A stretch of 10,289 nucleotides of DNA, taken from the IMG/VR virus record IMGVR_UViG_2740892235_000015, positions 1 through 10,289 of that record. One strand, written 5' to 3'. How positions within the stretch are numbered: position 1 is the stretch's first letter; each line of letters begins with the position of its first letter. The notes beneath the pieces are model-generated. The model was given only the letters and a program-made list of their open reading frames with translations. It had not been told where the DNA came from and did not search any database. This document shows, in pieces, positions 1 through 10,289 of the stretch. Source of the stretch: a virus. Taxonomy: Duplodnaviria; Heunggongvirae; Uroviricota; Caudoviricetes. The position numbers and the translations under genes are program-made.

Positions 1-1242
1 ATGGCGAGAAAAACACCCCCATTAACCACAGTACAGATCAAAGCAGCCAGACCAGCAGAAAAGGAATACACCCTACAGGACGGCGGAGGGCTTTTTCTCC
101 TGATCAAACCGTCCGGATCAAAACTCTGGAGATTTTCCTACTACCGACCATCGGACAAAAAAAGAATATTGCTGAGTTTTGGATCGCTTGATGATGTTTC
201 CCTGGCTGATGCCAGAAAACGCCGTAGCGAGTACAGGGCGTTAATTCGTGCCGGAACTGACCCGCAGGACCACGAGAGGCAAAAAAGAGAGACAGAGGCC
301 CGAAGACAAGGGAACACGTTCGAAAATGTGGCAACAGCATGGTACCAGGTGAAAATCAGCCAGAATCTGGCCCCCAATACGATTAAAGACATCTGGCGAT
401 CGCTGGAAAAATATGTATTCCCGTTCATCGGCAACACGCCAATAGACACCCTGACCGCTCGCAGGTTCGTTGAGGTGCTTACCCCCATCAAGGAACGTGG
501 CAACCTGGAAACGCTCAAGCGAGTTTTACAGCGTATAAATGAGGTAATGGATTACGCCGCCAATAGTGGGATGATTGATGCCAATCCGGCTATGAATGTG
601 CGTAAGGCGTTCCCCTCCCCTGTAAAAAAACATATGCCAACAATCCGCCCCGAACAGCTGCCGGAGCTTATGCAGGCTTTATCAGTATCGGCAACAGAAC
701 GGCAGACCAGATTACTGATTGAATGGCAGTTACTGACCGTAACCCGTCCCGTTGAAGCATCGTCGGCACGCTGGGAAGAAATCGACATGGAAGCGCAACG
801 CTGGACCATACCCGCCGGACGCATGAAGATGCGCCGCGACCACGTTATCCCGCTTTGTGACCAGGCTATGGCAGTGCTGGAGGCTATGAAACCAATCAGC
901 CACCACCGCGATTATGTTTTCCCGAGTCTGAAAGACCCACAGCAGCCGATGAACAGCCAGACCGCTAACGCAGCATTACGACGCATGGGATTCGCTGGCG
1001 TGCTGGTGTCTCATGGATTACGCGCCATATTCAGCACAGCAGCGAACGAAGAAGGCTTTGAGCCGGACGTAATAGAGGCCGCACTTGCCCACGTCGACAC
1101 CAACGAAGTCAGACGGGCATACAACCGGAGCAACTACATAGAAAAACGCATCGTGCTTATGCGCTGGTGGGGCGAATTTGTCGAGGCTGCGGCGACGGGC
1201 GTAACCCTCGCCAGTGGTAAAAGGGGTATCCGAGCCGTTTAG
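1..1242 (+). CDS. int: Tyrosine recombinase, P4/CP4-57-type phage integrase
   Basis: 413-aa ORF. C-terminal catalytic signature of tyrosine recombinases (SHGLRAIFSTAANE ... EVRRAYNRSNY with terminal Tyr) and an N-terminal arm-binding-like region. Followed by an alpA-like gene as in P4-like islands. The window starts exactly at its ATG, so the att site would lie upstream, outside the window. Confidence 0.93.
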   Translation: MARKTPPLTTVQIKAARPAEKEYTLQDGGGLFLLIKPSGSKLWRFSYYRPSDKKRILLSFGSLDDVSLADARKRRSEYRALIRAGTDPQDHERQKRETEARRQGNTFENVATAWYQVKISQNLAPNTIKDIWRSLEKYVFPFIGNTPIDTLTARRFVEVLTPIKERGNLETLKRVLQRINEVMDYAANSGMIDANPAMNVRKAFPSPVKKHMPTIRPEQLPELMQALSVSATERQTRLLIEWQLLTVTRPVEASSARWEEIDMEAQRWTIPAGRMKMRRDHVIPLCDQAMAVLEAMKPISHHRDYVFPSLKDPQQPMNSQTANAALRRMGFAGVLVSHGLRAIFSTAANEEGFEPDVIEAALAHVDTNEVRRAYNRSNYIEKRIVLMRWWGEFVEAAATGVTLASGKRGIRAV

Positions 1243-1340
1243 CTGTACAGAAAACCAGTAAAAACTACGAAAACCATTTAAAACCGTCGTATAATTGCAT
1301 CACATTTAACGACGAGGCCTTGAAAAATGAAACTGTTAAG

Positions 1341-1571
1341 ATGCAAACAAATTTCAGATGCAATTGCGACGGGCTGCAACTGGCCCTGATGGTTCAGCAT
1401 GAATTTTGGTCAACCTACGATCCGGAGGACAGAACGACGGCCCCATCAAAAAAACAGGTAGTAGATTTCCTGGTATCCCGTGGGGCTTCCAGAAATCTGG
1501 CTGTAAGTATTGATAAGGTTGTACGTCCGGCATCCATGAAGACCGGAGGCAGGCCAAAAAAATGGCGGTAA
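1341..1571 (+). CDS. Hypothetical small protein (76 aa from ATG 1341; alternative TTG start at 1320)
   Basis: ORF ends 10 nt before a canonical rho-independent terminator. A perfect -10 hexamer TATAAT lies at 1290-1295, with a poor -35. The overlapping minus-strand ORF 1354..1620 has a less protein-like composition. No recognisable domain. Confidence 0.3.
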   Translation: MQTNFRCNCDGLQLALMVQHEFWSTYDPEDRTTAPSKKQVVDFLVSRGASRNLAVSIDKVVRPASMKTGGRPKKWR

Positions 1572-1581
1572 CAATCCTGAA

Positions 1582-1605
1582 AGCGGCAGAAATGCCGCTT
1601 TTTTT
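1582..1605 (+). terminator. Rho-independent terminator
   Basis: Stem AGCGGCA / TGCCGCT (7 bp) with loop GAAA, followed by a run of 7 T. Confidence 0.6.
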
Positions 1606-1632
1606 ATAAATCCCTTTCAAATCATCAATATA

Positions 1633-1720
1633 AAAAACGGTGTATACCGTTTAAAAACGGTGAGTACTGTTTTTCCCTGCATCCGATGATTTACCGTATT
1701 TCTCACCGGAATACACCGGA
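1633..1720 (+). promoter_or_regulatory. Repeat-rich region upstream of alpA (candidate promoter/operator or recombinase-binding sites)
   Basis: Direct repeat AAAAACGGTG at 1633-1642 and 1653-1662 (20-bp spacing). Inverted repeat ACGGT-gtat-ACCGT at 1637-1650. Direct repeat ACCGGA at 1705-1710 and 1715-1720. GAGG SD at 1726-1729, 9 nt before the alpA ATG. Confidence 0.3.
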
Positions 1721-1738
1721 TTAATGAGGTAAATCACG

Positions 1739-1945
1739 ATGGAAGCAATCAAAAAAGTCATCTTTCGCCAGGAAGTAAAAAAACTTATCCACATTAAGGC
1801 AGACAGCACGCTGCAAAGCATGATCAACGCCGGAGAATTCCCGCAGGGTTTTCGTGTCGGTTTGCGCCGTCGCGGATGGTATGAGGAAGACGTAATCGCA
1901 TGGATGAAAGAACGAGAACAAGAAGCGCGCGGAACGACCGCTTAA
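1739..1945 (+). CDS. alpA: AlpA-family helix-turn-helix regulator (prophage excision/transcription activator-like)
   Basis: 68 aa. Sequence pattern typical of the AlpA family (KKLIHIKADSTLQSMINAGEFPQGFRVGLRRRGWYEEDVIAWMKE). Position immediately downstream of int. GAGG SD. Confidence 0.8.
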   Translation: MEAIKKVIFRQEVKKLIHIKADSTLQSMINAGEFPQGFRVGLRRRGWYEEDVIAWMKEREQEARGTTA

Positions 1946-2066
1946 CATATATAGGGCAAATGATGAACATAAAAAAAGCGGCCCCGAAATGGAGCCACCT
2001 TTCTGAACAATTAACCCGCTGCGCCGTATGTGTCAACAATCATAAGCCTGGGCATGATAACCGCGA

Positions 2067-2270
2067 TCAGGCTGGTGGGCAATTATCTTTCTTGTTGGGG
2101 CCGTATTGTGCTGCCATTTTCATCCGTTCAGAACGTGAATATTTTTTTAGAAACTCATCAAGGACAAAAGCGCATGGTGCGAATCTTTCTGATTCATGCT
2201 CGAGCGCCATATTTTCGTGCTCTCTGTTCGTTTTTTGCGATGGTGTATCGGTTGATTCTTTATTGGTCAT
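2067..2270 (-). CDS. Hypothetical small protein (67 aa), second gene of RHH operon 1
   Basis: Minus-strand ORF starting MTNKESTD. Its ATG and first three codons (ATGACCAA) lie inside the conserved R1 element directly downstream of the RHH gene. SD is weak (AGG). No recognisable domain. Confidence 0.45.
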   Translation of the reverse strand: MTNKESTDTPSQKTNREHENMALEHESERFAPCAFVLDEFLKKYSRSERMKMAAQYGPNKKDNCPPA

Positions 2271-2323
2271 TGTGTGTACCTGTAAAGCAATGCGCCGTAG
2301 TACCTCACGCCACGGCGCTGATG
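2263..2323 (-). repeat. R1 copy a: conserved intercistronic element with stem-loop
   Basis: 45-nt core at 2279-2323 is identical to 3460-3504. Contains a hairpin, stem GCGCCGT / ACGGCGC with a 13-nt loop. TTGGTCAT at 2263-2270 (the start-codon region of the downstream minus gene) is also shared, with an 8-nt variable spacer between. Confidence 0.85.
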
Positions 2324-2327
2324 TTTT

Positions 2328-2501
2328 TTATCCTTTGGGTTCAATACCGCGTTGCTGTAATTCTTTTCGGAGTACTCGCTTGATCCAGGTGGCTAAAGAA
2401 GTGTCACCGTCTGCTTTCGCTGCCTCTTCAAGTTGTGCTCTGAATTCTTCTGGTAGCCGCATTTGGTATGGAGGCGATCGCTTTTCCAATGGTGTTGACA
2501 T
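2328..2501 (-). CDS. Ribbon-helix-helix (Arc/MetJ/CopG-type) DNA-binding protein, 57 aa
   Basis: Hand translation of the minus strand gives MSTPLEKRSPPYQMRLPEEFRAQLEEAAKADGDTSLATWIKRVLRKELQQRGIEPKG. The MRLPEEF...L...A......S...WI...L pattern is a classic RHH strand-helix-helix. AAGGG SD 9-10 nt upstream. Not in the supplied ORF track, presumably because it is below the length cutoff. Confidence 0.7.
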   Translation of the reverse strand: MSTPLEKRSPPYQMRLPEEFRAQLEEAAKADGDTSLATWIKRVLRKELQQRGIEPKG

Positions 2502-2541
2502 GGTAATTACCCTTAATTACTATAGTTACATGGTAATTACC
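2498..2541. promoter_or_regulatory. Candidate operator: two copies of the perfect palindrome GGTAATTACC
   Basis: ACATGGTAATTACC at 2498-2511 and 2528-2541, 30 bp centre to centre, with a TAATTAC half-site between them (2514-2520). Lies in the divergent region abutting the RHH start codon and upstream of the rightward leader. Confidence 0.5.
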
Positions 2542-2569
2542 ATTGTACTTACCGTTATACAAAAAACAA

Positions 2570-2611
2570 CGCCCCGCAGTGGTGGCTCACATACGGGGCG
2601 TCTAACCAAAC
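2570..2611 (+). repeat. R2 copy a: leader stem-loop plus conserved TCTAACCAA tail
   Basis: CGCCCCG-ca-GTG-gtggct-CAC-ata-CGGGGCG (2570-2600) followed by TCTAACCAAAC (2601-2611), then GAGG SD and ATG at 2632. Same architecture as 3822-3860. Confidence 0.6.
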
Positions 2612-2631
2612 CATTAATTGAGGTAACGATT

Positions 2632-2718
2632 ATGGCTATAAAAGAGCATAGCTTACTCTTTATACACNNNNNNNNNNTTCGCTGGCGGTTATGCAACTTA
2701 GTGCTGATATGGCGCTGA
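2632..2718 (+). pseudogene. Probable degenerate or interrupted Ash/Icd-like paralog
   Basis: Starts MAIKEHSLLFIH, paralleling the MVAVNHIPHLVH start of the 3881 gene, with the same upstream leader element. Interrupted after 12 codons by the N run. Reads IWR then stop after the gap where the paralog has VWRFLAL. Frame across the gap is unknowable. Confidence 0.3.
2668..2677. other. Run of 10 N (unknown sequence, possible scaffold gap or masked bases)
   Basis: Directly visible in the sequence. Confidence 1.
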
Positions 2719-2767
2719 ATGAGGCCAAAGCTATCCTGATTGCTGATTGTGAAAATGGGGGGGGGTT

Positions 2768-3001
2768 ATGCGTGATGATCGTTTTTATTCCCTGAAACAA
2801 GAATTTTCCGGCGTATCTGATGATGCGGCTGATGCGCTTTCGTCAATGCCAGAACTTATTAGAGCGGCTTTTTTCTTACTTTCCACGAAAGAATATAAAT
2901 CAACGGGACTTGATGTACTGAATATCGCCGCCGATTATGCGGAATATGTGGCAGAGGCGCGTTACAGAAGAAAATTTCCTGAGGATGTAAGCCATGCGTG
3001 A
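2768..3001 (+). CDS. Hypothetical small protein (77 aa)
   Basis: ORF MRDDRFYSLKQEF... with helical, protein-like composition. A G9 homopolymer immediately upstream serves as the SD region. The stop overlaps the start of the next ORF (ATGCGTGA), suggesting translational coupling. The opposite-strand ORF 2859..3116 looks like antisense noise. Confidence 0.5.
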   Translation: MRDDRFYSLKQEFSGVSDDAADALSSMPELIRAAFFLLSTKEYKSTGLDVLNIAADYAEYVAEARYRRKFPEDVSHA

Positions 3002-3210
3002 TATTTACCACGAAACAACAGAACGCGTATTTCTTGCACTTTCTCACAGTGAAAACATGCTGGAAATATTGCGCATATGGCTTGAAACACTTGGCGACAA
3101 TGAACGCGACAAACAAAAATCAAGAATTGTCACGGCATTAATAACGCTTCTTGAGCCTGTAATAAATGAGTTGCAGGAAATAGAGACATTGCACGACAGA
3201 TATAACGAAC
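2994..3210 (+). CDS. Hypothetical small acidic protein (at least 72 aa; 3' end lost in N run)
   Basis: ORF MRDIYHETTERVFLALSHSENMLEILRIWLETLGDNERDKQK..., with GAGGA SD at 2981-2985. Net acidic and helical. Runs into the N run at 3211, so the true stop is undefined. The 292-aa extension in the ORF track is antisense to real minus-strand genes and is not credible. Confidence 0.45.
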
Positions 3211-3220
3211 NNNNNNNNNN
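3211..3220. other. Run of 10 N (unknown sequence, possible scaffold gap or masked bases)
   Basis: Directly visible in the sequence. Lies between convergent genes. Confidence 1.
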
Positions 3221-3223
3221 TAC

Positions 3224-3451
3224 TCATCCTGGCGGGCGATTCTTACGGGACTTTAGCCGCCGTGGGCAGCTTGCTAAAAATGCCTCCAACGCGAATAGTC
3301 CAGGTTTCATTTCTATCGGTATTAGTTGGATATTCAGAGGATTAGCCAGTTCGGCTTCAAGGCGAGCACAGGTTTCTAACTGCCTTTGCCGAATGATTTC
3401 ATCTTCTTGCGTATGCGTGTCTTGTATTGGTGATAGTGTGTTGTTGGTCAT
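3224..3451 (-). CDS. Hypothetical small protein (75 aa), second gene of RHH operon 2
   Basis: Minus-strand ORF starting MTNNTLSP. Start region ATGACCAA is shared with the 2067..2270 gene and embedded in the R1 element. The stop codon is reached before the N run, so the ORF is complete as shown. No recognisable domain. Confidence 0.45.
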   Translation of the reverse strand: MTNNTLSPIQDTHTQEDEIIRQRQLETCARLEAELANPLNIQLIPIEMKPGLFALEAFLASCPRRLKSRKNRPPG

Positions 3452-3504
3452 GGTACTGCCCTGTAAAGCAATGCGCCGTAGTACCTCACGCCACGGCGCT
3501 GATG
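3444..3504 (-). repeat. R1 copy b: conserved intercistronic element with stem-loop
   Basis: 45-nt core at 3460-3504 is identical to 2279-2323. TTGGTCAT at 3444-3451 is also shared. Sits between the stop of RHH gene 2 and the start of the downstream small gene. Confidence 0.85.
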
Positions 3505-3508
3505 GTGA

Positions 3509-3688
3509 TTATTCTGATTCTTTGGCCTTGCGACGCTGGCGGTATTCAACTTCCCGCTTTAATGCAGCTGTAACAAACTGCCCTGTACTTTCGCCGGGCA
3601 TTTTTACCGCCTCAACATTGTTCATAACTTCATGTGGAACCCTTGCCGCAACTGTTTGTGATTTTGCGTTTACTGCTTTTGTCGCCAT
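3509..3688 (-). CDS. Probable ribbon-helix-helix DNA-binding protein, 59 aa
   Basis: From ATG at 3688: MATKAVNAKSQTVAARVPHEVMNNVEAVKMPGESTGQFVTAALKREVEYRQRRKAKESE. RHH-like strand (TVAARVPHEV) followed by two short helices. GAGGGG SD 8 nt upstream. The ORF-track start at 3697 is a GTG. Confidence 0.6.
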   Translation of the reverse strand: MATKAVNAKSQTVAARVPHEVMNNVEAVKMPGESTGQFVTAALKREVEYRQRRKAKESE

Positions 3689-3717
3689 GTTGAGCACCCC
3701 TCATAAAAAACAAATGC

Positions 3718-3814
3718 AGTATGCAGGAAAAAAAATAAGTGTTCAACACTTGACGTGTTTAACACCTCGATTTAAATTGGTGTTCAACACCTTATTTAGG
3801 CAAGGTGTTGAAAC
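3718..3814. promoter_or_regulatory. Divergent promoter/operator region of module 2
   Basis: Rightward sigma70-like promoter: -35 TTGACG (3750-3755), 17-nt spacer, -10 TAAATT (3773-3778). Leftward: -35 TTGAAC (complement of 3741-3746), 17-nt spacer, -10 CATACT (complement of 3718-3723). Inverted-repeat motif GTGTT-N-AACAC at 3739-3749, 3755-3765 and 3780-3790, plus a half-site variant at 3805-3814, overlapping both promoters. Confidence 0.5.
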
Positions 3815-3820
3815 GACGAA

Positions 3821-3860
3821 ACCCCGCACTGTAGGAGCAGTAACGGGGCTTCTAACCAAC
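3821..3860 (+). repeat. R2 copy b: leader stem-loop plus conserved TCTAACCAAC tail
   Basis: CCCCG-c-ACTG-taggag-CAGT-aa-CGGGG (3822-3848) followed by TCTAACCAAC (3851-3860), then AGGAG SD and ATG at 3881. Both stems differ in sequence from copy a but keep the same architecture. Confidence 0.6.
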
Positions 3861-3880
3861 AACGTAAACTAGGAGCCGTT

Positions 3881-4444
3881 ATGGTTGCTGTAAATCATAT
3901 ACCACACCTTGTACACACACAAACTGCCTTTGTGTGGCGTTTTCTGGCCCTGAATATCGGAGAAAAAAACCAGTTGATCGCCAGTGTCGAAAATAGCTAT
4001 GATTCCCGCGCACCTCATAAAACGGGTGTCGGGATTAGCCTCCTGAAAACAACTGAAGCGCACAGCACGCGCCCCGCGTGTTTTTTTGTGCCGCATAGTC
4101 ACACCTTATCAATGGTGGGCTGTACGGGGGCGGAGCAATCCGCGCCGGTTTCTTCAGTGTCCGGTAAGGCTAACCCTGTACAGTCCGCCACCAGCGAAAT
4201 TAGCCTTTTGCGTGGCGGTTATCTTAACCACACTGAGGAGGCTGCCAACATGGCTACTACCCCTGCCCTCGTACATTCTCAAACAGCCTTTATCTGGCGC
4301 TTTATTGCCTTTGGCGCGTCAGACCATCAAATCATCCACGTAACCGCCTGGACGGAACGCGAAGCGCGTAACCGTTGCCCGTACGGTTGTGTTGCTGTGT
4401 TCGCCGCCCGTATTCGTCAGGGGGCGCACCATGCACAATTATGA
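3881..4444 (+). CDS. Tandem-repeat protein, possibly Ash/Icd-like (P4-associated family)
   Basis: 187 aa with an internal duplication: LVHTQTAFVWRFLAL near the N-terminus and LVHSQTAFIWRFIAF around residue 130. AGGAG SD at 3871-3875. An in-frame internal ATG at 4250 is preceded by GAGGAGG (4235-4241). Family assignment is from memory of Icd-like sequences (FxWRF and NRC motifs) and is unverified. Confidence 0.55.
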   Translation: MVAVNHIPHLVHTQTAFVWRFLALNIGEKNQLIASVENSYDSRAPHKTGVGISLLKTTEAHSTRPACFFVPHSHTLSMVGCTGAEQSAPVSSVSGKANPVQSATSEISLLRGGYLNHTEEAANMATTPALVHSQTAFIWRFIAFGASDHQIIHVTAWTEREARNRCPYGCVAVFAARIRQGAHHAQL

Positions 4445-4631
4445 AGCGCACTTACCTGTAGTTCTTAATGTGCCGTCAGATTATACGGGACGCGTTTTGA
4501 TATTTCTCGATAAAGGGAAAGTGAAATCACAATGCCGCCTTAGAAATAATGAGGTTGTTGGTTCTCTGGCTTTTTTTTCTGAGGCCTGTATTCGTGCCGG
4601 AATAAAACTTGAATCACTGACAGGAAAATAA
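4431..4631 (+). CDS. Hypothetical small protein (66 aa)
   Basis: ATG at 4431 preceded by a GGGGG SD. Overlaps the 3' end of the upstream gene by 14 nt. No recognisable domain. Confidence 0.4.
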   Translation: MHNYEAHLPVVLNVPSDYTGRVLIFLDKGKVKSQCRLRNNEVVGSLAFFSEACIRAGIKLESLTGK

Positions 4632-4636
4632 AAACC

Positions 4637-4936
4637 ATGAAAAAGAAAAATTCTGGCTTTACTGCCAGTGACTTCTCTCGGCCTGAAATCCGCCCCGGCG
4701 ATATTTTCCGTGATAACTACGGCGGTACGGTAACGATTAAAGGCGTGGCAGAACGGCGCATCACCTACCGTCGTGAAGGCTACGAATATGATTGCGTGAT
4801 GCCTGTTTATCAGTTCCGGCGTGATTTTTCTCTGGTACAGACCGCGCCGCATAACGTGCCCACCTGCAGGGAGAAAGCACGCGCCAATATTCAGAAGATG
4901 AAAAACATGATTAACGGATTCAGGGGCAAGAAATGA
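4637..4936 (+). CDS. Hypothetical protein (99 aa)
   Basis: ORF with AGGAAA SD-like sequence. Its stop overlaps the start of the replication ATPase gene (ATGA), suggesting co-translation within the replication operon. Confidence 0.5.
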   Translation: MKKKNSGFTASDFSRPEIRPGDIFRDNYGGTVTIKGVAERRITYRREGYEYDCVMPVYQFRRDFSLVQTAPHNVPTCREKARANIQKMKNMINGFRGKK

Positions 4937-6330
4937 AAAGCGCACCGAACTTAAAAAAACAGCCTTACGACAAGATGACCGAAGTCATCATTTTTGCGGG
5001 TAGTGATGCGTGGGCACATGCGAAACAGTGGCAGGAACAGGACGGGCGACTGGCTGGCGATAATGTGCCTCCCATTGTGCTGGCTGATGATCAACTGGAT
5101 GAACTGGCAGACCTGAGAATCATCGACGAGGGGCGCTATTGTGTCCGGCTGTACAAGGCAGGCCACATCAGGCCATCAAATATTAATGCCATTGCGCACA
5201 AGCTGGCGGCGGCGGGCGTAACTGATGCGAATTATTACCCCGAAGGGATACACAGCCAGAAGCGGGAGAACTGGCGCGAATATCTGGAACGGGAGCGGGG
5301 GAAAAAGCCAGGGGAAGAACACCACCAGCGAAAAACCACGCTACCGATGAGCGTTGGATCTGCCGGATACGACACGCAATTAGATTACGTGGTAAAGGGG
5401 ATTATTCCGGCATCGTCGCTATGCAGCATATACGGGGCAAGCGGTTCCTATAAATCATTCCTTGCGGGTTCGTGGGCGTGTCACGTTTCCACGGGCCGCC
5501 AGTGGGGAGGCCGCAGGGTGGCGCATGGCGCTGTTCTCTATGTGGTTGGTGAAGGCGGTATCGGCGTTCCGCGTCGTGTAAAAGCCTGGGAGGTTGTGCA
5601 CGGTGAGCAGGTGAAAAATCTGTATCTGGTAAACCGTCCAGTTTTTCCGGCTGTCCCGCTTGATGTTGATGAACTGGTTATCGCTGCCCGTCAGGTGGAG
5701 CGGGAAACGGGTAAACCTGTACGCATGATTATTCTTGATACTCTGGCGCGTTGCTTTGGTGGCAATGATGAAAATGATTCCCGTGATATGGGGGCGTTTA
5801 TCCGTGGGTGTGACGAGCTTAAACGGCGCACAGGGGCCACGGTGCTGGTGGTTCACCATTCCGGCAAGGATGAGACGAAAGGCGCGCGCGGTTCCAGTGC
5901 ATTTCGTGCATCACTGGATGCTGAATACCGGATACGCAGGGAGGACGCAGGAAGCGAAGCGCTGGTTATCTCATGCACCAAAATGAAGGACGCGGAGGAA
6001 CTCAAAGAAGCCGCATATGACTTACGCGTGGTGGAGCTTTTTACCGACGCTGACGGGGAGTTAATCACGTCGCTGGTGGTGGTGGATAAGCCGCGCCCTC
6101 CCGTTGAACTGGAGCGCATCGAGGAGGCAGGCAACAAGACGGAAAACCATACCGCGCTATGGGGATGCATACGTTCACGCACACAGCACGGCGACAAGTG
6201 CACGATCCCGCTGTTACGTGACGATATGAAAAAGCTGGGGTATGACACAAAACACCTTAAACGATGGTTAGCCAAACTGGAAAAAGACGACGTGATCTAC
6301 ATTGACGGTGATGATGTAGGACCACTGTAA
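4933..6330 (+). CDS. Replication ATPase/helicase, RecA-fold (RepA/AAA_25-like) with uncharacterised N-terminal domain
   Basis: 465 aa. Walker A GASGSYKS (aa 168-175), Walker B-like RMIILDT, and a VVHHSGKDETKG motif typical of RepA-like RecA-fold helicase-ATPases. The iteron array starts immediately after the stop codon. Confidence 0.88.
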   Translation: MKSAPNLKKQPYDKMTEVIIFAGSDAWAHAKQWQEQDGRLAGDNVPPIVLADDQLDELADLRIIDEGRYCVRLYKAGHIRPSNINAIAHKLAAAGVTDANYYPEGIHSQKRENWREYLERERGKKPGEEHHQRKTTLPMSVGSAGYDTQLDYVVKGIIPASSLCSIYGASGSYKSFLAGSWACHVSTGRQWGGRRVAHGAVLYVVGEGGIGVPRRVKAWEVVHGEQVKNLYLVNRPVFPAVPLDVDELVIAARQVERETGKPVRMIILDTLARCFGGNDENDSRDMGAFIRGCDELKRRTGATVLVVHHSGKDETKGARGSSAFRASLDAEYRIRREDAGSEALVISCTKMKDAEELKEAAYDLRVVELFTDADGELITSLVVVDKPRPPVELERIEEAGNKTENHTALWGCIRSRTQHGDKCTIPLLRDDMKKLGYDTKHLKRWLAKLEKDDVIYIDGDDVGPL

Positions 6331-6532
6331 AAAGTGGGCATTAAAAGTGGGAAAGGTGGGCAATTTAACGGAATTTTAACAAAATTACCCACTTTCCCAC
6401 GTGTATATATCCCAAAAAGTGGGCACTAAAAAAATACCTATGAAACAAGATGATATAAATCCCAAATTTCCCACGTTGGACGAAGTGGGAAAACGTAAAA
6501 AGTGGGCGAAAAAAGTGGGTAGAGGTGGGCAA
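6331..6532. repeat. Iteron array, candidate origin of replication
   Basis: About ten copies of (A)AAGTGGG(C/A)A or GGTGGGCAA in both orientations: direct at 6331-6340, 6343-6354, 6354-6363, 6416-6425, 6483-6493, 6497-6508, 6511-6520, 6522-6532; inverted at 6388-6400 and 6467-6474. An AT-rich stretch lies between them (6365-6412). Confidence 0.6.
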
Positions 6533-6784
6533 ATGACTCAAAAACACAGAGACAGAACAGAGCCAAAATATAAAGCGTTAGACATGACAGAGCACGCCTT
6601 AAAGGTGGCAATCAGAACGATAGACCGCCACGCGGGGGAAGGATACGCGAAGGAACATCCCGACCTGATAAGCGCATTCATGACCACAGCAGCAGCAAAC
6701 TTTGCCACGCTGACAGAACGGGAGATTGCCGAAGCGGAACAGGTAACAACAATCAACGTTAAAACCGGAGAGGTGGAATCATGA
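6533..6784 (+). CDS. Hypothetical protein (83 aa)
   Basis: ATG at 6533 with GAGG SD at 6522-6525. Start chosen downstream of the iterons rather than the ORF-track start at 6401. Stop overlaps the SSB start (ATGA). Confidence 0.5.
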   Translation: MTQKHRDRTEPKYKALDMTEHALKVAIRTIDRHAGEGYAKEHPDLISAFMTTAAANFATLTEREIAEAEQVTTINVKTGEVES

Positions 6785-7203
6785 CAGCACAGATAGCCGC
6801 TTACGGGCGGCTGGTGGCTGACCCACAGTTAAAGACCACCAGCAAGGGTACACAAATGGCGATGGCGAGTATGGCTGTCCCCCTGCCGTGCAGCCAGGCC
6901 GATGACGGAACGGCGACGATGTGGTTATCCGTCCTGGCGTTTGGCAGACAGGCCGACGCACTGGCAAAACACCACAAAGGCGAACTGGTGAGCGTGGCGG
7001 GTAACATGCAGGTGAGCCAGTGGACAGGCCAGAACGGCGAAACGCGGCAGGGCTGGCAGGTTATCGCTGACAGCGTAATCAGTGCCAGAACGGCGCGACC
7101 AGGTGGTAAAAAAGGCCAGCAGGGCCAGGCTACTGACGCACTGAACAGGGCAAAACAACAGGCGGGTAACGATGATCCGTACGGGGATAACATACCGTTT
7201 TAA
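6781..7203 (+). CDS. ssb: Single-stranded DNA-binding protein (SSB-like)
   Basis: 140 aa. OB-fold-like core resembling SSB (AFGRQA...KGELV.V.G.MQ...WT.Q.GE.R.GW). Gly/Gln-rich linker and a C-terminal acidic tail ending DNIPF, like the DDDIPF tail of bacterial SSB. Confidence 0.75.
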   Translation: MTAQIAAYGRLVADPQLKTTSKGTQMAMASMAVPLPCSQADDGTATMWLSVLAFGRQADALAKHHKGELVSVAGNMQVSQWTGQNGETRQGWQVIADSVISARTARPGGKKGQQGQATDALNRAKQQAGNDDPYGDNIPF

Positions 7204-7219
7204 GCAACGAGTGACAGAA

Positions 7220-7241
7220 GCCGGAGCAATCCGGCTTTTTT
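7220..7241 (+). terminator. Rho-independent terminator
   Basis: Stem GCCGGA / TCCGGC with loop GCAA, followed by T6. Lies 17 nt after the SSB stop. Confidence 0.7.
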
Positions 7242-7248
7242 GTAGGTA

Positions 7249-7430
7249 CTCCTGGTGGGGGTGGCCTGTCCACGGGGCGGGCGGCGCGGAAAAAAGCGCA
7301 TTTTTTGATTTTTATGGCACCATCACCACCACTATAAGTTATTGATATATTGAAGAATAAAAATTTTTAGTGTCGAATCAGGTTGTTTTTTGTTCATCAC
7401 TGGAGCGTTCCCGAAAGCATTTACAAAAAA
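7249..7430 (+). repeat. R3 copy a: duplicated intergenic control module
   Basis: GC-rich block at 7249-7312 nearly identical to 9786-9850. Shared TATAAGT (7333-7339), AGGTTGTTTTTTGTTC (7380-7395) and TTTACAAAAAA (7420-7430), with the same spacings as in copy b. Confidence 0.8.
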
Positions 7431-7669
7431 ACAGGCGCAAAAAAAGCGCCCCCGATTGCTGTTACCGGAGGCGCTTTTACACGACAAAGGAGTTTTTATC
7501 GCCAGGATGACGAGTCTTAATATTGCTTCAATAGCAAAAATGCGTCAATGGCTTTGCCTCTCTGAGAATAATCAGAAAAATCATAATCTGATTTTATGGT
7601 AGAAAATAATTTATCTATTACTTTTATCGATCAATAATGATGCCCGTTAATCAAAACGGAGGCGGATTT

Positions 7670-7864
7670 ATGCCAGAGAACAACACCAGAAAGCCGGATA
7701 AAAGTGCCACGGTACACATAGACGCCGGAACTATGGAGAAGATCGAACGCTATCAGCAGTTCATCAAAGATAATCACCCGGGTATGCCAGTGCCCACGAA
7801 AGGACAAATCACACGCAGCGCGGTTGAATACTGGTACAGGGCAACGTTAGGAGCCTGGCTATGA
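7670..7864 (+). CDS. Hypothetical small protein (64 aa)
   Basis: ATG at 7670 with GGAGG SD at 7658-7662. Stop overlaps the start of the protease/capsid gene (ATGA). No recognisable domain. Confidence 0.5.
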   Translation: MPENNTRKPDKSATVHIDAGTMEKIERYQQFIKDNHPGMPVPTKGQITRSAVEYWYRATLGAWL

Positions 7865-9750
7865 AAACATGGTTTTCCATTAAGGCTATGGCAGATGTTG
7901 TACATGTGCGCATTTATGACGAGATCGGCGGGTACGGTGTAAAAGCATCGGCACTTACTGACGAGATCAACGCGTGTGGTAATGCGTCTGAAATCCATCT
8001 TCGCATCCATTCACCTGGTGGCGACATCTTTGAAGGGCTGGCTATCTATAACGCTCTGAAAAATCATCCGGCAAAAAAAATCGTACACATTGAAGGCATG
8101 GCGGCTTCTATGGCGTCGTTTATTGCCATGTGTGGAGATCACATCGTTATGCCTGAAAACGCGATGATGATGATACATGCCCCCCGTGGTGTTACTGCCG
8201 GAGTGTCGGGCGACGTTCGCCGCTTTGCTGATCTGATGGACAAGCTGGGCGACACGATGGCAGAAACCTATGCCGGAAGAACGGGCAGGAGCAAACAGGA
8301 GATCACCTCAATGATGGAGGCGGAAACCTGGATGGATGGCAATGAGTGTAAGGCTAACGGCTTCGCAGATGAGGTTATACCCGCGATTACAGCAATGGCC
8401 CGAATTGAATCAAAACGAATCGGAGATTTTTCAAATATGCCGGAAAAAATTAAAAGCATGATCAGCCAGAAAACTGGCAGTGGCGAACAGGAACGACTTA
8501 ACGGAATCCGTGAATTGTTTGGCACCTTCAACGGAAGATATAACGACCTGGCTATAAGTTGTCTTGCGGATTCAGAATGTAGCGTTGAGAATGCACGCGA
8601 ACGCCTTTTACTCGCTATGGGTAAAGAATCAACGCCAACAAACAAAACCACCCCCGCAAATCTTTACTACGCGTACACGGATAACGGCAATATAACTGGC
8701 GATGCCATGCGTCAGGGGCTTAATGCGCGTCTTGGTCACGAACGGGCCGAACGCGGTAATCCTTACGCCATGATGAGTCTTTTCGATATGGCACAGGCAT
8801 CATTAACCCATCGTGGTATAAGCACGGGCAGCTACAGCACACGCTCGCAGATAGTAAACGCGGCATTCACCCACAGCAGCAGCGATTTTACAGATATCCT
8901 TGCTGGTGGCGCTGAAAAATCAGTGCTTGCAGGCTGGGAGCACAGCGGCGAAACATTCCGCCAGTGGACGAAAAAAGGTTCCCTTTCAAACTTCCGGGAA
9001 GCCCGCCGCGTTGGTATGAATGGCTTCTCAACGTTAAACAAAGTGCCGGAAGGGGCAGAATATAAATACATCACCACCAGCGATCGCGGTGAACCCATCG
9101 CGCTGGCTACTTACGGGAATATTTTCAGCATTACCCGCCAGGCGATAATCAATGATGACCTTGATCAGTTATCAACGGTGCCAATGGCTATGGGCCGTGC
9201 AGCATCAAGAACGGTGGGAAATCTGGTTAATCTGGTGCTTACAGGCAACGTAAAACTTTCTGACGGAATAACGCTGTTTGACAAAAAACACAGCAACCTG
9301 ATTGAAGCAGGACTGACAACACCGGGACTTAGTGCAGCACGTCACCTGATGCGCACACAGAAGGACAAAAATGGCGAAGTGCTGAATATTGCGCCTAAAT
9401 TCCTTTTAGTTCCGGCAGCACTGGAAGATCGCGCGTTGCAGATGATTAACTCAACCGCACCTTTCGGGGCTGATAAAAACAGCGGGATCTTTAACCCGTA
9501 CCACAAGCTACTTGATATCATCGTCGATCCCCGCCTTGATGATATCAGCGAAAAACAATGGTACATGCTTTCCGCACAGGGAACGGACACAATCGAGGTG
9601 GCTTATCTTGATGGCAATGACGAGCCTTACCTTGAACAGCAGGAAGGTTTTATCGTTGACGGCGTGGCCTGGAAAGTCCGTATTGATGCAGGTGTGGCAG
9701 CTCTGGATTATCGCGGTATGGTCAAATCAGGCGGTACCGATTCACTATGA
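7861..9750 (+). CDS. Prohead protease (ClpP-like, S14) fused to HK97-like major capsid protein
   Basis: 629 aa. The N-terminal ~190 aa match the ClpP pattern (IHSPGGDIFEGLAIYNALK ... GMAASMASFIAMCGD ... MMIHAPRGV, compare ClpP INSPGG, AASMGAF, MIHQP). The C-terminal ~300 aa resemble the HK97-fold major capsid family. A linker or scaffold-like region lies between. AGGAG SD. Confidence 0.88.
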   Translation: MKTWFSIKAMADVVHVRIYDEIGGYGVKASALTDEINACGNASEIHLRIHSPGGDIFEGLAIYNALKNHPAKKIVHIEGMAASMASFIAMCGDHIVMPENAMMMIHAPRGVTAGVSGDVRRFADLMDKLGDTMAETYAGRTGRSKQEITSMMEAETWMDGNECKANGFADEVIPAITAMARIESKRIGDFSNMPEKIKSMISQKTGSGEQERLNGIRELFGTFNGRYNDLAISCLADSECSVENARERLLLAMGKESTPTNKTTPANLYYAYTDNGNITGDAMRQGLNARLGHERAERGNPYAMMSLFDMAQASLTHRGISTGSYSTRSQIVNAAFTHSSSDFTDILAGGAEKSVLAGWEHSGETFRQWTKKGSLSNFREARRVGMNGFSTLNKVPEGAEYKYITTSDRGEPIALATYGNIFSITRQAIINDDLDQLSTVPMAMGRAASRTVGNLVNLVLTGNVKLSDGITLFDKKHSNLIEAGLTTPGLSAARHLMRTQKDKNGEVLNIAPKFLLVPAALEDRALQMINSTAPFGADKNSGIFNPYHKLLDIIVDPRLDDISEKQWYMLSAQGTDTIEVAYLDGNDEPYLEQQEGFIVDGVAWKVRIDAGVAALDYRGMVKSGGTDSL

Positions 9751-9756
9751 CAACAA

Positions 9757-9778
9757 GGCGGCACCAGCCGCCTTTTTT
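9757..9778 (+). terminator. Rho-independent terminator
   Basis: Stem GGCGGC / GCCGCC with loop ACCA, followed by T6. Lies 7 nt after the capsid gene stop. Confidence 0.7.
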
Positions 9779-9785
9779 GCGGGTC

Positions 9786-9969
9786 CTCCTGGTGGGGTGG
9801 GCCTGAACACGGGGCGGGCGGCGCGGAAAAAAGCGCATTTTTTTGATTTTATCGTCATCATCATCATGTGTATAAGTGATTGTTTTTAATTATTTTGATG
9901 TGAAAAAGATGATGAAGAAGGTTGTTTTTTGTTCGACATCTTTTAGCGTGACAGATTCTTTACAAAAAA
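9786..9969 (+). repeat. R3 copy b: duplicated intergenic control module
   Basis: GC-rich block at 9786-9850 nearly identical to 7249-7312. Shared TATAAGT (9871-9877), AGGTTGTTTTTTGTTC (9919-9934) and TTTACAAAAAA (9959-9969). Confidence 0.8.
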
Positions 9970-10007
9970 TCTGAGCTTGTTTTCTTCACCAGCGCGATGG
10001 GGGCACA

Positions 10008-10289
10008 ATGACAGAAGCCGAAATACTGGGATTAATCCGTCGCGTTGCCGGAATCAGCCAGCAGGCTGACGAACAGGCCACGCAGCCGGACAGCGTGACC
10101 GCCGAAAATTATGCGCGTGTGGTTGCTGAGGTGATGCGCCGTGATGGTATTGAGCTTAACGGCGTGGATATGCGCAACATACGAACCAGAGTCCTTGAGT
10201 TGCTGGCATACCGTCGCCGCGTGGAGATGTATCGGGAGAAGGAGAAAATCACGTATCACTGGAAGAAGCCGGAGCGGTTACGGCGGTAA
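10008..10289 (+). CDS. Hypothetical protein (93 aa); its position after the capsid gene suggests a head-completion or connector role, unverified
   Basis: ORF with GGGGG SD. First gene after the second R3 module. The window ends at its stop codon. No motif recognised with confidence. Confidence 0.5.
   Translation: MTEAEILGLIRRVAGISQQADEQATQPDSVTAENYARVVAEVMRRDGIELNGVDMRNIRTRVLELLAYRRRVEMYREKEKITYHWKKPERLRR

Follow-up and report, generated by a model that had tools for sequence, protein, structure and literature searches.

The stretch of DNA that we analyzed, referred to here as the window (10,289 nucleotides), is probably a capsid-forming-PICI-type satellite of E. coli, an assignment judged on a partial gene set in that the window stops short of any portal, terminase, or adaptor genes. 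It encodes an integrase, an AlpA-like protein, an AAA_25 helicase, an SSB, and a Clp-protease/capsid fusion that forms the right end of the window (7219-8328). As in EcCIEDL933-, EcCICFT073-, and EcCIMP1-type PICIs and in capsid-forming PICIs (cfPICIs), an integrase accompanies an AlpA-type regulator, a RepA-type helicase, and an SSB, and the satellite shares with Gram-negative PICIs and cfPICIs its own capsid-protease gene, integration beside conserved host genes, and a size of approximately 10 to 15 kb. The AlpA-type excisionase/regulator gene (1739..1945, + strand) matched PHROG 66/2790 "excisionase and transcriptional regulator" (E = 1e-7) and, under the cut-off, Pfam Phage_AlpA (E = 0.003), and lies directly 5' of an array of cassettes. 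None of 5426 complete E. coli genomes covered at least 80% of the region from 1900 to 4600.

Confirming the earlier note, the array consists of two modules with an identical order of parts, at approximately 2067-2667 and at 3224-4444. Each cassette has, on its leftward side, a gene for a putative ribbon-helix-helix (RHH) repressor, a conserved element of 44 nt that folds into a 9-bp hairpin (e44), and a small S gene, and on its rightward side a promoter covered by operator repeats of its own, then a leader hairpin and an ATG of the icd type. The leftward unit of cassette 1 ends in an intrinsic-terminator-like hairpin with a U7 tail (1975..2003, - strand; minus-strand fold of 1955-2020, -23.8 kcal/mol, z = -4.0). 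S1 (2067..2270, - strand; 67 aa), which was taken from the ORF list, was intact in 23 loci with the full 67-aa form, and locus L019 carries a truncated form of 49 aa. The first copy of e44 (2279..2322) lies after the stop of RHH and before the start of S and is identical to the second (3460..3503); 167 E. coli genomes carry this element, at 250 places in total, and a search of a phage collection for e44 as a link to a helper gave no match. RHH1 (2328..2501, - strand; 57 aa) belongs to subfamily A of the RHH alleles, and its counterpart in cassette 2, RHH2 (3509..3688, - strand; 59 aa), belongs to subfamily B and is followed by S2 (3224..3451, - strand; 75 aa).

Both rightward promoters would be of the sigma-70 kind. 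The promoter-like site of cassette 1 (2495-2523, + strand; TTGACA-17-TACTAT, 10/12) is overlapped by putative palindromic operators ATGGTAATTACC at 2500-2511 and 2532-2543, and that of cassette 2 (3750-3778, + strand; 9/12) is flanked or overlapped by putative operator repeats of the GTGTTCAACAC type at 3737-3751, 3755-3765, 3779-3791, and approximately 3803-3813 (+ strand). The modules do differ in their operators, as had been noticed before, with two copies of GGTAATTACC in module 1 and three to four of the GTGTTCAACAC type in module 2, and a separate repeat motif was seen in the promoter region of every one of the 13 RHH alleles that we examined. Leader hairpins at 2569..2601 (fold z = -3.2) and 3818..3852 on the + strand both precede a conserved UCUAACCA and are supported by compensatory changes across 17 variants, which in the first hairpin affect 6 of 8 pairs. 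Rfam found no RNA family on cassette 1; a below-threshold match to Atu_C8 was the terminator hairpin of S1. Cassette 1 ends with an icd-type start codon and its first 12 codons (2632..2667, + strand), which are cut by a run of N and which in relatives continue through a joint that we term J.

Several comparisons suggest that the RHH proteins are repressor-like. RHH1 matched PHROG 228 "Arc-like repressor" (E = 4.9e-7), with matches under the cut-off to Pfam Arc (E = 0.008; 16.5 bits, cut-off 20.4) and NCBIfam YlcI_YnfO_N (20.1 bits), and RHH2 matched PHROG 949 and the YlcI/YnfO family NCBIfam NF041551 (59.7 bits, cut-off 30), a family without a stated fold. Their alignment agrees with the N-terminal strand, two helices, and G-x-S/T turn of Arc/MetJ repressors: R-h-P/D falls where the strand is expected, and DG-D-S / G-E-S-T comes ahead of helix 2. 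AlphaFold2 single-sequence models of RHH1 and RHH2 predicted an extended N-terminus and two helices (pLDDT of 69 and 77, respectively), the strand being one that forms only in the dimer, and PDB sequence searches with both proteins were uninformative. We also considered RHH and S as a type II toxin-antitoxin pair and rejected it, as neither S1 nor S2 had a Pfam or NCBIfam toxin match; the only family match of S1 was PHROG 21027 (E = 3e-12), of unknown function. Like P22 immI, with Mnt and Arc, the satellite has small Arc-like RHH genes that diverge from an overlapped promoter with palindromic putative operators. Unlike P22 immI, it has two or three nonidentical tandem cassettes, each with a small S gene in the same leftward operon and a 44-nt hairpin, and no antirepressor gene in the region, and its operator binding is predicted.

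The earlier note had taken this arrangement for a tandem duplication with one copy partly decayed and cargo ORFs inserted between the copies. In its literal form, with recent copying, ongoing decay of copy 1, and a true insertion, this explanation draws on the shared order of parts, short DNA repeats, the truncated icd-type ATG of cassette 1, and the deposited scaffold, which places a block of cargo between the cassettes. However, recent copying was not borne out by the DNA, in which the two units of approximately 650 nt are alike over only about 120 nt, consisting of direct repeats of 75 nt (2260-2334 versus 3441-3515, 85% identity) and 49 nt (2561-2609 versus 3811-3859, 71%). RHH1 shares 27% identity with RHH2 (E = 0.02), and BLASTP did not align S1 with S2, for which a FALE-F---Y-type motif is the sole likeness. 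Decay fared no better: S1, RHH1, the promoter, the perfect palindromes, and the leftward terminator of cassette 1 are all intact, and the only cut falls in the rightward gene, at a joint that all relatives share without variation. RHH ORFs in the upstream position are likewise intact in most relatives, in various alleles. The two cassettes are different alleles, both of them intact.

The "short remnant" of a rightward ORF ending at 2718 was read across a run of N, and relatives with an intact locus have a frame of approximately 240 codons starting at this ATG. In those relatives, the cassettes are connected by J, an invariant 50-nt joint that we found at 126 places in 111 of the 5426 complete E. 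coli genomes, with zero to two mismatches in all two-cassette loci. The hairpin that J forms differs from a canonical terminator. The window lacks J, and in its place stand an N10 scaffold gap (2668..2677), a 533-nt block with the cargo ORFs (2678..3210, + strand), and a second N10 gap (3211..3220). The block begins and ends in the middle of ORFs, with the 3' part of one ORF, a whole 77-aa ORF (2768-3001), and an ORF from 2994 that lacks its last 17 nt. The missing sequence is exactly that of the 50 nt by which the equivalents of 2667 and 3221 are separated in every relative. Five assemblies that are 99.9% identical to positions 1-2667 of the window continue into J and from there into the counterpart of 3221 and beyond. 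Exact matches to the cargo protein, the integrase, and the RepA helicase came only from other assemblies, none of which has N runs.

Other genomes place the block elsewhere. It is 100% identical to positions 6001-6533 of loci L004, L005, and L006, where it is part of the rightward operon in satellites that occupy the tqsA site, and in strain RM10809-3 the block-identical segment is 560 kb from the related satellite. Homologues of the block always abut the DUF4222 gene, ending 23 nt 5' of it in 34/34 loci, and the exact 77-aa protein was encoded directly upstream of DUF4222 in 10/10 contexts. With the left contig (1-2667) labeled A, the block B, and the right contig (3221-10289) C, no A-B or B-C junction with a spacing of 0 to 30 nt was found in genome, viral, or metagenome contig collections, a search that N characters may escape, whereas the normal A-J junction was found 13 times. 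We rejected a reading of the N runs as 10-nt masks over contiguous sequence, since what follows the first run is not the rest of J. Judged from the relatives, the placement of the cargo block is most likely a scaffolding or assembly artifact. The block would belong to the variable slot for cargo that lies between icd and DUF4222, probably that of another, related satellite in the same genome, and the scaffolder would have put it into the gap between A and C. A true cargo insertion hidden behind the two gaps would be the less likely alternative. Taken together with the limited likeness of the cassettes, the N runs and mid-ORF cuts at both ends of the block make the literal duplication model very improbable.

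The earlier note had also named the resolution of the N runs as a way in which the second module could turn out to be a misjoined contig. The second module is not misjoined, because the modules adjoin each other in complete genomes; the runs do mark a misplaced piece, which is most likely the cargo block. A wider chimera, in which A and C derive from different satellites of the same genome and were joined via J, would fit the up to six related places per genome and the near identity of J and its flanks between L003 and L004, both from strain RM10809-3. We regard this possibility as unlikely, considering that the A57 cassette, J, S2, the B59 cassette, isrK, C4, and icd are contiguous in a complete genome (locus L002; 99.7% and 96.2% identity) and that the right end of the window (7219-8328) occurs behind an identical integrase in L018, L022, and L025.

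The two-cassette layout is common to more than 100 complete genomes, and the comparison with homologous islands that had been proposed did reveal single-module versions, with arrays of one, two, or three cassettes in related satellites. J is absent from single-cassette loci and occurs twice in the three-cassette locus L002. The RHH alleles of both subfamilies occur in any position: the allele at position 1 of the window, with its operators, occupies position 2 of 3 in L002 (99.7% identical). Homology breakpoints cluster at the edge of e44. The shuffling of alleles, the array sizes, and these breakpoints support the proposal that the arrangement arose by recombination among related elements. 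A hot spot of turnover is likewise supported for regulation but not for cargo between the copies, the real cargo slot lying downstream between icd and DUF4222. The connection between cassettes 1 and 2 is one fixed illegitimate joint, in which 39 nt of an icd start and the 50-nt J abut the stop of S2. This joint probably arose once; arrays may then have spread, grown to one to three cassettes, and swapped alleles where e44, the leader, and J provide conserved linkers for homologous recombination.

Downstream of cassette 2, the ORF previously described as an Ash-like gene is composed of a partial icd copy, an isrK-like RNA, a C4/CI-type antisense RNA, and icd. Its Pfam Phage_ASH match (residues 40-133, DNA 3998-4279) overlies the matches to the two RNAs, and the only protein-family match in the region is icd at 4250-4444. 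The ORF opens with a partial 5' icd copy of 28 codons (3881..3964, + strand) that is 96 to 97% identical to the icd starts of L013 and L019, while the body of icd is matched by 4267-4433. An isrK-like sRNA follows (4010..4086, + strand; Rfam RF01394, 61.8 bits, gathering score 50) with its own terminator at 4064-4082, and then the C4/CI-type RNA (4108..4195, + strand; Rfam RF01695, 75.4 bits, gathering score 45), which matches the model over its full length (positions 1-87 of 87). The icd-like gene itself (4250..4444, + strand; 64 aa) matched NCBIfam NF033153 (62.4 bits, cut-off 25). By eye, a 9-bp pairing is possible between the C4 loop CUUCAGUGU and ACACUGAGG at the icd ribosome-binding site.

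This organization resembles the immI region of P1 and P7 (c4, icd, and ant) and the CI RNA of P4 in that a full-length C4-family RNA lies directly 5' of an icd-like gene and the pair is located in the leader of a rightward replication operon. In P1 and P7, translation of icd decides expression via Rho-dependent termination. The satellite differs from these systems in having one to three protein-repressor cassettes ahead of the RNA module, P4 being without a protein repressor, and also in the extra isrK-like RNA and partial icd copy and in the lack of an ant gene after icd. The isrK family match, above the gathering score, also relates the satellite to the IsrK locus of Salmonella Gifsy-1, although the satellite isrK lies between the partial icd copy and the C4 RNA and no anrP or antQ was seen. 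In the isrK-orf45-anrP region of Gifsy-1, downstream expression requires translation of an upstream ORF through translational coupling (PMC4825925).

The + strand opposite the repressor genes is open to translation. A long stop-free frame starts with an ATG at 1960, after the alpA stop, and runs to 2667 antisense through S1, e44, RHH1, the operators, and the leader; once J is restored, it continues from 3222 to 3872, so that a single stop-free frame lies antisense to both cassettes. Open codons numbered 473 of 477, which was equaled by 0 of 2000 shuffles. The effect is partly compositional, because the frame stayed open in 11 of 2000 trials when the four genes alone were resampled synonymously. 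We found no stop in the same relative frame in any of 18 alleles, and an SD-ATG follows alpA in five sequence contexts. In some relatives (L001, L004, and L007), the + frame is broken once per cassette.

One explanation of this frame is a real or additional gene for an N-terminally extended Icd-like protein, with the leftward ORFs as mere shadows. The improbable openness of the frame and its SD-ATG starts would suit such a gene, as would the 1304 called + strand proteins of 263 to 604 aa from gene callers and NCBI annotation, many of which are fused in frame to icd and named Icd-like. We nevertheless consider this explanation unlikely: the RHH ORFs match curated repressor families, allele-specific palindromes lie ahead of them, and a strong leftward terminator lies behind S1, while the + strand product would be Cys/Ser/Arg-rich, lacks a family match, and crosses promoters, operators, and hairpins. 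The dN/dS ratio was lower in the minus frame in 13/15 pairs, but it separates the strands poorly and is indecisive on the coding strand, because the third codon (wobble) positions coincide in the antisense frame. We tentatively suggest that the + frame may serve as a "bridge ORF" that begins at the SD-ATG after alpA, passes antisense through every cassette, and in many relatives is joined in frame to icd. Its ribosomes, moving behind an RNA polymerase that started at an upstream helper-induced promoter, might shield the transcript from Rho, override RHH and C4 immunity, and silence the repressor genes by convergent transcription.

Our preferred reading, to which we assign a probability of about 0.7, is that the window contains an immunity and control region with two complete, different repressor cassettes in tandem, connected in the satellite by a joint that was probably made once and separated in the scaffold by a misplaced cargo block. 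Each RHH dimer would shut its own rightward promoter, providing two immunity specificities in series, and the downstream isrK-like and C4-type RNAs would control icd and the replication operon as in P1, P7, and P4. The + strand from alpA to icd may be kept as one frame so that ribosomes could follow transcripts from upstream, whether from alpA or from the cassette-1 promoter, through the cassettes on the strand opposite the repressor genes, which would let these transcripts escape Rho-dependent termination.

Control of Gram-negative PICIs and cfPICIs is usually told through AlpA alone, which is described as the master regulator in PICI work (PMC11773190), and Ash, Icd, and YlcI/YnfO are given only as accessory annotations (PMC13612085). 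In the literature on PICIs and cfPICIs, we found no account of the array of RHH cassettes, of J or e44, or of the open frame antisense to them. In practical terms, a scaffolder can misplace a short contig that derives from a sibling satellite, and an "Ash protein" annotation can be the translation of an RNA gene. The stop-free antisense frame offers a directly testable idea about transcription that crosses repressor genes, and if the bridge ORF is true, the number of cassettes and the choice of alleles would set which signals hold a satellite silent. Beyond AlpA, the region would supply an extra modular layer: one to three cassettes of repressor and operator that differ in specificity, which satellites trade at short conserved linkers and which precede a P1/P4-type RNA switch. 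This cassette layer could decide the mutual exclusion of satellites and which helper signals induce them.

The window holds an E. coli-type phage satellite that encodes a tyrosine integrase (1-1242), an AlpA-type regulator (1739-1945), DUF4222 (4637-4936), a RepA/AAA_25 helicase (4933-6330), an SSB (6781-7203), and a Clp-protease/major-capsid fusion (7861-9750), with the cassette region under study lying between the AlpA-type regulator and DUF4222. Close relatives carry the same annotation in many complete E. coli genomes, where their integration sites adjoin roxA, tqsA, or yejM-type genes, and many of these relatives possess capsid, protease, and portal genes. Over the part that the window covers, this layout matches that of a capsid-forming PICI, the window stopping short of the portal and terminase genes. 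AlpA has been described as the master regulator of Gram-negative PICI (PMC11773190). Elsewhere in the window, AAAAGTGGG(C/A) motifs repeated directly after the RepA helicase gene (6327-6530) look like an iteron-type replication origin of the satellite. We also observed an intergenic unit of ~125 nt in two copies (7218-7344 and 9755-9882; 75-84% identity), one between the SSB gene and the region upstream of the capsid-protease gene and one after the latter. Each consists of a terminator hairpin, a G-rich stretch, and an A/T-rich promoter-like end, and the unit is probably a late-operon control element.

Mapping the regulatory region part by part confirmed the earlier note in its claim of two modules with identical parts in identical order. 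Cassette 1 contains, on the minus strand, a small ORF (S1; 2067-2270) and a predicted ribbon-helix-helix repressor (RHH1; 2328-2501) flanking a 44-nt hairpin element (e44; 2279-2322), followed by a strong match to a rightward promoter (TTGACA-17-TACTAT; 2495-2523) overlapped by two putative palindromic operators (ATGGTAATTACC), a leader hairpin (2569-2601), and an ATG at 2632. Cassette 2 likewise contains S2 (3224-3451, minus strand), an identical e44 copy (3460-3503), RHH2 (3509-3688, minus strand), GTGTTCAACAC-type repeats surrounding a promoter match (3750-3778), a leader hairpin (3818-3852), and an ATG at 3881. The leftward units look real, since S1 is followed on the minus strand by a strong terminator-like hairpin with a U7 tail (z -4.0). 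As a structure, the leader hairpin is conserved, six of eight predicted pairs being maintained through two-sided changes among 17 distinct variants. It is always followed by GC(G/U)UCUAACCA(A/C) (2569-2615 and 3818-3865), an arrangement that may resemble an rrn-type boxB-boxA antitermination signal.

The cassettes resemble each other in DNA sequence over two stretches only: 75 nt around e44 (85% identity, including the 44 identical nt at its center) and 49 nt of the leader (71%). Identity between the RHH1 and RHH2 proteins is 27% (E 0.02), and a BLASTP comparison of S1 with S2 returned no alignment; a FALE-F---Y-type motif common to S1 and other S2 alleles was recognized by eye. RHH1 matches the PHROG "Arc-like repressor" (E 4.9e-7) and only weakly the YlcI/YnfO model (20.1 bits; cutoff, 30), to whose family RHH2 belongs (59.7 bits). 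An alignment of 11 alleles revealed a common strand/helix/G-x-S/T/helix pattern and two subfamilies, A ending in RGIEPKG and B in RRQRRKAKESE, and single-sequence structure models of both RHH1 and RHH2 showed an extended N terminus and two helices. The proposal that one copy is partly decayed found no support: the rightward gene is the sole interrupted part of cassette 1.

Every RHH allele examined (13 of 13) is preceded by its own repeat motif, examples being GGTAATTACC, ATGTGTATATACACAT, GTGTACACCT, GTGTTCAACAC, GTGTAAGACA, TGTGCGCACA, and CTGGAATCCAG. Judged from sequence, such allele-specific repeats would be the signature of immunity-specificity cassettes. The RHH1 cassette with its operators comes first in the window and is the middle one of three at locus L002 of a complete genome (99.7% identical), subfamilies A and B occur at either position in A-B, B-B, and A-A combinations, and homology between elements frequently ends at 2322, the edge of e44. 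Among 45 related loci, 13 contained one cassette or none, 31 contained two, and one contained three; single-module versions of the island are thus among them. The e44 element, placed between each RHH stop and S start, forms a 9-bp hairpin, is 98 to 100% conserved among otherwise unrelated cassettes, and is limited to satellites, occurring at 250 places in 167 E. coli genomes and in no record of the phage collection searched. It might be processed as an RNA, control the translation of S, or act as a recombination linker.

In every two-cassette locus, the cassettes are joined by a 50-nt sequence, J (ACACAAACGCCCCGGAAACGGAATAATCCGTTTCATAGTTCGGTTTTGTG), with zero to two mismatches. The three-cassette locus has two copies of J, and single-cassette loci among the 45 have none; with its flanks, J was found at 126 places in 111 of 5,426 complete E. 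coli genomes. This distribution is consistent with a model in which a single ancestral illegitimate join would have fused the first 13 codons of icd to the end of an S2 gene, with homologous exchange and unequal crossing-over at conserved linkers presumably following.

J itself is missing from the window, where 2668-3220 instead consists of 533 nt between two N10 runs. The earlier note had read this block as cargo ORFs inserted between the copies. That reading is not borne out by relatives: five assemblies 99.9% identical to 1-2667 continue via J directly into the homologue of 3221 onward, as do loci L001 to L004. The block starts inside an ORF, ends 17 nt short of the stop of another, and matches at 100% identity a segment that tqsA-integrated satellites have in the rightward operon after icd; in strain RM10809-3, this segment lies 560 kb from a satellite resembling the window's cassettes. 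When we located the cargo ORFs in homologous islands, the block homologue lay downstream of every cassette and stopped exactly 23 nt short of the DUF4222 start in 34 of 34 loci, and the same position was found for the exact 77-aa cargo protein in 10 of 10 distinct contexts. The corresponding slot in the window is occupied by another ORF (4389-4631). Neither junction of the block, with the left contig (1-2667) or the right contig (from 3221), was found in three collections, and no complete genome covered at least 80% of 1900-4600 in one place; IMG/VR contigs of similar size yielded 13 instances of the normal junction of the left contig with J. Together, these findings strongly suggest that the block was misplaced by assembly. 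On the simplest reading, it came from a sibling satellite of the same genome, as the alternative arm. Unable to fit it into the long right-hand contig, the scaffolder would have used the nearest gap, and the loss of exactly 50 nt presumably also fits an assembler dropping k-1 bases after a gap (Velvet, k = 51). Within the block, a run of ~9 G (2754-2764) just upstream of the 77-aa cargo ORF start could cause sequencing or assembly trouble, or phase variation.

With J restored, a plus-strand frame antisense to S1, RHH1, S2, and RHH2, crossing promoters, operators, and hairpins, is stop-free for 473 of 477 codons from the alpA stop to the ATG at 3881 (1960-2667 and 3222-3872). Similar plus-strand frames of ~470 to 565 codons occur in L021 (7885-9582), L003 (2909-4465), and L017 (7885-9390); in relatives, open frames span 250 to 565 codons, with breaks falling just before the next icd-type ATG. 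Equal length was attained in 0 of 2,000 randomizations, and the frame stayed open in 11 of 2,000 trials when synonymous codons of the four genes only were resampled. In the corresponding frame, stops were absent from all 18 divergent S and RHH alleles, which usually had two to seven in the other frames. In five distinct sequence contexts, alpA is followed by an ATG that has a Shine-Dalgarno-like sequence. Gene callers output 1,304 such proteins, many of which (460 to 604 aa) carry the name "Icd-like protein" owing to an in-frame fusion with icd. The product is Cys/Ser/Arg-rich without a family match, and dN/dS was somewhat lower on the minus strand, in a test that is weak because wobble positions coincide. 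We interpret the open frame as the result of selection acting on translatability and not on a protein product. In P1 and P7, c4 RNA blocks icd translation, leading to Rho-dependent termination. Translation of an upstream ORF is needed for downstream expression in the related IsrK system (PMC4825925). Tentatively, translating the bridging frame may let upstream transcripts cross the cassettes.

The rightward ORF of cassette 2 (3881-4444), previously called Ash-like, is a composite. Its codons 1 to 28 copy an icd start, followed by an isrK-family RNA with its own terminator (4010-4086; 61.8 bits), a full-length C4/CI-family antisense RNA (4108-4195; 75.4 bits), and a complete icd-like gene (4250-4444). 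The icd 5' end, around (AC)n-like CACACACAAAC, appears three times, as the cassette 1 remnant (2632-2667), a partial copy before isrK (3881-3964), and the real icd (4250-4330); insertions and joins seem to have broken the sequence repeatedly at this point. The match to Pfam Phage_ASH (residues 40 to 133; 3998-4279) falls exactly on the two Rfam matches, isrK and C4, and RefSeq annotates relatives with a partial "ash family" pseudogene and an Icd-like protein. "Ash," at least here, looks like the translation of conserved RNA genes and not a protein. Ash, Icd, and YlcI/YnfO are given only as annotations in published work (PMC13612085), and in our literature search, neither the cassette array nor J, e44, or the antisense frame turned up. 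Overall, tandem modules with recombinational turnover stand as real and common features of these satellites, whereas decay and cargo insertion lack support. The isrK and C4 RNAs and icd within the composite ORF therefore indicate that the satellite shares the type of RNA switch found in P1, P7, and P4 and, differing from them, additionally pairs it with protein-repressor cassettes.

What the first reader, a model, noticed from the sequence alone, without database searches (positions are those of the whole stretch)
2263..3504. Identical 45-nt stem-loop element between gene 1 and gene 2 of two otherwise diverged RHH operons
The 45-mer CCTGTAAAGCAATGCGCCGTAGTACCTCACGCCACGGCGCTGATG (plus-strand notation) occurs at 2279-2323 and 3460-3504 without a mismatch. 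The flanking RHH genes and downstream small genes have diverged beyond easy recognition. Each copy sits exactly between the RHH stop and the ATGACCAA start of the downstream gene and carries a 7-bp stem with a 13-nt loop. Perfect conservation inside diverged coding context implies strong selection or recent gene conversion. Candidate roles: intercistronic attenuator or processing site setting the RHH-to-partner ratio, a target for an antisense RNA (analogous to the seqA/seqC targets of P4 CI RNA), or a protein-binding site.
Basis: seen in the sequence. Interest (0 to 1): 0.7.

Follow-up and report, generated by a model that had tools for sequence, protein, structure and literature searches.

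The report
Conserved hairpin between two satellite regulator genes
The repeated 45-base sequence is real: it is the conserved spacer, containing an RNA hairpin, between a small repressor-type gene and a small partner gene in a family of phage-satellite islands found in about a quarter of E. coli genomes, and it occurs twice here because that regulatory module is duplicated in tandem.

Summary
The 45-mer is exact at 2279-2323 and 3460-3504, with 0 expected by chance.

What it is:
- It forms most of a fixed 57-nt intercistronic region on the minus strand: stop, 9 nt, 27-nt hairpin, 13-nt tail, 8 nt, AUG.
- The operon is [Arc/YlcI-type RHH regulator -> hairpin -> small P..F.L..F protein] in an Escherichia/Shigella PICI/P4-like island.
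- It is in 1498 of 5426 complete E. coli genomes, with up to 7 copies per genome. I found it in no phage record and in no other genus.
- It is the best-conserved part of the operon.
- Six RHH clusters and six of the seven small-protein clusters reassort around it, so it is also a mosaic joint.
- Closed genomes carry the same tandem A-B arrangement, so it is not an assembly artefact.

Evidence on the hairpin:
- Variants favour it in the mRNA sense: 90% versus 76% of cells paired, 23 versus 3 strand-specific pair-preserving changes, and one C-G to U-A swap.
- Formal covariation is weak.

What was tested and failed:
- an intrinsic terminator on either strand;
- a C4/IsrK target;
- any Rfam family;
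- a sar-like antisense promoter.

Most likely mechanism (inferred, not shown): a cis-acting intercistronic mRNA stem-loop, acting as a stability or processing barrier that sets the regulator-to-partner ratio.

It is a modest, undescribed element of a known kind.

The parts
2279..2323 (-). Element copy 1 (the 45-mer). In the mRNA sense it reads CAUCA lead (2323-2319), 27-nt hairpin (2318-2292), then tail AUUGCUUUACAGG (2291-2279).
   Evidence: Exact match; fold.
3460..3504 (-). Element copy 2 (identical 45-mer): lead 3504-3500, hairpin 3499-3473, tail 3472-3460.
   Evidence: Exact match; fold.
2328..2501 (-). Module A regulator, a 57-aa Arc-like RHH protein.
   Evidence: ORF; PHROG 228 Arc-like repressor at 4.9e-7; weak Pfam Arc and YlcI_YnfO_N hits.
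2067..2270 (-). Module A small partner protein, 67 aa (MTNKEST...ERFAPCAFVLDEFLKKY).
   Evidence: ORF; PHROG 21027; family alignments.
3509..3688 (-). Module B regulator, a YlcI/YnfO-family (RHH-like) protein. It is 59 aa from the ATG at 3688; the ORF list starts it at the GTG at 3697.
   Evidence: ORF; NCBIfam YlcI_YnfO_N at 2.4e-16; 59-aa homologues annotated in L001.
3224..3451 (-). Module B small partner protein, 75 aa (MTNNTL...GLFALEAFLASCPRRLK).
   Evidence: ORF; identical or near-identical proteins in related loci; alignment.
2495..2544 (.). Module A control region. The ATGGTAATTACC palindromes (2500-2511, 2532-2543) overlap a rightward TTGACA-17-TACTAT promoter.
3739..3812 (.). Module B control region. 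The GTGTTYAACAC palindromes (3739, 3755, 3780, and a half-site at 3804) overlap a rightward TTGACG-17-TAAATT promoter.
1968..1995 (-). Terminator-like hairpin plus U7 about 70 nt after small gene A; the likely end of the leftward operon.
   Evidence: Sequence; d-score -4.6 and T-score 3.13; Rfam weak-hit alignment showing the hairpin.
2561..2609 (+). Second module-boundary repeat, copy 1: a GC hairpin plus UCUAACCAA in the leader of the rightward operon.
   Evidence: D4.
3811..3859 (+). Second module-boundary repeat, copy 2.
   Evidence: D4.

Best explanation
WHAT IT IS (shown). The 45-mer is the core of a fixed-length 57-nt intercistronic region: stop, 9 nt, 9-bp/9-nt-loop hairpin, 13-nt tail ending in a weak AGG Shine-Dalgarno, 8 nt, AUG. 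It sits in a leftward two-gene operon, [RHH regulator -> small P..F.L..F protein], of PICI/P4-like phage-satellite islands of Escherichia and Shigella. The RHH gene with its operators, and the small gene, are exchangeable cassettes, and the spacer between them is the conserved joint. The window holds two copies because the regulatory module is duplicated in tandem (module A 2067-2609, module B 3224-3859). The same arrangement is seen in closed genomes. Exact identity of the two copies here is best read as recombination or gene conversion between the tandem copies, or as a chance draw from a small set of variants.

HOW IT WORKS (inferred). The hairpin forms in the operon mRNA (window minus strand) and acts in cis as an intercistronic stem-loop that uncouples the two cistrons. 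It would block 3'-to-5' decay and/or mark an endonucleolytic processing site, so that the upstream regulator segment outlasts or outnumbers the downstream small-protein segment. This is the way REP or other intercistronic hairpins work in malEFG- or puf-type operons. The hairpin begins 9 nt after the stop and ends 21 nt before the AUG. By my estimate it therefore lies just outside the footprints of a terminating and an initiating ribosome.

The stated confidence (0.4) is for the whole statement including the mechanism. The 'what it is' part alone I hold at about 0.85.
For: - Context and spacing: the stop-to-element distance is constant in 107 of 110 instances (no upstream ORF called in the other 3) and the element-to-ATG distance in 109 of 110. 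The RHH/YlcI gene upstream and the small gene downstream appear in every annotated E. coli locus fetched.
- Distribution: 1498 of 5426 complete E. coli genomes, 2624 places.
- Conservation peak: column identity is 0.8-0.96 over the element against 0.4-0.5 in the flanks.
- Mosaic joint: 6 RHH clusters and 6 of the 7 small-protein clusters occur in 19 combinations (the seventh cluster, D0, has no tabulated combination).
- Tandem copies in closed genomes and in 16 loci.
- RNA-sense hairpin: 90.3% of stem cells pair in the mRNA sense against 75.7% in the antisense. Among non-consensus cells, 23 pair only in the sense strand against 3 only in the antisense.
- One compensatory C-G to U-A change with U.G intermediates, and G.U converted to A-U or G-C in 7 cells.
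- The hairpin is more stable in the sense strand in 27 of 32 variants, mean -12.9 versus -9.1 kcal/mol.
- RNAalifold returns only this hairpin for the intergenic region.
- No U-tract, so it is not a terminator. No room for a separate promoter, so the small gene must be read from the same mRNA.
Against: - Covariation is weak. There is only one double change, and the shuffle controls do not separate the observed structure from chance on the covariation measures. RNAalifold's covariation term is only -0.33 kcal/mol.
- All variants come from one genus, so conservation could reflect recent spread.
- The commonest variant (GCGCCAUAG...) keeps only the 5-bp lower stem, and another common variant has a U.C mismatch in the middle of the stem.
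- The strand asymmetry could partly be a transcription-associated C-to-T bias.
- No RNA-end or expression data were available, so the decay or processing role is purely by analogy.
- In-silico RBS accessibility is unchanged by deleting the hairpin (0.582 versus 0.582), so there is no sign of a translational role.
Confidence: 0.4

Rival explanations
1. Recombination linker only. The spacer has no RNA function. It is conserved because these islands spread recently within Escherichia. A shared 45-75-nt stretch between exchangeable cassettes is continually homogenised by homologous recombination or gene conversion, in the way boundary sequences are kept between modules of mosaic lambdoid phages.
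For: - Free reassortment of upstream and downstream cassettes around the element.
- Recombinant copies such as L002 3001, with RHH A upstream and small B downstream.
- The family is restricted to Escherichia and Shigella.
- Within-locus copies are more alike (41-45 of 45) than random pairs (38.3 of 45).
- Covariation statistics are not significant.
Against: - The spacer is more conserved than both coding flanks.
- Spacing never varies.
- Substitutions are strongly biased towards those that keep pairing in the mRNA-sense strand only (23 versus 3 cells).
- One compensatory pair.
- A neutral linker would not need a hairpin.
Confidence: 0.25
2. RNA operator. The hairpin loop (purine-rich, usually UGAGG) and the tail are bound by a protein that controls translation of the small gene 21 nt downstream. 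Candidates are the basic small protein itself (many variants carry ARKRRRRK or PRRLKxxKNRPPG stretches), the RHH protein, or a host factor such as CsrA.
For: - The loop sequence is conserved beyond what a stem needs.
- The hairpin sits at a fixed 21 nt from the AUG.
- Arg-rich stretches occur in many small-protein variants.
- GGA occurs in the loop and near the SD in some variants.
Against: - The same hairpin precedes small proteins with and without the Arg-rich N-terminus, including both window copies.
- GGA is absent from the loop in the window copies and in many variants.
- The loop is replaced by UGCGGUGAA in one lineage that keeps the stem.
- No binding data exist.
Confidence: 0.12
3. Leaky intrinsic terminator (attenuator) after the RHH gene that lets only a fraction of transcripts reach the small gene.
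For: A GC-rich hairpin of -14.9 kcal/mol followed in most variants by a moderately U-rich AUUGCUUU.
Against: - The d'Aubenton-Carafa discriminant is -37 for the window copies and -55 to -72 for variants whose tails are ACAGGGUU, ACCGCUUU or CAACCAUA. The window's obvious terminators score -5 to +36.
- The terminator scan did not flag it.
- The stem is kept in lineages that lost the U-rich tail.
Confidence: 0.1
4. P22 sar-like antisense system. A small RNA is made from the + strand, starting inside the small gene. It covers the small gene's RBS and terminates at the + strand version of the hairpin, repressing the gene downstream of the Arc-like repressor gene.
For: - The gene order (Arc-like RHH first, regulated gene second, hairpin in the intercistronic region) mirrors P22 arc-sar-ant (own knowledge; region described in PMC2629481).
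- In module A the + strand hairpin is followed 5 nt later by T6.
Against: - No promoter-like site on the + strand at 2200-2280 or 3380-3460.
- The + strand terminator score is -35.5 and -46.5.
- The T-run is absent downstream of YlcI-type genes.
- Substitutions disfavour pairing on the + strand.
- No DNA similarity to any phage record.
Confidence: 0.05
5. Trans target of the island's own C4 or IsrK antisense RNA, in the manner of P4 seqA/seqC or the P1 a/b sites.
For: C4 and isrK are present 500-700 nt away. A 6-8-bp match exists between the tail AUUGCUUU and C4 GGAGCAAU.
Against: - That match is at chance level: 69-81% of shuffles do as well. The same C4 has a 15-bp helix with the icd RBS (0 of 500 shuffles).
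- The matching C4 bases lie in a GCAA tetraloop hairpin.
- L009, which carries the element, has only about 196 nt between the RHH and icd genes, which leaves little room for C4.
Confidence: 0.03

Closest known systems
Intercistronic stem-loops that set differential expression within operons (REP in malE-malF, hairpins in the Rhodobacter puf operon, papB-papA processing). Compared from own knowledge.
   Same: A stable GC-rich hairpin without a U-tract lies between two cistrons of one mRNA. It sits just outside both ribosome footprints, and the upstream gene is the one expected to be needed in excess.
   Different: There is no sequence relation to REP/BIME. The element is confined to one operon of one island family, at 1-7 copies per genome, rather than dispersed. 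Its effect on RNA stability is untested.
Bacteriophage P22 immI region (arc - sar - ant)
   Same: An Arc-type RHH autoregulator is the first gene. A regulatory RNA structure lies in the arc-ant intercistronic region. The module sits in a mobile element's immunity or derepression circuitry (PMC2629481; details from own knowledge).
   Different: No antisense promoter or + strand terminator was detected. Pairing is favoured on the mRNA strand. The downstream gene is a 57-79-aa protein, not a roughly 300-aa antirepressor. No sequence similarity was found.
Conserved boundary (linker) sequences between exchangeable modules of mosaic temperate phages. Compared from own knowledge of the modular theory of phage evolution.
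   Same: A short conserved stretch is flanked by non-homologous or highly diverged cassettes that occur in many combinations.
   Different: Here the linker also shows a strand-specific RNA-pairing signature and invariant spacing to the stop and start codons.
P1/P7 c4-icd-ant and P4 CI RNA immunity (Rfam C4 RF01695, isrK RF01394)
   Same: This is the same island and the same regulatory neighbourhood. A genuine C4/isrK pair is present at 4010-4195 and has the expected complementarity to the icd RBS.
   Different: The element is on the divergent leftward operon and is not complementary to C4 or IsrK above chance. It matches no Rfam model.

Membership tests
Any Rfam 15 RNA family | Covariance-model match at E <= 1 over the element | tested here: not met
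   A cmscan of the whole window at E <= 1 gave only C4, isrK and four weak hits elsewhere. Nothing fell at 2260-2335 or 3441-3515.
Rho-independent (intrinsic) terminator | GC-rich hairpin | tested here: met
   A 9-bp stem at -14.9 kcal/mol in the mRNA sense, and a 7-bp stem at -12.7 kcal/mol on the + strand.
Rho-independent (intrinsic) terminator | U-tract immediately 3' of the stem (positive d'Aubenton-Carafa discriminant) | tested here: not met
   T-score is 1.45-1.98 and d is -35 to -47 on either strand. Variants score -55 to -72, whereas the window's real terminators score -5 to +36. The scan did not flag it.
P22 sar-type antisense control of the gene after arc | Arc-type RHH gene directly upstream of the regulated gene | tested here: met
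   PHROG 228 Arc-like repressor at 4.9e-7 for RHH A, and YlcI_YnfO_N for RHH B.
P22 sar-type antisense control of the gene after arc | Antisense promoter inside the 5' end of the downstream gene, and an antisense terminator in the spacer | tested here: not met
   There is no + strand promoter-like site in the relevant stretches. The + strand terminator discriminant is negative. These are consensus scans only, so a weak promoter cannot be excluded.
Target site of C4 / P4 CI-type antisense RNA | Extended complementarity to the antisense RNA loops | tested here: not met
   The longest helix is 8 bp including G.U pairs, reached by 69-81% of shuffles. The positive control (icd RBS) gave 15 bp, reached by 0 of 500 shuffles.
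Lambda-type nut site (boxA + boxB bound by an Arg-rich N protein) | BoxB hairpin with a GNRA-like pentaloop, a boxA consensus (CGCUCUUA), and an Arg-rich-motif protein partner | tested here: not met
   The loop is 9 nt (UGAGG pentaloop only in some variants). The tail UUGCUUUAC resembles boxA only loosely and is replaced by ACAGGGUUAC or AUUGCUAUGC in common variants. The Arg-rich N-terminus is absent from both window proteins. The comparison with the consensus is from memory.
REP/BIME or other dispersed genomic repeat | Many copies scattered in unrelated intergenic regions | tested here: not met
   There is a median of 1 and a maximum of 7 places per genome. In every fetched locus with annotation the element lies in the same island context, between alpA and icd.
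CsrA-regulated leader | GGA motif in a hairpin loop plus GGA overlapping the SD | tested here: not met
   The window copies have GAGGUA in the loop and CAGGU or CAGGG at the SD. GGA is present only in a subset of variants.
Structured cis-regulatory RNA supported by covariation | Compensatory base changes above background | tested here: inconclusive
   There is 1 double change, and 30 one-sided pair-preserving cells against 28 unpaired. The shuffle control is not significant on the covariation measures. Strand asymmetry favours the mRNA sense.
PICI / cf-PICI-type phage satellite (context of the element) | int, alpA, replication (primase/RepA helicase) genes and, for cf-PICI, its own capsid genes | tested here: met
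   An integrase-type ORF lies at 1-1242 (its homologues are annotated as integrase in L001 and L003). There is a weak AlpA Pfam hit at 1739-1945. Annotated homologues include RepA-family helicase, DUF4222, SSB and PerC. The 7861-9750 ORF reads as a protease-capsid fusion (not tested here). The organisation is as described for EcCIEDL933 (bioRxiv 10.1101/2022.09.08.507074).

The most novel reading that the evidence does not exclude
The hairpin is an RNA operator recognised by the basic small protein encoded just downstream (or by the RHH protein). This would give the satellite a protein-RNA feedback loop, or a nut-like antitermination signal, embedded in its immunity operon. The conserved hairpin would then be the fixed 'socket' that lets diverged regulator cassettes be swapped without rewiring the post-transcriptional control.
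Probability: 0.08. Interest if true: 0.6.

Novelty: new member of a known kind. Interest (0 to 1): 0.33.

Why it matters
PICI and P4-like satellites are in a large share of E. coli genomes and shape phage-host dynamics, yet their repression circuitry in Gram-negative hosts is poorly understood.

This work defines a widespread leftward operon: an RHH regulator with module-specific operators, a conserved hairpin spacer, and a small protein. It shows that the spacer is both the most conserved part of the operon and the joint at which immunity-type cassettes are exchanged.

If the hairpin does set the regulator-to-partner ratio, it is a simple and testable control point for satellite induction. 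It would also be a candidate for a new Rfam cis-regulatory family. If it does not, it is a clean example of a recombination linker.

Either way the finding is of specialist rather than general interest.

Tried and rejected
1. My first degenerate pattern scan of viral contigs was off by one base and found nothing. This was a wasted scan, not a negative result.
2. Alternative-frame peptide (HQRRGVRYYGALLYR, ending in an ATGA overlap with the small gene's start). Rejected because the commonest variant changes 5 of 15 residues non-conservatively. The open frame and the ATGA are expected from GC-rich sequence and a favoured +4 A. I found no slippery site for a frameshift from the RHH frame (by eye, not a formal scan).
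3. Intrinsic terminator on either strand: rejected.
4. C4 or IsrK target: rejected. The earlier whole-length duplexfold energies are uninformative, because they ignore intramolecular structure.
5. Pairing between the element's loop and the second module-boundary hairpin (2561-2609 / 3811-3859): by eye, only 5 bp, and in one module only. Rejected.
6. RBS-insulator idea, in which the hairpin keeps the downstream RBS unpaired whatever cassette lies upstream. Mean unpaired probability was 0.582 for wild type, 0.582 with the hairpin deleted and 0.569 with the 5' arm shuffled, over 105 contexts. There is no useful effect.
7. CsrA site: GGA is not conserved.
8. EHEC island sRNAs (Esr41, Pas sRNAs): these are at unrelated loci.
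9. Search for the element or the operon outside Escherichia, to obtain deeper covariation. Nothing was found in GTDB representative genomes except E. coli and Shigella plus three chance hits. Nothing was found in 50,697 phage records. All 120 listed homologues of the small protein (of 126 hits) that carry a source name are from Escherichia or Shigella.
10. A PDB sequence search with the YlcI-family alignment gave no informative hit.
11. Structure prediction of the small protein was considered but not run, because a roughly 60-aa protein with one conserved helix would not give an interpretable fold match.
Full report
OBSERVATION

The 45-mer is present without mismatch at 2279-2323 and 3460-3504 and nowhere else in the window. 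None of 200 dinucleotide-preserving shuffles gave a match. The similarity extends to 75 nt at 85% identity (2260-2334 / 3441-3515).

Both copies lie on minus-strand transcription units.
- Copy 1 starts 4 nt after the stop of a 57-aa ORF (2328-2501) and ends 8 nt before the ATG of a 67-aa ORF (2067-2270).
- Copy 2 has the same spacing between a 59/62-aa ORF (3509-3688/3697) and a 75-aa ORF (3224-3451).

Folded as RNA in the sense of those genes, each copy gives a 9-bp stem with a 9-nt loop (GCGCCGUGG / CGUGAGGUA / CUACGGCGC, -14.9 kcal/mol). This is followed by the tail AUUGCUUUACAGG. On the + strand only 7 bp form.

CONTEXT

The window is a PICI/P4-like satellite island.
- I read 1-1242 as an integrase-type ORF; its homologues are annotated as integrase in related loci.
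- An AlpA-like gene lies at 1739-1945 (weak Pfam hit).
- Two leftward RHH modules follow.
- isrK (4010-4086) and C4 (4108-4195) precede an Icd-like gene at 4250-4444.
- Downstream are DUF4222, a RepA-family helicase and SSB, by homology to annotated relatives. I read the ORF at 7861-9750 as a protease-capsid fusion; this was not tested here.
- This layout matches the int-alpA-rep plus capsid organisation described for cf-PICIs.

RHH A hits the Arc-like repressor PHROG (4.9e-7) and, weakly, Pfam Arc. RHH B hits NCBIfam YlcI_YnfO_N (2.4e-16). A also hits that model weakly, and both hit PHROG 949, so they are distant relatives.

The two small proteins are also homologous. An alignment of nine family members has invariant P, F, L and F in a P..F.L..F motif. 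So 'diverged beyond recognition' overstates the case.

Each module has its own palindromic operators overlapping a rightward sigma70-like promoter: ATGGTAATTACC in module A and GTGTTYAACAC in module B. These are therefore immunity-type cassettes of different specificity.

DISTRIBUTION

An 86-nt query around copy 1 matches 2624 places in 1498 of 5426 complete E. coli genomes. Genomes with a match have a median of 1 and a maximum of 7 places, almost all chromosomal.

In every annotated locus I fetched, the element lies between a YlcI/YnfO-type or hypothetical RHH gene and a small hypothetical gene, next to alpA on one side and icd on the other.

- A degenerate pattern found only E. coli and Shigella among 185,579 species-representative genomes, plus three chance hits.
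- Neither the element nor RHH B matched any of 50,697 phage records.
- All 120 listed homologues of the small protein (of 126 hits) that carry a source name are from Escherichia or Shigella.

The element is therefore neither a generic repeat nor phage-borne. It belongs to one operon of one island family in one genus.

NOT AN ASSEMBLY ARTEFACT

The closed genome CP027457 (L001) has the same A-then-B tandem arrangement with two copies. CP027462 (L002) has three copies. Sixteen loci in the sample carry tandem copies 573-741 nt apart.

The window's spacing of 1181 nt is explained by the 533-nt segment between the two N10 runs (2678-3210). That segment is 88-98% identical to DNA that lies downstream of icd in related islands. 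It is probably a small contig that was placed wrongly in the scaffold. This affects the region between the modules, not the copies themselves.

ANATOMY ACROSS THE FAMILY

In 110 pattern-defined instances the distance from the upstream stop is constant in 107 (no upstream ORF was called in the other 3). The distance to the downstream ATG is 8 nt in 109. Anchored column identity peaks at 0.8-0.96 over the element and falls to 0.4-0.5 in both coding flanks.

Clustering the flanking proteins gives 6 upstream (RHH) clusters and 7 downstream clusters. Six of the downstream clusters occur with RHH clusters in 19 combinations; for example, the main YlcI cluster is found with six different small-protein clusters. 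L002 carries an RHH A - element - small B recombinant.

The spacer is therefore a mosaic joint. A second conserved stretch (2561-2609 / 3811-3859) bounds the other side of the RHH-plus-operator cassette.

IS THE HAIRPIN SELECTED AS RNA?

I collected 32 distinct variants. Some came from sets anchored on the RHH C-terminus or on the small protein, so they are not biased by the element's own sequence.

- In the mRNA sense, 90.3% of stem cells form standard pairs.
- One pair shows a full C-G to U-A swap with U.G intermediates.
- The consensus G.U pair is converted to A-U or G-C in seven variants.
- In total, 30 cells carry one-sided changes that keep pairing and 28 are unpaired. Nine of the unpaired cells are a single common U.C variant.

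The tool's shuffle control is not significant on the covariation measures. RNAalifold gives a covariation term of only -0.33 kcal/mol, although it predicts this hairpin and nothing else in the spacer.

The strand comparison is more telling.
- The same columns pair in only 75.7% of cells on the + strand.
- Of the non-consensus cells, 23 pair only in the mRNA sense against 3 only in the antisense.
- The hairpin is more stable in the mRNA sense in 27 of 32 variants, mean -12.9 versus -9.1 kcal/mol.

I take this as moderate evidence for an RNA hairpin in the operon mRNA. There are three caveats: all sequences come from one genus, cells are not independent events, and a transcription-linked C-to-T bias could contribute.

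MECHANISMS TESTED

Terminator or attenuator. The d'Aubenton-Carafa discriminant is about -37 for the window copies in the mRNA sense and -35 to -47 on the + strand. Lineages that keep the stem but have tails ACAGGGUU, ACCGCUUU or CAACCAUA score -55 to -72. Five recognisable terminators in the same window score -5 to +36. The consensus scan does not flag the element. It is not a canonical terminator.

Antisense target. C4 has a 15-bp helix with the icd RBS (0 of 500 shuffles) but only an 8-bp, chance-level match to the element. IsrK behaves likewise.

Sar-like antisense RNA. There is no + strand promoter-like site and no + strand terminator, and pairing is disfavoured on that strand.

RBS insulation. 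Predicted accessibility of the SD-AUG window is the same with and without the hairpin.

Known RNA family. None matches.

Overlapping peptide or frameshift. The peptide is not conserved across variants.

MOST LIKELY MECHANISM

The small gene has no room for its own promoter, so it must be read from the RHH mRNA. The hairpin begins 9 nt after the stop and ends 21 nt before the AUG. By my estimate it therefore lies just outside both ribosome footprints.

The simplest reading is a cis-acting intercistronic stem-loop that protects the upstream regulator segment from 3' exonucleases and/or marks a processing site in the A/U-rich tail. The autoregulating RHH protein would then be made in excess over its small partner. 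This is inference by analogy with REP- and puf-type intercistronic hairpins. No step of it is shown here.

The identity of the two copies in this window is best explained by recombination or gene conversion between tandem modules, or by chance. Within-locus pairs elsewhere match at 41-44 of 45 positions, and 6.5% of random pairs are identical.

VERDICT

It is an undescribed but unsurprising kind of feature: a conserved intercistronic hairpin that doubles as a module joint in Escherichia phage satellites. It is worth a small experimental test or an Rfam submission, but not a major surprise.

Noticed in passing
window 2668-2677, 2678-3210, 3211-3220: The 533-nt segment bounded by the two N10 runs is 88-98% identical to DNA that lies downstream of icd in related islands (L003 3414-3943, L015 3718-4249). 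Closed genome L001 has only 53 nt at this position. The segment is probably a small contig mis-placed during scaffolding.
   Followed up: partly
window 2561-2609 and 3811-3859 (+): A second repeat lies at the other edge of each RHH-plus-operator cassette. It is a GC-rich hairpin followed by UCUAACCAA, in the leader of the rightward (icd) operon, at 71% identity. It could be another conserved leader RNA element or module joint.
   Followed up: no
window 7218-7315 and 9755-9852 (+): A 98-nt repeat at 84% identity lies after the ssb gene and after the capsid gene. It consists of a terminator hairpin, then CTCCTGGTGGGG...CACGGGGCGGGCGGCGCGGAAAAAAGCGCATTTTTTGATTTT. It may be a repeated terminator-plus-promoter or regulator-binding unit of the late genes.
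   Followed up: no
window 4010-4195 and 4230-4244 (+): There are strong Rfam hits to isrK (61.8 bits) and C4 antisense RNA (75.4 bits). The second C4 loop can form a 15-bp helix with the icd Shine-Dalgarno region (0 of 500 shuffles). This is the P1-type immunity arrangement inside a PICI-like island.
   Followed up: partly
window 3881-~4010 (+): A short ORF start (MVAVNHIPHLVHTQTAFVWRF...) resembles the N-terminus of the Icd-like protein at 4250 (MATTPALVHSQTAFIWRF...). A similar start (MAIKEHSLLFIH) at 2633 runs into the first N run. They look like remnants of duplicated icd/ash 5' ends left by the module duplication.
   Followed up: no
window 1900-2718 and 2994-3872 (+): Long open frames of 272 and 292 codons run antisense to the whole RHH operons, across the hairpin. 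In related genomes PGAP annotates such frames as 'Icd-like protein' pseudogenes (L003 2131-2724, L004 2209-2688). I treated them as probably spurious but did not test this.
   Followed up: no
window 6329-6519 (+): Iterated AAAAAGTGGGCA motifs, with inverted copies, lie just after the RepA-family helicase gene. They are likely replication-origin iterons.
   Followed up: no
related loci (e.g. L004, L006, L131; proteins P0021, P0026, P0064): Many variants of the small downstream protein carry an arginine-rich N-terminal stretch (PARKRRRRK), while others, including both window copies, do not. All share the P..F.L..F motif and a basic C-terminal region. The family has no Pfam model and appears restricted to Escherichia and Shigella.
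   Followed up: partly
L184, L187, L188 (positions 958-1161): In one lineage the gene upstream of the element is not a standard RHH gene. It is a 67-aa ORF that reads through into the 5' arm of the hairpin, with its stop TAG inside the stem. Translation there would melt the hairpin.
   Followed up: no

Follow-up and report, generated by a model that had tools for sequence, protein, structure and literature searches.

Two short minus-strand operons in an E. coli satellite, each consisting of a gene for a ribbon-helix-helix (RHH) protein followed by a gene for a small protein, raise the question of whether such pairs are toxin-antitoxin modules or parts of a regulatory circuit of the satellite itself. 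The window, which is the whole 10,289-nucleotide stretch of viral DNA that was analyzed, is a capsid-forming P4/PICI-type E. coli satellite, in line with the satellite element proposed in an earlier, sequence-only reading: it carries an integrase, an AlpA-like gene, an Icd-like domain, an SSB, and a ClpP-protease/capsid fusion, together with C4 and isrK RNAs. All four minus-strand open reading frames exist at the sizes given in that reading (57, 67, 59, and 75 aa; Table 1), and the RefSeq annotation of E. coli 88-3493 includes these four genes. Related islands have a single module between alpA and a divergent icd/ash-primase operon, and tandem modules are found at 14 of 102 loci, in at least seven different pairings. 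Downstream of the tandem pair, a terminator-like hairpin faces the end of alpA and would close the leftward operon.

Table 1 Positions of the two modules, their control elements, and flanking features in the window
Feature	Positions	Strand	Basis or remark
alpA	1739-1945	+	
Terminator-like hairpin GGCUCC-AUUU-GGGGCC plus U run	1971-1998	-	Read from sequence; not flagged by scan
small-A, 67 aa (MTNKEST...), FALE-motif, ...RFAPCAFVLDEFLKKYSR...	2067-2270	-	
small-A 5' leader	2271-2327	-	Repeat D1, fold energy, coupling to small genes
RHH-A, 57 aa, Arc-like ribbon-helix-helix	2328-2501	-	
Control region A	2495-2556	.	Repeats D2 and I5, promoter scan
Leader hairpin D3-A	2561-2609	.	Repeat D3, fold
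Truncated icd-like start MAIKEHSLLFIH	2632-2667	+	Cut by 10-N gap 2668-2677
533-bp piece between 10-N gaps	2678-3210	+	ORFs 2768-3001, 2994-3210+
small-B, 75 aa (MTNNTLS...), FALE-motif, ...LFALEAFLASCPRRLKSRKNRPPG	3224-3451	-	
small-B 5' leader	3452-3508	-	Repeat D1, fold, coupling to small genes
RHH-B, 59 aa, YlcI/YnfO-family ribbon-helix-helix	3509-3688	-	
Control region B	3718-3812	.	Motif count, promoter scan, repeat D6
Leader hairpin D3-B	3811-3859	.	Upstream of icd-like start at 3881

We consider it likely, at a probability of roughly 0.7, that each bicistron forms the leftward arm of a switch that regulates the satellite, with module B resident, module A heteroimmune, and the small gene an accessory. 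The two pairs appear to be differently specific copies of one satellite control region and do not look like toxin-antitoxin pairs.

Both RHH proteins have the beta-alpha-alpha fold with a G-x-S/T turn before helix B that is expected of RHH repressors; RHH-A matches an Arc-like PHROG family, and the predicted model of RHH-B matches RHH structures. Against the YlcI/YnfO profile NF041551, for which the curated cut-off is 30 bits, RHH-B scores 59.7 bits and is a member, and RHH-A, at 20.1 bits, falls below the cut-off and is a non-member. The YlcI/YnfO genes (NCBIfam NF041551), which RHH-B resembles by score, belong to the DLP12 and Qin prophages of E. coli K-12. We found no function for this family in the literature searched, and a 2026 survey lists YlcI/YnfO in cf-PICIs only as a 'prophage-associated protein' (PMC13612085). 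The length of RHH-B is counted from an ATG, and a GTG three codons upstream would give 62 aa. The RHH core spans residues 9 to 52 of RHH-A and 11 to 50 of RHH-B, leaving a basic tail of 5 to 9 residues. The paralogy suggested earlier holds weakly for the RHH proteins, which align in register (BLASTP E 0.02; hhalign E 1.3e-3, probability 19%), and for the small proteins only at the level of profiles: BLASTP of small-A against small-B returned nothing, and their family profiles match over a 23-column motif (hhalign probability 93.5%, E 2.3e-7). Neither RHH nor small protein was matched in 50,697 phage records.

Each RHH gene lies back-to-back with a rightward promoter, and repeated motifs overlap both promoters. 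In control region A, the GGTAATTACC palindrome stands at 2500-2511 and again at 2532-2543, weaker copies extend to 2556, and the array overlaps the RHH-A start codon and a rightward sigma-70-like promoter (TTGACA-17-TACTAT, 2495-2523; 10/12 match). Control region B contains GTGTTRAACAC at 3739-3749, 3755-3765, and 3780-3790, with a half-site near 3806-3812, such that three copies within 52 bp straddle a rightward promoter-like site (-35 TTGACG at 3750-3755, -10 TAAATT at 3773-3778). This motif has six strand-matches in the window against 0.42 expected, a count reached in none of 200 shuffles. A candidate leftward promoter in the same region would have its -35 element, TTGAAC, at 3741-3746 and its -10 element, CATACT, at 3718-3723; the leftward promoters are weak matches that the scan did not flag. 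From region B, the rightward operon runs through isrK, C4, and icd on to the helicase. In every related island the D3 leader hairpin is retained, placed after the operators and ahead of the first rightward gene, and a search of Rfam returned no known family at the D1 or D3 hairpins at E ≤1.

Comparison of some 20 related islands reveals a constant scaffold, comprising the leader hairpin, GTCAAG, and TATACT, in which every copy of the repeated motif changes in step with the RHH beta-strand from island to island and from genus to genus. When 20 control regions are compared with one another, the matrix of cross-hits is strictly block-diagonal, and because the operator cores were picked by eye from those same regions, its informative parts are only the off-diagonal zeros and the cross-locus blocks. 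These blocks unite independent loci and genera: the beta-strand KSKKLEARVPH pairs with GTGTCAGCCAC in E. coli, Proteus, and Xenorhabdus, and QS(L/V)TARI pairs with TCTTACAC in one 101-aa and one 59-aa protein. In part, the blocks could reflect co-inherited linked DNA rather than functional co-variation. Of the two readings first offered for the modules, the repressor or immunity one is supported, with each RHH gene sitting at a divergent promoter pair under its own candidate operator array, which co-varies with the beta-strand.

In the regulatory switch that we propose, the RHH protein would bind a 9-11 bp motif that is specific to its type and lies, in two to five copies, over its own and the rightward promoter. 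The rightward promoter would direct transcription of the icd-like gene, the C4 and isrK RNAs, the helicase or primase gene, and the genes for the capsid. Since motif copies lie over both promoters, the RHH protein most likely represses the replication/packaging operon and autoregulates. What the sequences show are the ORFs, an RHH fold for both regulators, operator-like arrays that co-vary with RHH type, the modularity, and the link between hairpin and small gene; DNA binding, repression, and promoter use, as well as the roles given below to the small protein and its hairpin, are what we infer from them. Because cf-PICIs make packaged particles even without an inducing phage (preprint 10.1101/2025.02.11.637232), tight repression by the RHH protein is not assured.

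Module B would be the working switch of this island. Module A would be a second switch, captured from another island by recombination as a set comprising the small gene, RHH gene, operators, rightward promoter, leader hairpin, and truncated icd start, and the targets of RHH-A would be operators of the A type, in its own module as well as in any incoming A-type island. It is the presence of its own leader hairpin and truncated icd start that points to module A as a second, heteroimmune switch from another island; the matching icd remnant in L001 reads MAIKEHSLLFIHTQTPRKRNNPFH*. Beyond this remnant, 10-N assembly gaps at 2668-2677 and 3211-3220 enclose a 533-bp piece between the modules. Its ORF 2768-3001 corresponds to PHROG 2512/24341 and its ORF 2994-3210+ to PHROG 2196.

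An unlikely but serious alternative is that the tandem layout is an assembly artefact, in which the D1 and D3 repeats misled the scaffolder and the 533-bp piece came from another island of the same genome. Besides the gap on either side of it, the piece is 100% identical to a stretch that lies between icd and DUF4222 in the rightward operon of another E. coli island, and none of the complete E. coli genomes in the collection covers more than 90% of positions 1900-4000. However, complete genomes, in which the two modules immediately adjoin, and many viral contigs contain gap-free tandems of RHH/small modules, which shows that the duplication as such is genuine. The orientation of the piece is, in addition, the one expected for a rightward-operon remnant past promoter A and the icd remnant. 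The tandem order reported in the sequence-only reading stands, whereas the spacing of the modules in the window, and with it the position of the 533-bp piece, rests on a scaffold that has two N gaps.

To module A and module B alike belongs a small gene preceded by a nearly invariant hairpin of 27 nt with a 9-bp stem. In the small-A leader, the hairpin at 2292-2318 (GCGCCGUGG-CGUGAGGUA-CUACGGCGC) is followed by CAUUGCUUUACAGG, which probably holds the small-gene SD, and by the AUG at 2270; the small-B hairpin at 3473-3499 is identical and is likewise followed by CAUUGCUUUACAGG. The fold energy of the small-A leader is -21.8 kcal/mol (z -3.0). The MTN start common to both small proteins, which had been noted as a shared feature, turns out to be part of a 75-nt DNA repeat (D1) that is 85% identical between the modules, with no conservation at the protein level. 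Coupling of hairpin and small gene is complete, with a FALE-type ORF after 119 of 119 complete hairpin elements and an element before 109 of 109 strict-motif ORFs. In a covariation test, 89.9% of cells were paired, with one compensatory pair (C-G to U-A), a result not above shuffles.

Several other roles for the leader were considered and rejected. An intrinsic terminator would be expected to keep its U tract, and the one behind this stem is not conserved; a candidate mini-ORF upstream, UUG...UGA with overlap of the AUG, lacks conservation in L101-2 and L105; and the complementarity of C4/isrK RNA to the hairpin leaders or RHH start regions is unconvincing. There is one suggestive complementarity between the isrK 5' end and the RHH-B SD.

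The small proteins share the motif FALExFLxKY, in extended form FALExFLxKY(P)RR. Conservation is confined to a motif of about 15 residues; the N-terminal helix is variable, as are the N and C termini generally. Small-A matches PHROG 21027, of unknown function, at 3e-12. As had been anticipated, no family could be recognized for the small proteins, which gave no significant Pfam, NCBIfam, PADLOC, or PDB match, and profile searches and structure prediction pointed to no toxin or defence family. They are hydrophilic and predicted to be largely disordered, and the AF2 model, of low confidence (pTM 0.32), has a helix at residues 15-36, a second at 54-61, and disorder elsewhere. The family is tiny, with 16 representatives at 50% identity among 1.84 billion proteins, and an 18-mer scan of genome contigs gave mostly chance matches outside Enterobacteria, a Shigella locus being the only relevant one. 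A lambda N/nut-like reading, suggested by an arginine-rich N terminus, the hairpin, and a boxA-like UGCUUUACA, was rejected because the arginine-rich stretch is found only in A-type proteins. The pN/pS ratio is about 0.5 in the small genes and 0.27-0.36 over the shared motif, a pattern that supports coding. Indels are in frame, and the first third of the ORF shows little synonymous divergence.

These properties bear on a further, improbable explanation, namely that function resides in the RHH proteins alone, with the small ORFs in decay or present by chance and the conserved block no more than a recombination junction or a transcription attenuator. The size of the family, the variable termini, the overall pN/pS, and the low-confidence model would all fit decay, as would the islands of Xenorhabdus, Proteus, and Serratia (L109, L111, and L112), in which the RHH gene suffices alone and is followed by a terminator. 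Yet the frame is intact in all 119 complete elements and the motif is conserved, pN/pS is lower over that motif, and indels preserve the frame. The profiles of two diverged subfamilies still match, and the cassettes remain intact though duplicated or parted from the RHH gene, as in L101/L102, where two small genes stand in tandem without any RHH. In the proposed switch, the small gene would be a separate cassette combining a near-invariant leader (9-bp hairpin and SD) with a fast-evolving protein, and its product would be an accessory factor co-expressed with the repressor, not a toxin neutralized by the RHH protein. Our guess is that it is most likely a modulator, or a factor directed at the helper, with the hairpin setting its dose post-transcriptionally; the small protein may also interfere with the helper.

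A well-studied arrangement of similar outline is immI of phage P22, in which Arc (53 aa) and Mnt are very small RHH repressors whose operators overlap divergent promoters. There, too, a second gene lies downstream of the RHH gene in the same transcript, but it encodes the 300-aa antirepressor Ant, whereas the satellite modules encode a FALE-motif protein of 57-92 aa. By analogy with immI, or with copG-repB of pMV158, a cis-antisense RNA ending at the hairpin might control the downstream start. The conserved block does cover the small-gene SD and start codon, the low synonymous divergence falls in the first third of the small ORFs, and on the plus strand of module A the hairpin is followed by the terminator-like UGAUGUUUUUUAUCC. 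That U run, however, is missing in module B and in most YlcI-type contexts and occurs only in Arc-type ones, the 5' part of either small ORF has no plus-strand promoter-like site, and the promoter scan found no sar-like antisense promoter at the intercistronic regions. Moreover, the stem substitutions C-G to U-G, G-C to G-U, and U-A to U-G remain paired in the sense RNA only, and neither Ant nor Rep proteins resemble the small proteins; searches for Ant, Bro, and KilA matches, which would be expected of an arc-ant-sar unit, returned none. Such antisense control is very improbable here.

Least of all do the data favor a type II toxin-antitoxin system, in which the RHH protein would be an autoregulating antitoxin and the small protein a toxin stabilizing the island, a highly improbable arrangement given in the sequence-only reading as one half of its proposal. 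The modules do share gene order and a putatively autoregulatory RHH with CcdAB, ParDE, RelBE, and TacAT, but these systems have a toxin-binding segment, a recognizable toxin fold, and obligate co-occurrence and co-variation of the partners, and none of the three is found here. The known RHH antitoxins CcdA, ParD, and RelB are about 70-85 aa, whereas RHH-A and RHH-B are of Arc/CopG size and, in the alignment, have no C-terminal toxin-binding extension. The predicted long helix, short helix, and disorder of the small protein resemble no toxin, either gene may occur without the other, as described above, and RHH and small-protein types assort freely in the pairing table. Omega of pSM19035 is an RHH repressor from the omega-epsilon-zeta operon, but the modules lack a zeta-like toxin or epsilon-like antitoxin, and their repeats are of 9-11 bp, spaced about 16-25 bp.

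Among satellites, the closest parallel to the proposed switch is with Stl/Rpr of the SaPIs, which are also divergent from an excision/replication/packaging operon and come in many specificity types (PMC6092414). Stl proteins differ in being larger HTH repressors, unrelated in sequence to the RHH proteins, and their genes are co-directional with int. The RHH operon of this satellite points away from the icd-helicase operon, as in the PICI master-repressor layout, yet int and alpA lie on the other strand and converge with it. [quoted passage not shown] This prototype PICI, EcCICFT073, carries exactly one such module, with the RHH gene at NC_004431.1 1380473-1380652. The locus tags of the module, C_RS30800 and C_RS30120, lie outside the numerical run of the neighboring genes and so look like later annotation additions.

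More broadly, and only tentatively, YlcI/YnfO-type and Arc-like RHH proteins may be the global repressors of Gram-negative PICIs and cf-PICIs, with beta-strand/operator pairs defining heteroimmunity groups, stacked switches conferring immunity to rival satellites or cross-control of them, and the hairpin-FALE cassette acting as a new, post-transcriptionally controlled, helper-coupled sensor or interference factor. If the RHH protein only autoregulates, each module would be an ordinary small regulator beside an orphan gene. If it is the switch repressor, the induction of these widespread satellites could be put to a direct test in a genetic system that already exists, the beta-strand/operator pairs would provide a ready immunity typing scheme, and the stacked switches would point to satellite-satellite competition.

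The four minus-strand ORFs of the two modules, each a ribbon-helix-helix (RHH) gene followed by a small gene, are present at the coordinates claimed for them in the sequence-only reading, and all four are annotated by RefSeq in E. coli 88-3493. The best-supported mechanism, which we consider roughly 70% probable, is a duplicated, heteroimmune RHH/operator switch, each copy of which bears an add-on cassette, namely a hairpin leader plus a small protein with a FALE motif. E. coli chromosomes align to the window at 95-100% identity, and a tRNA-Pro gene adjoins the island in related genomes. This neighbor, the gene content, and the C4 and isrK RNAs therefore identify the window as a P4/PICI-type, capsid-forming phage satellite.

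Features of the window and of the EcCICFT073 module
Feature	Position	Strand	Basis or remark
Integrase	1-1242	+	gene/domain assignment
AlpA-like gene	1739-1945	+	gene/domain assignment
Leader hairpins of small genes	2292-2318, 3473-3499		GCGCCGUGG-CGUGAGGUA-CUACGGCGC
RHH-A	2328-2501	-	Arc-like
Candidate operators, module A	2500-2511, 2532-2543		GGTAATTACC palindromes
D3 leader hairpin repeats	2561-2609, 3811-3859
Runs of exactly 10 N	2668-2677, 3211-3220		enclose 533-bp piece between modules
Candidate operators, module B	3739-3749, 3755-3765, 3780-3790		GTGTTRAACAC
isrK RNA	4010-4086		Rfam, 61.8 bits
C4 antisense RNA	4108-4195		Rfam, 75.4 bits
Icd-like domain, then DUF4222 gene	after AlpA-like gene, before helicase	+	gene/domain assignment
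RepA-type helicase	4933-6330	+	gene/domain assignment
SSB	6781-7203	+	gene/domain assignment
ClpP-like prohead protease/major capsid fusion	7861-9750	+	gene/domain assignment
EcCICFT073 RHH	NC_004431.1 1380473-1380652
EcCICFT073 small gene	NC_004431.1 1380242-1380415
EcCICFT073 candidate operators			GTGGCCCAC

In related islands, one RHH/small-gene module lies between alpA and a divergent operon that runs from icd or ash to a primase or helicase. The control region has a constant scaffold comprising the D3 leader hairpin, a GTCAAG block, which on the opposite strand supplies the TTGAC -35 of a rightward promoter-like site, and a TATACT-like -10 of the RHH gene. Within this scaffold, a 9-11 bp motif is present two to five times. 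For module B, GTGTTRAACAC gives six strand-matches against 0.42 expected, a count reached in none of 200 shuffles; the motifs flank the -35 (3750-3755) and overlie the -10 (3773-3778) of the rightward promoter-like site and, by our reading, also overlie the -35 (3741-3746) of the leftward promoter. The module A palindromes overlap the RHH-A start codon as well as a rightward promoter match of 10/12 (2495-2523).

The β-strand is the DNA-reading part of the RHH fold, and the motif varies between islands in step with it. A cross-hit matrix of 20 control regions, with motif cores picked by eye from the same 20 regions, is strictly block-diagonal, and four blocks unite independent loci: QLTTVRVP(L/H) with GAAACACAC; QS(L/V)TARI with TCTTACAC, in 101-aa and 59-aa proteins alike; QALKARVPH with GTGGCCCAC, in island L004 and CFT073; and KKLEARVPH with GTCAGCCAC, in E. 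coli, Proteus, and Xenorhabdus. Co-inheritance of linked DNA could account for some of this pattern. Replacement of all motif copies together with the β-strand on a conserved scaffold would nevertheless be expected of an immunity specificity, and from it we infer DNA binding and repression by the RHH proteins.

RHH-A hits an Arc-like repressor PHROG (4.9e-7) and, short of the Pfam cut-off, Pfam Arc (0.0079). RHH-B, of the YlcI/YnfO family, has no match in 50,697 phage records. A long YlcI/YnfO form of 101-106 aa occurs in four related islands (L003, L014, L023, and L105), in which helix B and the basic tail are separated by a conserved insert of ≈45 aa (AEGSGENPLVSSLDALAQVEKIGVKAAEEIGQLVTVAREEL) that may be an oligomerization domain. 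The proposed paralogy of the modules stands in a weakened form: the RHHs are remotely similar to each other, and the small proteins give no BLASTP match, yet their family profiles align over [RK]FALExFLxKY(P)RR with a match probability of 93.5%.

The modules had been proposed as toxin-antitoxin-like or repressor modules, and the toxin-antitoxin half is not supported: the RHHs are Arc/CopG-sized and without a toxin-binding tail, the RHH gene of Xenorhabdus, Proteus, and Serratia islands is alone in its operon and has a terminator behind it, small genes survive without an RHH, the type of small protein does not vary with that of the RHH, and the small proteins match no toxin or defense family. 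The repressor or immunity half gains from the tracking of operator motif and β-strand, and these sequence features argue for repressor or immunity modules and make toxin-antitoxin pairs improbable.

Upstream of RHH-A, D3 is present again, followed by a truncated icd-like start on the plus strand (2632-2667); the corresponding remnant in related island L001 reads MAIKEHSLLFIHTQTPRKRNNPFH, then a stop. The 10-N runs are presumably scaffold gaps, and repeated sequence adjoins both: one lies by D3 and the icd remnant, the other by the 3′ end of small-B. The enclosed piece is 100% identical to the icd-DUF4222 interval in the rightward operon of another island and is oriented as expected downstream of promoter A. 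Within it, a nine-G run on the plus strand (2757-2765) directly precedes an ATG at 2768; slippage is possible at homopolymer tracts of this length. Tandem modules are seen without gaps in complete genomes; 14 of the 102 loci have them, with at least seven different RHH combinations, so the duplication is both real and recurrent. The claimed tandem layout holds, and only the placement of the 533-bp piece here is scaffold-dependent. Module A would be a second switch that was captured.

D3 separates the operators from the first rightward gene in all loci aligned, is kept from E. coli to Xenorhabdus and Proteus (L109 and L111) as TTGGTTAGA[CA]GCCCCG...CGGGGC, and matches no Rfam family. Because its minus-strand fold is the stronger (-23.8 and -26.2 kcal/mol; z -3.1 and -4.5) and a U run follows, it could equally be a terminator of leftward antisense transcription. 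Farther rightward, an ORF (3881-4444, 187 aa) spans a truncated icd-like N terminus (from 3881), isrK, C4, and a complete Icd-like domain (aa 137-180), a layout resembling another recombination scar, here within the rightward leader. The isrK-like RNA has 30 nt at its 5′ end (4010-4039; UUUUAUGAGGGGUGC) that could base-pair with the SD region of RHH-B mRNA (3689-3725, minus strand; GCGCACCUCAUAAAA), with a duplex of -22.5 kcal/mol (z -2.9 against mononucleotide shuffles). This may be chance, since it was one of 12 comparisons; if the pairing is real, a rightward-leader RNA would antagonize the leftward repressor. In many related islands, alpA is directly followed by a gene of antirepressor type (Rha, AntA/AntB, or Bro-N) that is on the alpA/int strand and faces the small gene (between the two in L002, L104, L105, and L106, for example); in the window there is no such gene between them but just 120 bp of spacer containing a bidirectional terminator-like hairpin.

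The small genes have a pN/pS of ≈0.5 overall and 0.27-0.36 across the motif, and their reading frame is unbroken in all copies examined, so they are genuine, though fast-evolving, genes. Their family is tiny, with 8-10 clusters in a search of 5.8 billion proteins and 16 members in a set of 1.84 billion representatives at 50% identity, and has no match in 50,697 phage records. As modeled by AF2, small-B has a confident helix (15-36) and a short helix (54-61) over the FALE motif, the rest being disordered. A 75-nt repeat shared by the modules at 85% identity covers the RHH stop codon, a hairpin, CAUUGCUUUACAGG, and the opening codons of the small gene; the 27-nt hairpin and adjoining CAUUGCUUUACAGG are exactly identical.

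In the loci collected, all 119 complete hairpin elements have a FALE-type ORF ≤25 nt downstream, and all 109 strict-motif ORFs have the element upstream, including loci retrieved by protein rather than DNA pattern. The small gene with its conserved leader is a cassette separate from the RHH: it is located behind differing RHH types, doubled in tandem (L101 and L104), and found in islands without any RHH gene (L101/L102). Stem substitutions (C-G to U-G to U-A, G-C to G-U, U-A to U-G) keep pairing in the sense RNA only, formal covariation is weak, fold z-scores are -3.0 and -1.6, and synonymous divergence is low across the first third of the small ORFs. We read the hairpin element as putatively governing how the small-gene mRNA is translated, stabilized, or processed. 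In EcCICFT073 the loop reads GUGAGUAA, so the loop GAGG is not invariant.

The closest analogues of the RHH switch are P22 Arc/Mnt and the Omega repressor, with arrays of repeats; Gram-positive PICIs have counterparts in role, the Stl/Rpr repressors, but the strand relation to int differs here. The founding paper on Gram-negative PICIs described the AlpA activator and left the global repressor unclear (PMC6092414), a cf-PICI preprint described the gene after alpA as variable and of unknown function (10.1101/2025.02.11.637232), and a 2026 survey entered YlcI/YnfO merely as prophage-associated (PMC13612085). Full-text searches for satellites or PICIs together with ribbon-helix-helix found nothing relevant. 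The prototype PICI EcCICFT073 (NC_004431.1 1377930-1388654) contains one RHH/small-gene module, whose locus tags, C_RS30120 and C_RS30800, fall out of the numerical run of their neighbors, which suggests that they are later annotation additions. The RHH/operator switch could be of consequence for satellite biology, as EcCICFT073 allows it to be tested directly.

Follow-up and report, generated by a model that had tools for sequence, protein, structure and literature searches.

A duplicated palindrome as the probable operator of a small Arc-like protein in a phage satellite

Introduction

In Gram-negative PICIs the only known regulator is AlpA, an experimentally shown activator, and the global repressor was described as unclear in 2018 (PMC6092414). 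A small repressor with operators on an early promoter would fill this gap. We analyzed a stretch of 10,289 nucleotides of viral DNA from IMG/VR, referred to as the window, in which two regulatory modules lie side by side. Each contains a gene for a small ribbon-helix-helix (RHH) protein and a set of symmetric repeats. The question raised by module 1 is whether its duplicated palindrome is the operator of the adjacent RHH protein, and whether this pair has a specificity of its own, distinct from that of module 2.

Results

Organization of the locus

The window comprises an integrase gene (1-1242), a gene with a weak Pfam match to AlpA, the two regulatory modules, isrK/C4 RNAs, an icd-like gene, DUF4222, an AAA_25 RepA helicase, SSB and a protease-capsid gene (629-aa ORF). 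Relatives are integrated next to tRNA-Pro. Capsid-forming PICI or P4-like satellites are elements of ~15 kb with int, alpA, a replication gene and capsid genes of their own but no tail genes. We read the window as belonging to a P4/PICI-like phage satellite of this capsid-forming kind; the type was assigned from the left part, the right end lying beyond the window. The features of both modules are listed in Table 1.

Table 1. Positions of module 1 and module 2 features within the window.
Feature	Position	Strand	Description
Terminator-like hairpin and U-run	1971-2003	-	ends RHH1-orfX unit; -19.9 kcal/mol, z = -4.25
orfX	2067-2270	-	67 aa, unknown function (PHROG 21027); second gene of leftward unit
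Hairpin GCGCCGT-N13-ACGGCGC	2292-2318	-	between RHH1 and orfX; conserved; left cassette boundary
RHH1	2328-2501	-	57-aa Arc-like ribbon-helix-helix protein (predicted); beta-strand PPYQMRLP, residues 10-17
Rightward promoter (predicted)	2495-2523	+	-35 TTGACA 2495-2500, 17-bp spacer, -10 TACTAT 2518-2523; start ~2530
O1, proximal operator (putative)	2500-2513		ATGGTAATTACCCT, 12/14 palindrome, core GGTAATTACC 2502-2511
O2, distal operator (putative)	2530-2543		ATGGTAATTACCAT, perfect 14-bp palindrome; covers predicted start points of both promoters
Leftward RHH1 promoter (putative)	2542-2569	-	-10 TACAAT 2542-2547, 16-bp spacer, weak -35 TTGTTT 2564-2569
O3, possible weak third site	2544-2553		TGTACTTACC, 8/10 to core, 12 bp from O2 centre
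Leader hairpin CGCCCCG..CGGGGCG, then TCTAACCAA	2570-2609	+	right cassette boundary (repeat D3)
Start of short Ash/Icd-like reading frame, MAIKEHSLLFIH..	2633-2667	+	cut by N-run
RHH2, module 2 regulator (predicted)	3509-3688	-	59-aa YlcI/YnfO-type; NF041551 59.5 bits, PHROG 949
Module 2 operators (putative)	3739-3815		GTGTTCAACAC 3739-3749, GTGTTTAACAC 3755-3765, GTGTTCAACAC 3780-3790, degenerate GGTGTTGAAAC 3805-3815
isrK-like RNA	4010-4086	+	downstream of module 2 promoter
C4/CI-like antisense RNA	4108-4195	+	in front of icd-like gene 4250-4444

The palindrome pair is confined to the module 1 promoter region

The first-pass annotation had described two copies of ACATGGTAATTACC at module 1, and both were recovered (2498-2511 and 2528-2541). 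Their starts are 30 bp apart, as claimed; the accompanying figure of three helical turns needs a small correction, 30 bp being ~2.9 turns. The core GGTAATTACC is indeed a perfect 10-bp palindrome (2502-2511 and 2532-2541), and the proximal copy not only abuts the RHH start codon but contains it (CAT, 2499-2501, minus strand). The repeat finder returned a direct pair (D2) and an inverted pair (I5, 2500-2511 / 2532-2543). Because of the inverted pair, the symmetric unit was taken as the 14-bp sequence ATGGTAATTACCAT, which is perfect in the distal copy and kept at 12 of 14 positions in the proximal one. A search with ATGGTAATTACC allowing up to two mismatches gave five matches on both strands together (shuffle mean 0.82). 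Every one fell within 2500-2553, and no such site was found elsewhere in the 10.3-kb window.

A 2-mismatch match corresponds to the possible third site, O3, which overlaps the -10 of the RHH1 promoter. Relatives carry TTGTAATTACAA at the corresponding offset (loci L004, L015, L016 and L018), although the -10 hexamer may account for part of this conservation. A candidate fourth site (CTTAATTACT, 2512-2521) was dropped as not conserved in the 14-locus alignment of relatives. Just downstream of the module 1 operators the window is interrupted by N-runs, which flank a block of 533 nt.

The putative operators lie on the predicted early promoters. O1 falls between the -35 and -10 elements of the rightward promoter (TTGACA-17-TACTAT) and also overlaps the start codon and the Shine-Dalgarno sequence of RHH1 (AAGGG, 2510-2514, minus strand), while O2 is located at the predicted +1. 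Both promoters are consensus predictions with predicted start points. The rightward one matched the consensus at 10 of 12 positions in the promoter scan; the leftward RHH1 promoter scored under the threshold of the scan and was read from the sequence, with a predicted start at ~2535, inside O2. At the borders of the module, the hairpin behind RHH1 belongs to a 75-nt repeat (D1) that recurs in module 2 at 3441-3515, and the leader hairpin is homologous to 3811-3859 of module 2.

RHH1 is a predicted Arc-like protein

RHH1 matched the profile PHROG 228 'Arc-like repressor' (E=4.9e-7). The match to Pfam Arc (PF03869; 16.5 bits, E=0.008) was under the curated cut-off of 20.4. RHH1 also did not reach membership of the YlcI/YnfO family NF041551 (20.1 bits, E=4.8e-4; curated cut-off 30 bits). 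In the AF2 monomer model (mean pLDDT 76) an extended chain reaches to residue 17 and is followed by helices 18-31 and 36-50. This is the layout of the RHH superfamily, an N-terminal strand and then two helices in ~45 residues, where the strand forms only in the dimer. The top Foldseek neighbours of the model were RHH proteins (Arc first; AmrZ, ParG, NikR), with E-values above 1 that are not significant. A sequence search of the PDB with the RHH1 family profile yielded spurious matches only, namely to designed helical-repeat proteins and, with E=0.73, to AmrZ, and so lends no support to RHH membership. In total 93 homologues of RHH1 were found.

Module 2 has a different regulator and different repeats

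The GTGTT-N-AACAC repeats assigned to module 2 in the first-pass annotation are real. Three copies of GTGTT[C/T]AACAC are present (Table 1), and no further copy was found in the window. Together with the degenerate copy they surround a promoter (TTGACG 3750-3755, 17-bp spacer, TAAATT 3773-3778). The AF2 single-sequence model of RHH2 consists of an extended N-terminus and two helices, and the protein has a length of 59 aa in annotated relatives as well. The description of the two regulators as paralogous is valid in a distant sense only: RHH1 and RHH2 are 27% identical (BLASTP E=0.02), and comparison of the family profiles gave 84% probability (E=7.5e-6). By these scores they appear as distant relatives belonging to separate families.

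The matches to the isrK-like and C4-like RNAs (61.8 and 75.4 bits) were both over the gathering scores. In a search for complements of the loop only, the C4 loop was complementary to the icd ribosome-binding site. RNAduplex was uninformative for the whole C4 RNA against leaders, control windows being as good or better. We read the two RNAs, which precede the icd-like gene, as the RNA-based layer of immunity.

The palindrome pair is conserved and covaries with the RHH beta-strand

Directly at the start codon, GGGTAATTACCATG is retained in ~30 loci that represent at least 14 genera, and ATGGT[A/C][A/G]TTACCAT is conserved 30-31 bp from O1 in relatives. Across these genera the palindrome pair, its spacing, its placement (start codon, -35/-10 spacer, +1) and both promoters are kept, while the spacers diverge. 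An alignment of 14 loci, drawn from more than 10 genera, shows conserved columns at GGTGTTGACATGGTAATTACCC, at a -10 with 17-bp spacing, and at TACATGGTAA..ACCATT.TA; the positions between them are unconserved. TTGACA with a -10-like hexamer at 17-bp spacing and a TAnAAT adjoining O2 are retained in this alignment.

Further support for the pairing of protein and palindrome is provided by covariation. The KRSP[Q/P][Y/F]QMRL strand class goes with GGTAATTACC in most of ~33 loci, KRSPQFPMRL with GGTATATACC (8 of 8 loci), KTDQYQ[I/L]RL with TGTAATTACA (~17 of 20) and RGNPPFQFRL with GTGTAATTACAC or close variants (4 of 4). The class-specific changes of the palindrome are symmetric and present in both copies. 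The pairing is kept even where elements of two classes share a genome, as in Yersinia similis Y228 (L018, L049) and Photorhabdus heterorhabditis SF41 (L010, L035), in which each class has its own palindrome. The operator regions of L051 and L057 showed no clear palindrome in the comparison of relatives. Sites of the RGNPPFQFRL class are centred on AATT in Pantoea and Enterobacter, but the distal one in E. coli L002/L066 is centred on TATA, and the central positions also differ among distal sites of the main class (GGTCGTTACC). Judging from these loci, the code from strand to palindrome is not simple. Part of the covariation reflects shared descent, because gene and operators are physically linked.

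RHH genes and their repeats are exchanged as cassettes

In E. coli relatives ~20 RHH variants were found in the same slot between conserved flanks. Most of these variants have their own 9-mer, repeated 3 to 5 times, and in the YlcI/YnfO-type variants the 9-mer repeats lie at about the same positions. Regulator and operators are replaced together: different RHH/repeat sets stand between the same flanks in L001, L002, L065, L066 and IMG/VR loci. E. coli L002 and L066 retain the 3' portion of the RHH1 gene (87% identity across 78 nt) and have a different N-terminal half and different palindromes. The exchanged unit therefore consists of the beta-strand and the operators. The RHH1 family is not restricted to one setting. 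It lies ahead of isrK/C4 in Pasteurellaceae and ahead of icd-DUF4222-repA in Cedecea, and in E. coli MS1679 (L124) an RHH1-type cassette precedes icd-DUF4222-primase as the sole module. The gene of L124 has diverged from that of the window at synonymous positions, yet the operator region is unchanged (numbers below).

The comparison with heteroimmune repressors made in the first-pass annotation fits this pattern of other RHH/repeat cassettes between the same flanks. Its operator reading is likewise supported: the palindrome pair is conserved, covaries with the class of the RHH beta-strand, and belongs to cassettes that are swapped in the slot of E. coli relatives. The duplicated palindrome is thus probably the cognate operator of the adjacent Arc-like RHH1, with a specificity distinct from that of module 2. 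We infer binding by RHH1 from this combined evidence.

Other explanations of the palindromes

Another dimeric protein, such as AlpA, a helper-phage protein or a host factor, might bind the palindromes, the match to RHH1 classes then being due to cassette linkage only. Gene and sites are adjacent and co-inherited, and AlpA is the shown activator of Gram-negative PICIs (PMC6092414). However, the exchanged unit contains no other DNA-binding gene, and the same AlpA/int backbone (WP_000953271.1) carries different cassettes in L001, L002 and L066. The beta-strand half of the gene travels with the sites, because the recombination joint of L002/L066 lies inside the RHH gene. Two classes also coexist in one host. 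We consider a different binder very unlikely.

RHH1 and orfX could also form a type II toxin-antitoxin pair, with RHH1 as antitoxin and orfX as toxin, so that the palindromes would be the autoregulatory operator of the pair and no satellite switch. A small RHH gene followed by a small ORF of unknown function would suit such a pair. Many RHH proteins are antitoxins, and MazE9, TacA, VapB and ParD were among the non-significant Foldseek neighbours of RHH1; some homologues are named 'HicB family antitoxin' in databases. The distribution of orfX argues against it. orfX occurs only in Enterobacteriaceae satellites, where it stands behind at least three unrelated RHH cassettes, whereas RHH1 homologues of other genera and of E. 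coli L124 lack it; a co-inherited cognate toxin downstream of RHH1 was not found in orfX. In addition, a 57-nt spacer with a hairpin separates RHH1 from orfX, RHH1 has only 57 aa and no C-terminal toxin-binding tail, and the operators overlie a strong divergent promoter as well, from which icd/primase genes are expressed in relatives. This extremely unlikely reading was rejected, neither orfX nor orfY being a cognate partner of the RHH genes.

Module 1 may be a dead remnant of recombination between two satellites, with palindromes that are no longer used. In complete-genome relatives the Ash/Icd-like frame runs into a terminator-like hairpin after ~15 codons. The rightward unit is thereby reduced to a leader and ~15 codons, so module 1 is not a second full operon switch here, and E. 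coli L124 shows an intact, ancestor-like arrangement. Decay of the regulator itself is contradicted by the comparison with L124: the RHH1 frame is intact and under purifying selection (24 synonymous versus 1 non-synonymous codon changes), and the 52 nucleotides of operator and promoter at 2502-2553 are identical (52/52). Moreover, the cassette of the window is present at at least 99% identity in at least 54 complete E. coli genomes. A dead module is accordingly a highly improbable explanation.

Finally, there is next to no chance that the repeats act as RNA, self-complementary copies pairing in the RHH1 mRNA leader to control translation: copy 1 does lie between Shine-Dalgarno and AUG, identical palindromes are mutually complementary and the rightward leader can fold O2 with O3, but pairing between copies requires complementarity and not palindromy of each copy, the predicted RHH1 start inside O2 leaves only part of O2 in the mRNA, the rightward RNA lacks O1, and the YlcI-type cassettes, with 3-5 copies in both orientations around promoter hexamers, have the layout of protein operators.

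Discussion

Proposed mode of action

Under the favoured reading of the palindromes as RHH1 operators, one RHH1 dimer would bind each 14-bp palindrome and place a two-stranded beta-ribbon into the major groove at its centre. The ribbon would be formed by residues ~10-17 (PPYQMRLP), which align with PQFNLRWP of Arc. On the DNA, O1 would occupy the spacer of the near-consensus rightward promoter and cover the RHH1 ribosome-binding site and start codon, O2 would cover the predicted starts of this promoter and of the face-to-face RHH1 promoter, and the weak O3 would reach into the RHH1 -10. Given this placement, we infer that occupancy switches off the rightward promoter and places the RHH1-orfX unit under autoregulation. 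Against this reading stands the truncation of the rightward unit of module 1 in elements of this type.

Specificity would reside in the beta-strand and the N-terminal arm of RHH1 and would differ from that of the YlcI/YnfO-type RHH protein of module 2 (GTGTTNAACAC sites). With different specificities the two modules should act independently, and cross-talk between RHH1 and RHH2 would not be expected. The part of the gene for the beta-strand and the operators are swapped between satellites as one cassette with two conserved linkers as its borders: the hairpin that follows the RHH gene, and the leader hairpin together with TCTAACCA. orfX is present behind several different RHH cassettes.

Relation to known immunity systems

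Arc and Mnt, with their operators Pant and Pmnt, belong to the immI region of Salmonella phage P22. Like RHH1 they are very small RHH proteins in which an N-terminal beta-strand reads the DNA (predicted for RHH1), and in both cases symmetric operators lie on closely opposed promoters. Like mnt, the RHH1 gene points away from an accessory immunity operon. No close sequence relationship between Arc and RHH1 could be detected, their operators are unrelated in sequence, and the host element is a phage in one case and a satellite in the other. Arc occupies a single 21-bp operator, assembling as a dimer of dimers over adjacent half-sites, whereas the RHH1 locus has two separate 14-bp palindromes 30 bp apart and a possible third 12 bp away. 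AmrZ of Pseudomonas aeruginosa, an Arc-like RHH protein (PDB 3qoq), was the best local structural match of RHH1, though non-significant (rmsd 1.3 A over 38 residues, 37% identity), and the only RHH protein matched in the PDB sequence search. AmrZ differs in being a global regulator encoded on the chromosome; it has an N-terminal arm and other binding sites.

The lambdoid heteroimmune regions (lambda, 434, 21, P22) resemble the RHH cassettes in that repressor specificity and operators are replaced together at conserved joints, and different alleles coexist in one host. Lambdoid repressors are helix-turn-helix proteins, whereas the satellite cassettes encode RHH proteins, measure only ~250-400 bp and occupy two slots in tandem. 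Stl/Rpr of Gram-positive PICIs (SaPIs) are likewise divergent from the replication or early operon, near int and variable between islands, but they are larger helix-turn-helix proteins released by helper-phage proteins. The module 2 operon, with isrK-like and C4-like RNAs and an icd-like gene, is akin to P1/P7 ImmI (c4-icd-ant) and to the P4 CI RNA immunity. These systems act through RNA, and P1 also uses the C1 repressor at Op51. To our knowledge, an RHH protein acting through its own operator on the operon promoter does not feature in descriptions of P1/P7 ImmI and P4 CI. No description of these RHH cassettes was found in the literature on PICIs, cf-PICIs, C4/Icd satellites, DUF3950, RHH/Arc-like and YlcI/YnfO proteins within our coverage, which excluded most subscription journals.

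Wider implications

A broader reading is speculative and on balance doubtful. The missing repressor and immunity determinants of Gram-negative PICIs and cf-PICIs may be small RHH genes of this type, each with private operators, forming hypervariable cassettes of ~20 or more specificities that are swapped at conserved linkers and set co-residence or exclusion. In the present element, module 1 would keep a working RHH1 without an operon of its own, likely silencing in trans rival satellites with replication operons driven from GGTAATTACC, for example the E. coli MS1679 island. If so, the satellite would gain a second immunity, aimed at a competitor.

The natural variants, from two RHH families and with dozens of beta-strand variants and a matching palindrome each, are data from which the reading of DNA by RHH beta-strands could be learned. 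They could also supply orthogonal repressor/operator pairs of ~250 bp each. If many repressor specificities exist, this would account for the presence of several related satellites in a single E. coli genome; up to six related places were found per E. coli genome.

A duplicated palindrome overlaps the start of the RHH1 gene

The first-pass annotation had described a duplicated perfect palindrome abutting the start codon of RHH1, the predicted Arc-like ribbon-helix-helix (RHH) protein (57 residues) of module 1. Indeed, ACATGGTAATTACC is present twice in the window (2498-2511 and 2528-2541), its core GGTAATTACC is a perfect palindrome, and the start codon (CAT, 2499-2501, of the minus-strand ORF 2328-2501) lies inside the first copy. 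Since 2500-2511 and 2532-2543 were paired as inverted repeats by a repeat finder, the symmetric unit is 14 bp, ATGGTAATTACCAT, with a proximal (O1) and a distal copy (O2). A window scan for ATGGTAATTACC with at most two mismatches gave five matches, both strands counted, all within 2500-2553 (0.82 expected from shuffles), and none outside this stretch. A third, weaker copy (O3) is among them. The module 2 repeats named in the annotation are real as well; they lie at 3739-3749, 3755-3765 and 3780-3790 and are restricted to the intergenic region of that module.

Features of module 1 and its surroundings
Feature	Position	Strand	Remarks
P4-type integrase	1-1242		
AlpA-like gene	1739-1945		weak Pfam match
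Terminator-like hairpin	1971-2003		leftward unit; strong, z = -4.25
orfX	2067-2270		leftward unit
Conserved hairpin	2292-2318		leftward unit
RHH1	2328-2501	minus	leftward unit
Rightward promoter (predicted)	2495-2523	plus	TTGACA 2495-2500, 17-bp spacer, TACTAT 2518-2523; 10/12 positions match
O1 (predicted operator)	2500-2513		12/14 palindromic
O2 (predicted operator)	2530-2543		perfect palindrome
RHH1 promoter (predicted)	2542-2547 (-10)	minus	TACAAT, adjoining O2; weak TTGTTT 16 bp upstream
O3 (predicted operator)	2544-2553		TGTACTTACC
isrK-like RNA	4010-4086		above Rfam gathering score
C4/CI-like RNA	4108-4195		above Rfam gathering score
icd-like gene	ATG at 4250		NCBIfam
Further genes			DUF4222, AAA_25 RepA helicase, SSB, 629-aa protease-capsid ORF

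O1 occupies the spacer of the rightward promoter directly after the -35, its core flanked by the Shine-Dalgarno sequence (AAGGG) and the start codon of RHH1, and O2 starts at the predicted start point of this promoter (~2530). With the RHH1 mRNA predicted to begin at ~2535, the two promoters would stand face-to-face, O2 covering both starts and O3 the RHH1 -10. The rightward transcript would carry a hairpin (2570-2600), then TCTAACCAA, then a frame starting like the Ash/Icd-like frames of module 2. At 2495-2501 the -35 hexamer is the reverse complement of RHH1 codons 1 and 2 plus the first base of codon 3 (ATG TCA A). These three overlapping codons (Met-Ser-Thr) are conserved family-wide in the protein alignment, and the overlap therefore looks like a constraint common to protein and promoter. 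A leader hairpin (2570-2609; 3819-3859) followed by TCT[A/G]ACCA is kept across genera with differing stem sequences (loci L003-L064); read from the other strand, it precedes a T-run and resembles a terminator placed just upstream of the RHH promoter.

RHH1 matches PHROG 228 'Arc-like repressor' (E=4.9e-7) and, below the curated cut-off, Pfam Arc. AF2 models it with an extended N-terminus followed by two helices, and the closest solved structures are RHH proteins (Arc, AmrZ, ParG, NikR, antitoxins), none significant at such small size. RHH1 PPYQMRLP was aligned by eye with Arc PQFNLRWP, an alignment by which residues 11, 13 and 15 would point to the DNA. RHH2, the module 2 counterpart, is a YlcI/YnfO-family member (59.5 bits) with the same predicted layout. 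The description of the two regulators as paralogous holds for a distant relationship (alignment of the two family profiles: probability 84%, E=7.5e-6) and not for close kinship, identity being only 27%. YlcI/YnfO-type proteins occur in a short form of 59 residues and a long form of ~101 (L067-L123 from IMG/VR, L001, L065, L066). In the long form a helical segment (..AEGSGENPLVSSL..) is inserted ahead of the common C-terminus RRKAKESE; this form may contain an additional domain for oligomerisation or sensing.

Palindromes are conserved across genera and covary with the beta-strand

RHH1 homologues (n = 93, 63-96% identity) occur in Enterobacterales, Pasteurellaceae, Aeromonadales and Gilliamella; the family hardly occurs in phage records (4 of 50,697). 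From species-representative genomes 62 loci were obtained. Main-class loci have GGGTAATTACCATG as proximal site, adjoining the start codon, and a second site, ATGGT[A/C][A/G]TTACCAT, 30-31 bp upstream. Alignment of 14 main-class regions from more than 10 genera revealed three conserved blocks, namely GGTGTTGACATGGTAATTACCC, a -10-like hexamer at 17-bp spacing and TACATGGTAA..ACCATT.TA, outside of which positions drift.

Beta-strand classes and their palindromes
Strand	Palindrome	Occurrence
KRSP[Q/P][Y/F]QMRL	GGTAATTACC	main class, at least 14 genera
KRSPQFPMRL	GGTATATACC	Photorhabdus, Citrobacter
KTDQYQ[I/L]RL and NKSxQYQ[I/L]RL	TGTAATTACA	Pectobacterium, Cedecea and others; Pasteurellaceae
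RGNPPFQFRL	GTGTAATTACAC	Pantoea, Enterobacter, Leminorella

Between classes the palindrome changes symmetrically inside a site and in both sites. Such paired changes are the pattern expected of a dimeric DNA binder, and linkage alone does not account for them. Two classes, each with its own palindrome, are present in one genome in Yersinia similis Y228 (L018, L049) and in Photorhabdus heterorhabditis SF41 (L010, L035); thus, host background is not the cause of the covariation. The relation is no strict code: the RGNPPFQFRL class has an exception with a TATA centre in the distal site (E. coli L002/L066), main-class distal sites vary at the centre, and a clear palindrome was not found in two Pantoea loci.

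RHH genes and their repeats are exchanged as cassettes

The repeats D1 (85% identity over 75 nt) and D3 (71% over 49 nt), common to both modules, bound an exchangeable cassette. In E. coli relatives with the same flanks the module 1 slot holds other contents. In L001 it is occupied by a YlcI/YnfO-type protein, accompanied by three GGTGTATTTCACC copies; L002 retains the 3' portion of the RHH1 gene, joined to a different N-terminal half, and has GTGTATATACAC-type palindromes. In L065 module 1 is identical to that of the window, and the module 2 slot is filled by another cassette, with GTAAGAC repeats. A search with the boundary hairpin led to 57 IMG/VR loci, in which the slot is occupied by ~20 RHH variants from two families; most of these variants have a 9-mer of their own in 3 to 5 repeats. 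In YlcI/YnfO-type cassettes the spacing of the 9-mer copies from the start codon is roughly constant, and the most variable residues fall between KSQ and R.P, the predicted strand. The RHH1 cassette is paired with at least three different module 2 cassettes. Different RHH and repeat sets between the same flanks agree with the likeness to heteroimmunity proposed in the first-pass annotation.

Binding of the palindromes by a protein other than RHH1 is unlikely, because the RHH gene is the sole DNA-binding gene of the exchanged unit and itself contains the recombination joint. That RHH1 and orfX, the small ORF downstream, form a toxin-antitoxin pair is also unlikely, since orfX is not a constant partner of RHH1. 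Both orfX and its module 2 counterpart orfY (3224-3451) start with MTN behind a conserved upstream linker common to both, and they are confined to Enterobacteriaceae satellites. No similarity between them was detectable, nor any Pfam, NCBIfam or annotated PHROG match for either. Every RHH gene is separated from the small ORF that follows it (orfX or orfY) by a hairpin, GCGCCGT-N13-ACGGCGC (2292-2318; 3473-3499), which lacks a U-run and is kept whatever the cassette; it may serve as a site of processing or as a linker for recombination.

Comparison with a second island points to selection on the RHH1 cassette

In E. coli MS1679 (L124, NZ_CP097719.1, 3494-3810) an RHH1-type cassette is the sole regulatory module of a PICI, directly ahead of icd, DUF4222 and primase. 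In RHH1 coding DNA, L124 and the window differ by 24 synonymous codon changes and a single non-synonymous one (85.6% identity), and window 2502-2553 is identical at 52 of 52 positions. By our calculation, at the overall coding divergence of 14%, the chance of no change in 52 sites is ~4 in 10,000. This substitution pattern is at odds with module 1 being a dead remnant, a reading we consider very improbable. Least probable of all, a role of the palindromes at the RNA level would leave unexplained why each copy is a palindrome by itself. RHH1 from a window-type element would be predicted to act in trans on L124. The family also stands ahead of isrK and C4 in Pasteurellaceae and ahead of icd-DUF4222-repA in Cedecea.

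Conservation, covariation, cassette exchange and selection thus support, at the comparative level, the proposal that the palindrome pair is the private operator of an RHH repressor, a kind already known. The two modules would then be independent of one another. The closest analogue in mechanism is Arc/Mnt at Pant/Pmnt in the immI region of P22, and in population pattern the heteroimmune repressor/operator regions of lambdoid phages. The setting, a Gram-negative PICI-like satellite, is where such a repressor may matter. The published regulator of Gram-negative PICIs is the activator AlpA, a global repressor being described as unclear (PMC6092414). No description of RHH/operator cassettes of this type was found in the full-text literature, the coverage of which is incomplete and hence no proof of absence.

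Satellite context and output of module 1

The window probably covers the left portion of a phage satellite, with the integrase/AlpA/replication/capsid layout described for Gram-negative and capsid-forming PICIs (PMC10111431; bioRxiv 10.1101/2022.09.08.507074). Related DNA is present in ~1,500 complete E. coli genomes, and the element adjoins tRNA-Pro in one relative with the same module 1. In the complete-genome relatives the rightward unit of module 1 consists of the leader and ~15 codons, ending in a 50-nt hairpin with a T-run, beyond which orfY, the next leftward gene, begins. Because this unit stops so early, module 1 looks like a duplicated regulatory cassette that kept regulator and promoters and lost its operon. 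Where relatives have a 50-nt stretch, the window has 533 nt between two runs of ten N (2668-2677, 3211-3220). A stretch from within a gene of the early operon in other E. coli satellites matches this block at 100% identity, and the arrangement at 2668-3220 probably reflects a scaffold join made in the source assembly. The ORFs at 2768-3210 were excluded from the module 1 cargo.

The downstream RNA layer of the window is that of P1/P7 c4-icd and P4 CI. The loop UUUCUUCAGUGU (4149-4160) of the C4-like RNA has a single complement in the window, G-U pairs allowed, ACACUGAGGAGG (4230-4241). This complement spans the Shine-Dalgarno sequence in front of the icd-like gene, like the complementarity in P1/P7 c4-icd. 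A single long ORF at 3881-4444 runs through the genes of both the isrK and the C4 RNA. Each of its ends matches one half of PHROG 29966, and its first part is annotated in RefSeq as a truncated 'ash family protein'. The arrangement looks like that in P4, where the CI RNA sits inside a protein-coding frame (PMC10111431).

Follow-up and report, generated by a model that had tools for sequence, protein, structure and literature searches.

Organisation of the locus

The window, i.e. the entire stretch of 10,289 nucleotides of viral DNA analysed here, contains two stem-loops each of which is followed by TCTAACCAA. Copy 1 spans positions 2570-2611 and reads, on the plus strand, CGCCCCG-CA-GTG-GTGGCT-CAC-ATA-CGGGGCG-TCTAACCAA, while copy 2 at 3822-3860 reads CCCCG-C-ACTG-TAGGAG-CAGT-AA-CGGGG-CT-TCTAACCAA. 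Both had been noticed in an earlier sequence-only reading, and inspection of the sequence confirms them along with a Shine-Dalgarno (SD) sequence and a start codon behind each (GAGGT and the ATG at 2632 for copy 1; AGGAG and the ATG at 3881 for copy 2). Folded as plus-strand RNA, copy 1 reaches -18.4 kcal/mol (z -2.9) and copy 2 -14.2 kcal/mol (z -2.4). A covariance model (CM R1) derived from related copies matches exactly two sites within the window, both on the minus strand, at 2551-2612 (69.5 bits) and at 3801-3862 (67.8 bits), with E about 1e-10. The two hairpins are well above chance expectation.

According to the sequence-only reading an Ash-like gene lies behind both copies. This holds for copy 2 (Pfam Phage_ASH, 2.7e-11) only; copy 1 heads a stub of 12 codons which enters the N10 run at 2668-2677 and whose counterpart in relatives is a vestige, left unannotated, of an Icd/Ash-like N-terminus. 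A small regulator gene of the YlcI/YnfO family is located on the minus strand at 3509-3688, some 130 nt past the hairpin of copy 2 (NCBIfam YlcI_YnfO_N, 2.1e-16), the relatives of which are likewise annotated YlcI/YnfO. The corresponding small regulator-like gene of the copy 1 module (2328-2501, minus strand) is matched only weakly, by YlcI_YnfO_N (4.8e-4, which misses the curated cut-off) and by Arc (0.008). A consensus scan reveals a rightward promoter-like sequence in each module, namely TTGACG-17-TAAATT at 3750-3778, embedded in operator-like GTGTTnAACAC repeats, and TTGACA-17-TACTAT at 2495-2523, embedded in ATGGTAATTACC repeats. Downstream of the hairpins covariance models locate an isrK/seqA-like RNA at 4010-4086 (62 bits) and a C4 RNA at 4108-4195 (75.4 bits), which have a promoter-like site of their own.

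Strand assignment of the conserved structure

A compensatory drift of the stem sequences had been claimed for the two copies of the window. One inner pair (G-C versus C-G) indeed represents a true double change, whereas the outer stems are identical in sequence and differ in length only. Among related copies, the covariation is clearly present: double changes occur at 9 of 13 pairs, none of 500 shuffles reaches the observed values, and in the same test controls with a slid alignment collapse.

Structure which is conserved while its sequence drifts is, however, silent on the strand concerned; it is the counting of G·U against A·C which decides. A first count on 32 variants gave 41 G·U cells against a single A·C cell for the minus strand. 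For 56 distinct hairpins, 71 cells are G·U on the minus strand versus a single one when the plus strand is read, and the proportion of paired helix cells amounts to 93.5% on the minus and 83.7% on the plus strand. In nearly every variant the minimum free energy of the minus strand is lower by 4 to 13 kcal/mol, the consensus energy calculated by RNAalifold is -48.5 for the minus versus -37.5 for the plus strand, and CM scores range from 37.5 to 78 bits on the minus strand while not exceeding 19.5 bits on the plus strand. Since the G·U to A·C counts, the U-run described below and the fold energies agree, we assign the structure under selection to an RNA of the minus strand. This contradicts the earlier placement of the element in a plus-strand leader, and the "small internal loop" described on that occasion turns out to be an artefact of the plus-strand reading, as the positions in question pair as G·U on the minus strand.

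The same data bear on the view that the element acts in cis as a leader structure of the rightward mRNA, affecting its stability, processing or riboregulation. The plus strand does fold (-14 to -18 kcal/mol, z about -2.4 to -2.9), the element is situated between the promoter-like sites and the SD sequence, and the plus-strand hairpin would remain the physical target if the antisense model outlined below is right. Yet the counts of strand-specific pairs, the proportion of paired cells and the CM scores all disfavour the plus strand, on which the alleged internal loop consists of C·A mismatches and the conserved A-run preceding the hairpin lacks a rationale, so that we regard this explanation as improbable.

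Slightly less probable still is an element acting at the DNA level, such as a palindrome bound by a protein, a cruciform, or a junction at which exchangeable modules recombine. It would agree with the observation that the sequences left and right of TCTAACCA assort independently and that one and the same hairpin is found next to several regulators and first genes. A DNA palindrome, however, needs Watson-Crick symmetry on both strands, while the 71:1 G·U bias reflects selection on a single-stranded RNA, and any short conserved block can be expected to have mosaic surroundings. As a given variant is not tied to one regulator or one first gene, the idea that it marks the immunity type was dropped.

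A nut-like arrangement of boxA and boxB was also considered. The boxA consensus is GCUCUUUAACAA / CGCUCUUA; TCTAACCAA lacks the U-run of boxA, and the neighbouring helix is under selection on the opposite strand, for which reason this assignment was discarded. In other genera TCTAACCAA relaxes to the complement of TGGTnArA.

SL2 has the anatomy of a leftward terminator

On the minus strand the hairpin, designated SL2, occupies positions 2568-2602 in copy 1 and 3818-3852 in copy 2. It is followed by the U-run UUGUUUUUUGU (2557-2567) in the former and by the U-rich tail UUUCGUCGUUUC (3806-3817) in the latter, both on the minus strand. The copy 1 hairpin alone folds with -23.6 kcal/mol (z -4.2) on this strand, to be compared with the plus-strand value given above. 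The entire predicted RNA of copy 1 (87 nt) attains -34.0 kcal/mol on the minus versus -23.9 kcal/mol on the plus strand, that of copy 2 (86 nt) -30.6 versus -23.4 kcal/mol. A GC-rich stem-loop of 13 to 15 pairs with a subsequent U-run, as is characteristic of intrinsic terminators, is thus found on the minus strand, and across the family the ten nucleotides past the stem contain 6.0 T on the minus versus 1.28 on the plus strand. A consensus terminator scan calls the copy of a related locus (L030) as a terminator; in the window it calls neither copy, because loop or bulge exceeds the limits of the scan. From its anatomy, SL2 looks like a leftward intrinsic terminator at which termination is predicted to occur.

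Read on the opposite strand, SL2 is the mirror image of the stem-loops originally described at 2570-2600 and 3822-3850, and the U-tail of copy 2 appears as an A-rich run 5' of the hairpin.

SL1 is complementary to the translation start signals of the first rightward ORF

A second stem-loop, SL1, is present on the minus strand next to SL2, as apparent from folds, RNAalifold and pair counts. In copy 2, SL1 and the linker extend over 3853-3886, with the complement of the start codon (CAU) in the 5' arm and that of the SD sequence (CUCC) in the loop. In copy 1, SL1 is found at 2603-2638 (AUAGCCAUAAUCGUUA-CCUCAAU-UAAUGGUUUGGUU; -8.3 kcal/mol, z -2.6) with the anti-SD in or beside the loop. RNAalifold returned both SL1 and SL2 independently from 30 diverse sequences. 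Across the two stem-loops 96.2% of the cells are paired, and double changes occur at 13 of the 21 pairs; base pair 7-40 of SL1 is G·U in 27 of these 30 sequences. In each of the 56 distinct sequences SL1 folds more stably on the minus than on the plus strand. The z score of SL1 is below -2 in 30 of 55 sequences, and SL1 is weak in the AU-rich Xenorhabdus variants (z about 0 to -1).

The 3' arm of the copy 2 SL1 (UGGUU) together with the linker AGA is the complement of TCTAACCA at 3851-3858, just as the copy 1 SL1 ends in UGGUUAGA, the complement of TCTAACCA at 2601-2608. The invariant TCTAACCA of the plus-strand reading is hence nothing but the complement of this arm and linker. The predicted target on the plus strand (3871-3883) comprises the SD sequence AGGAG at 3871-3875 and the start codon at 3881-3883 of the first rightward ORF, which encodes an ash/Icd-like N-terminus (sequence, ORF and Pfam match). 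Both lie wholly inside the predicted antisense RNA, so that, as in a cis-antisense RNA, covariation-supported stem-loops overlap the SD sequence and start codon of the target. A transcript starting from the promoter-like site at 3750-3778 would carry the complement of this entire antisense RNA.

A putative promoter within the first codons

For copy 2, a -10 hexamer, TATGAT, is predicted on the minus strand at 3894-3899, within codons 5-7 of the ash-like ORF, along with a -35 hexamer, TTGTGT, at 3917-3922, the two being separated by a 17-nt spacer; transcription would start at about 3887-3889. This putative promoter agrees with the consensus at 8 of 12 positions; the promoters predicted in the window remain below the standard threshold of the scan. 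In copy 1 the predicted -10, TATGCT, is located at 2645-2650 (minus strand), while the position of the -35 (2668-2673) falls in the N-run. The equivalent -35 in a related locus (L001) is TTGTGT, its copy-1-type stub showing the same TTGTGT-17-TATGCT arrangement. As judged by eye, the likeness of the L001 stub to the ash-type N-terminus fades a few bases past the -35 hexamer.

In four ORF families the best -10 found with a position weight matrix is concentrated at 42-46 nt upstream of the hairpin, in the variants TATGAT, TATGCT, TAGACT, TAAGAT and TATAAT. TAnnnT is retained in spite of amino acid changes at this site (H to S; RNHT to KDLI), and the type B -10 carries a TGn extension. The excess of the best promoter scores over those of shuffled sequence is modest (8.2 versus 6.8). 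A consensus promoter scan of one type-B locus calls no minus-strand site; in the 350 nt scanned at L030 exactly one promoter (TTGCCA-16-TAAATT) and one terminator are called, both on the minus strand and about 65 nt apart. The commonest family offers two candidate -10 hexamers, TATGCT or, 22 nt further upstream, TAAATT.

The identity of synonymous codons in 16 Xenorhabdus genes amounts to 94% within the first 16 codons and to 65-79% in the remainder. Conservation of the cassette ends sharply at the putative -35. An authentic Icd-family motif (HTQT...F.W.F) is encoded in part of the conserved block, so that protein constraint adds to its conservation. The antisense promoter with its start site, the expression of the RNA and the repression of translation by it are inferences.

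Distribution of the element and its first-gene cassette

Of the 161 sources searched with the CM, 106 contain the element, with 117 matches in total (two in the window and 115 elsewhere) which range over E. coli, Xenorhabdus, Citrobacter, Kosakonia and Pantoea. All 117 strong matches run antiparallel to the helicase gene or early operon, with those in genome loci lying about 0.8-1.5 kb upstream of the helicase gene. Behind the element, Enterobacteriaceae have an Icd-like or Ash-like first gene, Xenorhabdus a primase-helicase gene. The cassette at the start of the first gene is conserved: a common block of 14 codons heads both Icd-like proteins of 80 amino acids and primase-helicases of about 870 amino acids. 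Modules of regulator plus antisense element occur in tandem, two in the window and three in L001.

When 5,426 complete E. coli genomes are searched with just the downstream part of the region, 898 match, O157:H7 and Nissle 1917 among them. In a phage collection, the isrK/C4 part of the region matches phages and the hairpin does not. The Hfq-CRAC list of small RNAs from O157:H7 Sakai, compared by label rather than by coordinates, holds no entry labelled Sp16, SpLE2, SpLE5 or SpLE6. Two entries of the EcOnc table for this strain were considered and set aside, since EcOnc48 belongs to core arn/pmrD DNA and EcOnc54 is located in prophage Sp6 (PMC4104026).

Relation to the C4 and isrK RNAs

From the position of the stem-loops, a kinship with the immunity RNAs of P4 (CI) and P1 (c4) had been proposed and a search with the corresponding Rfam model suggested. 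The C4 model does match the window, at the site given above and at neither hairpin. Focused Rfam searches covering 3780-3930 and 2530-2667 with E values up to 10 gave no match to the C4 model and, for both copies on both strands, nothing near threshold. The isrK match likewise lies downstream of the hairpins, and isrK matches have been equated with P4 seqA (PMC10111431, PMC4825925). Thirteen hairpin-bearing loci carry neither C4 nor isrK, and P4 yields no match to the hairpin element. Moreover, C4 resides on the same strand as its targets, whereas the hairpin structure is selected on the opposite one. These results speak against the proposed kinship, while the broader proposal, a functional, structure-conserved RNA element which heads the rightward operon in a setting of antisense-RNA regulation, is supported. 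Searches by nhmmer with a single C4 or isrK query retrieved 18 and 12 loci, respectively, and are too insensitive for mapping C4 everywhere.

We also considered whether the hairpin might be an upstream target site (seqA-like or a1/b1-like) of the downstream C4/CI RNA, an idea which arose when inspection by eye showed that the copy 2 loop CACUGUAGGAG can pair with the C4 loop UUUCUUCAGUG at 10 of 11 positions. The duplex scan assigns the C4-hairpin pair an energy of -26.2 kcal/mol. This value, however, ranks only 187th among 2001 windows, with the icd ribosome-binding site (4210, -33.6 kcal/mol) ranking 15th and the isrK-like region (4030, -30.2 kcal/mol) 53rd; the scan is noisy, its best scores going to GC-rich repeats at 7251 and 9791. 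Furthermore, the locus L085 possesses a C4 match equal in nhmmer score to that of the window (78.4 bits, scores alone being compared) but a different hairpin, and the isrK match is already the accepted seqA homologue. Together with the loci devoid of C4 and isrK and the lack of the hairpin in P4, this led us to reject the idea largely, and we consider it highly improbable.

Proposed role of the antisense RNA

We consider it probable that the hairpins are the terminators of a cis-antisense RNA of about 80 nt which covers the ribosome-binding site of the first gene and represses its translation. A short leftward transcription unit would overlap the start of the rightward early operon, its promoter having the -10 in codons 5-7 of the first rightward ORF and the RNA beginning some 6-8 nt into this ORF; with the alternative upstream -10 its length would be about 100 nt. 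SL1 would form first, holding the anti-start-codon in its stem and the anti-SD in or beside its 7-nt loop, and would be followed, after the 3-nt linker AGA, by the GC-rich SL2 and the U-run. The RNA would be fully complementary to the rightward leader, whose weaker mirror hairpins may present matching loops. Most likely it would pair with leaky rightward transcripts and occlude the ribosome-binding site of the first gene, possibly triggering cleavage, and would thereby provide a post-transcriptional second lock alongside the divergent protein regulator. The one-way terminator, in turn, would keep leftward transcription off the operator/regulator region.

The evidence on strand and terminator is identical for a leftward terminator or attenuator which operates without a discrete small RNA, either as an insulator which shields the operator and regulator region against stray leftward transcription or as a leaky attenuator in the leader of the leftward regulator mRNA; in the latter case this mRNA would be driven by a promoter within the first rightward gene, and the arrangement would correspond to the face-to-face switches of P2 and 186. 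In most loci a small regulator gene on the same strand is indeed situated 67-135 nt past the hairpin, and neither promoter scan nor inspection of the sequence revealed a strong separate promoter for the leftward regulator gene. In the island of O157:H7, however, the element persists (60.5 bits) although a leftward gene past the hairpin is absent, a pure insulator leaves the anti-SD-displaying SL1 and the fixed -10-like hexamer unexplained, and SL2 with its U-run looks efficient and would starve a downstream regulator gene. We therefore judge this alternative unlikely, albeit worth keeping in mind.

Comparison with known systems

The P22 sar RNA is a cis-encoded antisense RNA of about 68 nt with two stem-loops which is directed against the leader and ribosome-binding site of ant and blocks its translation. 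The antisense RNA proposed here resembles sar (immI, Rfam RF00262) as a short two-stem-loop RNA against the leader and ribosome-binding site of an early gene. It differs in its satellite/PICI-like carrier, in its Icd-/Ash-like or primase target and in having its promoter inside the first codons of this target; the sar model scores 12.3 bits (gathering threshold 43; E 6.3), and does so on the plus, i.e. wrong, strand. Plasmid countertranscripts (R1 CopA, IncB/IncI RNAI, ctRNAs, R1162) are constitutive, short and directed against the leader of a replication gene, which compares with the primase-helicase target in Xenorhabdus, and they share bulged GC-rich stem-loops, variable apical loops and a last hairpin functioning as intrinsic terminator. 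In contrast to these, the present element is island- or satellite-borne and chromosomal, its Rfam scores are at chance level (R1162 17.9 bits, ctRNA_pGA1 11.7 bits) and a role in copy-number control is not part of our reading.

RNA-mediated repression of the icd/kil-type genes which open an early operon is also known from P1/P7 c4, P4 CI (RF01695) and seqA/isrK (RF01394), and a genuine C4-type system is located 150-350 nt downstream of the element in the same window. While C4/CI is processed from the leader and acts via short loop complementarity, the element described here has its own terminator and, as detailed above, lies on the opposite strand, occurs without C4 and is missing from P4. Icd is a cell-division inhibitor. 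In this respect the proposed RNA is reminiscent of type I antitoxins such as Sok of hok/sok, small cis-antisense RNAs over the translation start of a potentially toxic small protein; the same cassette, however, heads a non-toxin primase-helicase, there is no sequence relation, and neither toxicity nor addiction is implied.

Rfam 15 contains no RNA family for this element. Gram-negative PICIs and cf-PICIs have been described as being switched on through alpA (bioRxiv 10.1101/2022.09.08.507074), and in the papers searched on PICIs and Icd-like genes we found no antisense RNA or RNA layer heading the replication operon. It is conceivable, though rather doubtful, that the element represents a countertranscript family which serves as a general second lock on the early/replication operons of Gram-negative satellites (PICI, cf-PICI and relatives), with the promoter inside the first codons of whichever gene comes first. 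The hypervariable apex of SL2 might then determine specificity via loop-loop recognition of the mirror hairpin of the mRNA, and tandem modules might confer multi-specific immunity against related satellites. If such apex specificity applied, co-resident islands would avoid, or deliberately effect, mutual silencing.

The antisense RNA, if real, would impose a post-transcriptional lock on Icd-like division inhibitors as well as on replication genes. It would also account for unrelated first genes sharing 14 codons and for the odd "ash" or hypothetical ORF calls made by annotation pipelines in this region.

Conservation of the hairpin element

Re-reading of the sequence confirmed that both hairpins (copy 1, 2570-2611; copy 2, 3822-3860), the TCTAACCAA tail, the Shine-Dalgarno sequence (SD) and the ATG are positioned as described in the sequence-only reading, and both hairpins fold better than shuffled sequence. 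Of the two Ash-like genes which they were said to precede, copy 2 indeed heads an ORF of the Ash family, but copy 1 heads a stub of 12 codons. Between the two copies a single stem pair is truly compensatory. A plain motif search in 160 related loci reveals dozens of hairpin variants preceding TCTAACC. The covariance model built from 32 hairpin variants scores the window copies with 69.5 bits (copy 1) and 67.8 bits (copy 2) and retrieves 117 copies from 106 of the 161 sources searched, including Xenorhabdus, Citrobacter, Kosakonia, Pantoea, Leclercia and Phytobacter, which establishes the element as real and conserved.

Strand of selection

The element had been taken for a structure of the rightward, plus-strand leader. 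G·U pairs, U-run and fold energies, however, all favour the minus strand and show that selection for structure acts there. The minus-strand fold is better by 4-13 kcal/mol in nearly every hairpin variant. Among 56 distinct hairpins, 93.5% of the cells are paired on the minus strand versus 83.7% on the plus strand, and 71 cells which are G·U on the minus strand correspond to C·A mismatches on the plus strand, the reverse case (G·U on the plus strand) being observed in one cell only. The “small internal loop” noted earlier consists of such C·A mismatches. Within the 13-pair helix, 94.6% of the cells are paired on the minus strand and nine pairs exhibit double changes; none of 500 shuffles reached the observed covariation values, and pairing falls to 34-54% in slid controls. 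The minus-strand stem is followed by 6.0 T in 10 nt versus 1.28 on the plus strand, and this U-run is what appears on the plus strand as a conserved A-rich stretch 5' of the hairpin. Judged by this anatomy, the GC-rich hairpin (SL2) would act as an intrinsic terminator for leftward transcription only. In the Xenorhabdus indica locus (L030) a generic scan of 350 nt calls SL2 as the only terminator along with one promoter (TTGCCA-16-TAAATT), both on the minus strand and about 65 nt apart.

A second hairpin and a predicted promoter

Directly upstream of SL2 on the minus strand a second hairpin, SL1, is formed. Its 5' arm AGCCAU is complementary to ATGGCT, the start codon with the codon after it, its loop or the adjacent stem carries an anti-SD (CUCC or CCUC), and its 3' arm UGGUU, together with an AGA linker, is the exact complement of the TCTAACCA tail. 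The minus-strand fold of SL1 beats that of the plus strand in 56 of 56 distinct sequences; z values under -2 were obtained for 30 of 55, and the AU-rich variants from Xenorhabdus fold weakly. RNAalifold independently returned SL1 and SL2 from 30 diverse sequences. Over both hairpins 96.2% of the cells are paired, with double changes in 13 of 21 pairs, and at the base of SL1 27 of the 30 sequences have a G·U pair.

In four families of first ORFs a -10-like hexamer (TATGAT, TATGCT, TAGACT, TAAGAT or TATAAT; preceded by TGn in type B) lies 42-46 nt upstream of the hairpin on the minus strand, and TAnnnT is retained despite amino-acid changes there (H to S, RNHT to KDLI). The putative -10 elements of the window are TATGAT for copy 2 (3899-3894, minus strand; TTGTGT 17 nt upstream) and TATGCT for copy 1 (2650-2645, minus strand). 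The predicted promoter would place the start on one of the first two bases of SL1. PWM promoter scores exceed those of shuffles only modestly (8.2 against 6.8), and a standard promoter scan did not call the putative promoters of the window (score 8 of 12).

The first 14 codons (MADTQHTQTRPKFT) are common to Icd-like proteins of about 80 aa and Xenorhabdus primase-helicase proteins of about 870 aa. Identity of synonymous codons amounts to 94% in this block versus 65-79% in the remainder of the gene, and cross-genus conservation ends abruptly at the putative -35; part of the conserved block also encodes the real Icd motif. The larger protein (zinc-finger primase/Toprim/RepA-helicase, ~3917-6600) carries this N-terminus in L030 and further Xenorhabdus loci, L009 and L017 among them. 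In the related locus L028 a 2-nt deletion breaks the frame after 10 codons, with the nucleotide block retained.

Proposed mechanism and known systems

The sequence comparisons establish that structure is selected on the minus strand, that SL2 is built like a terminator, that SL1 exists and that the cassette is conserved; from them we infer an antisense promoter, expression of an RNA and repression by it. A leftward RNA of about 80 nt, or about 100 nt if TAAATT serves as -10, would start from a promoter lying within the rightward operon's first codons and pair with the fully complementary rightward leader, which would display mirror hairpins, namely those seen in the sequence-only reading. It would cover both the SD and the AUG of the gene at the head of the operon, possibly with cleavage as a further effect. 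Once induced, strong rightward transcription would titrate the antisense RNA and disturb its convergent promoter, and the terminator would shield the operators and the small YlcI/YnfO-type regulator gene from leftward transcription. Such an RNA would add an RNA layer to satellite control; the element is widespread, and the downstream part of the region is matched in 898 of 5,426 complete E. coli genomes.

We rate the predicted RNA as a cis-antisense regulator, a known kind of RNA, with P22 sar, plasmid countertranscripts and type I antitoxin RNAs as the functionally closest systems; the element itself falls outside the sar, C4, isrK and ctRNA families of Rfam. No paper in the literature searched describes an antisense RNA in this location, be it for PICIs, cf-PICIs or Icd-like genes. 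Hfq-CRAC lists of O157:H7 Sakai, searched by island label rather than by mapped position, contain no supporting peak. The published Hfq-bound sRNA EcOnc54 of prophage Sp6 (Sakai locus L165, ~4127-4188; NC_002695.2 1577126-1577187, minus strand) is flanked by a leftward regulator and a rightward antirepressor gene, a layout which resembles immI/sar and is reminiscent of the inferred arrangement, although its sequence is unrelated to the element.

Relation to the C4 and isrK-like RNAs

The suggested kinship with P4 CI and P1 c4 does not hold for the hairpins, as the C4 and isrK-like RNAs are found elsewhere (4010-4195). Behind their own promoter-like site (TTGATC-18-TATGAT, 3974-4003) follow the isrK-like RNA (4010-4086, plus strand; Rfam, 62 bits) and the C4 antisense RNA (4108-4195, plus strand; Rfam, 75 bits), models which detect relatives of P4 seqA and CI (PMC10111431, PMC4825925). 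Neither hairpin copy matches any Rfam 15 family, the C4 model included, and P4 gave no match to the hairpin with search filters off. Also against membership of the hairpin in the C4/CI system stand 13 diverse hairpin-bearing loci devoid of both C4 and isrK, and the related locus L085, whose hairpin differs though its C4 match equals that of the window in nhmmer score (78.4 bits; scores, not bases, were compared).

The 187-codon “ash” ORF (3881-4444; Pfam Phage_ASH) contains both RNAs, its reading frame passing through the isrK/seqA-like and C4 RNAs and on into the CDS that is really Icd-like (4250-4444). Much of what is called “Ash” protein may be conserved RNA genes read as protein. The best local pairing of the C4 hairpin-2 region is with the icd RBS (4210-4250) and the isrK-like region (~4030).

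Tandem modules

Regulator and predicted antisense gene form a module repeated in tandem, twice in the window (compare 2260-2323 with 3441-3504) and three times in the related locus L001 (compare 2573-2635, 3252-3313 and 4000-4061). Every copy has a small leftward regulator and operator-like repeats of its own as well as a complete predicted antisense gene, the first ORF of upstream copies being a stub only. In both window modules the repeats overlap rightward promoter-like sites: module 1 contains ATGGTAATTACC twice (2500-2511, 2530-2541) and module 2 GTGTTnAACAC three to four times (3740-3750, 3756-3766, 3781-3791, 3805-3814). They are presumably bound by the divergent YlcI/YnfO-type regulators. 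Since one hairpin variant co-occurs with several regulators and several first genes, immunity specificity cannot be claimed for the hairpin. In the cf-PICI of O157:H7 strain 3384 (L164) a plus-strand “hypothetical protein” of 248 aa (6267-7010) crosses the terminator hairpin (6954-7017), and no divergent regulator is annotated; this ORF may have been called spuriously, or regulation may differ in islands of this type.

Island and assembly

The window is an enterobacterial phage-satellite island encoding a tyrosine integrase (1-1242), a DUF4222 protein (4637-4936), a RepA/AAA_25 helicase (4933-6330), an SSB (6781-7203) and a ClpP-protease/capsid fusion (7861-9750). Its close relatives adjoin roxA in E. 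coli, O157:H7 included, and share this site and gene set with cf-PICI EcCIEDL933 (bioRxiv 10.1101/2022.09.08.507074). A 532-nt piece (2678-3211) bracketed by two N10 runs (2668-2677, 3212-3221) has the look of a contig out of place or of a join between scaffolds. Since its counterpart in L001 (4976-5506, 88% identity) sits between icd and DUF4222, the “ORFs” through the Ns (1900-2718, 2994-3872) are artefacts.

The Rfam int-alpA RNA (RF02996, 42 bits), present between int and alpA of a Xenorhabdus island (L004, 491-559), was not detected in the window. Directly after the helicase gene lie iteron-like repeats (GTAAAAAGTGGGC / AAAAGTGGG; 6327-6520), with at least three direct copies at a spacing of about 84 nt and others in inverted orientation; the island's origin of replication is likely here. 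The protease-capsid gene is flanked by a direct repeat of 116 nt (7231-7344, 9768-9882; 84% identity), possibly a control region for late genes present in two copies. In the duplex scan with the C4 probe these repeats scored highest, probably spuriously. Each copy contains, in this order, a terminator-like hairpin with T-run, a GC-rich block CTCCTGGTGGGG...GGGCGGGCGGCGCGG, GCGCGGAAAAAAGCGC(A)TTTTTT and TATAAGT.

Follow-up and report, generated by a model that had tools for sequence, protein, structure and literature searches.

Do two small overlapping genes that appear between the duplicated leftward regulatory modules of a satellite element really belong there, and what might their proteins do? 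The question is raised by a stretch of viral DNA of 10,289 nt (IMG/VR record IMGVR_UViG_2740892235_000015, positions 1 to 10,289), which we refer to as the window, meaning the whole stretch that was analysed. A first-pass annotation, made from the sequence alone, described in it two plus-strand ORFs of 77 and at least 72 amino acids, acidic and helical in composition, and took their place between the modules as a sign that they are accessory or phage-interaction genes. We followed up both the genes and their surroundings, and considered them together with a third gene, ORF0, of which the window holds only the 3' part (Table 1).

Two small conserved genes

Both ORFs exist as described, and much of what had been read from the letters holds. 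They are joined by a stop-start overlap, ATGCGTGA, at 2994-3001. The good Shine-Dalgarno sequences ascribed to them correspond to an SD-like GAGGA located 8 nt upstream of the ORF2 ATG and, for ORF1, to the G9 run itself, which ends 2 nt upstream of the ATG. The two proteins are predicted to be all-helical and are negatively charged, ORF1 having a net charge of -4.4 and ORF2 one of about -7 to -8, with a pI of about 4.8 for both, in agreement with the initial description. The 3' end of ORF2 is indeed lost: its reading frame stays open to the edge of a run of ten Ns, which leaves the ORF short of 5 codons (QHTGE) and the stop codon relative to its full-length relatives of 77 aa.

Table 1. Coordinates of the features discussed. 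Positions are those of the window unless another sequence is named.
Feature	Position	Strand	Remarks
Integrase gene (int)	1..1242		PF00589
Putative regulator ORF	1739..1945		CDS annotated HTH regulator in the near-identical island of CP027457 (L002)
N10 gap, left	2668..2677	.	Left island boundary
ORF0, 3' part (partner gene of ORF1)	2679..2795	+	G9 allele; C-terminal tail ...ENGGGLCVMIVFIP*; 5' end lost in gap
Poly-G tract (G9)	2757..2765	+	ORF0/ORF1 junction; length polymorphic, sets fused versus separate
ORF1	2768..3001	+	ATG to TGA, 77 aa; acidic, helical; phrog_24341 and C-terminal half of phrog_2512
ORF2	2994..3210	+	72 of 77 aa; acidic, predicted two-helix hairpin; phrog_2196
N10 gap, right	3211..3220	.	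Right island boundary
Small ORF (phrog_340) of the window's own early operon	4431..4631	+	66 aa; relatives carry the block at its 3' junction
DUF4222/RgdR-family gene	4637..4936	+	Directly after the phrog_340 ORF; block absent
RepA gene	4933..6330		AAA_25
ClpP-MCP fusion gene	7861..9750		
EcCICFT073, model Gram-negative PICI	CFT073 1377930-1388654		Three CDSs (WP_001372127, WP_001204077, WP_001204962) upstream of c1493 and pri

Several lines of evidence indicate that these are real genes: dN/dS is 0.24 for ORF1 (15 unique alleles) and 0.38 for ORF2 (50 unique alleles, in both cases from fetched loci), and both genes are under purifying selection. No diversifying selection was seen along either gene, with regional dN/dS values of 0.05-0.68 in the alleles sampled. 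The exact ORF1 protein occurs on at least 998 contigs, where its annotation in E. coli is that of a hypothetical protein or a prophage protein, and PGAP annotates both ORF1 and ORF2 as CDSs in complete genomes. [quoted passage not shown] The ORF0-ORF1 region is matched in 904 of 5426 complete E. coli genomes (about one in six), and the only carrier of ORF2 among 185,579 species-representative genomes is Shigella flexneri; the ORF0, ORF1 and ORF2 families appear to be narrow, essentially restricted to E. coli and Shigella.

Database searches leave these proteins close to where the first-pass annotation had put them, as resembling nothing characterised. ORF1 matches phrog_24341 (E 1.4e-39) and the C-terminal half of phrog_2512 (E 1.2e-46), ORF2 matches phrog_2196 (E 8.4e-42), and ORF0 matches phrog_5146 and the N-terminal half of phrog_2512, the full-length HMM matches to the four families having E values from 1e-31 to 1e-90. 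All four PHROGs are annotated as "unknown function", and membership adds no mechanism. Scans of the three proteins with Pfam, NCBIfam and PADLOC returned nothing meaningful, and profile searches of PDB sequences gave no match at E below 0.4. Since neither ORF0-ORF1 nor ORF2 has a tblastn match among 50,697 phage records, the genes would be satellite genes rather than phage genes. A HMMER search of 1.8 billion cluster representatives, with a natural ORF1N-ORF2 fusion (P0122) as the query, yielded 27 clusters that, one spurious match aside, contain short proteins very similar to the query or to pieces of it; the match set aside (P0258, 1147 aa) is an alanine-rich repeat protein. We also considered whether ORF0, ORF1 and ORF2, which share MRD/helical starts, are paralogues of one another, and rejected this relationship at hhalign probabilities below 1%.

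Structure prediction yields an antiparallel two-helix hairpin for the 77-aa ORF2 protein, with helices at residues 2-31 and 35-71 and a pLDDT of 91.5. Foldseek comparison of this predicted hairpin with PDB and BFVD found none with E below 0.001, only generic hairpins and designed helical proteins at E above 0.6. As a fold, a hairpin of helices is generic. For the fused 154-aa ORF0-ORF1 protein the AlphaFold model is helical, with a pLDDT of 48 that makes it unreliable, and it was kept out of the fold search. No enzyme or DNA-binding signature was found in any of the three proteins.

A 533-bp island, probably in the wrong element

The argument from position is the part of the first-pass annotation that does not stand. 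The segment 2678-3210, which includes both ORFs, is an isolated island of 533 bp fenced on either side by a run of ten Ns. The run on the left and the ORF0 remnant upstream of ORF1 had both been overlooked in the first reading. On the left, window 1-2667 is 99.7% identical to positions 1501-4167 of the tRNA-Pro/yejM island of CP027457 (L002), and the match ends exactly at the first gap; on the right, window 3221-6784 matches an element of CP146507 (L016, 5472-9035) at 97% identity without a break, and this match begins exactly after the second gap. In three complete genomes (L001, L002 and L016) the two flanks lie only about 50 bp apart, separated by the spacer ACACAAACGCCCCGGAAACGGAATAATCCGTTTCATAGTTCGGTTTTGTG, whose nested inverted repeats form a hairpin running ACACAAACGCCCC...GGTTTTGTG. 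Hairpins of this type often break short-read assemblies.

The island itself has a perfect match elsewhere. Along its whole 533 bp, and thus also in the G9 tract, it shows 100.000% identity to positions 5911-6443 of L004, a cf-PICI-type island adjoining pntB, where the same sequence stands between a 70-aa ORF and a DUF4222 gene. Moreover, the complete genome CP146507 carries two PICIs, one having an early operon like that of the window without the ORF0-ORF1-ORF2 block and the other having the G9 block, and in a genome with two PICIs of this sort a short contig could come to be scaffolded into the wrong one. Given that the native gene order is found elsewhere and that the order of the window is found in none of the loci examined, the position "between modules" is very probably an artefact of draft assembly or scaffolding, in which a scaffolder would have dropped a 533-bp contig into the hairpin gap of about 50 bp of another PICI lacking the block.

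The alternative is that the arrangement is real, and that an ORF0'-ORF1-ORF2' fragment was inserted between two leftward RHH modules as an accessory, phage-interaction cassette. The window as given does have this order, and PICIs are highly mosaic, with breakpoints at gene boundaries. However, neither end of the fragment is a gene boundary, one lying inside ORF0 and the other 15 nt short of the ORF2 stop codon; the fragment has no promoter of its own; both of its junctions are N10 runs, so that neither has been sequenced; the gap that it occupies is the one of about 50 bp in the three complete genomes; and the arrangement is absent from all 8 encoding contigs, 7 further genome loci and 80 IMG/VR loci. 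We consider a real insertion very improbable.

The native place of the block

The genes have a native place, and it is the rightward early operon of PICIs, composed of an icd-like gene, 0 to 2 small ORFs, ORF0, ORF1, ORF2, a DUF4222 gene (RgdR family) and the replicase gene. All eight contigs that encode the exact ORF1 protein show the same order where they extend far enough for it to be read: int, AlpA and leftward small RHH genes, including YlcI/YnfO, are followed by the operon, with a 70-aa ORF (77-aa in L009) between the icd-like gene and ORF0. The genes of this early operon are linked by overlapping or closely abutting start and stop codons. Among 80 IMG/VR loci found with ORF2, ORF1 lies upstream of it in 76, and of the 76 in which downstream genes could be detected, 75 have DUF4222 after it. 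RepA (AAA_25) helicases and D5-type primases serve as the replicase about equally often in these loci, and the morphogenesis modules downstream are of diverse kinds (HK97-type capsid with S78 protease and portal; lambda E-type capsid with decoration protein; TerS with capsid; ClpP-MCP fusion). The suggestion that the two ORFs are accessory genes of a satellite element holds, even though the place first assigned to them lay elsewhere, between the leftward modules and not upstream of DUF4222/RgdR and the replicase.

The element into which the island was apparently scaffolded is a PICI in its own right, 96% identical over 86% of the length of the window to the tRNA-Pro/yejM island of CP027457. 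It has the gene content of a Gram-negative PICI of the EcCICFT073 type, namely an integrase, a putative AlpA-type regulator, a replicase (RepA, accompanied by SSB) and a capsid-related gene, and no tail or lysis genes. The ORF at 1739-1945 has no Pfam match in the window, and its probable identity as AlpA is based on its position and on relatives with PF05930. The complete packaging module of a cf-PICI (capsid, protease, portal, adaptors, TerS, TerL) was not found in the element, which has only the ClpP-MCP fusion and a 93-aa ORF; the near-identical island of CP027457 likewise ends before yejO without portal or terminase genes. The donor-type locus, L004, carries capsid, S78 protease and portal genes. 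Both Gram-negative PICIs and cf-PICIs have been described previously (PMC6092414; bioRxiv 10.1101/2022.09.08.507074; PMC10111431).

The window's own early operon runs from the icd-like gene through the 66-aa ORF to DUF4222 with no Ns and no space for the ORF0-ORF1-ORF2 block. All 12 complete genomes listed share this block-less junction at 100% identity (15 records reach 99% or more), and the DUF4222/RepA allele of the window, where the block is absent, is identical to that of loci with the block (L003, L005, L011). Because the same RepA and DUF4222 alleles occur with and without the block, and because the presence of the block follows neither the replicase type nor the capsid module, it appears to be accessory, dispensable for the replicase and untied to the capsid or helper module.

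A slippage-prone poly-G tract and a bipartite gene

The view of the locus as two overlapping ORFs needs one correction. Both ORFs exist, but ORF1 is the second, C-terminal half of a bipartite ORF0-ORF1 gene, a single CDS of 154 or 155 aa in many genomes, and the length of a slippage-prone poly-G tract at the junction decides whether one chain or two are encoded. The G7 allele (L001, and the O157:H7/O145 genomes sampled) gives one CDS of 154 aa and the G10 allele one of 155 aa. The G8 allele gives two with a ATGCGTGA overlap, of 79 and 77 aa in L002 and L003 and of 73 aa each for ORF0 and ORF1 in CFT073; with the G9 allele (the window, L004, L005 and L007) ORF0 is 86 aa long and shares 28 nt with ORF1; and the G11 allele, found in L008, again gives two proteins. 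In an IMG/VR sample of 54 loci the tract lengths were distributed as G6:1, G7:15, G8:24, G9:10, G10:3 and G11:1. Five fused 154-aa proteins among the homologues found have the ORF1 of the window as their C-terminal half. The 86-aa form of ORF0 (G9) is present on 701 contigs and the 79-aa form (G8) on 388, and the abundance of the former argues that G9 is a heritable allele and not a read error.

A coding homopolymer that varies among close relatives and shifts the reading frame, here from G6 to G11 and through all three frames, is one mark of a contingency (phase-variable) locus, another being frequent reversible switching in a clonal population with an effect on phenotype. The fused form of 391 bp (G7-length) is nevertheless common to all 15 O157:H7/O145 genomes in the sample, which suggests that the poly-G alleles are lineage-stable rather than rapidly switching. 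The natural fusion and fission of ORF0 and ORF1 point, by Rosetta-stone reasoning, to two proteins that may work as one unit or complex. Programmed ribosomal frameshifting at the tract was also considered and seems unlikely: the shift required would be +1 for G8 but -1 for G9, and whatever the tract length ORF1 keeps a start codon of its own.

That the ORF1 of the window is a mere remnant of a frameshifted (G9) 154-aa gene, either a pseudogene fragment or the product of a homopolymer sequencing error, would accord with the very common continuous 154/155-aa protein of the G7 and G10 alleles and with the break that G9 makes in the fused frame, but is hardly credible when L004, L005 and L007, and with them the complete genome CP146507, have an identical G9 allele, when the 701 contigs with its 86-aa ORF0 are counted, when the split G8 form is the commonest class (24 of 54) and includes EcCICFT073, and when ORF1 retains its own ATG with a G-rich SD-like sequence and is still under purifying selection.

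Relation to characterised elements

ORF0, ORF1 and ORF2 are already catalogued as hypothetical proteins, RefSeq WP entries and PHROGs, and the model PICIs EcCICFT073 and OI-51 are among their carriers. In EcCICFT073 the homologues of ORF1 and ORF2 occupy the same operon position as in the native block, the order being icd-like gene, 76-aa ORF, ORF0 (73 aa, G8), ORF1 variant, ORF2, DUF4222 and primase. The ORF1 variant of 73 aa is 85% identical over 68 aa and has a different allele as its C-terminal tail, while ORF2 (77 aa) is 90% identical to that of the window. The element also resembles the window in its int, AlpA-type HTH, leftward YlcI/YnfO RHH genes, SSB and capsid gene, and differs in its replicase, which is a primase and not a RepA helicase. 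Published genetics has passed close to these genes: the interference screen carried out in EcCICFT073 covered only the genes downstream of ori (PMC6739421), the mutants described concern only int, alpA, pri, c1499 and c1500 (PMC6739421, PMC6092414), and those of EcCIEDL933 only packaging genes. Helper-phage- and AlpA-dependent induction is known for both EcCICFT073 and EcCIEDL933 (PMC6092414; bioRxiv 10.1101/2022.09.08.507074).

A more distant counterpart is found in O-island 51 of E. coli O157:H7 (CP-933C or Sp7, which is the cf-PICI EcCIEDL933), where ECs1580 (Z1841) lies directly upstream of rgdR (ECs1581) and a primase gene. The Sakai ECs1580 protein, of 80 aa, acidic and in an ORF2-like position, is a remote homologue of ORF2 with 29% identity over 58 aa (E 4.5e-8 against a database of 11 proteins). 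Sp7 differs in that ECs1580 is very divergent and in that no homologues of ORF0 or ORF1 lie upstream of it. Deletion mapping of z1835-z1843 assigned LEE activation to rgdR and not to Z1841 (PMC3378721).

What the proteins may do

RgdR (ECs1581), the neighbour that recurs in these comparisons, is a basic protein of 99 aa (pI 10.09) with non-specific DNA binding, which activates LEE1 and type III secretion and represses motility (PMC3378721, PMC10877973); from a plasmid it complements LEE activation on its own (PMC3378721). The adjacency of ORF2 and DUF4222, seen at nearly every locus, is the strongest association of the block, and the 3' end of ORF2 supplies the Shine-Dalgarno sequence of rgdR/DUF4222 (GGAGAATAAAAATAATG). 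On the other hand, a single ORF2 allele is found next to DUF4222 alleles about 19% apart at the DNA level, and the boundary between the two genes is exactly where recombination breakpoints lie, so that this mixed pairing and these breakpoints give no sign of allele-specific co-evolution.

AlpA activates genes of EcCICFT073 after helper induction (PMC6092414). Assuming that the block is among these AlpA-activated genes, a helper phage would switch on the operon through AlpA, and ORF0, ORF1 and ORF2 would be made early. They would most plausibly be acidic and alpha-helical, lack enzymatic activity and exert their effect through binding to other proteins, with ORF0 and ORF1 forming an accessory complex, either two-chain or fused, and ORF2 working with or on the small basic regulator RgdR/DUF4222 as a partner or modulator. 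The latter link is weakly supported; what favours it is synteny (down to 29% identity in Sp7), the Shine-Dalgarno sequence supplied by the 3' end of ORF2, and the opposite charges of the two proteins. We give the explanation as a whole, that is, native PICI early genes, a misplaced contig, a bipartite ORF0-ORF1 gene, protein-binding modulators and an ORF2-RgdR link, a probability of roughly 55%.

The proteins could instead be host-takeover or counter-defence inhibitors that bind a protein of the host or of the helper phage and block it, perhaps as DNA mimics or anti-repressor-like factors, and that are expressed together with the Icd-like division inhibitor. Their acidic, all-helical nature (pI 4.8) and lack of catalytic motifs would suit such a role, as would their place in a series of small early genes, variable in content and translationally coupled, of which the first is a host division inhibitor, their patchy presence or absence among otherwise similar PICIs, and the independence of the block from the type of capsid or helper module. 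Yet the searches of Pfam, NCBIfam, PADLOC, PDB and Foldseek (PDB, BFVD) showed no similarity to anti-defence proteins or DNA mimics (Ocr, ArdA, Gam) or to defence components, the anti-restriction families of Pfam and the solved structures included, and the genes are absent from sequenced phages. Arms-race proteins are often under diversifying selection, whereas dN/dS is below 1 here and no hypervariable segment was seen in the alleles sampled. We regard an inhibitory role as rather unlikely.

Small proteins encoded beside replicases often modulate them, and the replicase gene always follows closely after the block within one operon. In the satellite P4 the early left operon has the order kil, eta, cI, epsilon, orf151, cnr, alpha, and it is possible to imagine ORF0, ORF1 and ORF2 as accessory factors that assist the PICI replicase, whether as a loader or as regulators of origin remodelling or copy number, by analogy with cnr and orf151 upstream of the alpha primase. 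The likeness to P4 is one of position only, small proteins standing between a host-killing or division-inhibiting gene and the satellite's primase-helicase, and there is no sequence similarity by tblastn in the 50,697 phage records, among which P4 is presumed to be. PICIs and P4 are moreover regarded as separate lineages (PMC6092414). The available data argue against this replication role, which we hold to be unlikely: the block accompanies an AAA_25 RepA helicase about as often as a D5_N/DUF5906 primase, although these replicase types are unrelated, and the same RepA allele is found with and without it.

Returning to the protein-binding modulators that we prefer, a bolder form of this reading can be put forward. 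ORF2 would be a hairpin antagonist or chaperone of RgdR/DUF4222 that couples PICI induction to the pleiotropic RgdR control of LEE type III secretion and motility in EHEC, and the poly-G tract would be a heritable switch between a single two-domain ORF0-ORF1 protein and a two-chain complex. That both parts should be true together strikes us as distinctly unlikely.

Conclusions

Nothing in this locus is categorically new, and the finding is an ordinary one. It does illustrate that N-bounded islands in draft scaffolds can create false gene neighbourhoods, and the fusion/fission polymorphism explains why the ORF0/ORF1 locus is annotated inconsistently, as one CDS or as two. The remaining interest lies in this homopolymer-driven polymorphism and in the block of early genes itself, which stands beside the virulence regulator RgdR, in islands that affect EHEC colonisation (PMC3378721).

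Duplicated modules and other features of the satellite

The duplication of the leftward YlcI/YnfO-like bicistrons is real, and it is found in complete genomes too (locus L002, CP027457). About 50 bp that the window lacks between 2667 and 3221 are present in three compared genome loci, L001 (4111-4160), L002 and L016 (CP146507). This sequence, located between the two leftward modules, contains nested inverted repeats (ACACAAAC...GTTTTGTG and GAAACGG...CCGTTTC); it may serve as a regulatory hairpin or as a terminator.

Coordinates of features in the window
Feature	Window positions	Strand	Description
Paralogous leftward bicistrons (two)	2067-2501; 3224-3697	minus	YlcI/YnfO-like ribbon-helix-helix gene, then 67-75-aa ORF
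64-bp junction repeat, 91%	2260-2323; 3441-3504		common to both leftward bicistrons
187-aa ORF	3881-4444		single, unbroken; Ash domain (PF10554) and Icd-like division-inhibitor domain (NF033153)
DUF4222 protein	4637-4936		RgdR family
38-bp direct repeat, 87%	6327-6363; 6495-6532		immediately 3' of RepA helicase gene
116-bp direct repeat, 83.6% identity	7231-7344; 9768-9882		on either side of ClpP-protease/major-capsid fusion gene

In place of the one Ash/Icd-like ORF, PGAP annotates a partial "ash" pseudogene and a 64-aa Icd-like CDS in the complete genome of L016, which is 97% identical. Iteron-bearing PICI replication origins have been reported just downstream of the replicase, the position that the 38-bp repeat occupies relative to RepA. 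Since two cos sites have been reported in EcCICFT073, the model Gram-negative PICI of strain CFT073 (PMC6092414), the copies of the 116-bp repeat may, by analogy, correspond to cos1 and cos2. The DUF4222 protein is 71% identical to the basic regulator RgdR (ECs1581 in Sakai) and carries R-P-G-D at the site of the RGD motif, the arginine of which is required for activation by RgdR of the LEE type III secretion locus (PMC3378721).

Small early-operon genes in other genomes

A PICI of the same type, with ORF0-ORF1-ORF2, lies in a lambdoid prophage, inserted into the gene for the large terminase subunit (L003, NZ_CP077477.1 479024-488186); it is a helper-embedded PICI of the kind described in PMC10111431.

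Two proteins are natural in-frame deletion fusions. In P0122 (126 aa, 36 contigs), ORF1 residues 1-48 are followed by the complete ORF2, and in P0243 (78 aa) the N-terminus of ORF1 runs into the C-terminus of ORF2; ORF1-ORF2 chimeras are therefore able to persist in genomes.

Follow-up and report, generated by a model that had tools for sequence, protein, structure and literature searches.

A putative repressor-controlled divergent switch with three palindromic operators in a capsid-forming PICI-type satellite of Escherichia coli

The element and its switch region

The stretch of DNA analysed here, 10,289 bp long and referred to as the window, is a capsid-forming PICI-type satellite of E. coli. 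It carries the co-oriented gene set of such elements, namely int, recognized by integrase domains in a domain scan of the ORFs, an alpA-type regulator with an AlpA/HTH_17 match below the cut-off, a replication module with an AAA_25 helicase, DUF4222 and SSB, and its own capsid genes, including a ClpP-protease/capsid fusion. A 99.9% identical RefSeq locus is flanked by roxA and a capsid/portal/terminase module. The roxA site is also occupied by the prototype EcCICFT073, in which a switch module of the YlcI/YnfO type described below is found as well, its small gene being C_RS30120. Of 5,426 complete E. coli genomes, 1,482 contain DNA similar to positions 3500-3900. Helper-phage induction and packaging are known only for EcCICFT073 and EcCIEDL933 (PMC6092414; 10.1101/2022.09.08.507074).

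The switch region separates a small leftward gene from the rightward operon and contains the following features, in which RHH stands for ribbon-helix-helix.

3509..3688, minus strand: candidate repressor gene, 59 aa, YlcI/YnfO family, RHH-like (NF041551, phrog_949)
3697..3702, minus strand: Shine-Dalgarno sequence GAGGGG of the candidate repressor gene, 8 nt before the ATG at 3688, read from the sequence
3718..3723, minus strand: leftward -10 CATACT, 17 nt from the -35, read from the sequence
3728..3738, no strand: A-rich tract in the leftward spacer, at the UP-element position of the rightward promoter
3739..3749, no strand: putative operator O1, GTGTTCAACAC, over the leftward -35 and directly next to the rightward -35
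3741..3746, minus strand: leftward -35 TTGAAC, inside O1, read from the sequence
3750..3755, plus strand: rightward -35 TTGACG, from a consensus scan
3755..3765, no strand: putative operator O2, GTGTTTAACAC, in the rightward spacer, its first G common to the -35
3773..3778, plus strand: rightward -10 TAAATT, from a consensus scan, 17-nt spacer
3780..3790, no strand: putative operator O3, GTGTTCAACAC, over the predicted rightward start (~3785)

A 292-aa ORF (2994-3872) that spans this region was rejected as a gene: its family match (phrog_2196) is limited to the first 69 aa, and the remainder crosses a run of N (3212-3221) and lies antisense to two genes.

Divergent promoters and three palindromic sites

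Both promoters proposed in an earlier note on this DNA are present as claimed. The rightward one, TTGACG-17-TAAATT, was found by the consensus scan with 9 of 12 matches, and the leftward one, TTGAAC-17-CATACT, with 8 of 12 matches, falls below the scan threshold and has its -10 where related regions carry a conserved TATACT or TATAAT. The same note had described the two as face-to-face, which is wrong, as they are divergent and lie back-to-back: 3 bp separate the -35 hexamers, and the predicted start sites, at ~3785 (rightward) and ~3711 (leftward), are about 74 bp apart. Essentially every related intergenic region has a run of A residues, and the A-rich tract of the window may contribute to the promoters.

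The motif GTGTTNAACAC (GTGTT-N-AACAC) has exactly three exact matches in the window, at 3739, 3755 and 3780, all within 52 bp, and the three inverted repeats reported earlier at 3739-3749, 3755-3765 and 3780-3790 are these matches and no others. Their occurrence is not random. The possibility that they are chance repeats of an AT-rich intergenic region draws on the general frequency of short repeats and nothing more, and can be regarded as negligible against three matches found where 0.01 is expected (200 dinucleotide shuffles, none of which contained three or more) and against an arrangement that is conserved across genera. With two mismatches allowed, seven matches were found against 4.9 expected, scattered and at chance level. 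As there are no other copies of the operator in the window, the regulon would be local. The sites are spaced by 16 and 25 bp in the window and by 22-35 bp elsewhere, distances that are out of helical phase, so that cooperative binding is not implied.

Two further candidate sites were discarded. The first, a weak site that overlaps the start codon of the small gene (ATGTTGAGCAC, 3687-3697), has two mismatches, a number reached at chance frequency, and is not kept in L005, a related E. coli locus. The fourth operator of the earlier note, a half-site GTGTTGAAAC at 3805-3814, does exist as a sequence, but it has three mismatches to the full 11-mer and belongs to a leader hairpin, of which it is the 3′ arm; L005, with the same operator type, does not retain it as an operator half-site. 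The putative operators therefore number three, not four.

The candidate repressor

The 59-aa protein encoded leftward of the sites belongs to the YlcI/YnfO family, the RefSeq name of an identical protein, and matches NCBIfam NF041551 (59.7 bits, cut-off 30, E 2.1e-16) and phrog_949 (6.5e-22). Its N-terminus, MATKAVNAKS, is conserved in 37 homologues. Its assignment to the RHH proteins is provisional. Profile alignment (hhalign) to P22 Arc gives an E-value of 0.008, with low probability and a sensible register, and in this weak alignment Q9, N11 and R13 of Arc correspond to residues 12, 14 and 16 of the 59-aa protein; the aligned Arc residues are those that contact DNA, and in the family residues 12 and 14 are variable and R16 is invariant. 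The window's protein has T12 and A14, where a protein of the GTGTAAGACAC operator class has S and T. An AF2 monomer model built from 37 sequences (pLDDT 81) has helices at residues 19-28 and 35-58, joined by an invariant G32-E33-S34 turn, and leaves the N-terminal strand (residues 8-16) unmodelled. A homologue is named ‘CopG-like ribbon-helix-helix’ in one source. Searches by other routes gave no such match: Foldseek of the model against the PDB returned nothing significant (only E > 6), a sequence and profile search of the PDB returned only ribosomal L24 (E 0.5), the Pfam RHH families matched none of 37 members even at E 1, and tblastn of 50,697 phage records at E 1e-3 returned no homologue. 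No functional description of YlcI, YnfO or DUF3950 was found in the literature.

The earlier note had placed an RHH operon on the leftward side. A small RHH-like gene does read leftward there; the unit is probably this gene alone rather than an operon.

Conservation, covariation and cassette exchange

The geometry of the region was compared across 49 non-redundant related intergenic regions of Enterobacterales. All share one layout, with a gene of the YlcI/YnfO family on the left, a fixed TTGAC and an icd-like operon on the right, and this layout recurs in E. coli, Pectobacterium, Yersinia, Xenorhabdus, Photorhabdus, Gilliamella, Klebsiella and others. At the fixed position of the rightward -35, TTGA is found in 48 of the 49 regions and TTAA in one, followed at 17-18 bp by a TAnnnT -10 (T1 in 47/49, A2 in 48/49, T6 in 48/49). 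The leftward -10 position, TATACT or TATAAT in relatives, is similarly constant (A2 in 49/49, T6 in 47/49), and the leftward -35 of most relatives is T-rich and poor only.

The sites also keep their positions. In the relatives, one begins at the last base of the rightward -35 and extends into the spacer, the class-specific site starting at the first base of O2 in all classes, and another lies at or just after the start site. A third, weaker site usually covers the leftward -10. The window lacks this last site, unlike most relatives, and has O1 in its stead: the O1 position is restricted to the E. coli GTGTTCAACAC class, comprising the window and L005, and the other classes have their leftward operator over the leftward -10 and start site.

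The core of the site, by contrast with its position, is class-specific, examples being GTGTTCAACAC, GTGTAAGACAC, GTGTATTTCAC, GTGGCTGACAC, GTGTCCGACAC, GTGCGATTCAC and GTGGGCCACAC, the last being the type carried by CFT073. Within a locus the copies change in concert, the sites corresponding to O2 and O3 differing on average by 0.79 mismatches, while the mean between classes is 3.26. The predicted recognition strand of the small protein changes with them: operator class agrees with the type of residues 9-17 at an adjusted Rand index (ARI) of 0.95, against 0.06 for the first rightward gene. The E. coli elements L001 and L002 are 100% identical on both flanks and diverge only across the equivalent of 3519-3866, a cassette of about 350 bp that comprises the small gene, the operators and the leader. 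Because the gene adjoins the operators, some association would arise from linkage alone. The weight of the covariation argument lies in several copies changing together and in the recombination breakpoints.

This pattern bears on which protein of the element would bind the repeats. Another candidate, be it AlpA or an excisionase, the icd-like protein, or a helicase or primase for which the repeats would be origin iterons, has some grounds in its favour, since certain icd-like families are labelled ‘transcriptional repressor’ in PHROGs and both iterated origins and AlpA-type DNA binders occur in satellites. Yet the operator type is uncorrelated with the type of icd-like gene (the ARI of 0.06 above); identical AlpA-like proteins pair with different operators, as in L001 and L002, where the neighbouring proteins are identical too and the small protein and operator type differ; and the same operators accompany a RepA helicase in the window and a primase in L005. 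Relative to both the -35 and the -10 hexamers, moreover, the position of the sites is exact to the base pair. AlpA, the icd-like protein and the replication proteins were rejected as binders on these grounds of covariation, and an explanation of this kind is very unlikely. The three palindromes are instead, on the comparison of sequences, very probably the binding sites of the adjacent small repressor, through which it would silence the replication genes.

The leader and the rightward operon

Downstream of the rightward promoter, the transcript would begin with a structured leader and continue into a set of RNA elements and the first gene.

3783..3812, plus strand: leader hairpin 1, a perfect 11-bp inverted repeat with arms 3783-3793 and 3802-3812
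3822..3848, plus strand: leader hairpin 2 (CCCCG..CGGGG), followed by the conserved CUUCUAACCA
3861..3883, plus strand: short hairpin whose loop holds the Shine-Dalgarno sequence, with covarying pairs (alignment A4, columns 100-116)
4010..4086, plus strand: isrK-like RNA element, a relative of P4 seqA (RF01394, 61.8 bits, gathering threshold 50)
4108..4195, plus strand: C4-type antisense (immunity) RNA (RF01695, 75.4 bits, gathering threshold 45)
4250..4444, plus strand: icd-like gene (NF033153, 62.5 bits), annotated likewise in the 99.9% identical RefSeq locus

Most classes again have the hairpin 1 core ACCTTG/CAAGGT, with compensatory variants, for example ACCATA/TATGGT. Pairing in this hairpin reaches 75% of cells, compared with 28-42% for a slid partner. 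RNAalifold predicts 13 pairs in the consensus leader; 11 of these carry compensatory changes, and nine of the 11 form hairpin 2, for which no match to an Rfam family was obtained.

These structures raise the question of whether the palindromes themselves act as nucleic-acid structures, that is, as RNA hairpins, a terminator or a cruciform. A terminator scan flags 3779-3791, and O3 overlaps the genuine, conserved hairpin 1. Arms of 5 bp with a spacer of 1 nt, on the other hand, allow no stable hairpin; both predicted starts lie downstream of O1 and O2, which neither promoter would transcribe; and in several classes the core of the site is non-palindromic (GTGTAAGACAC, GTGGCTGACAC), with copies in either orientation. 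The terminator-like call, with its 5-bp stem coinciding with O3, was rejected, and a structural role for the palindromes is highly improbable.

The ATG at 3881 starts the first rightward ORF, whose N-terminus is icd-like in all loci. The earlier note had described an Ash-like and replication operon; the ‘Ash’ ORF consists mostly of the translated isrK-like and C4 RNA genes, and the first real rightward gene is icd-like. More generally, annotations as ‘ash family protein’ and several as ‘Icd-like’ pseudogenes cover RNA genes or unannotated small regulators. Four boxes of 7-8 nt are complementary to the same two segments of the C4 RNA, two of them in the isrK-like element (4035-4041 and 4052-4058) and two upstream of the icd-like gene (4200-4207 and 4230-4236), the last of which overlaps the ribosome-binding site of that gene. 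Among 20 related loci, C4 is found only in L002, L003 and L005, and isrK in addition only in L002 and L005; the remaining loci have the switch without C4 or isrK, so that this cassette is not a constant partner. The ORFs scanned contained no Ant, KilAC or Bro domain.

A second, Arc-like module in tandem

The window contains a second region of the same design.

2328..2541, no strand: second tandem switch module, an Arc-like RHH gene with its own operators
2328-2501, minus strand: Arc-like RHH gene (phrog_228 ‘Arc-like repressor’, 4.9e-7; Pfam Arc, 0.0079)
2495-2500 and 2518-2523: promoter of the second module, TTGACA and TACTAT
2502-2511 and 2532-2541, no strand: putative operators GGTAATTACC, in the spacer and at the start site

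The GGTAATTACC copies occupy the same two promoter positions as the sites of the first module, and the Arc-like protein, a distant relative of the 59-aa protein, also has weak matches to the YlcI/YnfO models (phrog_949, 0.008; NF041551, 4.8e-4), which makes it a weak link between that family and the RHH proteins. A module of the Arc-like type also precedes the icd-like operon of an O157:H7 element of the EcCIEDL933 type, where the gene is unannotated.

A proposed mechanism of the switch

Conserved geometry, covariation and the cassette swap support the central claim of the earlier note, a repressor-controlled switch with operators for the protein of 3509-3688, and the stretch 3718-3790 is likely to be the divergent switch of the satellite. 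The 59-aa protein would be made leftward from the weak TTGAAC-17-CATACT promoter, and its dimers would bind the three sites of 11-13 bp, which are of the general form GGTG-N5-CACC and here read GTGTT-N-AACAC. With O2 in the rightward spacer and O3 on the start, occupancy should exclude RNA polymerase and thereby silence the rightward operon, from the icd-like gene, the isrK-like and C4 RNAs, DUF4222, the RepA-type helicase and SSB to the capsid genes. Since O1 covers the -35 of the repressor’s own promoter, the protein should also restrain its own production. The -35 hexamers being 3 bp apart, the two promoters probably compete for polymerase, and repression of the strong rightward one would favour the repressor promoter, giving switch-like behaviour. 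The inner bases of the operators, together with residues 12-15 of the protein, would define interchangeable specificity, or immunity, types.

The weight of this control within the element has to be set against that of AlpA. Induction of EcCICFT073 and EcCIEDL933 requires AlpA, and over-expression of AlpA suffices (PMC6092414; 10.1101/2022.09.08.507074), so that the small protein cannot be an absolute block. One may thus ask whether the operators are real but the protein is a modest autoregulator or fine-tuner, or favours its own promoter, with AlpA as the true on/off control. Such a reading fits the induction by AlpA alone of EcCICFT073, which itself bears the module (PMC6092414), as well as the location of O1 on the repressor’s own -35 in the window and of a site over the leftward -10 and start in most relatives. 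It fits poorly with the two best-conserved sites, which are also those nearest to consensus, being in the spacer and at the start of the rightward rather than the leftward promoter, and with a rightward promoter that is near consensus and looks independent of an activator. We consider it rather unlikely, and retain repression of the rightward operon as the main function proposed.

A broader and more tentative proposal, possible rather than probable, is that the YlcI/YnfO or Arc-like protein represents the unrecognised master repressor of Gram-negative PICIs and cf-PICIs, a functional counterpart of Stl/Rpr that exists in a dozen or more mutually heteroimmune types exchanged as 350-bp cassettes. 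On this proposal, induction by AlpA or the helper phage would override the repressor, perhaps by antisense transcription that arrives from the alpA side and passes over both the repressor gene and the operators, or perhaps by an antirepressor.

Comparison with known regulatory systems

CopG of pMV158 and RHH antitoxins such as RelB and ParD are small RHH proteins that act on pseudo-palindromic sites over -35 and -10 elements and regulate themselves, a pattern that the RHH-like candidate repressor would share. They are co-transcribed with their target, repB or the toxin, whereas the target operon of the window is divergent, and the window has three separated 11-mers and no evident toxin partner.

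The immI region of Salmonella phage P22 encodes the Mnt and Arc repressors and has the divergent promoters Pmnt and Pant. The switch of the window would resemble it in having a small RHH repressor gene divergent from the operon that it controls, short operators over close back-to-back promoters and promoter competition leading to switch behaviour; across the 49 loci, a provisionally RHH-like gene is divergent from the operon and a putative operator lies over the operon’s promoter. The protein of the window differs in belonging to the YlcI/YnfO family, with only E 0.008 to Arc, and immI has one Mnt and one Arc operator where the window has three copies of one site of 11-13 bp. Unlike the immI operon, which starts with arc and encodes Ant, the controlled operon is headed by no second RHH gene, the first rightward gene being icd-like in all loci; no ant was recognised, and the element is a satellite, not a phage.

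With immI of P1 and P7, which comprises promoter P51 with a C1 operator, the c4 antisense RNA, icd and ant, and with the P4 region of PLE, seqA, the CI RNA and seqC, the window shares a rightward operon carrying a C4-family RNA, an isrK/seqA-like element and an icd-like gene. Each of two C4 segments has one target upstream and a second over the icd ribosome-binding site, and, as in P1, a protein-controlled promoter would stand upstream of a second, RNA-based tier. C4 and isrK matches in Gram-negative PICIs have been noted before as relatives of CI and seqA (PMC10111431). P1 differs in that its C1 repressor is encoded at a distance, while the window has a divergent RHH-like protein with local operators; P4 has no such small protein at PLE, and no ant was recognised in the window.

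Gram-positive PICIs, including the SaPIs, are controlled by a master repressor, Stl or Rpr, at divergent str/xis-rep promoters (PMC6092414). The published master regulator of Gram-negative PICIs is the activator AlpA, described in later papers as the sole one (PMC11773190; 10.1101/2022.09.08.507074). A protein of the same name in P. aeruginosa, which may or may not be related to it, is an antiterminator (PMC7969949). Neither a repressor of Gram-negative PICIs nor a description of the present module was identified in the literature found on PICI repressors, RHH proteins and operators. Stl and Rpr are larger, helix-turn-helix proteins released by helper-phage proteins, unlike the RHH-like protein of 59 aa in the window; in both cases a repressor gene, here a candidate one, is divergent from the excision/replication operon and lies between int and the replication genes. 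The module thus sits where Stl/Rpr sits in the Gram-positive islands, and it can be tested directly as a candidate basis of satellite immunity and heteroimmunity. Its natural set of matched repressor/operator pairs, in which the recognition code can be read, could be put to use as orthogonal regulators.

Candidate operators and divergent promoters

The region 3718-3814, read in an earlier note as a divergent switch, has the sequence reported there, and its three inverted repeats GTGTTNAACAC, at 3739 (O1), 3755 (O2) and 3780 (O3), are exact. No other copy of GTGTTNAACAC is present in the window, and dinucleotide-preserving shuffles give an expectation of 0.01 matches and never reached three; with up to two mismatches allowed, extra matches elsewhere in the window occur at chance level only. 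The repeats lie among the following features.

3509-3688, minus strand (leftward): small gene of the YlcI/YnfO family
3718-3746, minus strand: leftward promoter TTGAAC-17-CATACT, the complement of 3746-3718, read in the sequence
3750-3778, plus strand: rightward promoter TTGACG-17-TAAATT, found by consensus scan

The leftward promoter matches 8 of 12 consensus positions and is for this reason absent from the scan list. Both promoter sequences had been correctly read, but their description as face-to-face was wrong: they diverge, with their -35 hexamers separated by 3 bp, and are therefore arranged back-to-back. An ORF crossing the switch (2994-3872, 292 aa) was rejected as an artefact, since the N-run at 3212-3221, one of two runs of ten N in the window (the other at 2669-2678), lets it continue.

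Conservation of the promoters

Related loci comprise six from E. coli, with 69-92% identity, and 50 more from a translated search (Pectobacterium, Yersinia, Xenorhabdus, Photorhabdus, Gilliamella, Klebsiella, Kosakonia, Hafnia and others), and the small gene and an icd-like gene are divergent in all collected loci. Promoters were compared in 49 non-redundant intergenic regions, with position 1 immediately beyond the ATG of the small gene. TTGA stands at position 62 in nearly all of them, its T, T and A invariant, and the hexamer 17-18 bp downstream retains T1 (47/49), A2 (48/49) and T6 (48/49), with positions 3-5 free. On the opposite strand, TATACT/TATAAT is fixed at 31-36 (A2 in 49/49, T6 in 47/49), and the leftward -35 is T-rich and poor in the relatives. 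The two promoters first proposed in the window fall on these homologous conserved positions, and the pattern is that expected from working sigma-70 promoters.

Operator classes and cassette exchange

In every locus one short site shares its first base with the end of the rightward -35, and a second copy lies 22-35 bp downstream of it, near the predicted start site; most loci add a third copy, with slight imperfections, that covers the leftward -10 and start. All classes have the outer bases GTG...CAC in common, whereas the inner bases are lineage-specific.

GTGTTCAACAC: operator class of the window, L005 and the Pectobacterium locus L008
GTGTAAGACAC, GTGTATTTCAC, GTGTGTTTCAC, GTGGCTGACAC, GTGTCCGACAC and GTGCGATTCAC: examples of other operator classes
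Sites containing GGGGG: an operator class that occurs in Klebsiella

Within a locus, the spacer and start-site copies differ by a mean of 0.79 mismatches; the best partner of a site in the region of another class differs by 3.26. Operator class agrees with the grouping of the small protein by its residues 9-17 (adjusted Rand index 0.95); with the type of the first rightward gene it shows no relation (0.06).

Between the related loci L001 (the near-twin of the window) and L002, the AlpA-like and neighbouring small proteins are identical, but the alleles of the small protein and the operators differ. Their alignment shows 100% identity as far as the small gene's 3' end and again from 3867, with 50-82% identity over the window-equivalent 3519-3866; the divergence being confined to this stretch, the gene, operators and leader have been swapped as one 350-bp cassette. 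Another divergent block starts near 4427. Linkage alone would produce some association between gene and operator, but it is insufficient here, because two to three separate sites stay identical to one another without any change in the intervening promoter hexamers, and because the recombination joints fall just outside the cassette unit.

Downstream of each of the window's two small regulator genes there is a copy of a direct repeat of about 45 bp (2279-2323 and 3460-3504), which includes the hairpin GCGCCGT..ACGGCGC; behind the upstream copy comes a plus-strand T-run. The repeat probably serves as a terminator, possibly in both directions, and is likely a recombination joint through which modules are exchanged. 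Two to four modules per genome, often of differing operator and protein classes, occur in Yersinia pekkanenii (L011, L017, L037), Xenorhabdus mauleonii (L018, L023, L040) and X. innexi (L015, L028), a mixture compatible with heteroimmunity among co-resident satellites; Gilliamella WF3-4 and X. vietnamensis carry repeated modules of one class.

The small protein

The 59-aa small protein has no match in Pfam and no solved relative by sequence. Its pattern provisionally fits a ribbon-helix-helix protein: a conserved N-terminal segment, K-S-Q-x-x-x-x-R-V-P-H-E, is followed by a helix (19-28), a turn that is invariantly G-E-S and a second, long helix (35-58) carrying a basic tail. When profiles are aligned, the match to P22 Arc is weak (E 0.008) and superposes residues 12, 14 and 16 on Gln9, Asn11 and Arg13, the residues with which Arc contacts DNA. 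Residues 12 and 14 vary between operator classes and Arg16 is invariant, in keeping with operators whose inner bases vary and whose outer bases are constant. The assignment of the fold is kept provisional because the strand was absent from the monomer model and the fold search was uninformative.

The leader

A half-site at 3805-3814 had been proposed as a possible fourth operator, a reading that does not hold. It has three mismatches to the full site and belongs, as the right arm, to a perfect 11-bp inverted repeat (3783-3793/3802-3812), whose core ACCTTG/CAAGGT is found again in most classes, with compensatory variants that include ACCATA/TATGGT and CCTAA/TTAGG; paired cells make up 75% vs 28-42% in slid controls, and the covariation is modest. 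In L005, whose operators are of the window's type, the right arm reads GGTGCAG instead of GGTGTTG, so the half-site is not conserved and is a by-product of the longer stem in the window's element. Two further hairpins are predicted downstream.

3822-3848, plus strand: leader hairpin 2, then CUUCUAACCA (RNAalifold consensus)
3861-3883, plus strand: small hairpin whose loop holds the Shine-Dalgarno of the first icd-like ORF (RNAalifold), its arms covarying between loci

Compensatory changes affect 11 of the 13 pairs predicted by the RNAalifold leader consensus, and neither downstream hairpin matched a family in Rfam. The stem-loop with CUUCUAACCA (3822-3858; columns 56-95 of leader alignment A4) is kept across genera in all related loci, with many compensatory changes and with or without C4 and isrK, and may serve in processing, antitermination or protein binding.

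The satellite and its RNA genes

The window is part of a phage satellite.

1-1242: tyrosine integrase
1739-1945: AlpA/HTH-like gene
Rightward operon, plus strand: DUF4222, AAA_25/RepA helicase, then SSB and a ClpP-protease/capsid fusion
4010-4086, plus strand: isrK-like element (Rfam, 61.8 bits)
4108-4195, plus strand: C4 antisense RNA (Rfam, 75.4 bits)

A 99.9% identical E. coli locus lies between roxA and a capsid/portal/terminase block, which is how a capsid-forming phage-inducible chromosomal island (PICI) is built (10.1101/2022.09.08.507074). In the window, a single 629-aa ORF (7861-9750) combines prohead protease (Clp protease domain) with major capsid protein; the otherwise related L001 has separate capsid and protease genes of a different type, which makes the window's element a mosaic. 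A 75-aa candidate ORF downstream of the regulator gene (3224-3451, minus strand) matches no family in Pfam, NCBIfam or PHROGs and is unannotated in the 99.9% identical RefSeq locus.

The "Ash-like" gene that the earlier note placed in the rightward operon needs correction: in ORF 3881-4444, a pseudogene in RefSeq, the match to Pfam Phage_ASH (PF10554) is limited to aa 40-133 (nt 3998-4279), a stretch occupied by the isrK-like and C4 RNA genes. The PF10554 "Ash protein family" may largely represent translated RNA genes. The C4 RNA has two single-stranded segments, 4152-4160 and 4166-4173, and for each there is a complementary box both in the isrK-like element (4052-4058 and 4035-4041) and before the icd-like gene with its ATG at 4250 (4230-4236, over the ribosome-binding site, and 4200-4207). 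C4/CI-type logic in Gram-negative PICIs has already been pointed out (PMC10111431), and C4 RNA was found in only 3 of 20 related loci scanned. A promoter-like TTGATC-18-TATGAT (3974-4003) ends 7 nt ahead of the first base of the isrK-like element, so the RNA cassette may own a promoter besides read-through from 3750-3778.

A second module and the prototype islands

A second module, upstream of the first and in tandem with it, occupies 2328-2632.

2328-2501, minus strand: Arc-like RHH gene (phrog_228 "Arc-like repressor", 4.9e-7; Pfam Arc, 0.0079)
2495-2523, rightward: promoter with TTGACA (2495-2500), 17 nt and TACTAT (2518-2523)

Two copies of GGTAATTACC, at 2502-2511 (spacer) and 2532-2541 (start site), are interleaved with TTGACA/TACTAT, and a conserved leader hairpin, as in the main switch, lies at 2570-2608. 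The rightward genes of this module (2633 onward, 2768-3001 and 2994-about 3200) match PHROGs of unknown function. In an O157:H7 element of the EcCIEDL933 type at the roxA site (L058, strain SS52), this Arc-like module lies directly ahead of the icd-like operon, its Arc-like gene (3756-3929 of L058) unannotated beneath a plus-strand "Icd-like" pseudogene call. EcCICFT073, prototype of the Gram-negative PICIs, carries a YlcI/YnfO gene of another class, KSQALKARV, with candidate operators GTGGGCCACAC in the spacer and start site and GGTGGGGGACAG over the leftward -10. Out-of-series tags, C_RS30120 and C_RS30125, mark the YlcI/YnfO and icd-like genes of CFT073, which suggests that they were annotated late.

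Proposed mechanism

The repeats, their geometry, the covariation and the cassette exchange are observed, and what we infer is binding, the sign of its effect, the start sites and promoter competition. In this scheme the near-consensus rightward promoter would be shut by dimers of the small protein bound in its spacer (O2) and at its start site (O3), and the operon for the icd-like protein, immunity RNAs, replication and capsid would fall silent; at O1, over the -35 of its own weak promoter, the protein would limit its own synthesis. With -35 elements 3 bp apart, polymerase footprints must overlap, so that turning off the strong promoter should favour the weak one, and such competition would create two self-reinforcing states, as in P22 immI. 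Where an element carries C4, this RNA would add a second, post-initiation tier. Repression could be lifted by a helper-encoded antirepressor, or by alpA read-through across the antisense repressor gene, a possibility raised by the position of alpA, upstream of the rightward operon and co-oriented with it; in EcCICFT073, AlpA is required for induction and its over-expression is sufficient (PMC6092414).

Comparison with known systems

In the literature searched, neither a function for the YlcI/YnfO family nor a repressor-operator module in Gram-negative PICIs was found, and the module is relevant to an unsettled question about satellites. Divergent promoters with the operators of a small RHH-type repressor lying over them form a well-known kind of device; the module's closest analogue is P22 Mnt/Arc, and for the switch combined with c4 and icd it is P1 immI. 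The C4 box pairs of the window follow the logic of P1/P7 c4-icd and P4 CI, and their arrangement matches the a/b targets of P1.

Follow-up and report, generated by a model that had tools for sequence, protein, structure and literature searches.

The question raised by this locus is what is made from an open reading frame (ORF) of 187 codons that occupies positions 3881..4444 on the plus strand of the window, by which we mean the whole 10,289-nt stretch of viral DNA (Caudoviricetes; IMG/VR record IMGVR_UViG_2740892235_000015) that was analyzed. The initial annotation had read the ORF as an Ash/Icd-like gene containing two copies of a ~50-aa unit, from which a full-length two-domain protein and a shorter single-domain isoform could both be produced. 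Our analyses led to a different reading. The ORF, of 187 aa, is a long nested frame of the type of the P4 eta frame, which begins at a recycled icd start and then passes, in one frame, through an inner promoter-like site, an isrK-type small RNA gene, a C4 RNA gene and the targets of C4 before it runs into icd. We hold this anatomy with high confidence. We also consider it probable, with less assurance, that the locus, together with the mechanism proposed below, constitutes an RNA-immunity switch of a PICI/P4-type satellite rather than the gene of a two-domain protein.

The internal repeat is real, although it is shorter than had been supposed. Motifs LVHTQTAFVWRFLAL and LVHSQTAFIWRFIAF are both present in the translation of the ORF, and at the protein level the two units gave a local alignment score of 79 versus 23.9 ± 4.2 in 2000 shuffles. 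A chance origin of the repeat was ruled out (z = 13). At the DNA level, 3907-3949 and 4267-4309 share 32 of 43 positions (z = 9.5). A seed-based repeat search of the window did not return the repeat of unit 1 and unit 2 because it lacks a 9-nt exact seed, and it was confirmed by local alignment and shuffling instead. The clearly repeated part measures ~17 aa (43 nt), and the identity between its copies is only 74%. Of the two ~50-aa units, the repetition itself stands, whereas the extent does not; comparison with intact relatives shows that unit 1 amounts to 28 codons of an icd gene.

Copy 2 of the repeat (4267-4309) lies within a compact gene of 64 aa at 4250..4444 on the plus strand, whose product matches the NF033153 phage_ICD_like model with 62.4 bits (cut-off 25), aligns with P4 Kil and P1-type Icd, and is PGAP protein WP_028985255.1 on identical DNA. 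The protein is predicted to be cell-division-inhibitor-like; its P1 Icd and P4 Kil relatives are toxic. Its ATG at 4250 is in frame with that at 3881 (the difference is divisible by 3) and is preceded, with an 8-nt spacer, by the Shine-Dalgarno (SD) sequence GAGGAGG at 4235-4241, exactly as the initial annotation had observed. An alignment of the window with islands L005 and L006, an Stx phage (L007), a P1-like phage (L008) and P4 (L009) revealed that the string comprising SD and start, AGGAGGCTGCCAnnATGG, is invariant in all six, from P1 to P4. At the position of ATG 4250, the annotation of the P1-like phage places the start of its icd, and the 65-aa Kil of P4 begins with this codon. On DNA 100% identical to the window in Escherichia coli 94-3024, PGAP likewise has a gene of its own at 4250-4444, named "host cell division inhibitor Icd-like protein", and a pseudo "ash family protein" at 3881-4219. 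These comparisons indicate that ATG 4250 is a genuine, conserved start and the real start of icd, since only unit 2 matches NF033153, PGAP places a gene there and the SD and start are invariant. The proposed affiliation to the Icd family is thus upheld for unit 2 but not for unit 1 (3881-4249), for which no NF033153 match was obtained at E ≤ 1, and the Ash match has another explanation, given below.

The surroundings of the gene fit a satellite. The next gene (4431..4631, plus strand) encodes a hypothetical protein of 66 aa, and its start and the end of icd share 14 nt, an overlap that may cause translational coupling by analogy with icd-ant of P1. It is followed by a DUF4222 gene and an AAA_25 helicase gene; an antirepressor gene (ant) was not among these three genes after icd. 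Upstream are a divergent gene of the YlcI/YnfO family (3509-3697, minus strand; PGAP name on identical DNA) and, 1.9 kb from the long ORF with minus-strand genes between, an alpA-like gene (1739-1945). The gene content of the element, with an integrase, an alpA-like HTH protein, DUF4222, a helicase, SSB and a ClpP-capsid fusion, fits a PICI-type island.

Between the two units lie two RNA genes. The first, an isrK-type sRNA or seqA-like leader at 4010..4086 (plus strand), matches Rfam RF01394 with 61.8 bits (gathering 50; E = 1.3e-11), and a terminator scan placed an intrinsic terminator in it, consisting of a hairpin at 4064-4082 and a subsequent T run. It contains the upstream C4 targets, b1 (UUAGCCU, 4035-4041) and a1 (ACUGAAG, 4052-4058). 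The second, a C4/CI-type antisense RNA at 4108..4195 (plus strand), matches RF01695 over the full length of the model (1-87) with 75.4 bits (gathering 45; E = 1e-13), has a tRNA-like acceptor stem with an ACCA end and two hairpins, and folds with a minimum free energy of -47 kcal/mol. Its recognition loop a' is UUUCUUCAGUGU (4149-4160) and its single-stranded b' is AAGGCUAA (4166-4173). The positional counterpart of the orf45 start of Gifsy-1 is an in-frame ATG within C4, at 4112. The C4 RNA of P1/P7 and the CI RNA of P4 are known to be released from their leader transcripts by RNase P and to act as repressors in vivo. The Pfam Phage_ASH match (PF10554; 44.3 bits versus gathering 26) covers aa 40-133, or nt 3998-4279, and is therefore located between the two units and on top of isrK and C4. 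In other words, the sequence called an "Ash family protein" results from translating a pair of regulatory RNA genes. A literature search on the Ash family, PF10554 and Icd-like proteins found no relevant work.

The kind of constraint acting on this stretch was evident from a comparison of related loci. A profile scan of genome contigs with a narrower Icd/Kil alignment gave only three Escherichia/Shigella loci, and the comparison was therefore based on E. coli genomes and a scan of IMG/VR for exact occurrences of the SD-start string. The scan yielded 120 IMG/VR loci, and with the E. coli and phage loci the pattern hits numbered 130; such a scan is biased towards its own class and under-samples the Gifsy-1-type frame. 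C4 and isrK were found upstream of the SD-start string in 119 of the 130 hits. Among 40 distinct C4 homologues, the 28 predicted base pairs are 99.4% canonical, and 18 of them exhibit compensatory double changes. Column variability in the leader is practically the same at codon positions 1, 2 and 3 (0.84/0.86/0.83), so that no codon periodicity is present, whereas the icd coding sequence has the third-position excess expected of a gene (0.97/0.98/1.30). Seen as a protein-coding domain, the Phage_ASH stretch accordingly fails, as its variation has no codon periodicity and its RNA pairs covary. Because the leader lacks periodicity and C4 has compensatory changes, we conclude that the peptide of 3965-4249 is not under protein-level selection and that the constraint is on RNA structure.

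The strong SD also takes on a different meaning when the downstream targets of C4 are considered. These targets (4200..4241, plus strand), equivalent to seqC or a2b2, consist of b2 (UUAGCCUU, 4200-4207) and a2 (ACACUGAGGAGG, 4230-4241), and the GAGGAGG at 4235-4241 is contained in a2. A C4 target over the SD is the arrangement of a2/b2 in P1 and seqC in P4. Loop a' is complementary to a2 at 12 of 12 positions, three of them G.U, with an RNAduplex energy of -14.7 kcal/mol for a duplex drawn with 11 pairs, and the 8 nt of b' and b2 pair with -9.0 kcal/mol. In a 6 × 6 RNAduplex matrix of C4 RNAs against downstream targets, the cognate duplex was the best in every row. The corresponding matrix for the upstream targets in isrK was noisy because stem sequences were free to pair, and explicit complementary strings were used there instead; in the window the a1 and b1 complementarity is short (7 + 7 nt). 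Between loci, a', b' and both pairs of targets co-vary, and the specificity loops of C4 differ between the window and P4. The complete complementarity of a' and a2, the cognate-best matrix and the co-variation of three sites together argue that the SD is a target of C4. The initial annotation had considered dosage control plausible for the two isoforms, but the internal SD is better explained, on the strength of these predicted pairings and of the co-variation of loop and target, as a site of C4 repression.

What, then, is unit 1? This icd-like 5' fragment (3870..3964, plus strand) comprises an SD (TAGGAG, 3870-3875) and, from ATG 3881 on, the 28 opening codons of a gene, and copy 1 of the repeat (3907-3949) sits within it. 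In the related islands L002-L004, a plain icd gene of 65 aa directly follows the same leader and SD, and positions 3846-3964 of the window have 96% identity to the promoter-proximal part of the intact L002 gene. Unit 1 corresponds to codons 1-28 of those 65 and is without the conserved TEREAR...ARIRQ half. Similarity of the window to the L002-type icd ends at 3964 and restarts at 4267 with 84% identity, and 58 nt of the plain icd (L002 2562-2619) are present twice in the window, flanking the cassette. From 3966 onward the window has homology to the L005 island, in which the cassette is shared and the upstream ORF has another start. A recombination junction is thereby placed at 3964..3965, where there is GAGAA microhomology and where the join is in frame (4250 - 3965 is divisible by 3). 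With 3881-4050 as a junction-spanning query, the junction was found in 143 of 5426 complete E. coli genomes, and ~545 of the 5426 matched nt 3881-3964 only, within plain Icd-like genes. The downstream icd is closest to the cassette-type icd of L005 and L006 (90% and 83% aa identity). Taken together, these comparisons indicate that the promoter, SD and 28 initial codons that make up unit 1 come from a separate icd paralogue and are fused in frame to the cassette, and that the locus is a chimera of two diverged icd-type paralogues. The suggestion in the initial annotation that two genes had been fused was therefore borne out, with L002 homology up to 3964 and the cassette after it. It is the in-frame join at 3964/3965 that gives rise both to the apparent internal duplication and to the 187-codon ORF.

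Two promoter-like sites flank this start. The outer one, TTGACG-N17-TAAATT at 3750-3778 (region 3739..3790, plus strand), is a consensus match from which we infer its function, and it is flanked and overlapped by two GTGTTCAACAC palindromes (3739-3749 and 3780-3790). These palindromes, which face the divergent YlcI/YnfO-family gene, we infer to be operator-like. The inner site, TTGATC-N18-TATGAT at 3974..4003 (plus strand), is likewise a consensus match; the last position of its -10 hexamer is 7 nt upstream of the 5' end of isrK, within the long ORF, and it is the putative promoter equivalent in position to PLE of P4. Both predicted promoters of the locus are recognized by their consensus matches, and the mechanism considered here is modeled on P1, P4 and Gifsy-1.

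The locus holds a self-contained cassette at ~3965-4266, composed of the inner promoter-like site, the isrK/seqA-type leader with its terminator, C4, and the SD-containing target, and followed by icd. In the mechanism that we favor, transcripts from the inner promoter would either yield IsrK by termination at ~4086 or read through and be processed to C4, whose a' and b' would then pair with two sets of targets, a1/b1 within the leader and a2/b2, which covers the SD. The latter pairing would block translation of icd and thus expression of the replication genes behind it. Transcription from the operator-flanked outer promoter would differ in giving RNAs that carry ATG 3881, and ribosomes starting there would cross isrK, the terminator, C4 and the targets and so keep the RNA elements from folding and pairing. 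The downstream genes could then escape immunity, as they do with eta translation in P4, and selection would act on the act of translating the long frame and not on the peptide. By this analogy with P4, an eta-like bypass of immunity through translation of the long frame is a proposition for which we would give even odds. A more general idea, which we advance tentatively and regard as somewhat less probable than the bypass itself, is that satellite frames over immunity RNAs are kept open to drive ribosomes through the switch, and not for their peptides, and that their start modules are interchangeable, with a recycled icd promoter-SD-ATG stump under operator control having been recruited here, by an in-frame illegitimate junction, as an eta-like entry point. 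If true, "Ash family proteins" would be a class of frames over RNA genes that are translated but not selected as proteins.

The most serious rival to the bypass is that the long ORF is a by-product, in which a dead icd 5' scar left by recombination is in frame by accident and function resides only in the RNAs and the 64-aa Icd; translation from 3881 would then be noise, or would end on terminated transcripts and be cleared. We consider this unlikely, although it has several points in its favor. PGAP treats 3881-4219 as a pseudogene, the leader is without amino-acid-level constraint, and a junction is in frame by chance in one case of three. Moreover, P1-like and Stx phages employ the same RNA system despite stops in the frame, which means that an open frame is unnecessary for the RNA system itself. 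Against it, the promoter, SD and ATG of the stump are retained at 96% identity to functional copies, and translation of P4 eta is an experimentally supported precedent. Conservation of the frame argues in the same direction. From the 5' end of isrK to the ATG, the frame of ATG 4250 is stop-free in 34 of 40 leader clusters compared with none and nine for the other two frames, although openness is partly inherited and these are not 34 independent events; the exceptions are the P1-type and Stx-type phages, with their stops inside isrK, and one tandem-cassette locus (L109). Upstream of the cassette edge, the same frame is open for at least 20 codons in 25 of 36 distinct contexts versus 13 and 5 for the others, and it is the longest of the three in 20 of the 36. 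An ATG preceded by an SD occurs upstream in 15 of the 36 contexts, a purely descriptive count, as the other frames are closed by stops and offer no fair control. Four diverged relatives (93-95% identity) hold the whole frame of at least 187 codons open with no indels, including where all three sites have switched to a different b specificity.

A true two-domain Icd-Icd protein accompanied by a single-domain isoform, with the ratio of the two setting the dose of a division inhibitor, is highly improbable in comparison with the immunity switch. It draws on the presence of two significantly similar motifs in one frame, on the strong internal start, and on the general knowledge that Icd/Kil relatives are toxic. 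Yet unit 1 is a stump that stops at codon 28 of 65, with neither the conserved C-terminal half nor an NF033153 match; the "linker" of ~95 codons consists of the promoter-like site, isrK with its terminator, and C4, RNA genes that covary and have no codon periodicity; and the SD co-varies with the loop of an antisense RNA. Production of a full-length and a short form from one frame nevertheless has a direct precedent from experiments on P4 eta/kil (PMC10111431, citing Forti 1999), so that this element of the initial annotation survives, whereas the description of the full-length form as a two-domain protein does not. Least probable of all is that the RNA cassette inserted into one icd gene and caused a recent tandem or target-site duplication there. 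In its favor, 58 nt of the L002 icd do occur on either side of the cassette. However, copy 1 has 96% identity to L002 but just 74% to copy 2, and the downstream icd is nearest to the cassette-type genes of L005 and L006, so that a chimera of paralogues is indicated instead.

The reading as an immunity switch has consequences beyond the window, as a common locus of E. coli islands has to be re-read: the junction occurs in the 143 complete genomes, and the cassette in many more. In those loci the internal ATG is where the Icd-like protein begins, and its strong SD is the target of the antisense RNA that determines the specificity of satellite immunity. In addition, the locus represents a natural experiment for the idea from P4 that an RNA switch is overridden when a frame spanning it is translated, given that the same cassette is found behind several unrelated start modules and that a single species contains both the plain-icd and the cassette version. 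Matches to C4 and isrK inside PICI genes had already been noted in PMC10111431. Specific to the window are the recycled icd 5' stump as a start module and the reading of the Ash match as two translated RNA genes. For annotation, our results suggest that PF10554 matches should be compared with the Rfam C4 and isrK models.

Three known systems provide the framework for comparison. The immI operon of P1/P7 is reported to have the order c4 - icd - ant. In P1, as in the window, C4 is upstream of icd and is flanked by a1/b1 and a2/b2, with a2 covering the ribosome-binding site of icd. The P1-like locus L008 aligns with the window position for position, SD and start included. The two differ in that P1-type loci have stops inside isrK and hence are without a long nested ORF, whereas the frame in the window is open, and in that icd of the window is followed by the 66-aa hypothetical, DUF4222 and helicase genes in place of ant, which overlaps or follows icd in P1 immI.

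In Gifsy-1 of Salmonella, an isrK sRNA with a leaky terminator is followed by a processed RNA of ~80 nt (STnc1160), a C4 homologue that is overlapped by orf45 (PMC4825925). Translation of orf45 was demonstrated experimentally, its nucleotide sequence is conserved while its amino-acid sequence is not, and the downstream gene, anrP, needs orf45 translation (PMC4825925). This parallels the window in the presence of a frame over C4, but orf45 ends at the anrP start (AUGA) and anrP is in another frame, whereas the frame in the window runs into icd; the downstream gene is an antirepressor gene in Gifsy-1 and Icd-like in the window.

The greatest resemblance is to P4, where an ORF at 8812..8168 on the minus strand (214 codons from its first ATG versus 187 in the window) spans a promoter-like site (8728-8699, minus strand), isrK (8692-8615), C4 (8507-8420; the CI RNA) and the 65-aa Kil, which succeed one another in the order seen in the window, with Kil in the frame of the ORF. 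In both systems the SD AGGAGGCUGCCA precedes the start of the Kil/Icd-like protein of 64-65 aa. The two ORFs are collinear from the C4 region to the end of Kil (BLASTP E = 7e-7), and within each system the loops and targets are complementary. According to PMC10111431, which cites Forti et al. 1999, PLE lies within eta and pairing of CI with seqA terminates the PLE transcript, Kil is a shortened form of Eta, translation of the complete Eta depends on an upstream late promoter as its only source, and Eta translation prevents termination. The antisense target arrangement of the P4 seqC type is also summarized in PMC10111431 and PMC4825925. A P4-like feature of the window is a long ORF that is in frame with the kil/icd start and spans the immunity RNA. 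The N-terminal part of P4 eta is unrelated and continues from the alpA/orf88 region, whereas that of the window is the recycled icd 5' end behind an operator-flanked promoter-like site. P4 eta is located behind an alpA homologue, to which it is said to be coupled, and a late promoter, and since the alpA-like gene of the window is 1.9 kb away with opposite-strand genes between, its upstream control must differ from that of P4. P4 also has ~80 extra nt between the terminator and CI, its downstream replication gene is the alpha primase in place of an AAA_25 RepA-type helicase, and it differs from the window element, which is of the PICI type in carrying a ClpP-capsid fusion. As for the "Bro zone" immunity RNAs of Gram-negative PICIs and HE-PICIs, Mageeney et al. 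2023 reported Rfam C4 and isrK matches inside genes of enterobacterial PICIs and explained them by the P4 eta/kil model (PMC10111431). Neither the chimera of an icd 5' stump and cassette nor the overlap of Pfam Ash with the RNA genes is described in the passages of that paper that were consulted, and both are features of the window. Overall, the system in the window belongs to the C4/CI-isrK/seqA-icd/kil immunity family and is closest to P4 eta/kil.

The match to the Pfam Ash protein family (PF10554) in the 187-codon ORF spans window positions 3998-4279 (residues 40-133) and is coextensive with the two RNA genes identified by Rfam, isrK and the C4 antisense RNA. Since this stretch has RNA covariation, and codon periodicity was not found within it, PF10554 may largely be a model of translated RNA genes, that is, of a frame of the eta type, the long nested frame of P4. 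In the window and homologous loci in IMG/VR, approximately six initial codons, MATxP[A/T]L (4250-4266), are common to downstream proteins that are otherwise unrelated (Icd/Kil-like, Rha/AnrP-like and a 77-aa protein), which places the right-hand boundary of the mobile RNA cassette within coding sequence. In the icd 5' stump, repeat copy 1 contains the hairpin CACACAAACTGCCTTTGTGTG (3916-3936) with a T-rich tail behind it, which is terminator-like by its score in a simple scan. The hairpin also occurs in plain icd genes and is missing from repeat copy 2.

Related islands have further versions of this arrangement. In L002, an island with a plain 65-aa icd, and L005, an island that shares the RNA cassette, a second C4 lies inside a 154-aa ORF annotated as "Icd-like" (L002 2726-3190; L005 2969-3433), accompanied in L002 by a match to RF03163 (a1b1). 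The ORF has a C-terminal Icd-like domain with its own internal start (MAV...), and the two together form another nested pair, which stands in tandem with the first. Comparison of 701-1261 of the loci L135 and L136 with window 3881-4444 revealed that b is changed jointly at isrK b1, C4 b' and the downstream b2, with the same a' as in the window and an unbroken 187-codon frame. These loci represent a natural variant of the window's chimera that differs in immunity specificity. The specificity of the C4 at L002 2881-2968 is also other than that of the window's C4. The loop (3827-3838, CACUGUAGGAGC) of a hairpin at 3822-3848 in the outer leader is complementary throughout, G.U pairs included, to the a' loop of that L002 C4, so the outer transcript of the window could be a target for immunity RNA from another island.

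Upstream of the long ORF lies what looks like a regulatory module duplicated in tandem. Each of the two modules has a pair of small minus-strand genes (2067-2270/2328-2501 and 3224-3451/3509-3697) with one copy of a 75-nt direct repeat (2260-2334 and 3441-3515; 85% identical) between them, and a 49-nt leader hairpin repeat (2561-2609 and 3811-3859; 71%) lies ahead of each plus-strand start. Two runs of 10 N (masked or unknown bases) are located at 2668-2677 and 3211-3220, and ORFs spanning them are unreliable.

In the late region, a single 629-aa ORF (7861-9750) has a ClpP-type prohead protease domain fused to a major capsid domain, whereas the otherwise similar island of Escherichia coli strain 94-3024 has separate capsid and HK97 protease genes; the window is therefore a mosaic. 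At the end of icd, a 66-aa ORF (ATG 4431) overlaps it by 14 nt (4431-4444), and an ATGA at 4441-4444 likewise overlaps the icd stop. Icd and this next ORF may be translationally coupled, a possible arrangement similar to that of icd-ant in P1.

Follow-up and report, generated by a model that had tools for sequence, protein, structure and literature searches.

A bidirectional iteron array following a RepA-family initiator gene is the probable replication origin of an Escherichia coli phage-inducible chromosomal island

The 202 bases at positions 6331-6532 of a 10,289-nucleotide stretch of viral DNA (IMG/VR record IMGVR_UViG_2740892235_000015, the whole of which is referred to here as the window) very probably act as the origin of vegetative replication in a phage-inducible chromosomal island (PICI), served by the Rep protein encoded immediately upstream; that reading is drawn from comparative sequence analysis. 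The underlying design, in which a rep gene is followed by iterons arranged around an A+T-rich centre, has been described before in SaPIs and in Gram-negative PICIs (PMC6092414, PMC9371898), and since a named PICI also carries the module, the finding correctly identifies a feature whose kind is already known. The present case differs from those studied in that its initiator is predicted to employ a RecA-fold, RepA/gp4-like motor where those use an SF3 motor.

By its gene content, the window is a PICI-type satellite island of E. coli, approximately 10 kb in length, and a sibling of the characterised island EcCICFT073. Its closest whole-window relatives, which are likewise islands of about 10 kb, are inserted at a tRNA-Pro gene between yejM and yejO, an insertion point that the supplementary tables of Fillol-Salom et al. 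2018 (PMC6092414) give for E. coli PICIs; the window itself stops short of attR, and the right end of the island is seen in the homologues only. The window encodes a tyrosine integrase (1-1242), a small helix-turn-helix protein (1739-1945) with a weak AlpA match that falls below the Pfam cutoff but whose homologue is annotated AlpA in RefSeq, an Ash-family protein (3881-4444, plus strand), a 99-residue DUF4222 protein (4637-4936, plus strand) whose gene overlaps the start of rep (ATGA), and Rep itself, a 465-residue initiator-helicase (4933-6330, plus strand, ending in TAA at 6328-6330). Downstream of the array, on the same strand, lie ORF83 (6533-6784), an 83-residue protein assigned to the replication-module family phrog_1231 (PHROG E=6e-53), a single-strand DNA-binding protein, or SSB (6781-7203; Pfam SSB E=4e-16, PHROG 44), and a 629-residue fusion of a ClpP-like prohead protease with a major capsid protein (7861-9750). 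No lysis or tail genes were found in the window, and the combination of integrase, weakly AlpA-like protein, rep and attachment site in their company is that of a PICI or SaPI. Runs of ten Ns at 2668-2677 and 3211-3220 render ORF calls that cross them (for example 1900-2718 and 2994-3872) unreliable.

Several further features of the island were recorded. Rfam matches to isrK (4010-4086, plus strand, 61.8 bits) and to the C4 antisense RNA (4108-4195, plus strand, 75.4 bits), both above their gathering scores, lie inside the Ash-family ORF at 3881-4444, and together suggest an antisense-RNA immunity region in the style of P1, P7 and P4, or an icd-type control region, within the island. The DUF4222 gene is conserved upstream of RepA-type and P4/D5-type rep genes alike; a supplementary table of Fillol-Salom et al. 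2018 (PMC6092414) gives its homologue in EcCICFT073, c1495, the label 'pri', although c1495 displayed no primase domain in the present analysis. Past the capsid gene, at 9751-9830, a terminator-like hairpin (GGCGGCACCAGCCGCC) with six Ts is followed by a G+C-rich tract containing GGTGGGGTGGG and GGGGCGGGCGGCGCGG, whose pair of GTGGG sequences stands outside any iteron-like array; by analogy with other E. coli PICIs, this tract may correspond to a packaging (cos) region.

Within 6334-6529, the core sequence GTGGG occurs 11 times, at 6334, 6347, 6356, 6419, 6485, 6502, 6515 and 6525 on the plus strand and at 6388, 6396 and 6470 on the minus strand. A preliminary description of this DNA, made from the sequence alone, had put the number of copies at about ten, in either orientation, over 200 bp, and the count of eight forward and three reverse copies (spanning 6332-6531) bears that out. 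Only 20 further cores are distributed over the remaining 10,087 bases of the window, a density at which 0.40 would be expected per 202 bp (Poisson P = 7e-13), and among 500 Markov-1 simulations of the window the maximum in any 202-bp stretch was 5. The iteron consensus with its flanks is AAAGTGGGNA (A-A-R-G-T-G-G-G-N-A), and copies in the array vary at positions 1-2 and 8 of the 9-mer; the motif originally proposed, AAGTGGG(C/A)A, is indeed enriched, with four exact matches against 0.17 expected (none of 200 shuffles reached four), but the other copies are variants of it. The first iteron, AAAGTGGGCA, starts at 6331-6332, immediately behind the rep stop codon, as the same description had it, and the array lies within the 202 bases between that stop codon and the start of the following plus-strand ORF (ATG at 6533).

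The copies are arranged as a left set of six, in the order + + + - - +, and a right set of five, in the order - + + + +. The left set opens with a direct triplet at 6332-6362 on the plus strand (AAGTGGGCA at 6332-6340, AAGTGGGAA at 6345-6353 and AGGTGGGCA at 6354-6362), its copies spaced by 13 and 9, whose positions are kept in the arrays of six genera. A short spacer of 26 bp (6362-6387, 75% A+T) connects the triplet to two inverted iterons at 6386-6402 on the minus strand (CCCAC cores at 6388-6392 and 6396-6400), and the position of the first of these (C.CACTT) is invariant in 13 aligned arrays. Between that inverted pair and the central direct iteron (AAGTGGGCA, 6417-6425, plus strand; AAGTG.G invariant in the array alignment) lies a motif that is not an iteron, TGTATATAT (6402-6410), in which the TATA columns of TGTATATA (6404-6407) are invariant in the 13 arrays, from six genera and with any type of iteron; this motif is a candidate for a first melting or start site that would be independent of Rep specificity. 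The main A+T-rich region, 46 bp in length and approximately 78% A+T (75-80% in 20-bp windows), extends near the centre of the array from 6424 to 6469, between the two iteron sets, and is presumed to be the unwinding element by its agreement with the published layout of PICI origins (PMC6092414, PMC9371898). The AT-rich stretch that had been noticed between the repeats is confirmed by this region, with a shorter one in the spacer at 6362-6387.

The right set begins with a divergent pair at 6468-6491, composed of an inverted core (6470-6474) and a direct copy (AAGTGGGAA, 6483-6491), of which the inverted member is a direct copy in arrays of the GTGAG type, and closes with a second direct triplet at 6500-6531 on the plus strand (AAGTGGGCG at 6500-6508, AAGTGGGTA at 6513-6521 and AGGTGGGCA at 6523-6531) whose copies are spaced by 13 and 10. 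The last iteron, AGAGGTGGGCAA, stops one base short of the next ATG and doubles as the Shine-Dalgarno sequence of that ORF (6520-6535), and a purine-rich copy at the same place is kept in GTGAG arrays. The array region as a whole is purine-rich on the plus strand. Its single-strand hairpin propensity is modest (z = -2.7) and is due to the inverted copies, that is, a by-product of the arrangement of the repeats. Neither a DnaA box (at up to one mismatch) nor an IHF-like site was found in 6331-6532, and window-wide counts of both are those of chance; Rfam returned no RNA family overlapping the array. An extension of ORF83 coding through the array, from a GTG at 6401, was considered and rejected, as the frame is broken or shifted in two related loci (L002 and L088) and RefSeq has the short form.

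The location of the array corresponds to that of an origin established by experiment. In EcCICFT073, rep together with the region just 3' of it maintains a plasmid, and deletion of either abolishes maintenance (PMC6092414). The order of genes in that island (L094 in the present collection) is the same as in the window: DUF4222, rep, a gap of approximately 290 bp, an ORF83 homologue and SSB; its rep product is of the P4/D5 type and goes under the name 'DNA primase family protein'. Two additional islands, L003 and L004, share with the window the integrase, attachment site, ORF83, SSB and protease-capsid gene, and carry a rep gene of the EcCICFT073 type (P4/D5) instead of the RepA type. Their post-rep regions contain 11 TCTACC/GGTAGA repeats in both orientations, with 1-2 in the remaining 11 kb, and an alignment of that of L003 with the 288 bp that follow EcCICFT073 rep shows few mismatches. 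Since sibling islands thus carry an origin of the tested type in the same place, the window array occupies the slot of an experimentally validated origin, and the rep-then-ori layout of a phage satellite, which the preliminary description had recognised, is supported by this comparison. From the same material it appears that rep and its repeats are exchanged together as a module.

The island in the window, of about 10 kb, carries the capsid fusion but neither portal nor terminase; a 15-kb capsid-forming island at another site (L001), whose rep-ori block is 98.6% identical to that of the window, carries a complete capsid-and-packaging set with its own terminase, portal and HNH genes; and EcCI11128, a named PICI at the same yejM site in which a RepA-family rep is followed by a 201-bp array with nine plus-strand and two minus-strand GTGGG cores, encodes a small terminase subunit, its capsid gene being a separate one. 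Late modules are swapped freely around a constant replication slot, and the presence of the same rep-ori block in two types of element indicates that the array follows rep and not the packaging genes.

The most serious competing explanation, although an improbable one, is that the array is a control region at which Rep binds, either in regulating the downstream genes (ORF83, SSB and capsid) or in handcuffing for copy-number control, with the true origin elsewhere. The array does separate two genes of one operon, rep and ORF83, its last iteron overlaps the ribosome-binding site of the latter, and iteron arrays in plasmids, which count in favour of such a role, serve control as well as initiation. 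However, a promoter scan of 6000-6900 returned no promoter-like site in or near the array, and a terminator scan of the same interval returned a single terminator-like hairpin, on the minus strand inside rep, and none at the array. There is also no second iteron cluster anywhere in the window that might be the real origin, the core being at background density outside 6331-6532; the A+T-rich centre and the oppositely oriented copies suit an opening site; and the equivalent slot in EcCICFT073 is needed for replication (PMC6092414). It counts against the origin reading that transcription must run through the array, which is embedded in an operon and has neither a promoter-like nor a terminator-like site around it; the array may play a dual role, in control and in initiation.

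The preliminary description had termed the rep gene a replication ATPase, which understates a gene that appears to encode a RepA-family RecA-fold helicase joined to a winged-helix DNA-binding domain. The protein consists of a variable N-terminal domain (residues ~1-136; window positions 4933-5340), a RepA-family RecA-fold ATPase core (residues 146-314; Pfam AAA_25 E=1.7e-44, PHROG 2850) and a predicted C-terminal winged helix (residues 396-465; 6118-6327, plus strand). RefSeq homologues are named 'helicase RepA family protein', and RSF1010 RepA was the only solved relative found by sequence (1g8y, E=0.0075). AAA_25 was the only domain found in Rep, with no match to D5_N, DUF5906 or Pox_D5, unlike the Reps of L003 and of the EcCICFT073 type; Pfam searches of the N-terminal 136 residues, the C-terminal 81 residues and ORF83 returned nothing usable at E-values up to 10, and NCBIfam returned, for Rep, sub-threshold RadA matches only.

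An AF2 model of residues 396-465, built from a small alignment, reached a pLDDT of 85.5 and displays an H-H-H-beta-beta topology of three helices and a beta hairpin. When the model was compared to the PDB, nearly all of the top 50 matches were winged-helix proteins (DtxR/IdeR, MepR, IclR, Z-alpha and the APC2 WHB domain), with TM-scores of approximately 0.6-0.67 and probabilities of 0.96-0.99, at E-values of 0.045-0.2 that are weak, as is to be expected of a domain only 70 residues in length. Residue 441 is located at the start of the third helix of that model, and the third helix of a winged helix is its usual recognition helix; in the window, positions 6247-6261 encode T439-K443, the start of the putative recognition helix, and the CAC at 6253-6255 specifies His441. 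A model of full-length Rep (from a 21-sequence alignment) was poor, with a pLDDT of 61.8 and PDB matches that were noise apart from Rad51/RadA-like matches for the core, and was not used for any claim about domains or hexamers.

The N-terminal domain exists in several versions, 40-57% identical to one another, on nearly identical cores, and those versions look like the products of mosaic recombination. It was modelled as alternating strands and helices and part-matches a PHROG 'DNA primase' family, with no Pfam Toprim match. Longer homologues of Rep in Xenorhabdus, Serratia and Pectobacterium display a Zn_Ribbon_Prim domain, a Toprim_3 domain and AAA_25; the window Rep has neither a zinc ribbon nor a recognisable Toprim domain, from which it would follow that priming is provided by the host.

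The specific association of Rep with the array, which had been anticipated when the repeats were first described as probable binding sites of the upstream initiator, is supported by co-variation between the iterons and the predicted C-terminal winged helix. Rep alleles in E. coli are mosaics of an N-terminal part (~1-136), an ATPase core and a C-terminal part (~396-465), and loci were chosen for alleles in which those parts are differently combined, with cores counted in the post-rep region of each. Alleles with the helix TKHLKRW, MKHFRRW or VKHFRRW (the window, L001, L086, L088, L090, L093, L096, L097 and L098) are followed only or overwhelmingly by GTGGG, and those with (V/M)KN(M/F)xRW (L002, L005, L087, L089, L092 and L099) only by GTGAG, and this pairing holds for any N-terminus (40-100% identity to that of the window) and any core (70-100%). 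The N-terminal domain was considered as the reader and rejected: L005 and L089 possess a window-like N-terminus (88% identity) yet have GTGAG arrays, and L086 and L088, with N-termini only 41-45% identical, yet have GTGGG. ORF83 was likewise rejected, because nearly identical versions of it follow GTGGG, GTGAG and TCTACC arrays. Neither the Rep N-terminus nor the helicase core co-varied with the iteron sequence, and the same was true of the downstream ORF and of the packaging genes.

The same correspondence extends across the family. In a set of 88 loci from genomes of Enterobacterales species and from E. coli, which are phylogenetically non-independent samples, 77 had at least four cores of one type, and in all 77 the pair of residues preceding [F/L/M]xRW predicts the iteron core, with none discordant: KH occurs with GTGGG (15/15), as does KK (25/25), KN occurs with GTGAG (29/29), and KS (7/7) and KG (1/1) occur with GTGCG. 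The other 11 loci displayed fewer than four cores after rep, some having a disrupted rep and some a variant repeat that was missed by the counting.

A minimal pair of loci narrows the association, within E. coli, to one position, residue 441 (His or Asn). The last 70 residues of the L097 and L087 Reps are identical except for H441N (with 17 differences in the last 213 nucleotides), and the array of the former is of GTGGG and that of the latter of GTGAG, each with six plus-strand and two minus-strand copies. The arrays are colinear: the positions of the copies are kept, and the fourth base of the core is changed in nearly all of them at once, which points to a single trans-acting reader. Because under 100 bp separates the C-terminal codons from the array, part of the co-variation could reflect genetic linkage; the concerted change of copies, together with a C-terminus that is otherwise kept, would nevertheless be difficult to account for if the two were functionally unconnected. 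Of the Rep protein, only the 70 C-terminal residues appear to travel with the origin, with a single His/Asn position tracking G or A in the iterons. In L087, the post-rep region is 410 bp in length (2899-3308 of that locus) and contains, past the normal array, a second core consisting of an inverted iteron, GCGTATATAT and a direct iteron, which may represent a partial duplication of the origin.

These observations also bear on the possibility that the repeats are a packaging signal (cos or pac, bound by a small terminase) or operators for AlpA, Ash or PerC, and not sites for Rep at all, a possibility that is very improbable. Terminase and repressor sites can take the form of clustered short repeats, and several small regulators are encoded in the window. 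Against this, an identical array accompanies quite different packaging genes in L001 and in the window, the array is present with different upstream regulators, the same packaging and regulatory genes are accompanied by a different repeat when the Rep is of another type, and the single H441N change in Rep tracks the sequence of the repeats. That the cluster is a functionless product of chance or low complexity in an A-rich intergenic region can be practically dismissed, for although the plus strand there is purine-rich, the Poisson probability and the simulations given above speak against it, and it is refuted by the conservation of the architecture, copy by copy, in six genera with the specificity base changing in concert.

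If the array is the origin, we infer the binding, melting, self-loading, helicase activity, host priming and exact opening site as follows. A helper phage would turn on the rightward operon of the island, leading to production of Rep, a RepA-family hexameric helicase of RecA fold whose C-terminal winged helix would bind the 11 AAAGTGGGNA iterons, with His441 at the start of the recognition helix reading the fourth base (G) of GTGGG. Clustered Rep would then open either the A+T-rich DNA or TGTATATAT between the oppositely oriented central iterons and load itself as the replicative helicase; the SSB of the island, from a gene 250 bp downstream, would coat the single strands, and host primase and polymerase would complete synthesis. 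The narrower proposal that Rep is an SF4-like self-loading initiator that independently came to resemble that of SaPIs, and that residue 441 sets the specificity of the origin (His or Lys for G, Asn for A), has about an even chance of being correct. In the literature searched, no functional test of a RepA-type PICI origin and no statement of the His/Asn-to-G/A rule were found, and a search with the iteron sequence returned nothing relevant.

The module is widely distributed. Of 5,426 complete E. coli genomes, 554 contain at least 80% of the rep-ori block, in nearly every case chromosomally, and the phage collection contained no near match to 4900-6800, which indicates that the module belongs to chromosomal islands rather than to phages. 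Matches to RepA-type islands occur at up to 12 places in one E. coli genome. In Xenorhabdus bakwenae (L017, L019 and L082), three RepA-type islands are found on one chromosome, all with the same KN helix and GTGAGGA iterons, so that co-resident islands do not need different origin specificities.

The assignment places the origin of a very common satellite replicon of E. coli, and should aid the annotation of PICIs and capsid-forming PICIs as well as the design of probes for their induction. Were the recognition rule to hold, the family would be a compact natural example of the diversification of an initiator-origin pair and a source of orthogonal replicons for engineering, with natural orthogonality, founded on a rule of one residue and one base, among PICI Reps that are otherwise interchangeable. 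The general picture of PICI replication is unchanged.

The window differs from the classical iteron plasmids, whose origins contain direct iterons of 17-22 bp and DnaA boxes and whose Rep_3 initiator acts with DnaB that is loaded by DnaA/DnaC; the repeats here are 9-10 bp in length and lie in both orientations, no DnaA box accompanies them, and the initiator is not of the Rep_3 family. The RecA-fold hexameric helicase core is shared with RepA of RSF1010 and the IncQ plasmids. In IncQ plasmids RepC reads the iterons and RepB' primes, whereas in the window Rep the putative DNA-reading domain is fused to the helicase. T7 gp4 has the same order of zinc ribbon, Toprim and helicase domains as the longer homologues of Rep, which, unlike gp4, possess an extra C-terminal winged helix and adjoin an iteron array; in the window Rep, the zinc ribbon and any recognisable Toprim domain were either lost or never there. 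The alpha protein of satellite P4 is similarly a satellite initiator in which a helicase is joined to a C-terminal DNA-binding domain that acts with short repeats in both orientations, but alpha is a primase with an SF3 helicase, and the window Rep has no primase domain. P4 requires two separated clusters of repeats, ori and crr, in cis, and the window has a single cluster.

In SaPIs and PICIs, 6-12 short iterons with penta- or hexanucleotide cores directly follow rep, divided equally by an A+T-rich centre and oriented in opposite directions on either side of it (PMC9371898), and SaPI Rep is a self-loading helicase whose C-terminal winged helix reads the iterons (Qiao et al. 2022, PMC9371898). 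The array of the window is likewise 3' of its initiator gene, with 11 copies of a short iteron of 9-10 nucleotides in its consensus, arranged as two sets, each of mixed orientation, to the left and right of an A+T-rich region, and its initiator is predicted, from the model and from co-variation at residue 441, to be a helicase with a C-terminal winged helix. The window Rep has no SF3 motor of the kind that unites SaPI Rep, P4 alpha and the EcCICFT073 Pri-Rep: the motor of SaPI Rep is SF3 AAA+, that of the window Rep is AAA_25/RepA with a RecA fold, and the SaPI host is Gram-positive. The resemblance to SaPIs is therefore one of function and architecture, and does not extend to a homologous motor. 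The pri-rep-ori region of EcCICFT073 belongs to the same family of islands, with the same gene order, the same slot, and iterons 3' of rep around an A+T-rich region; it differs in that its Rep is a 584-residue primase-helicase of the P4/D5 type (SF3) that acts with TCTACC iterons in 288 bp, where the window pairs a 465-residue RecA-fold helicase of the RepA type with AAAGTGGGNA iterons in 202 bp.
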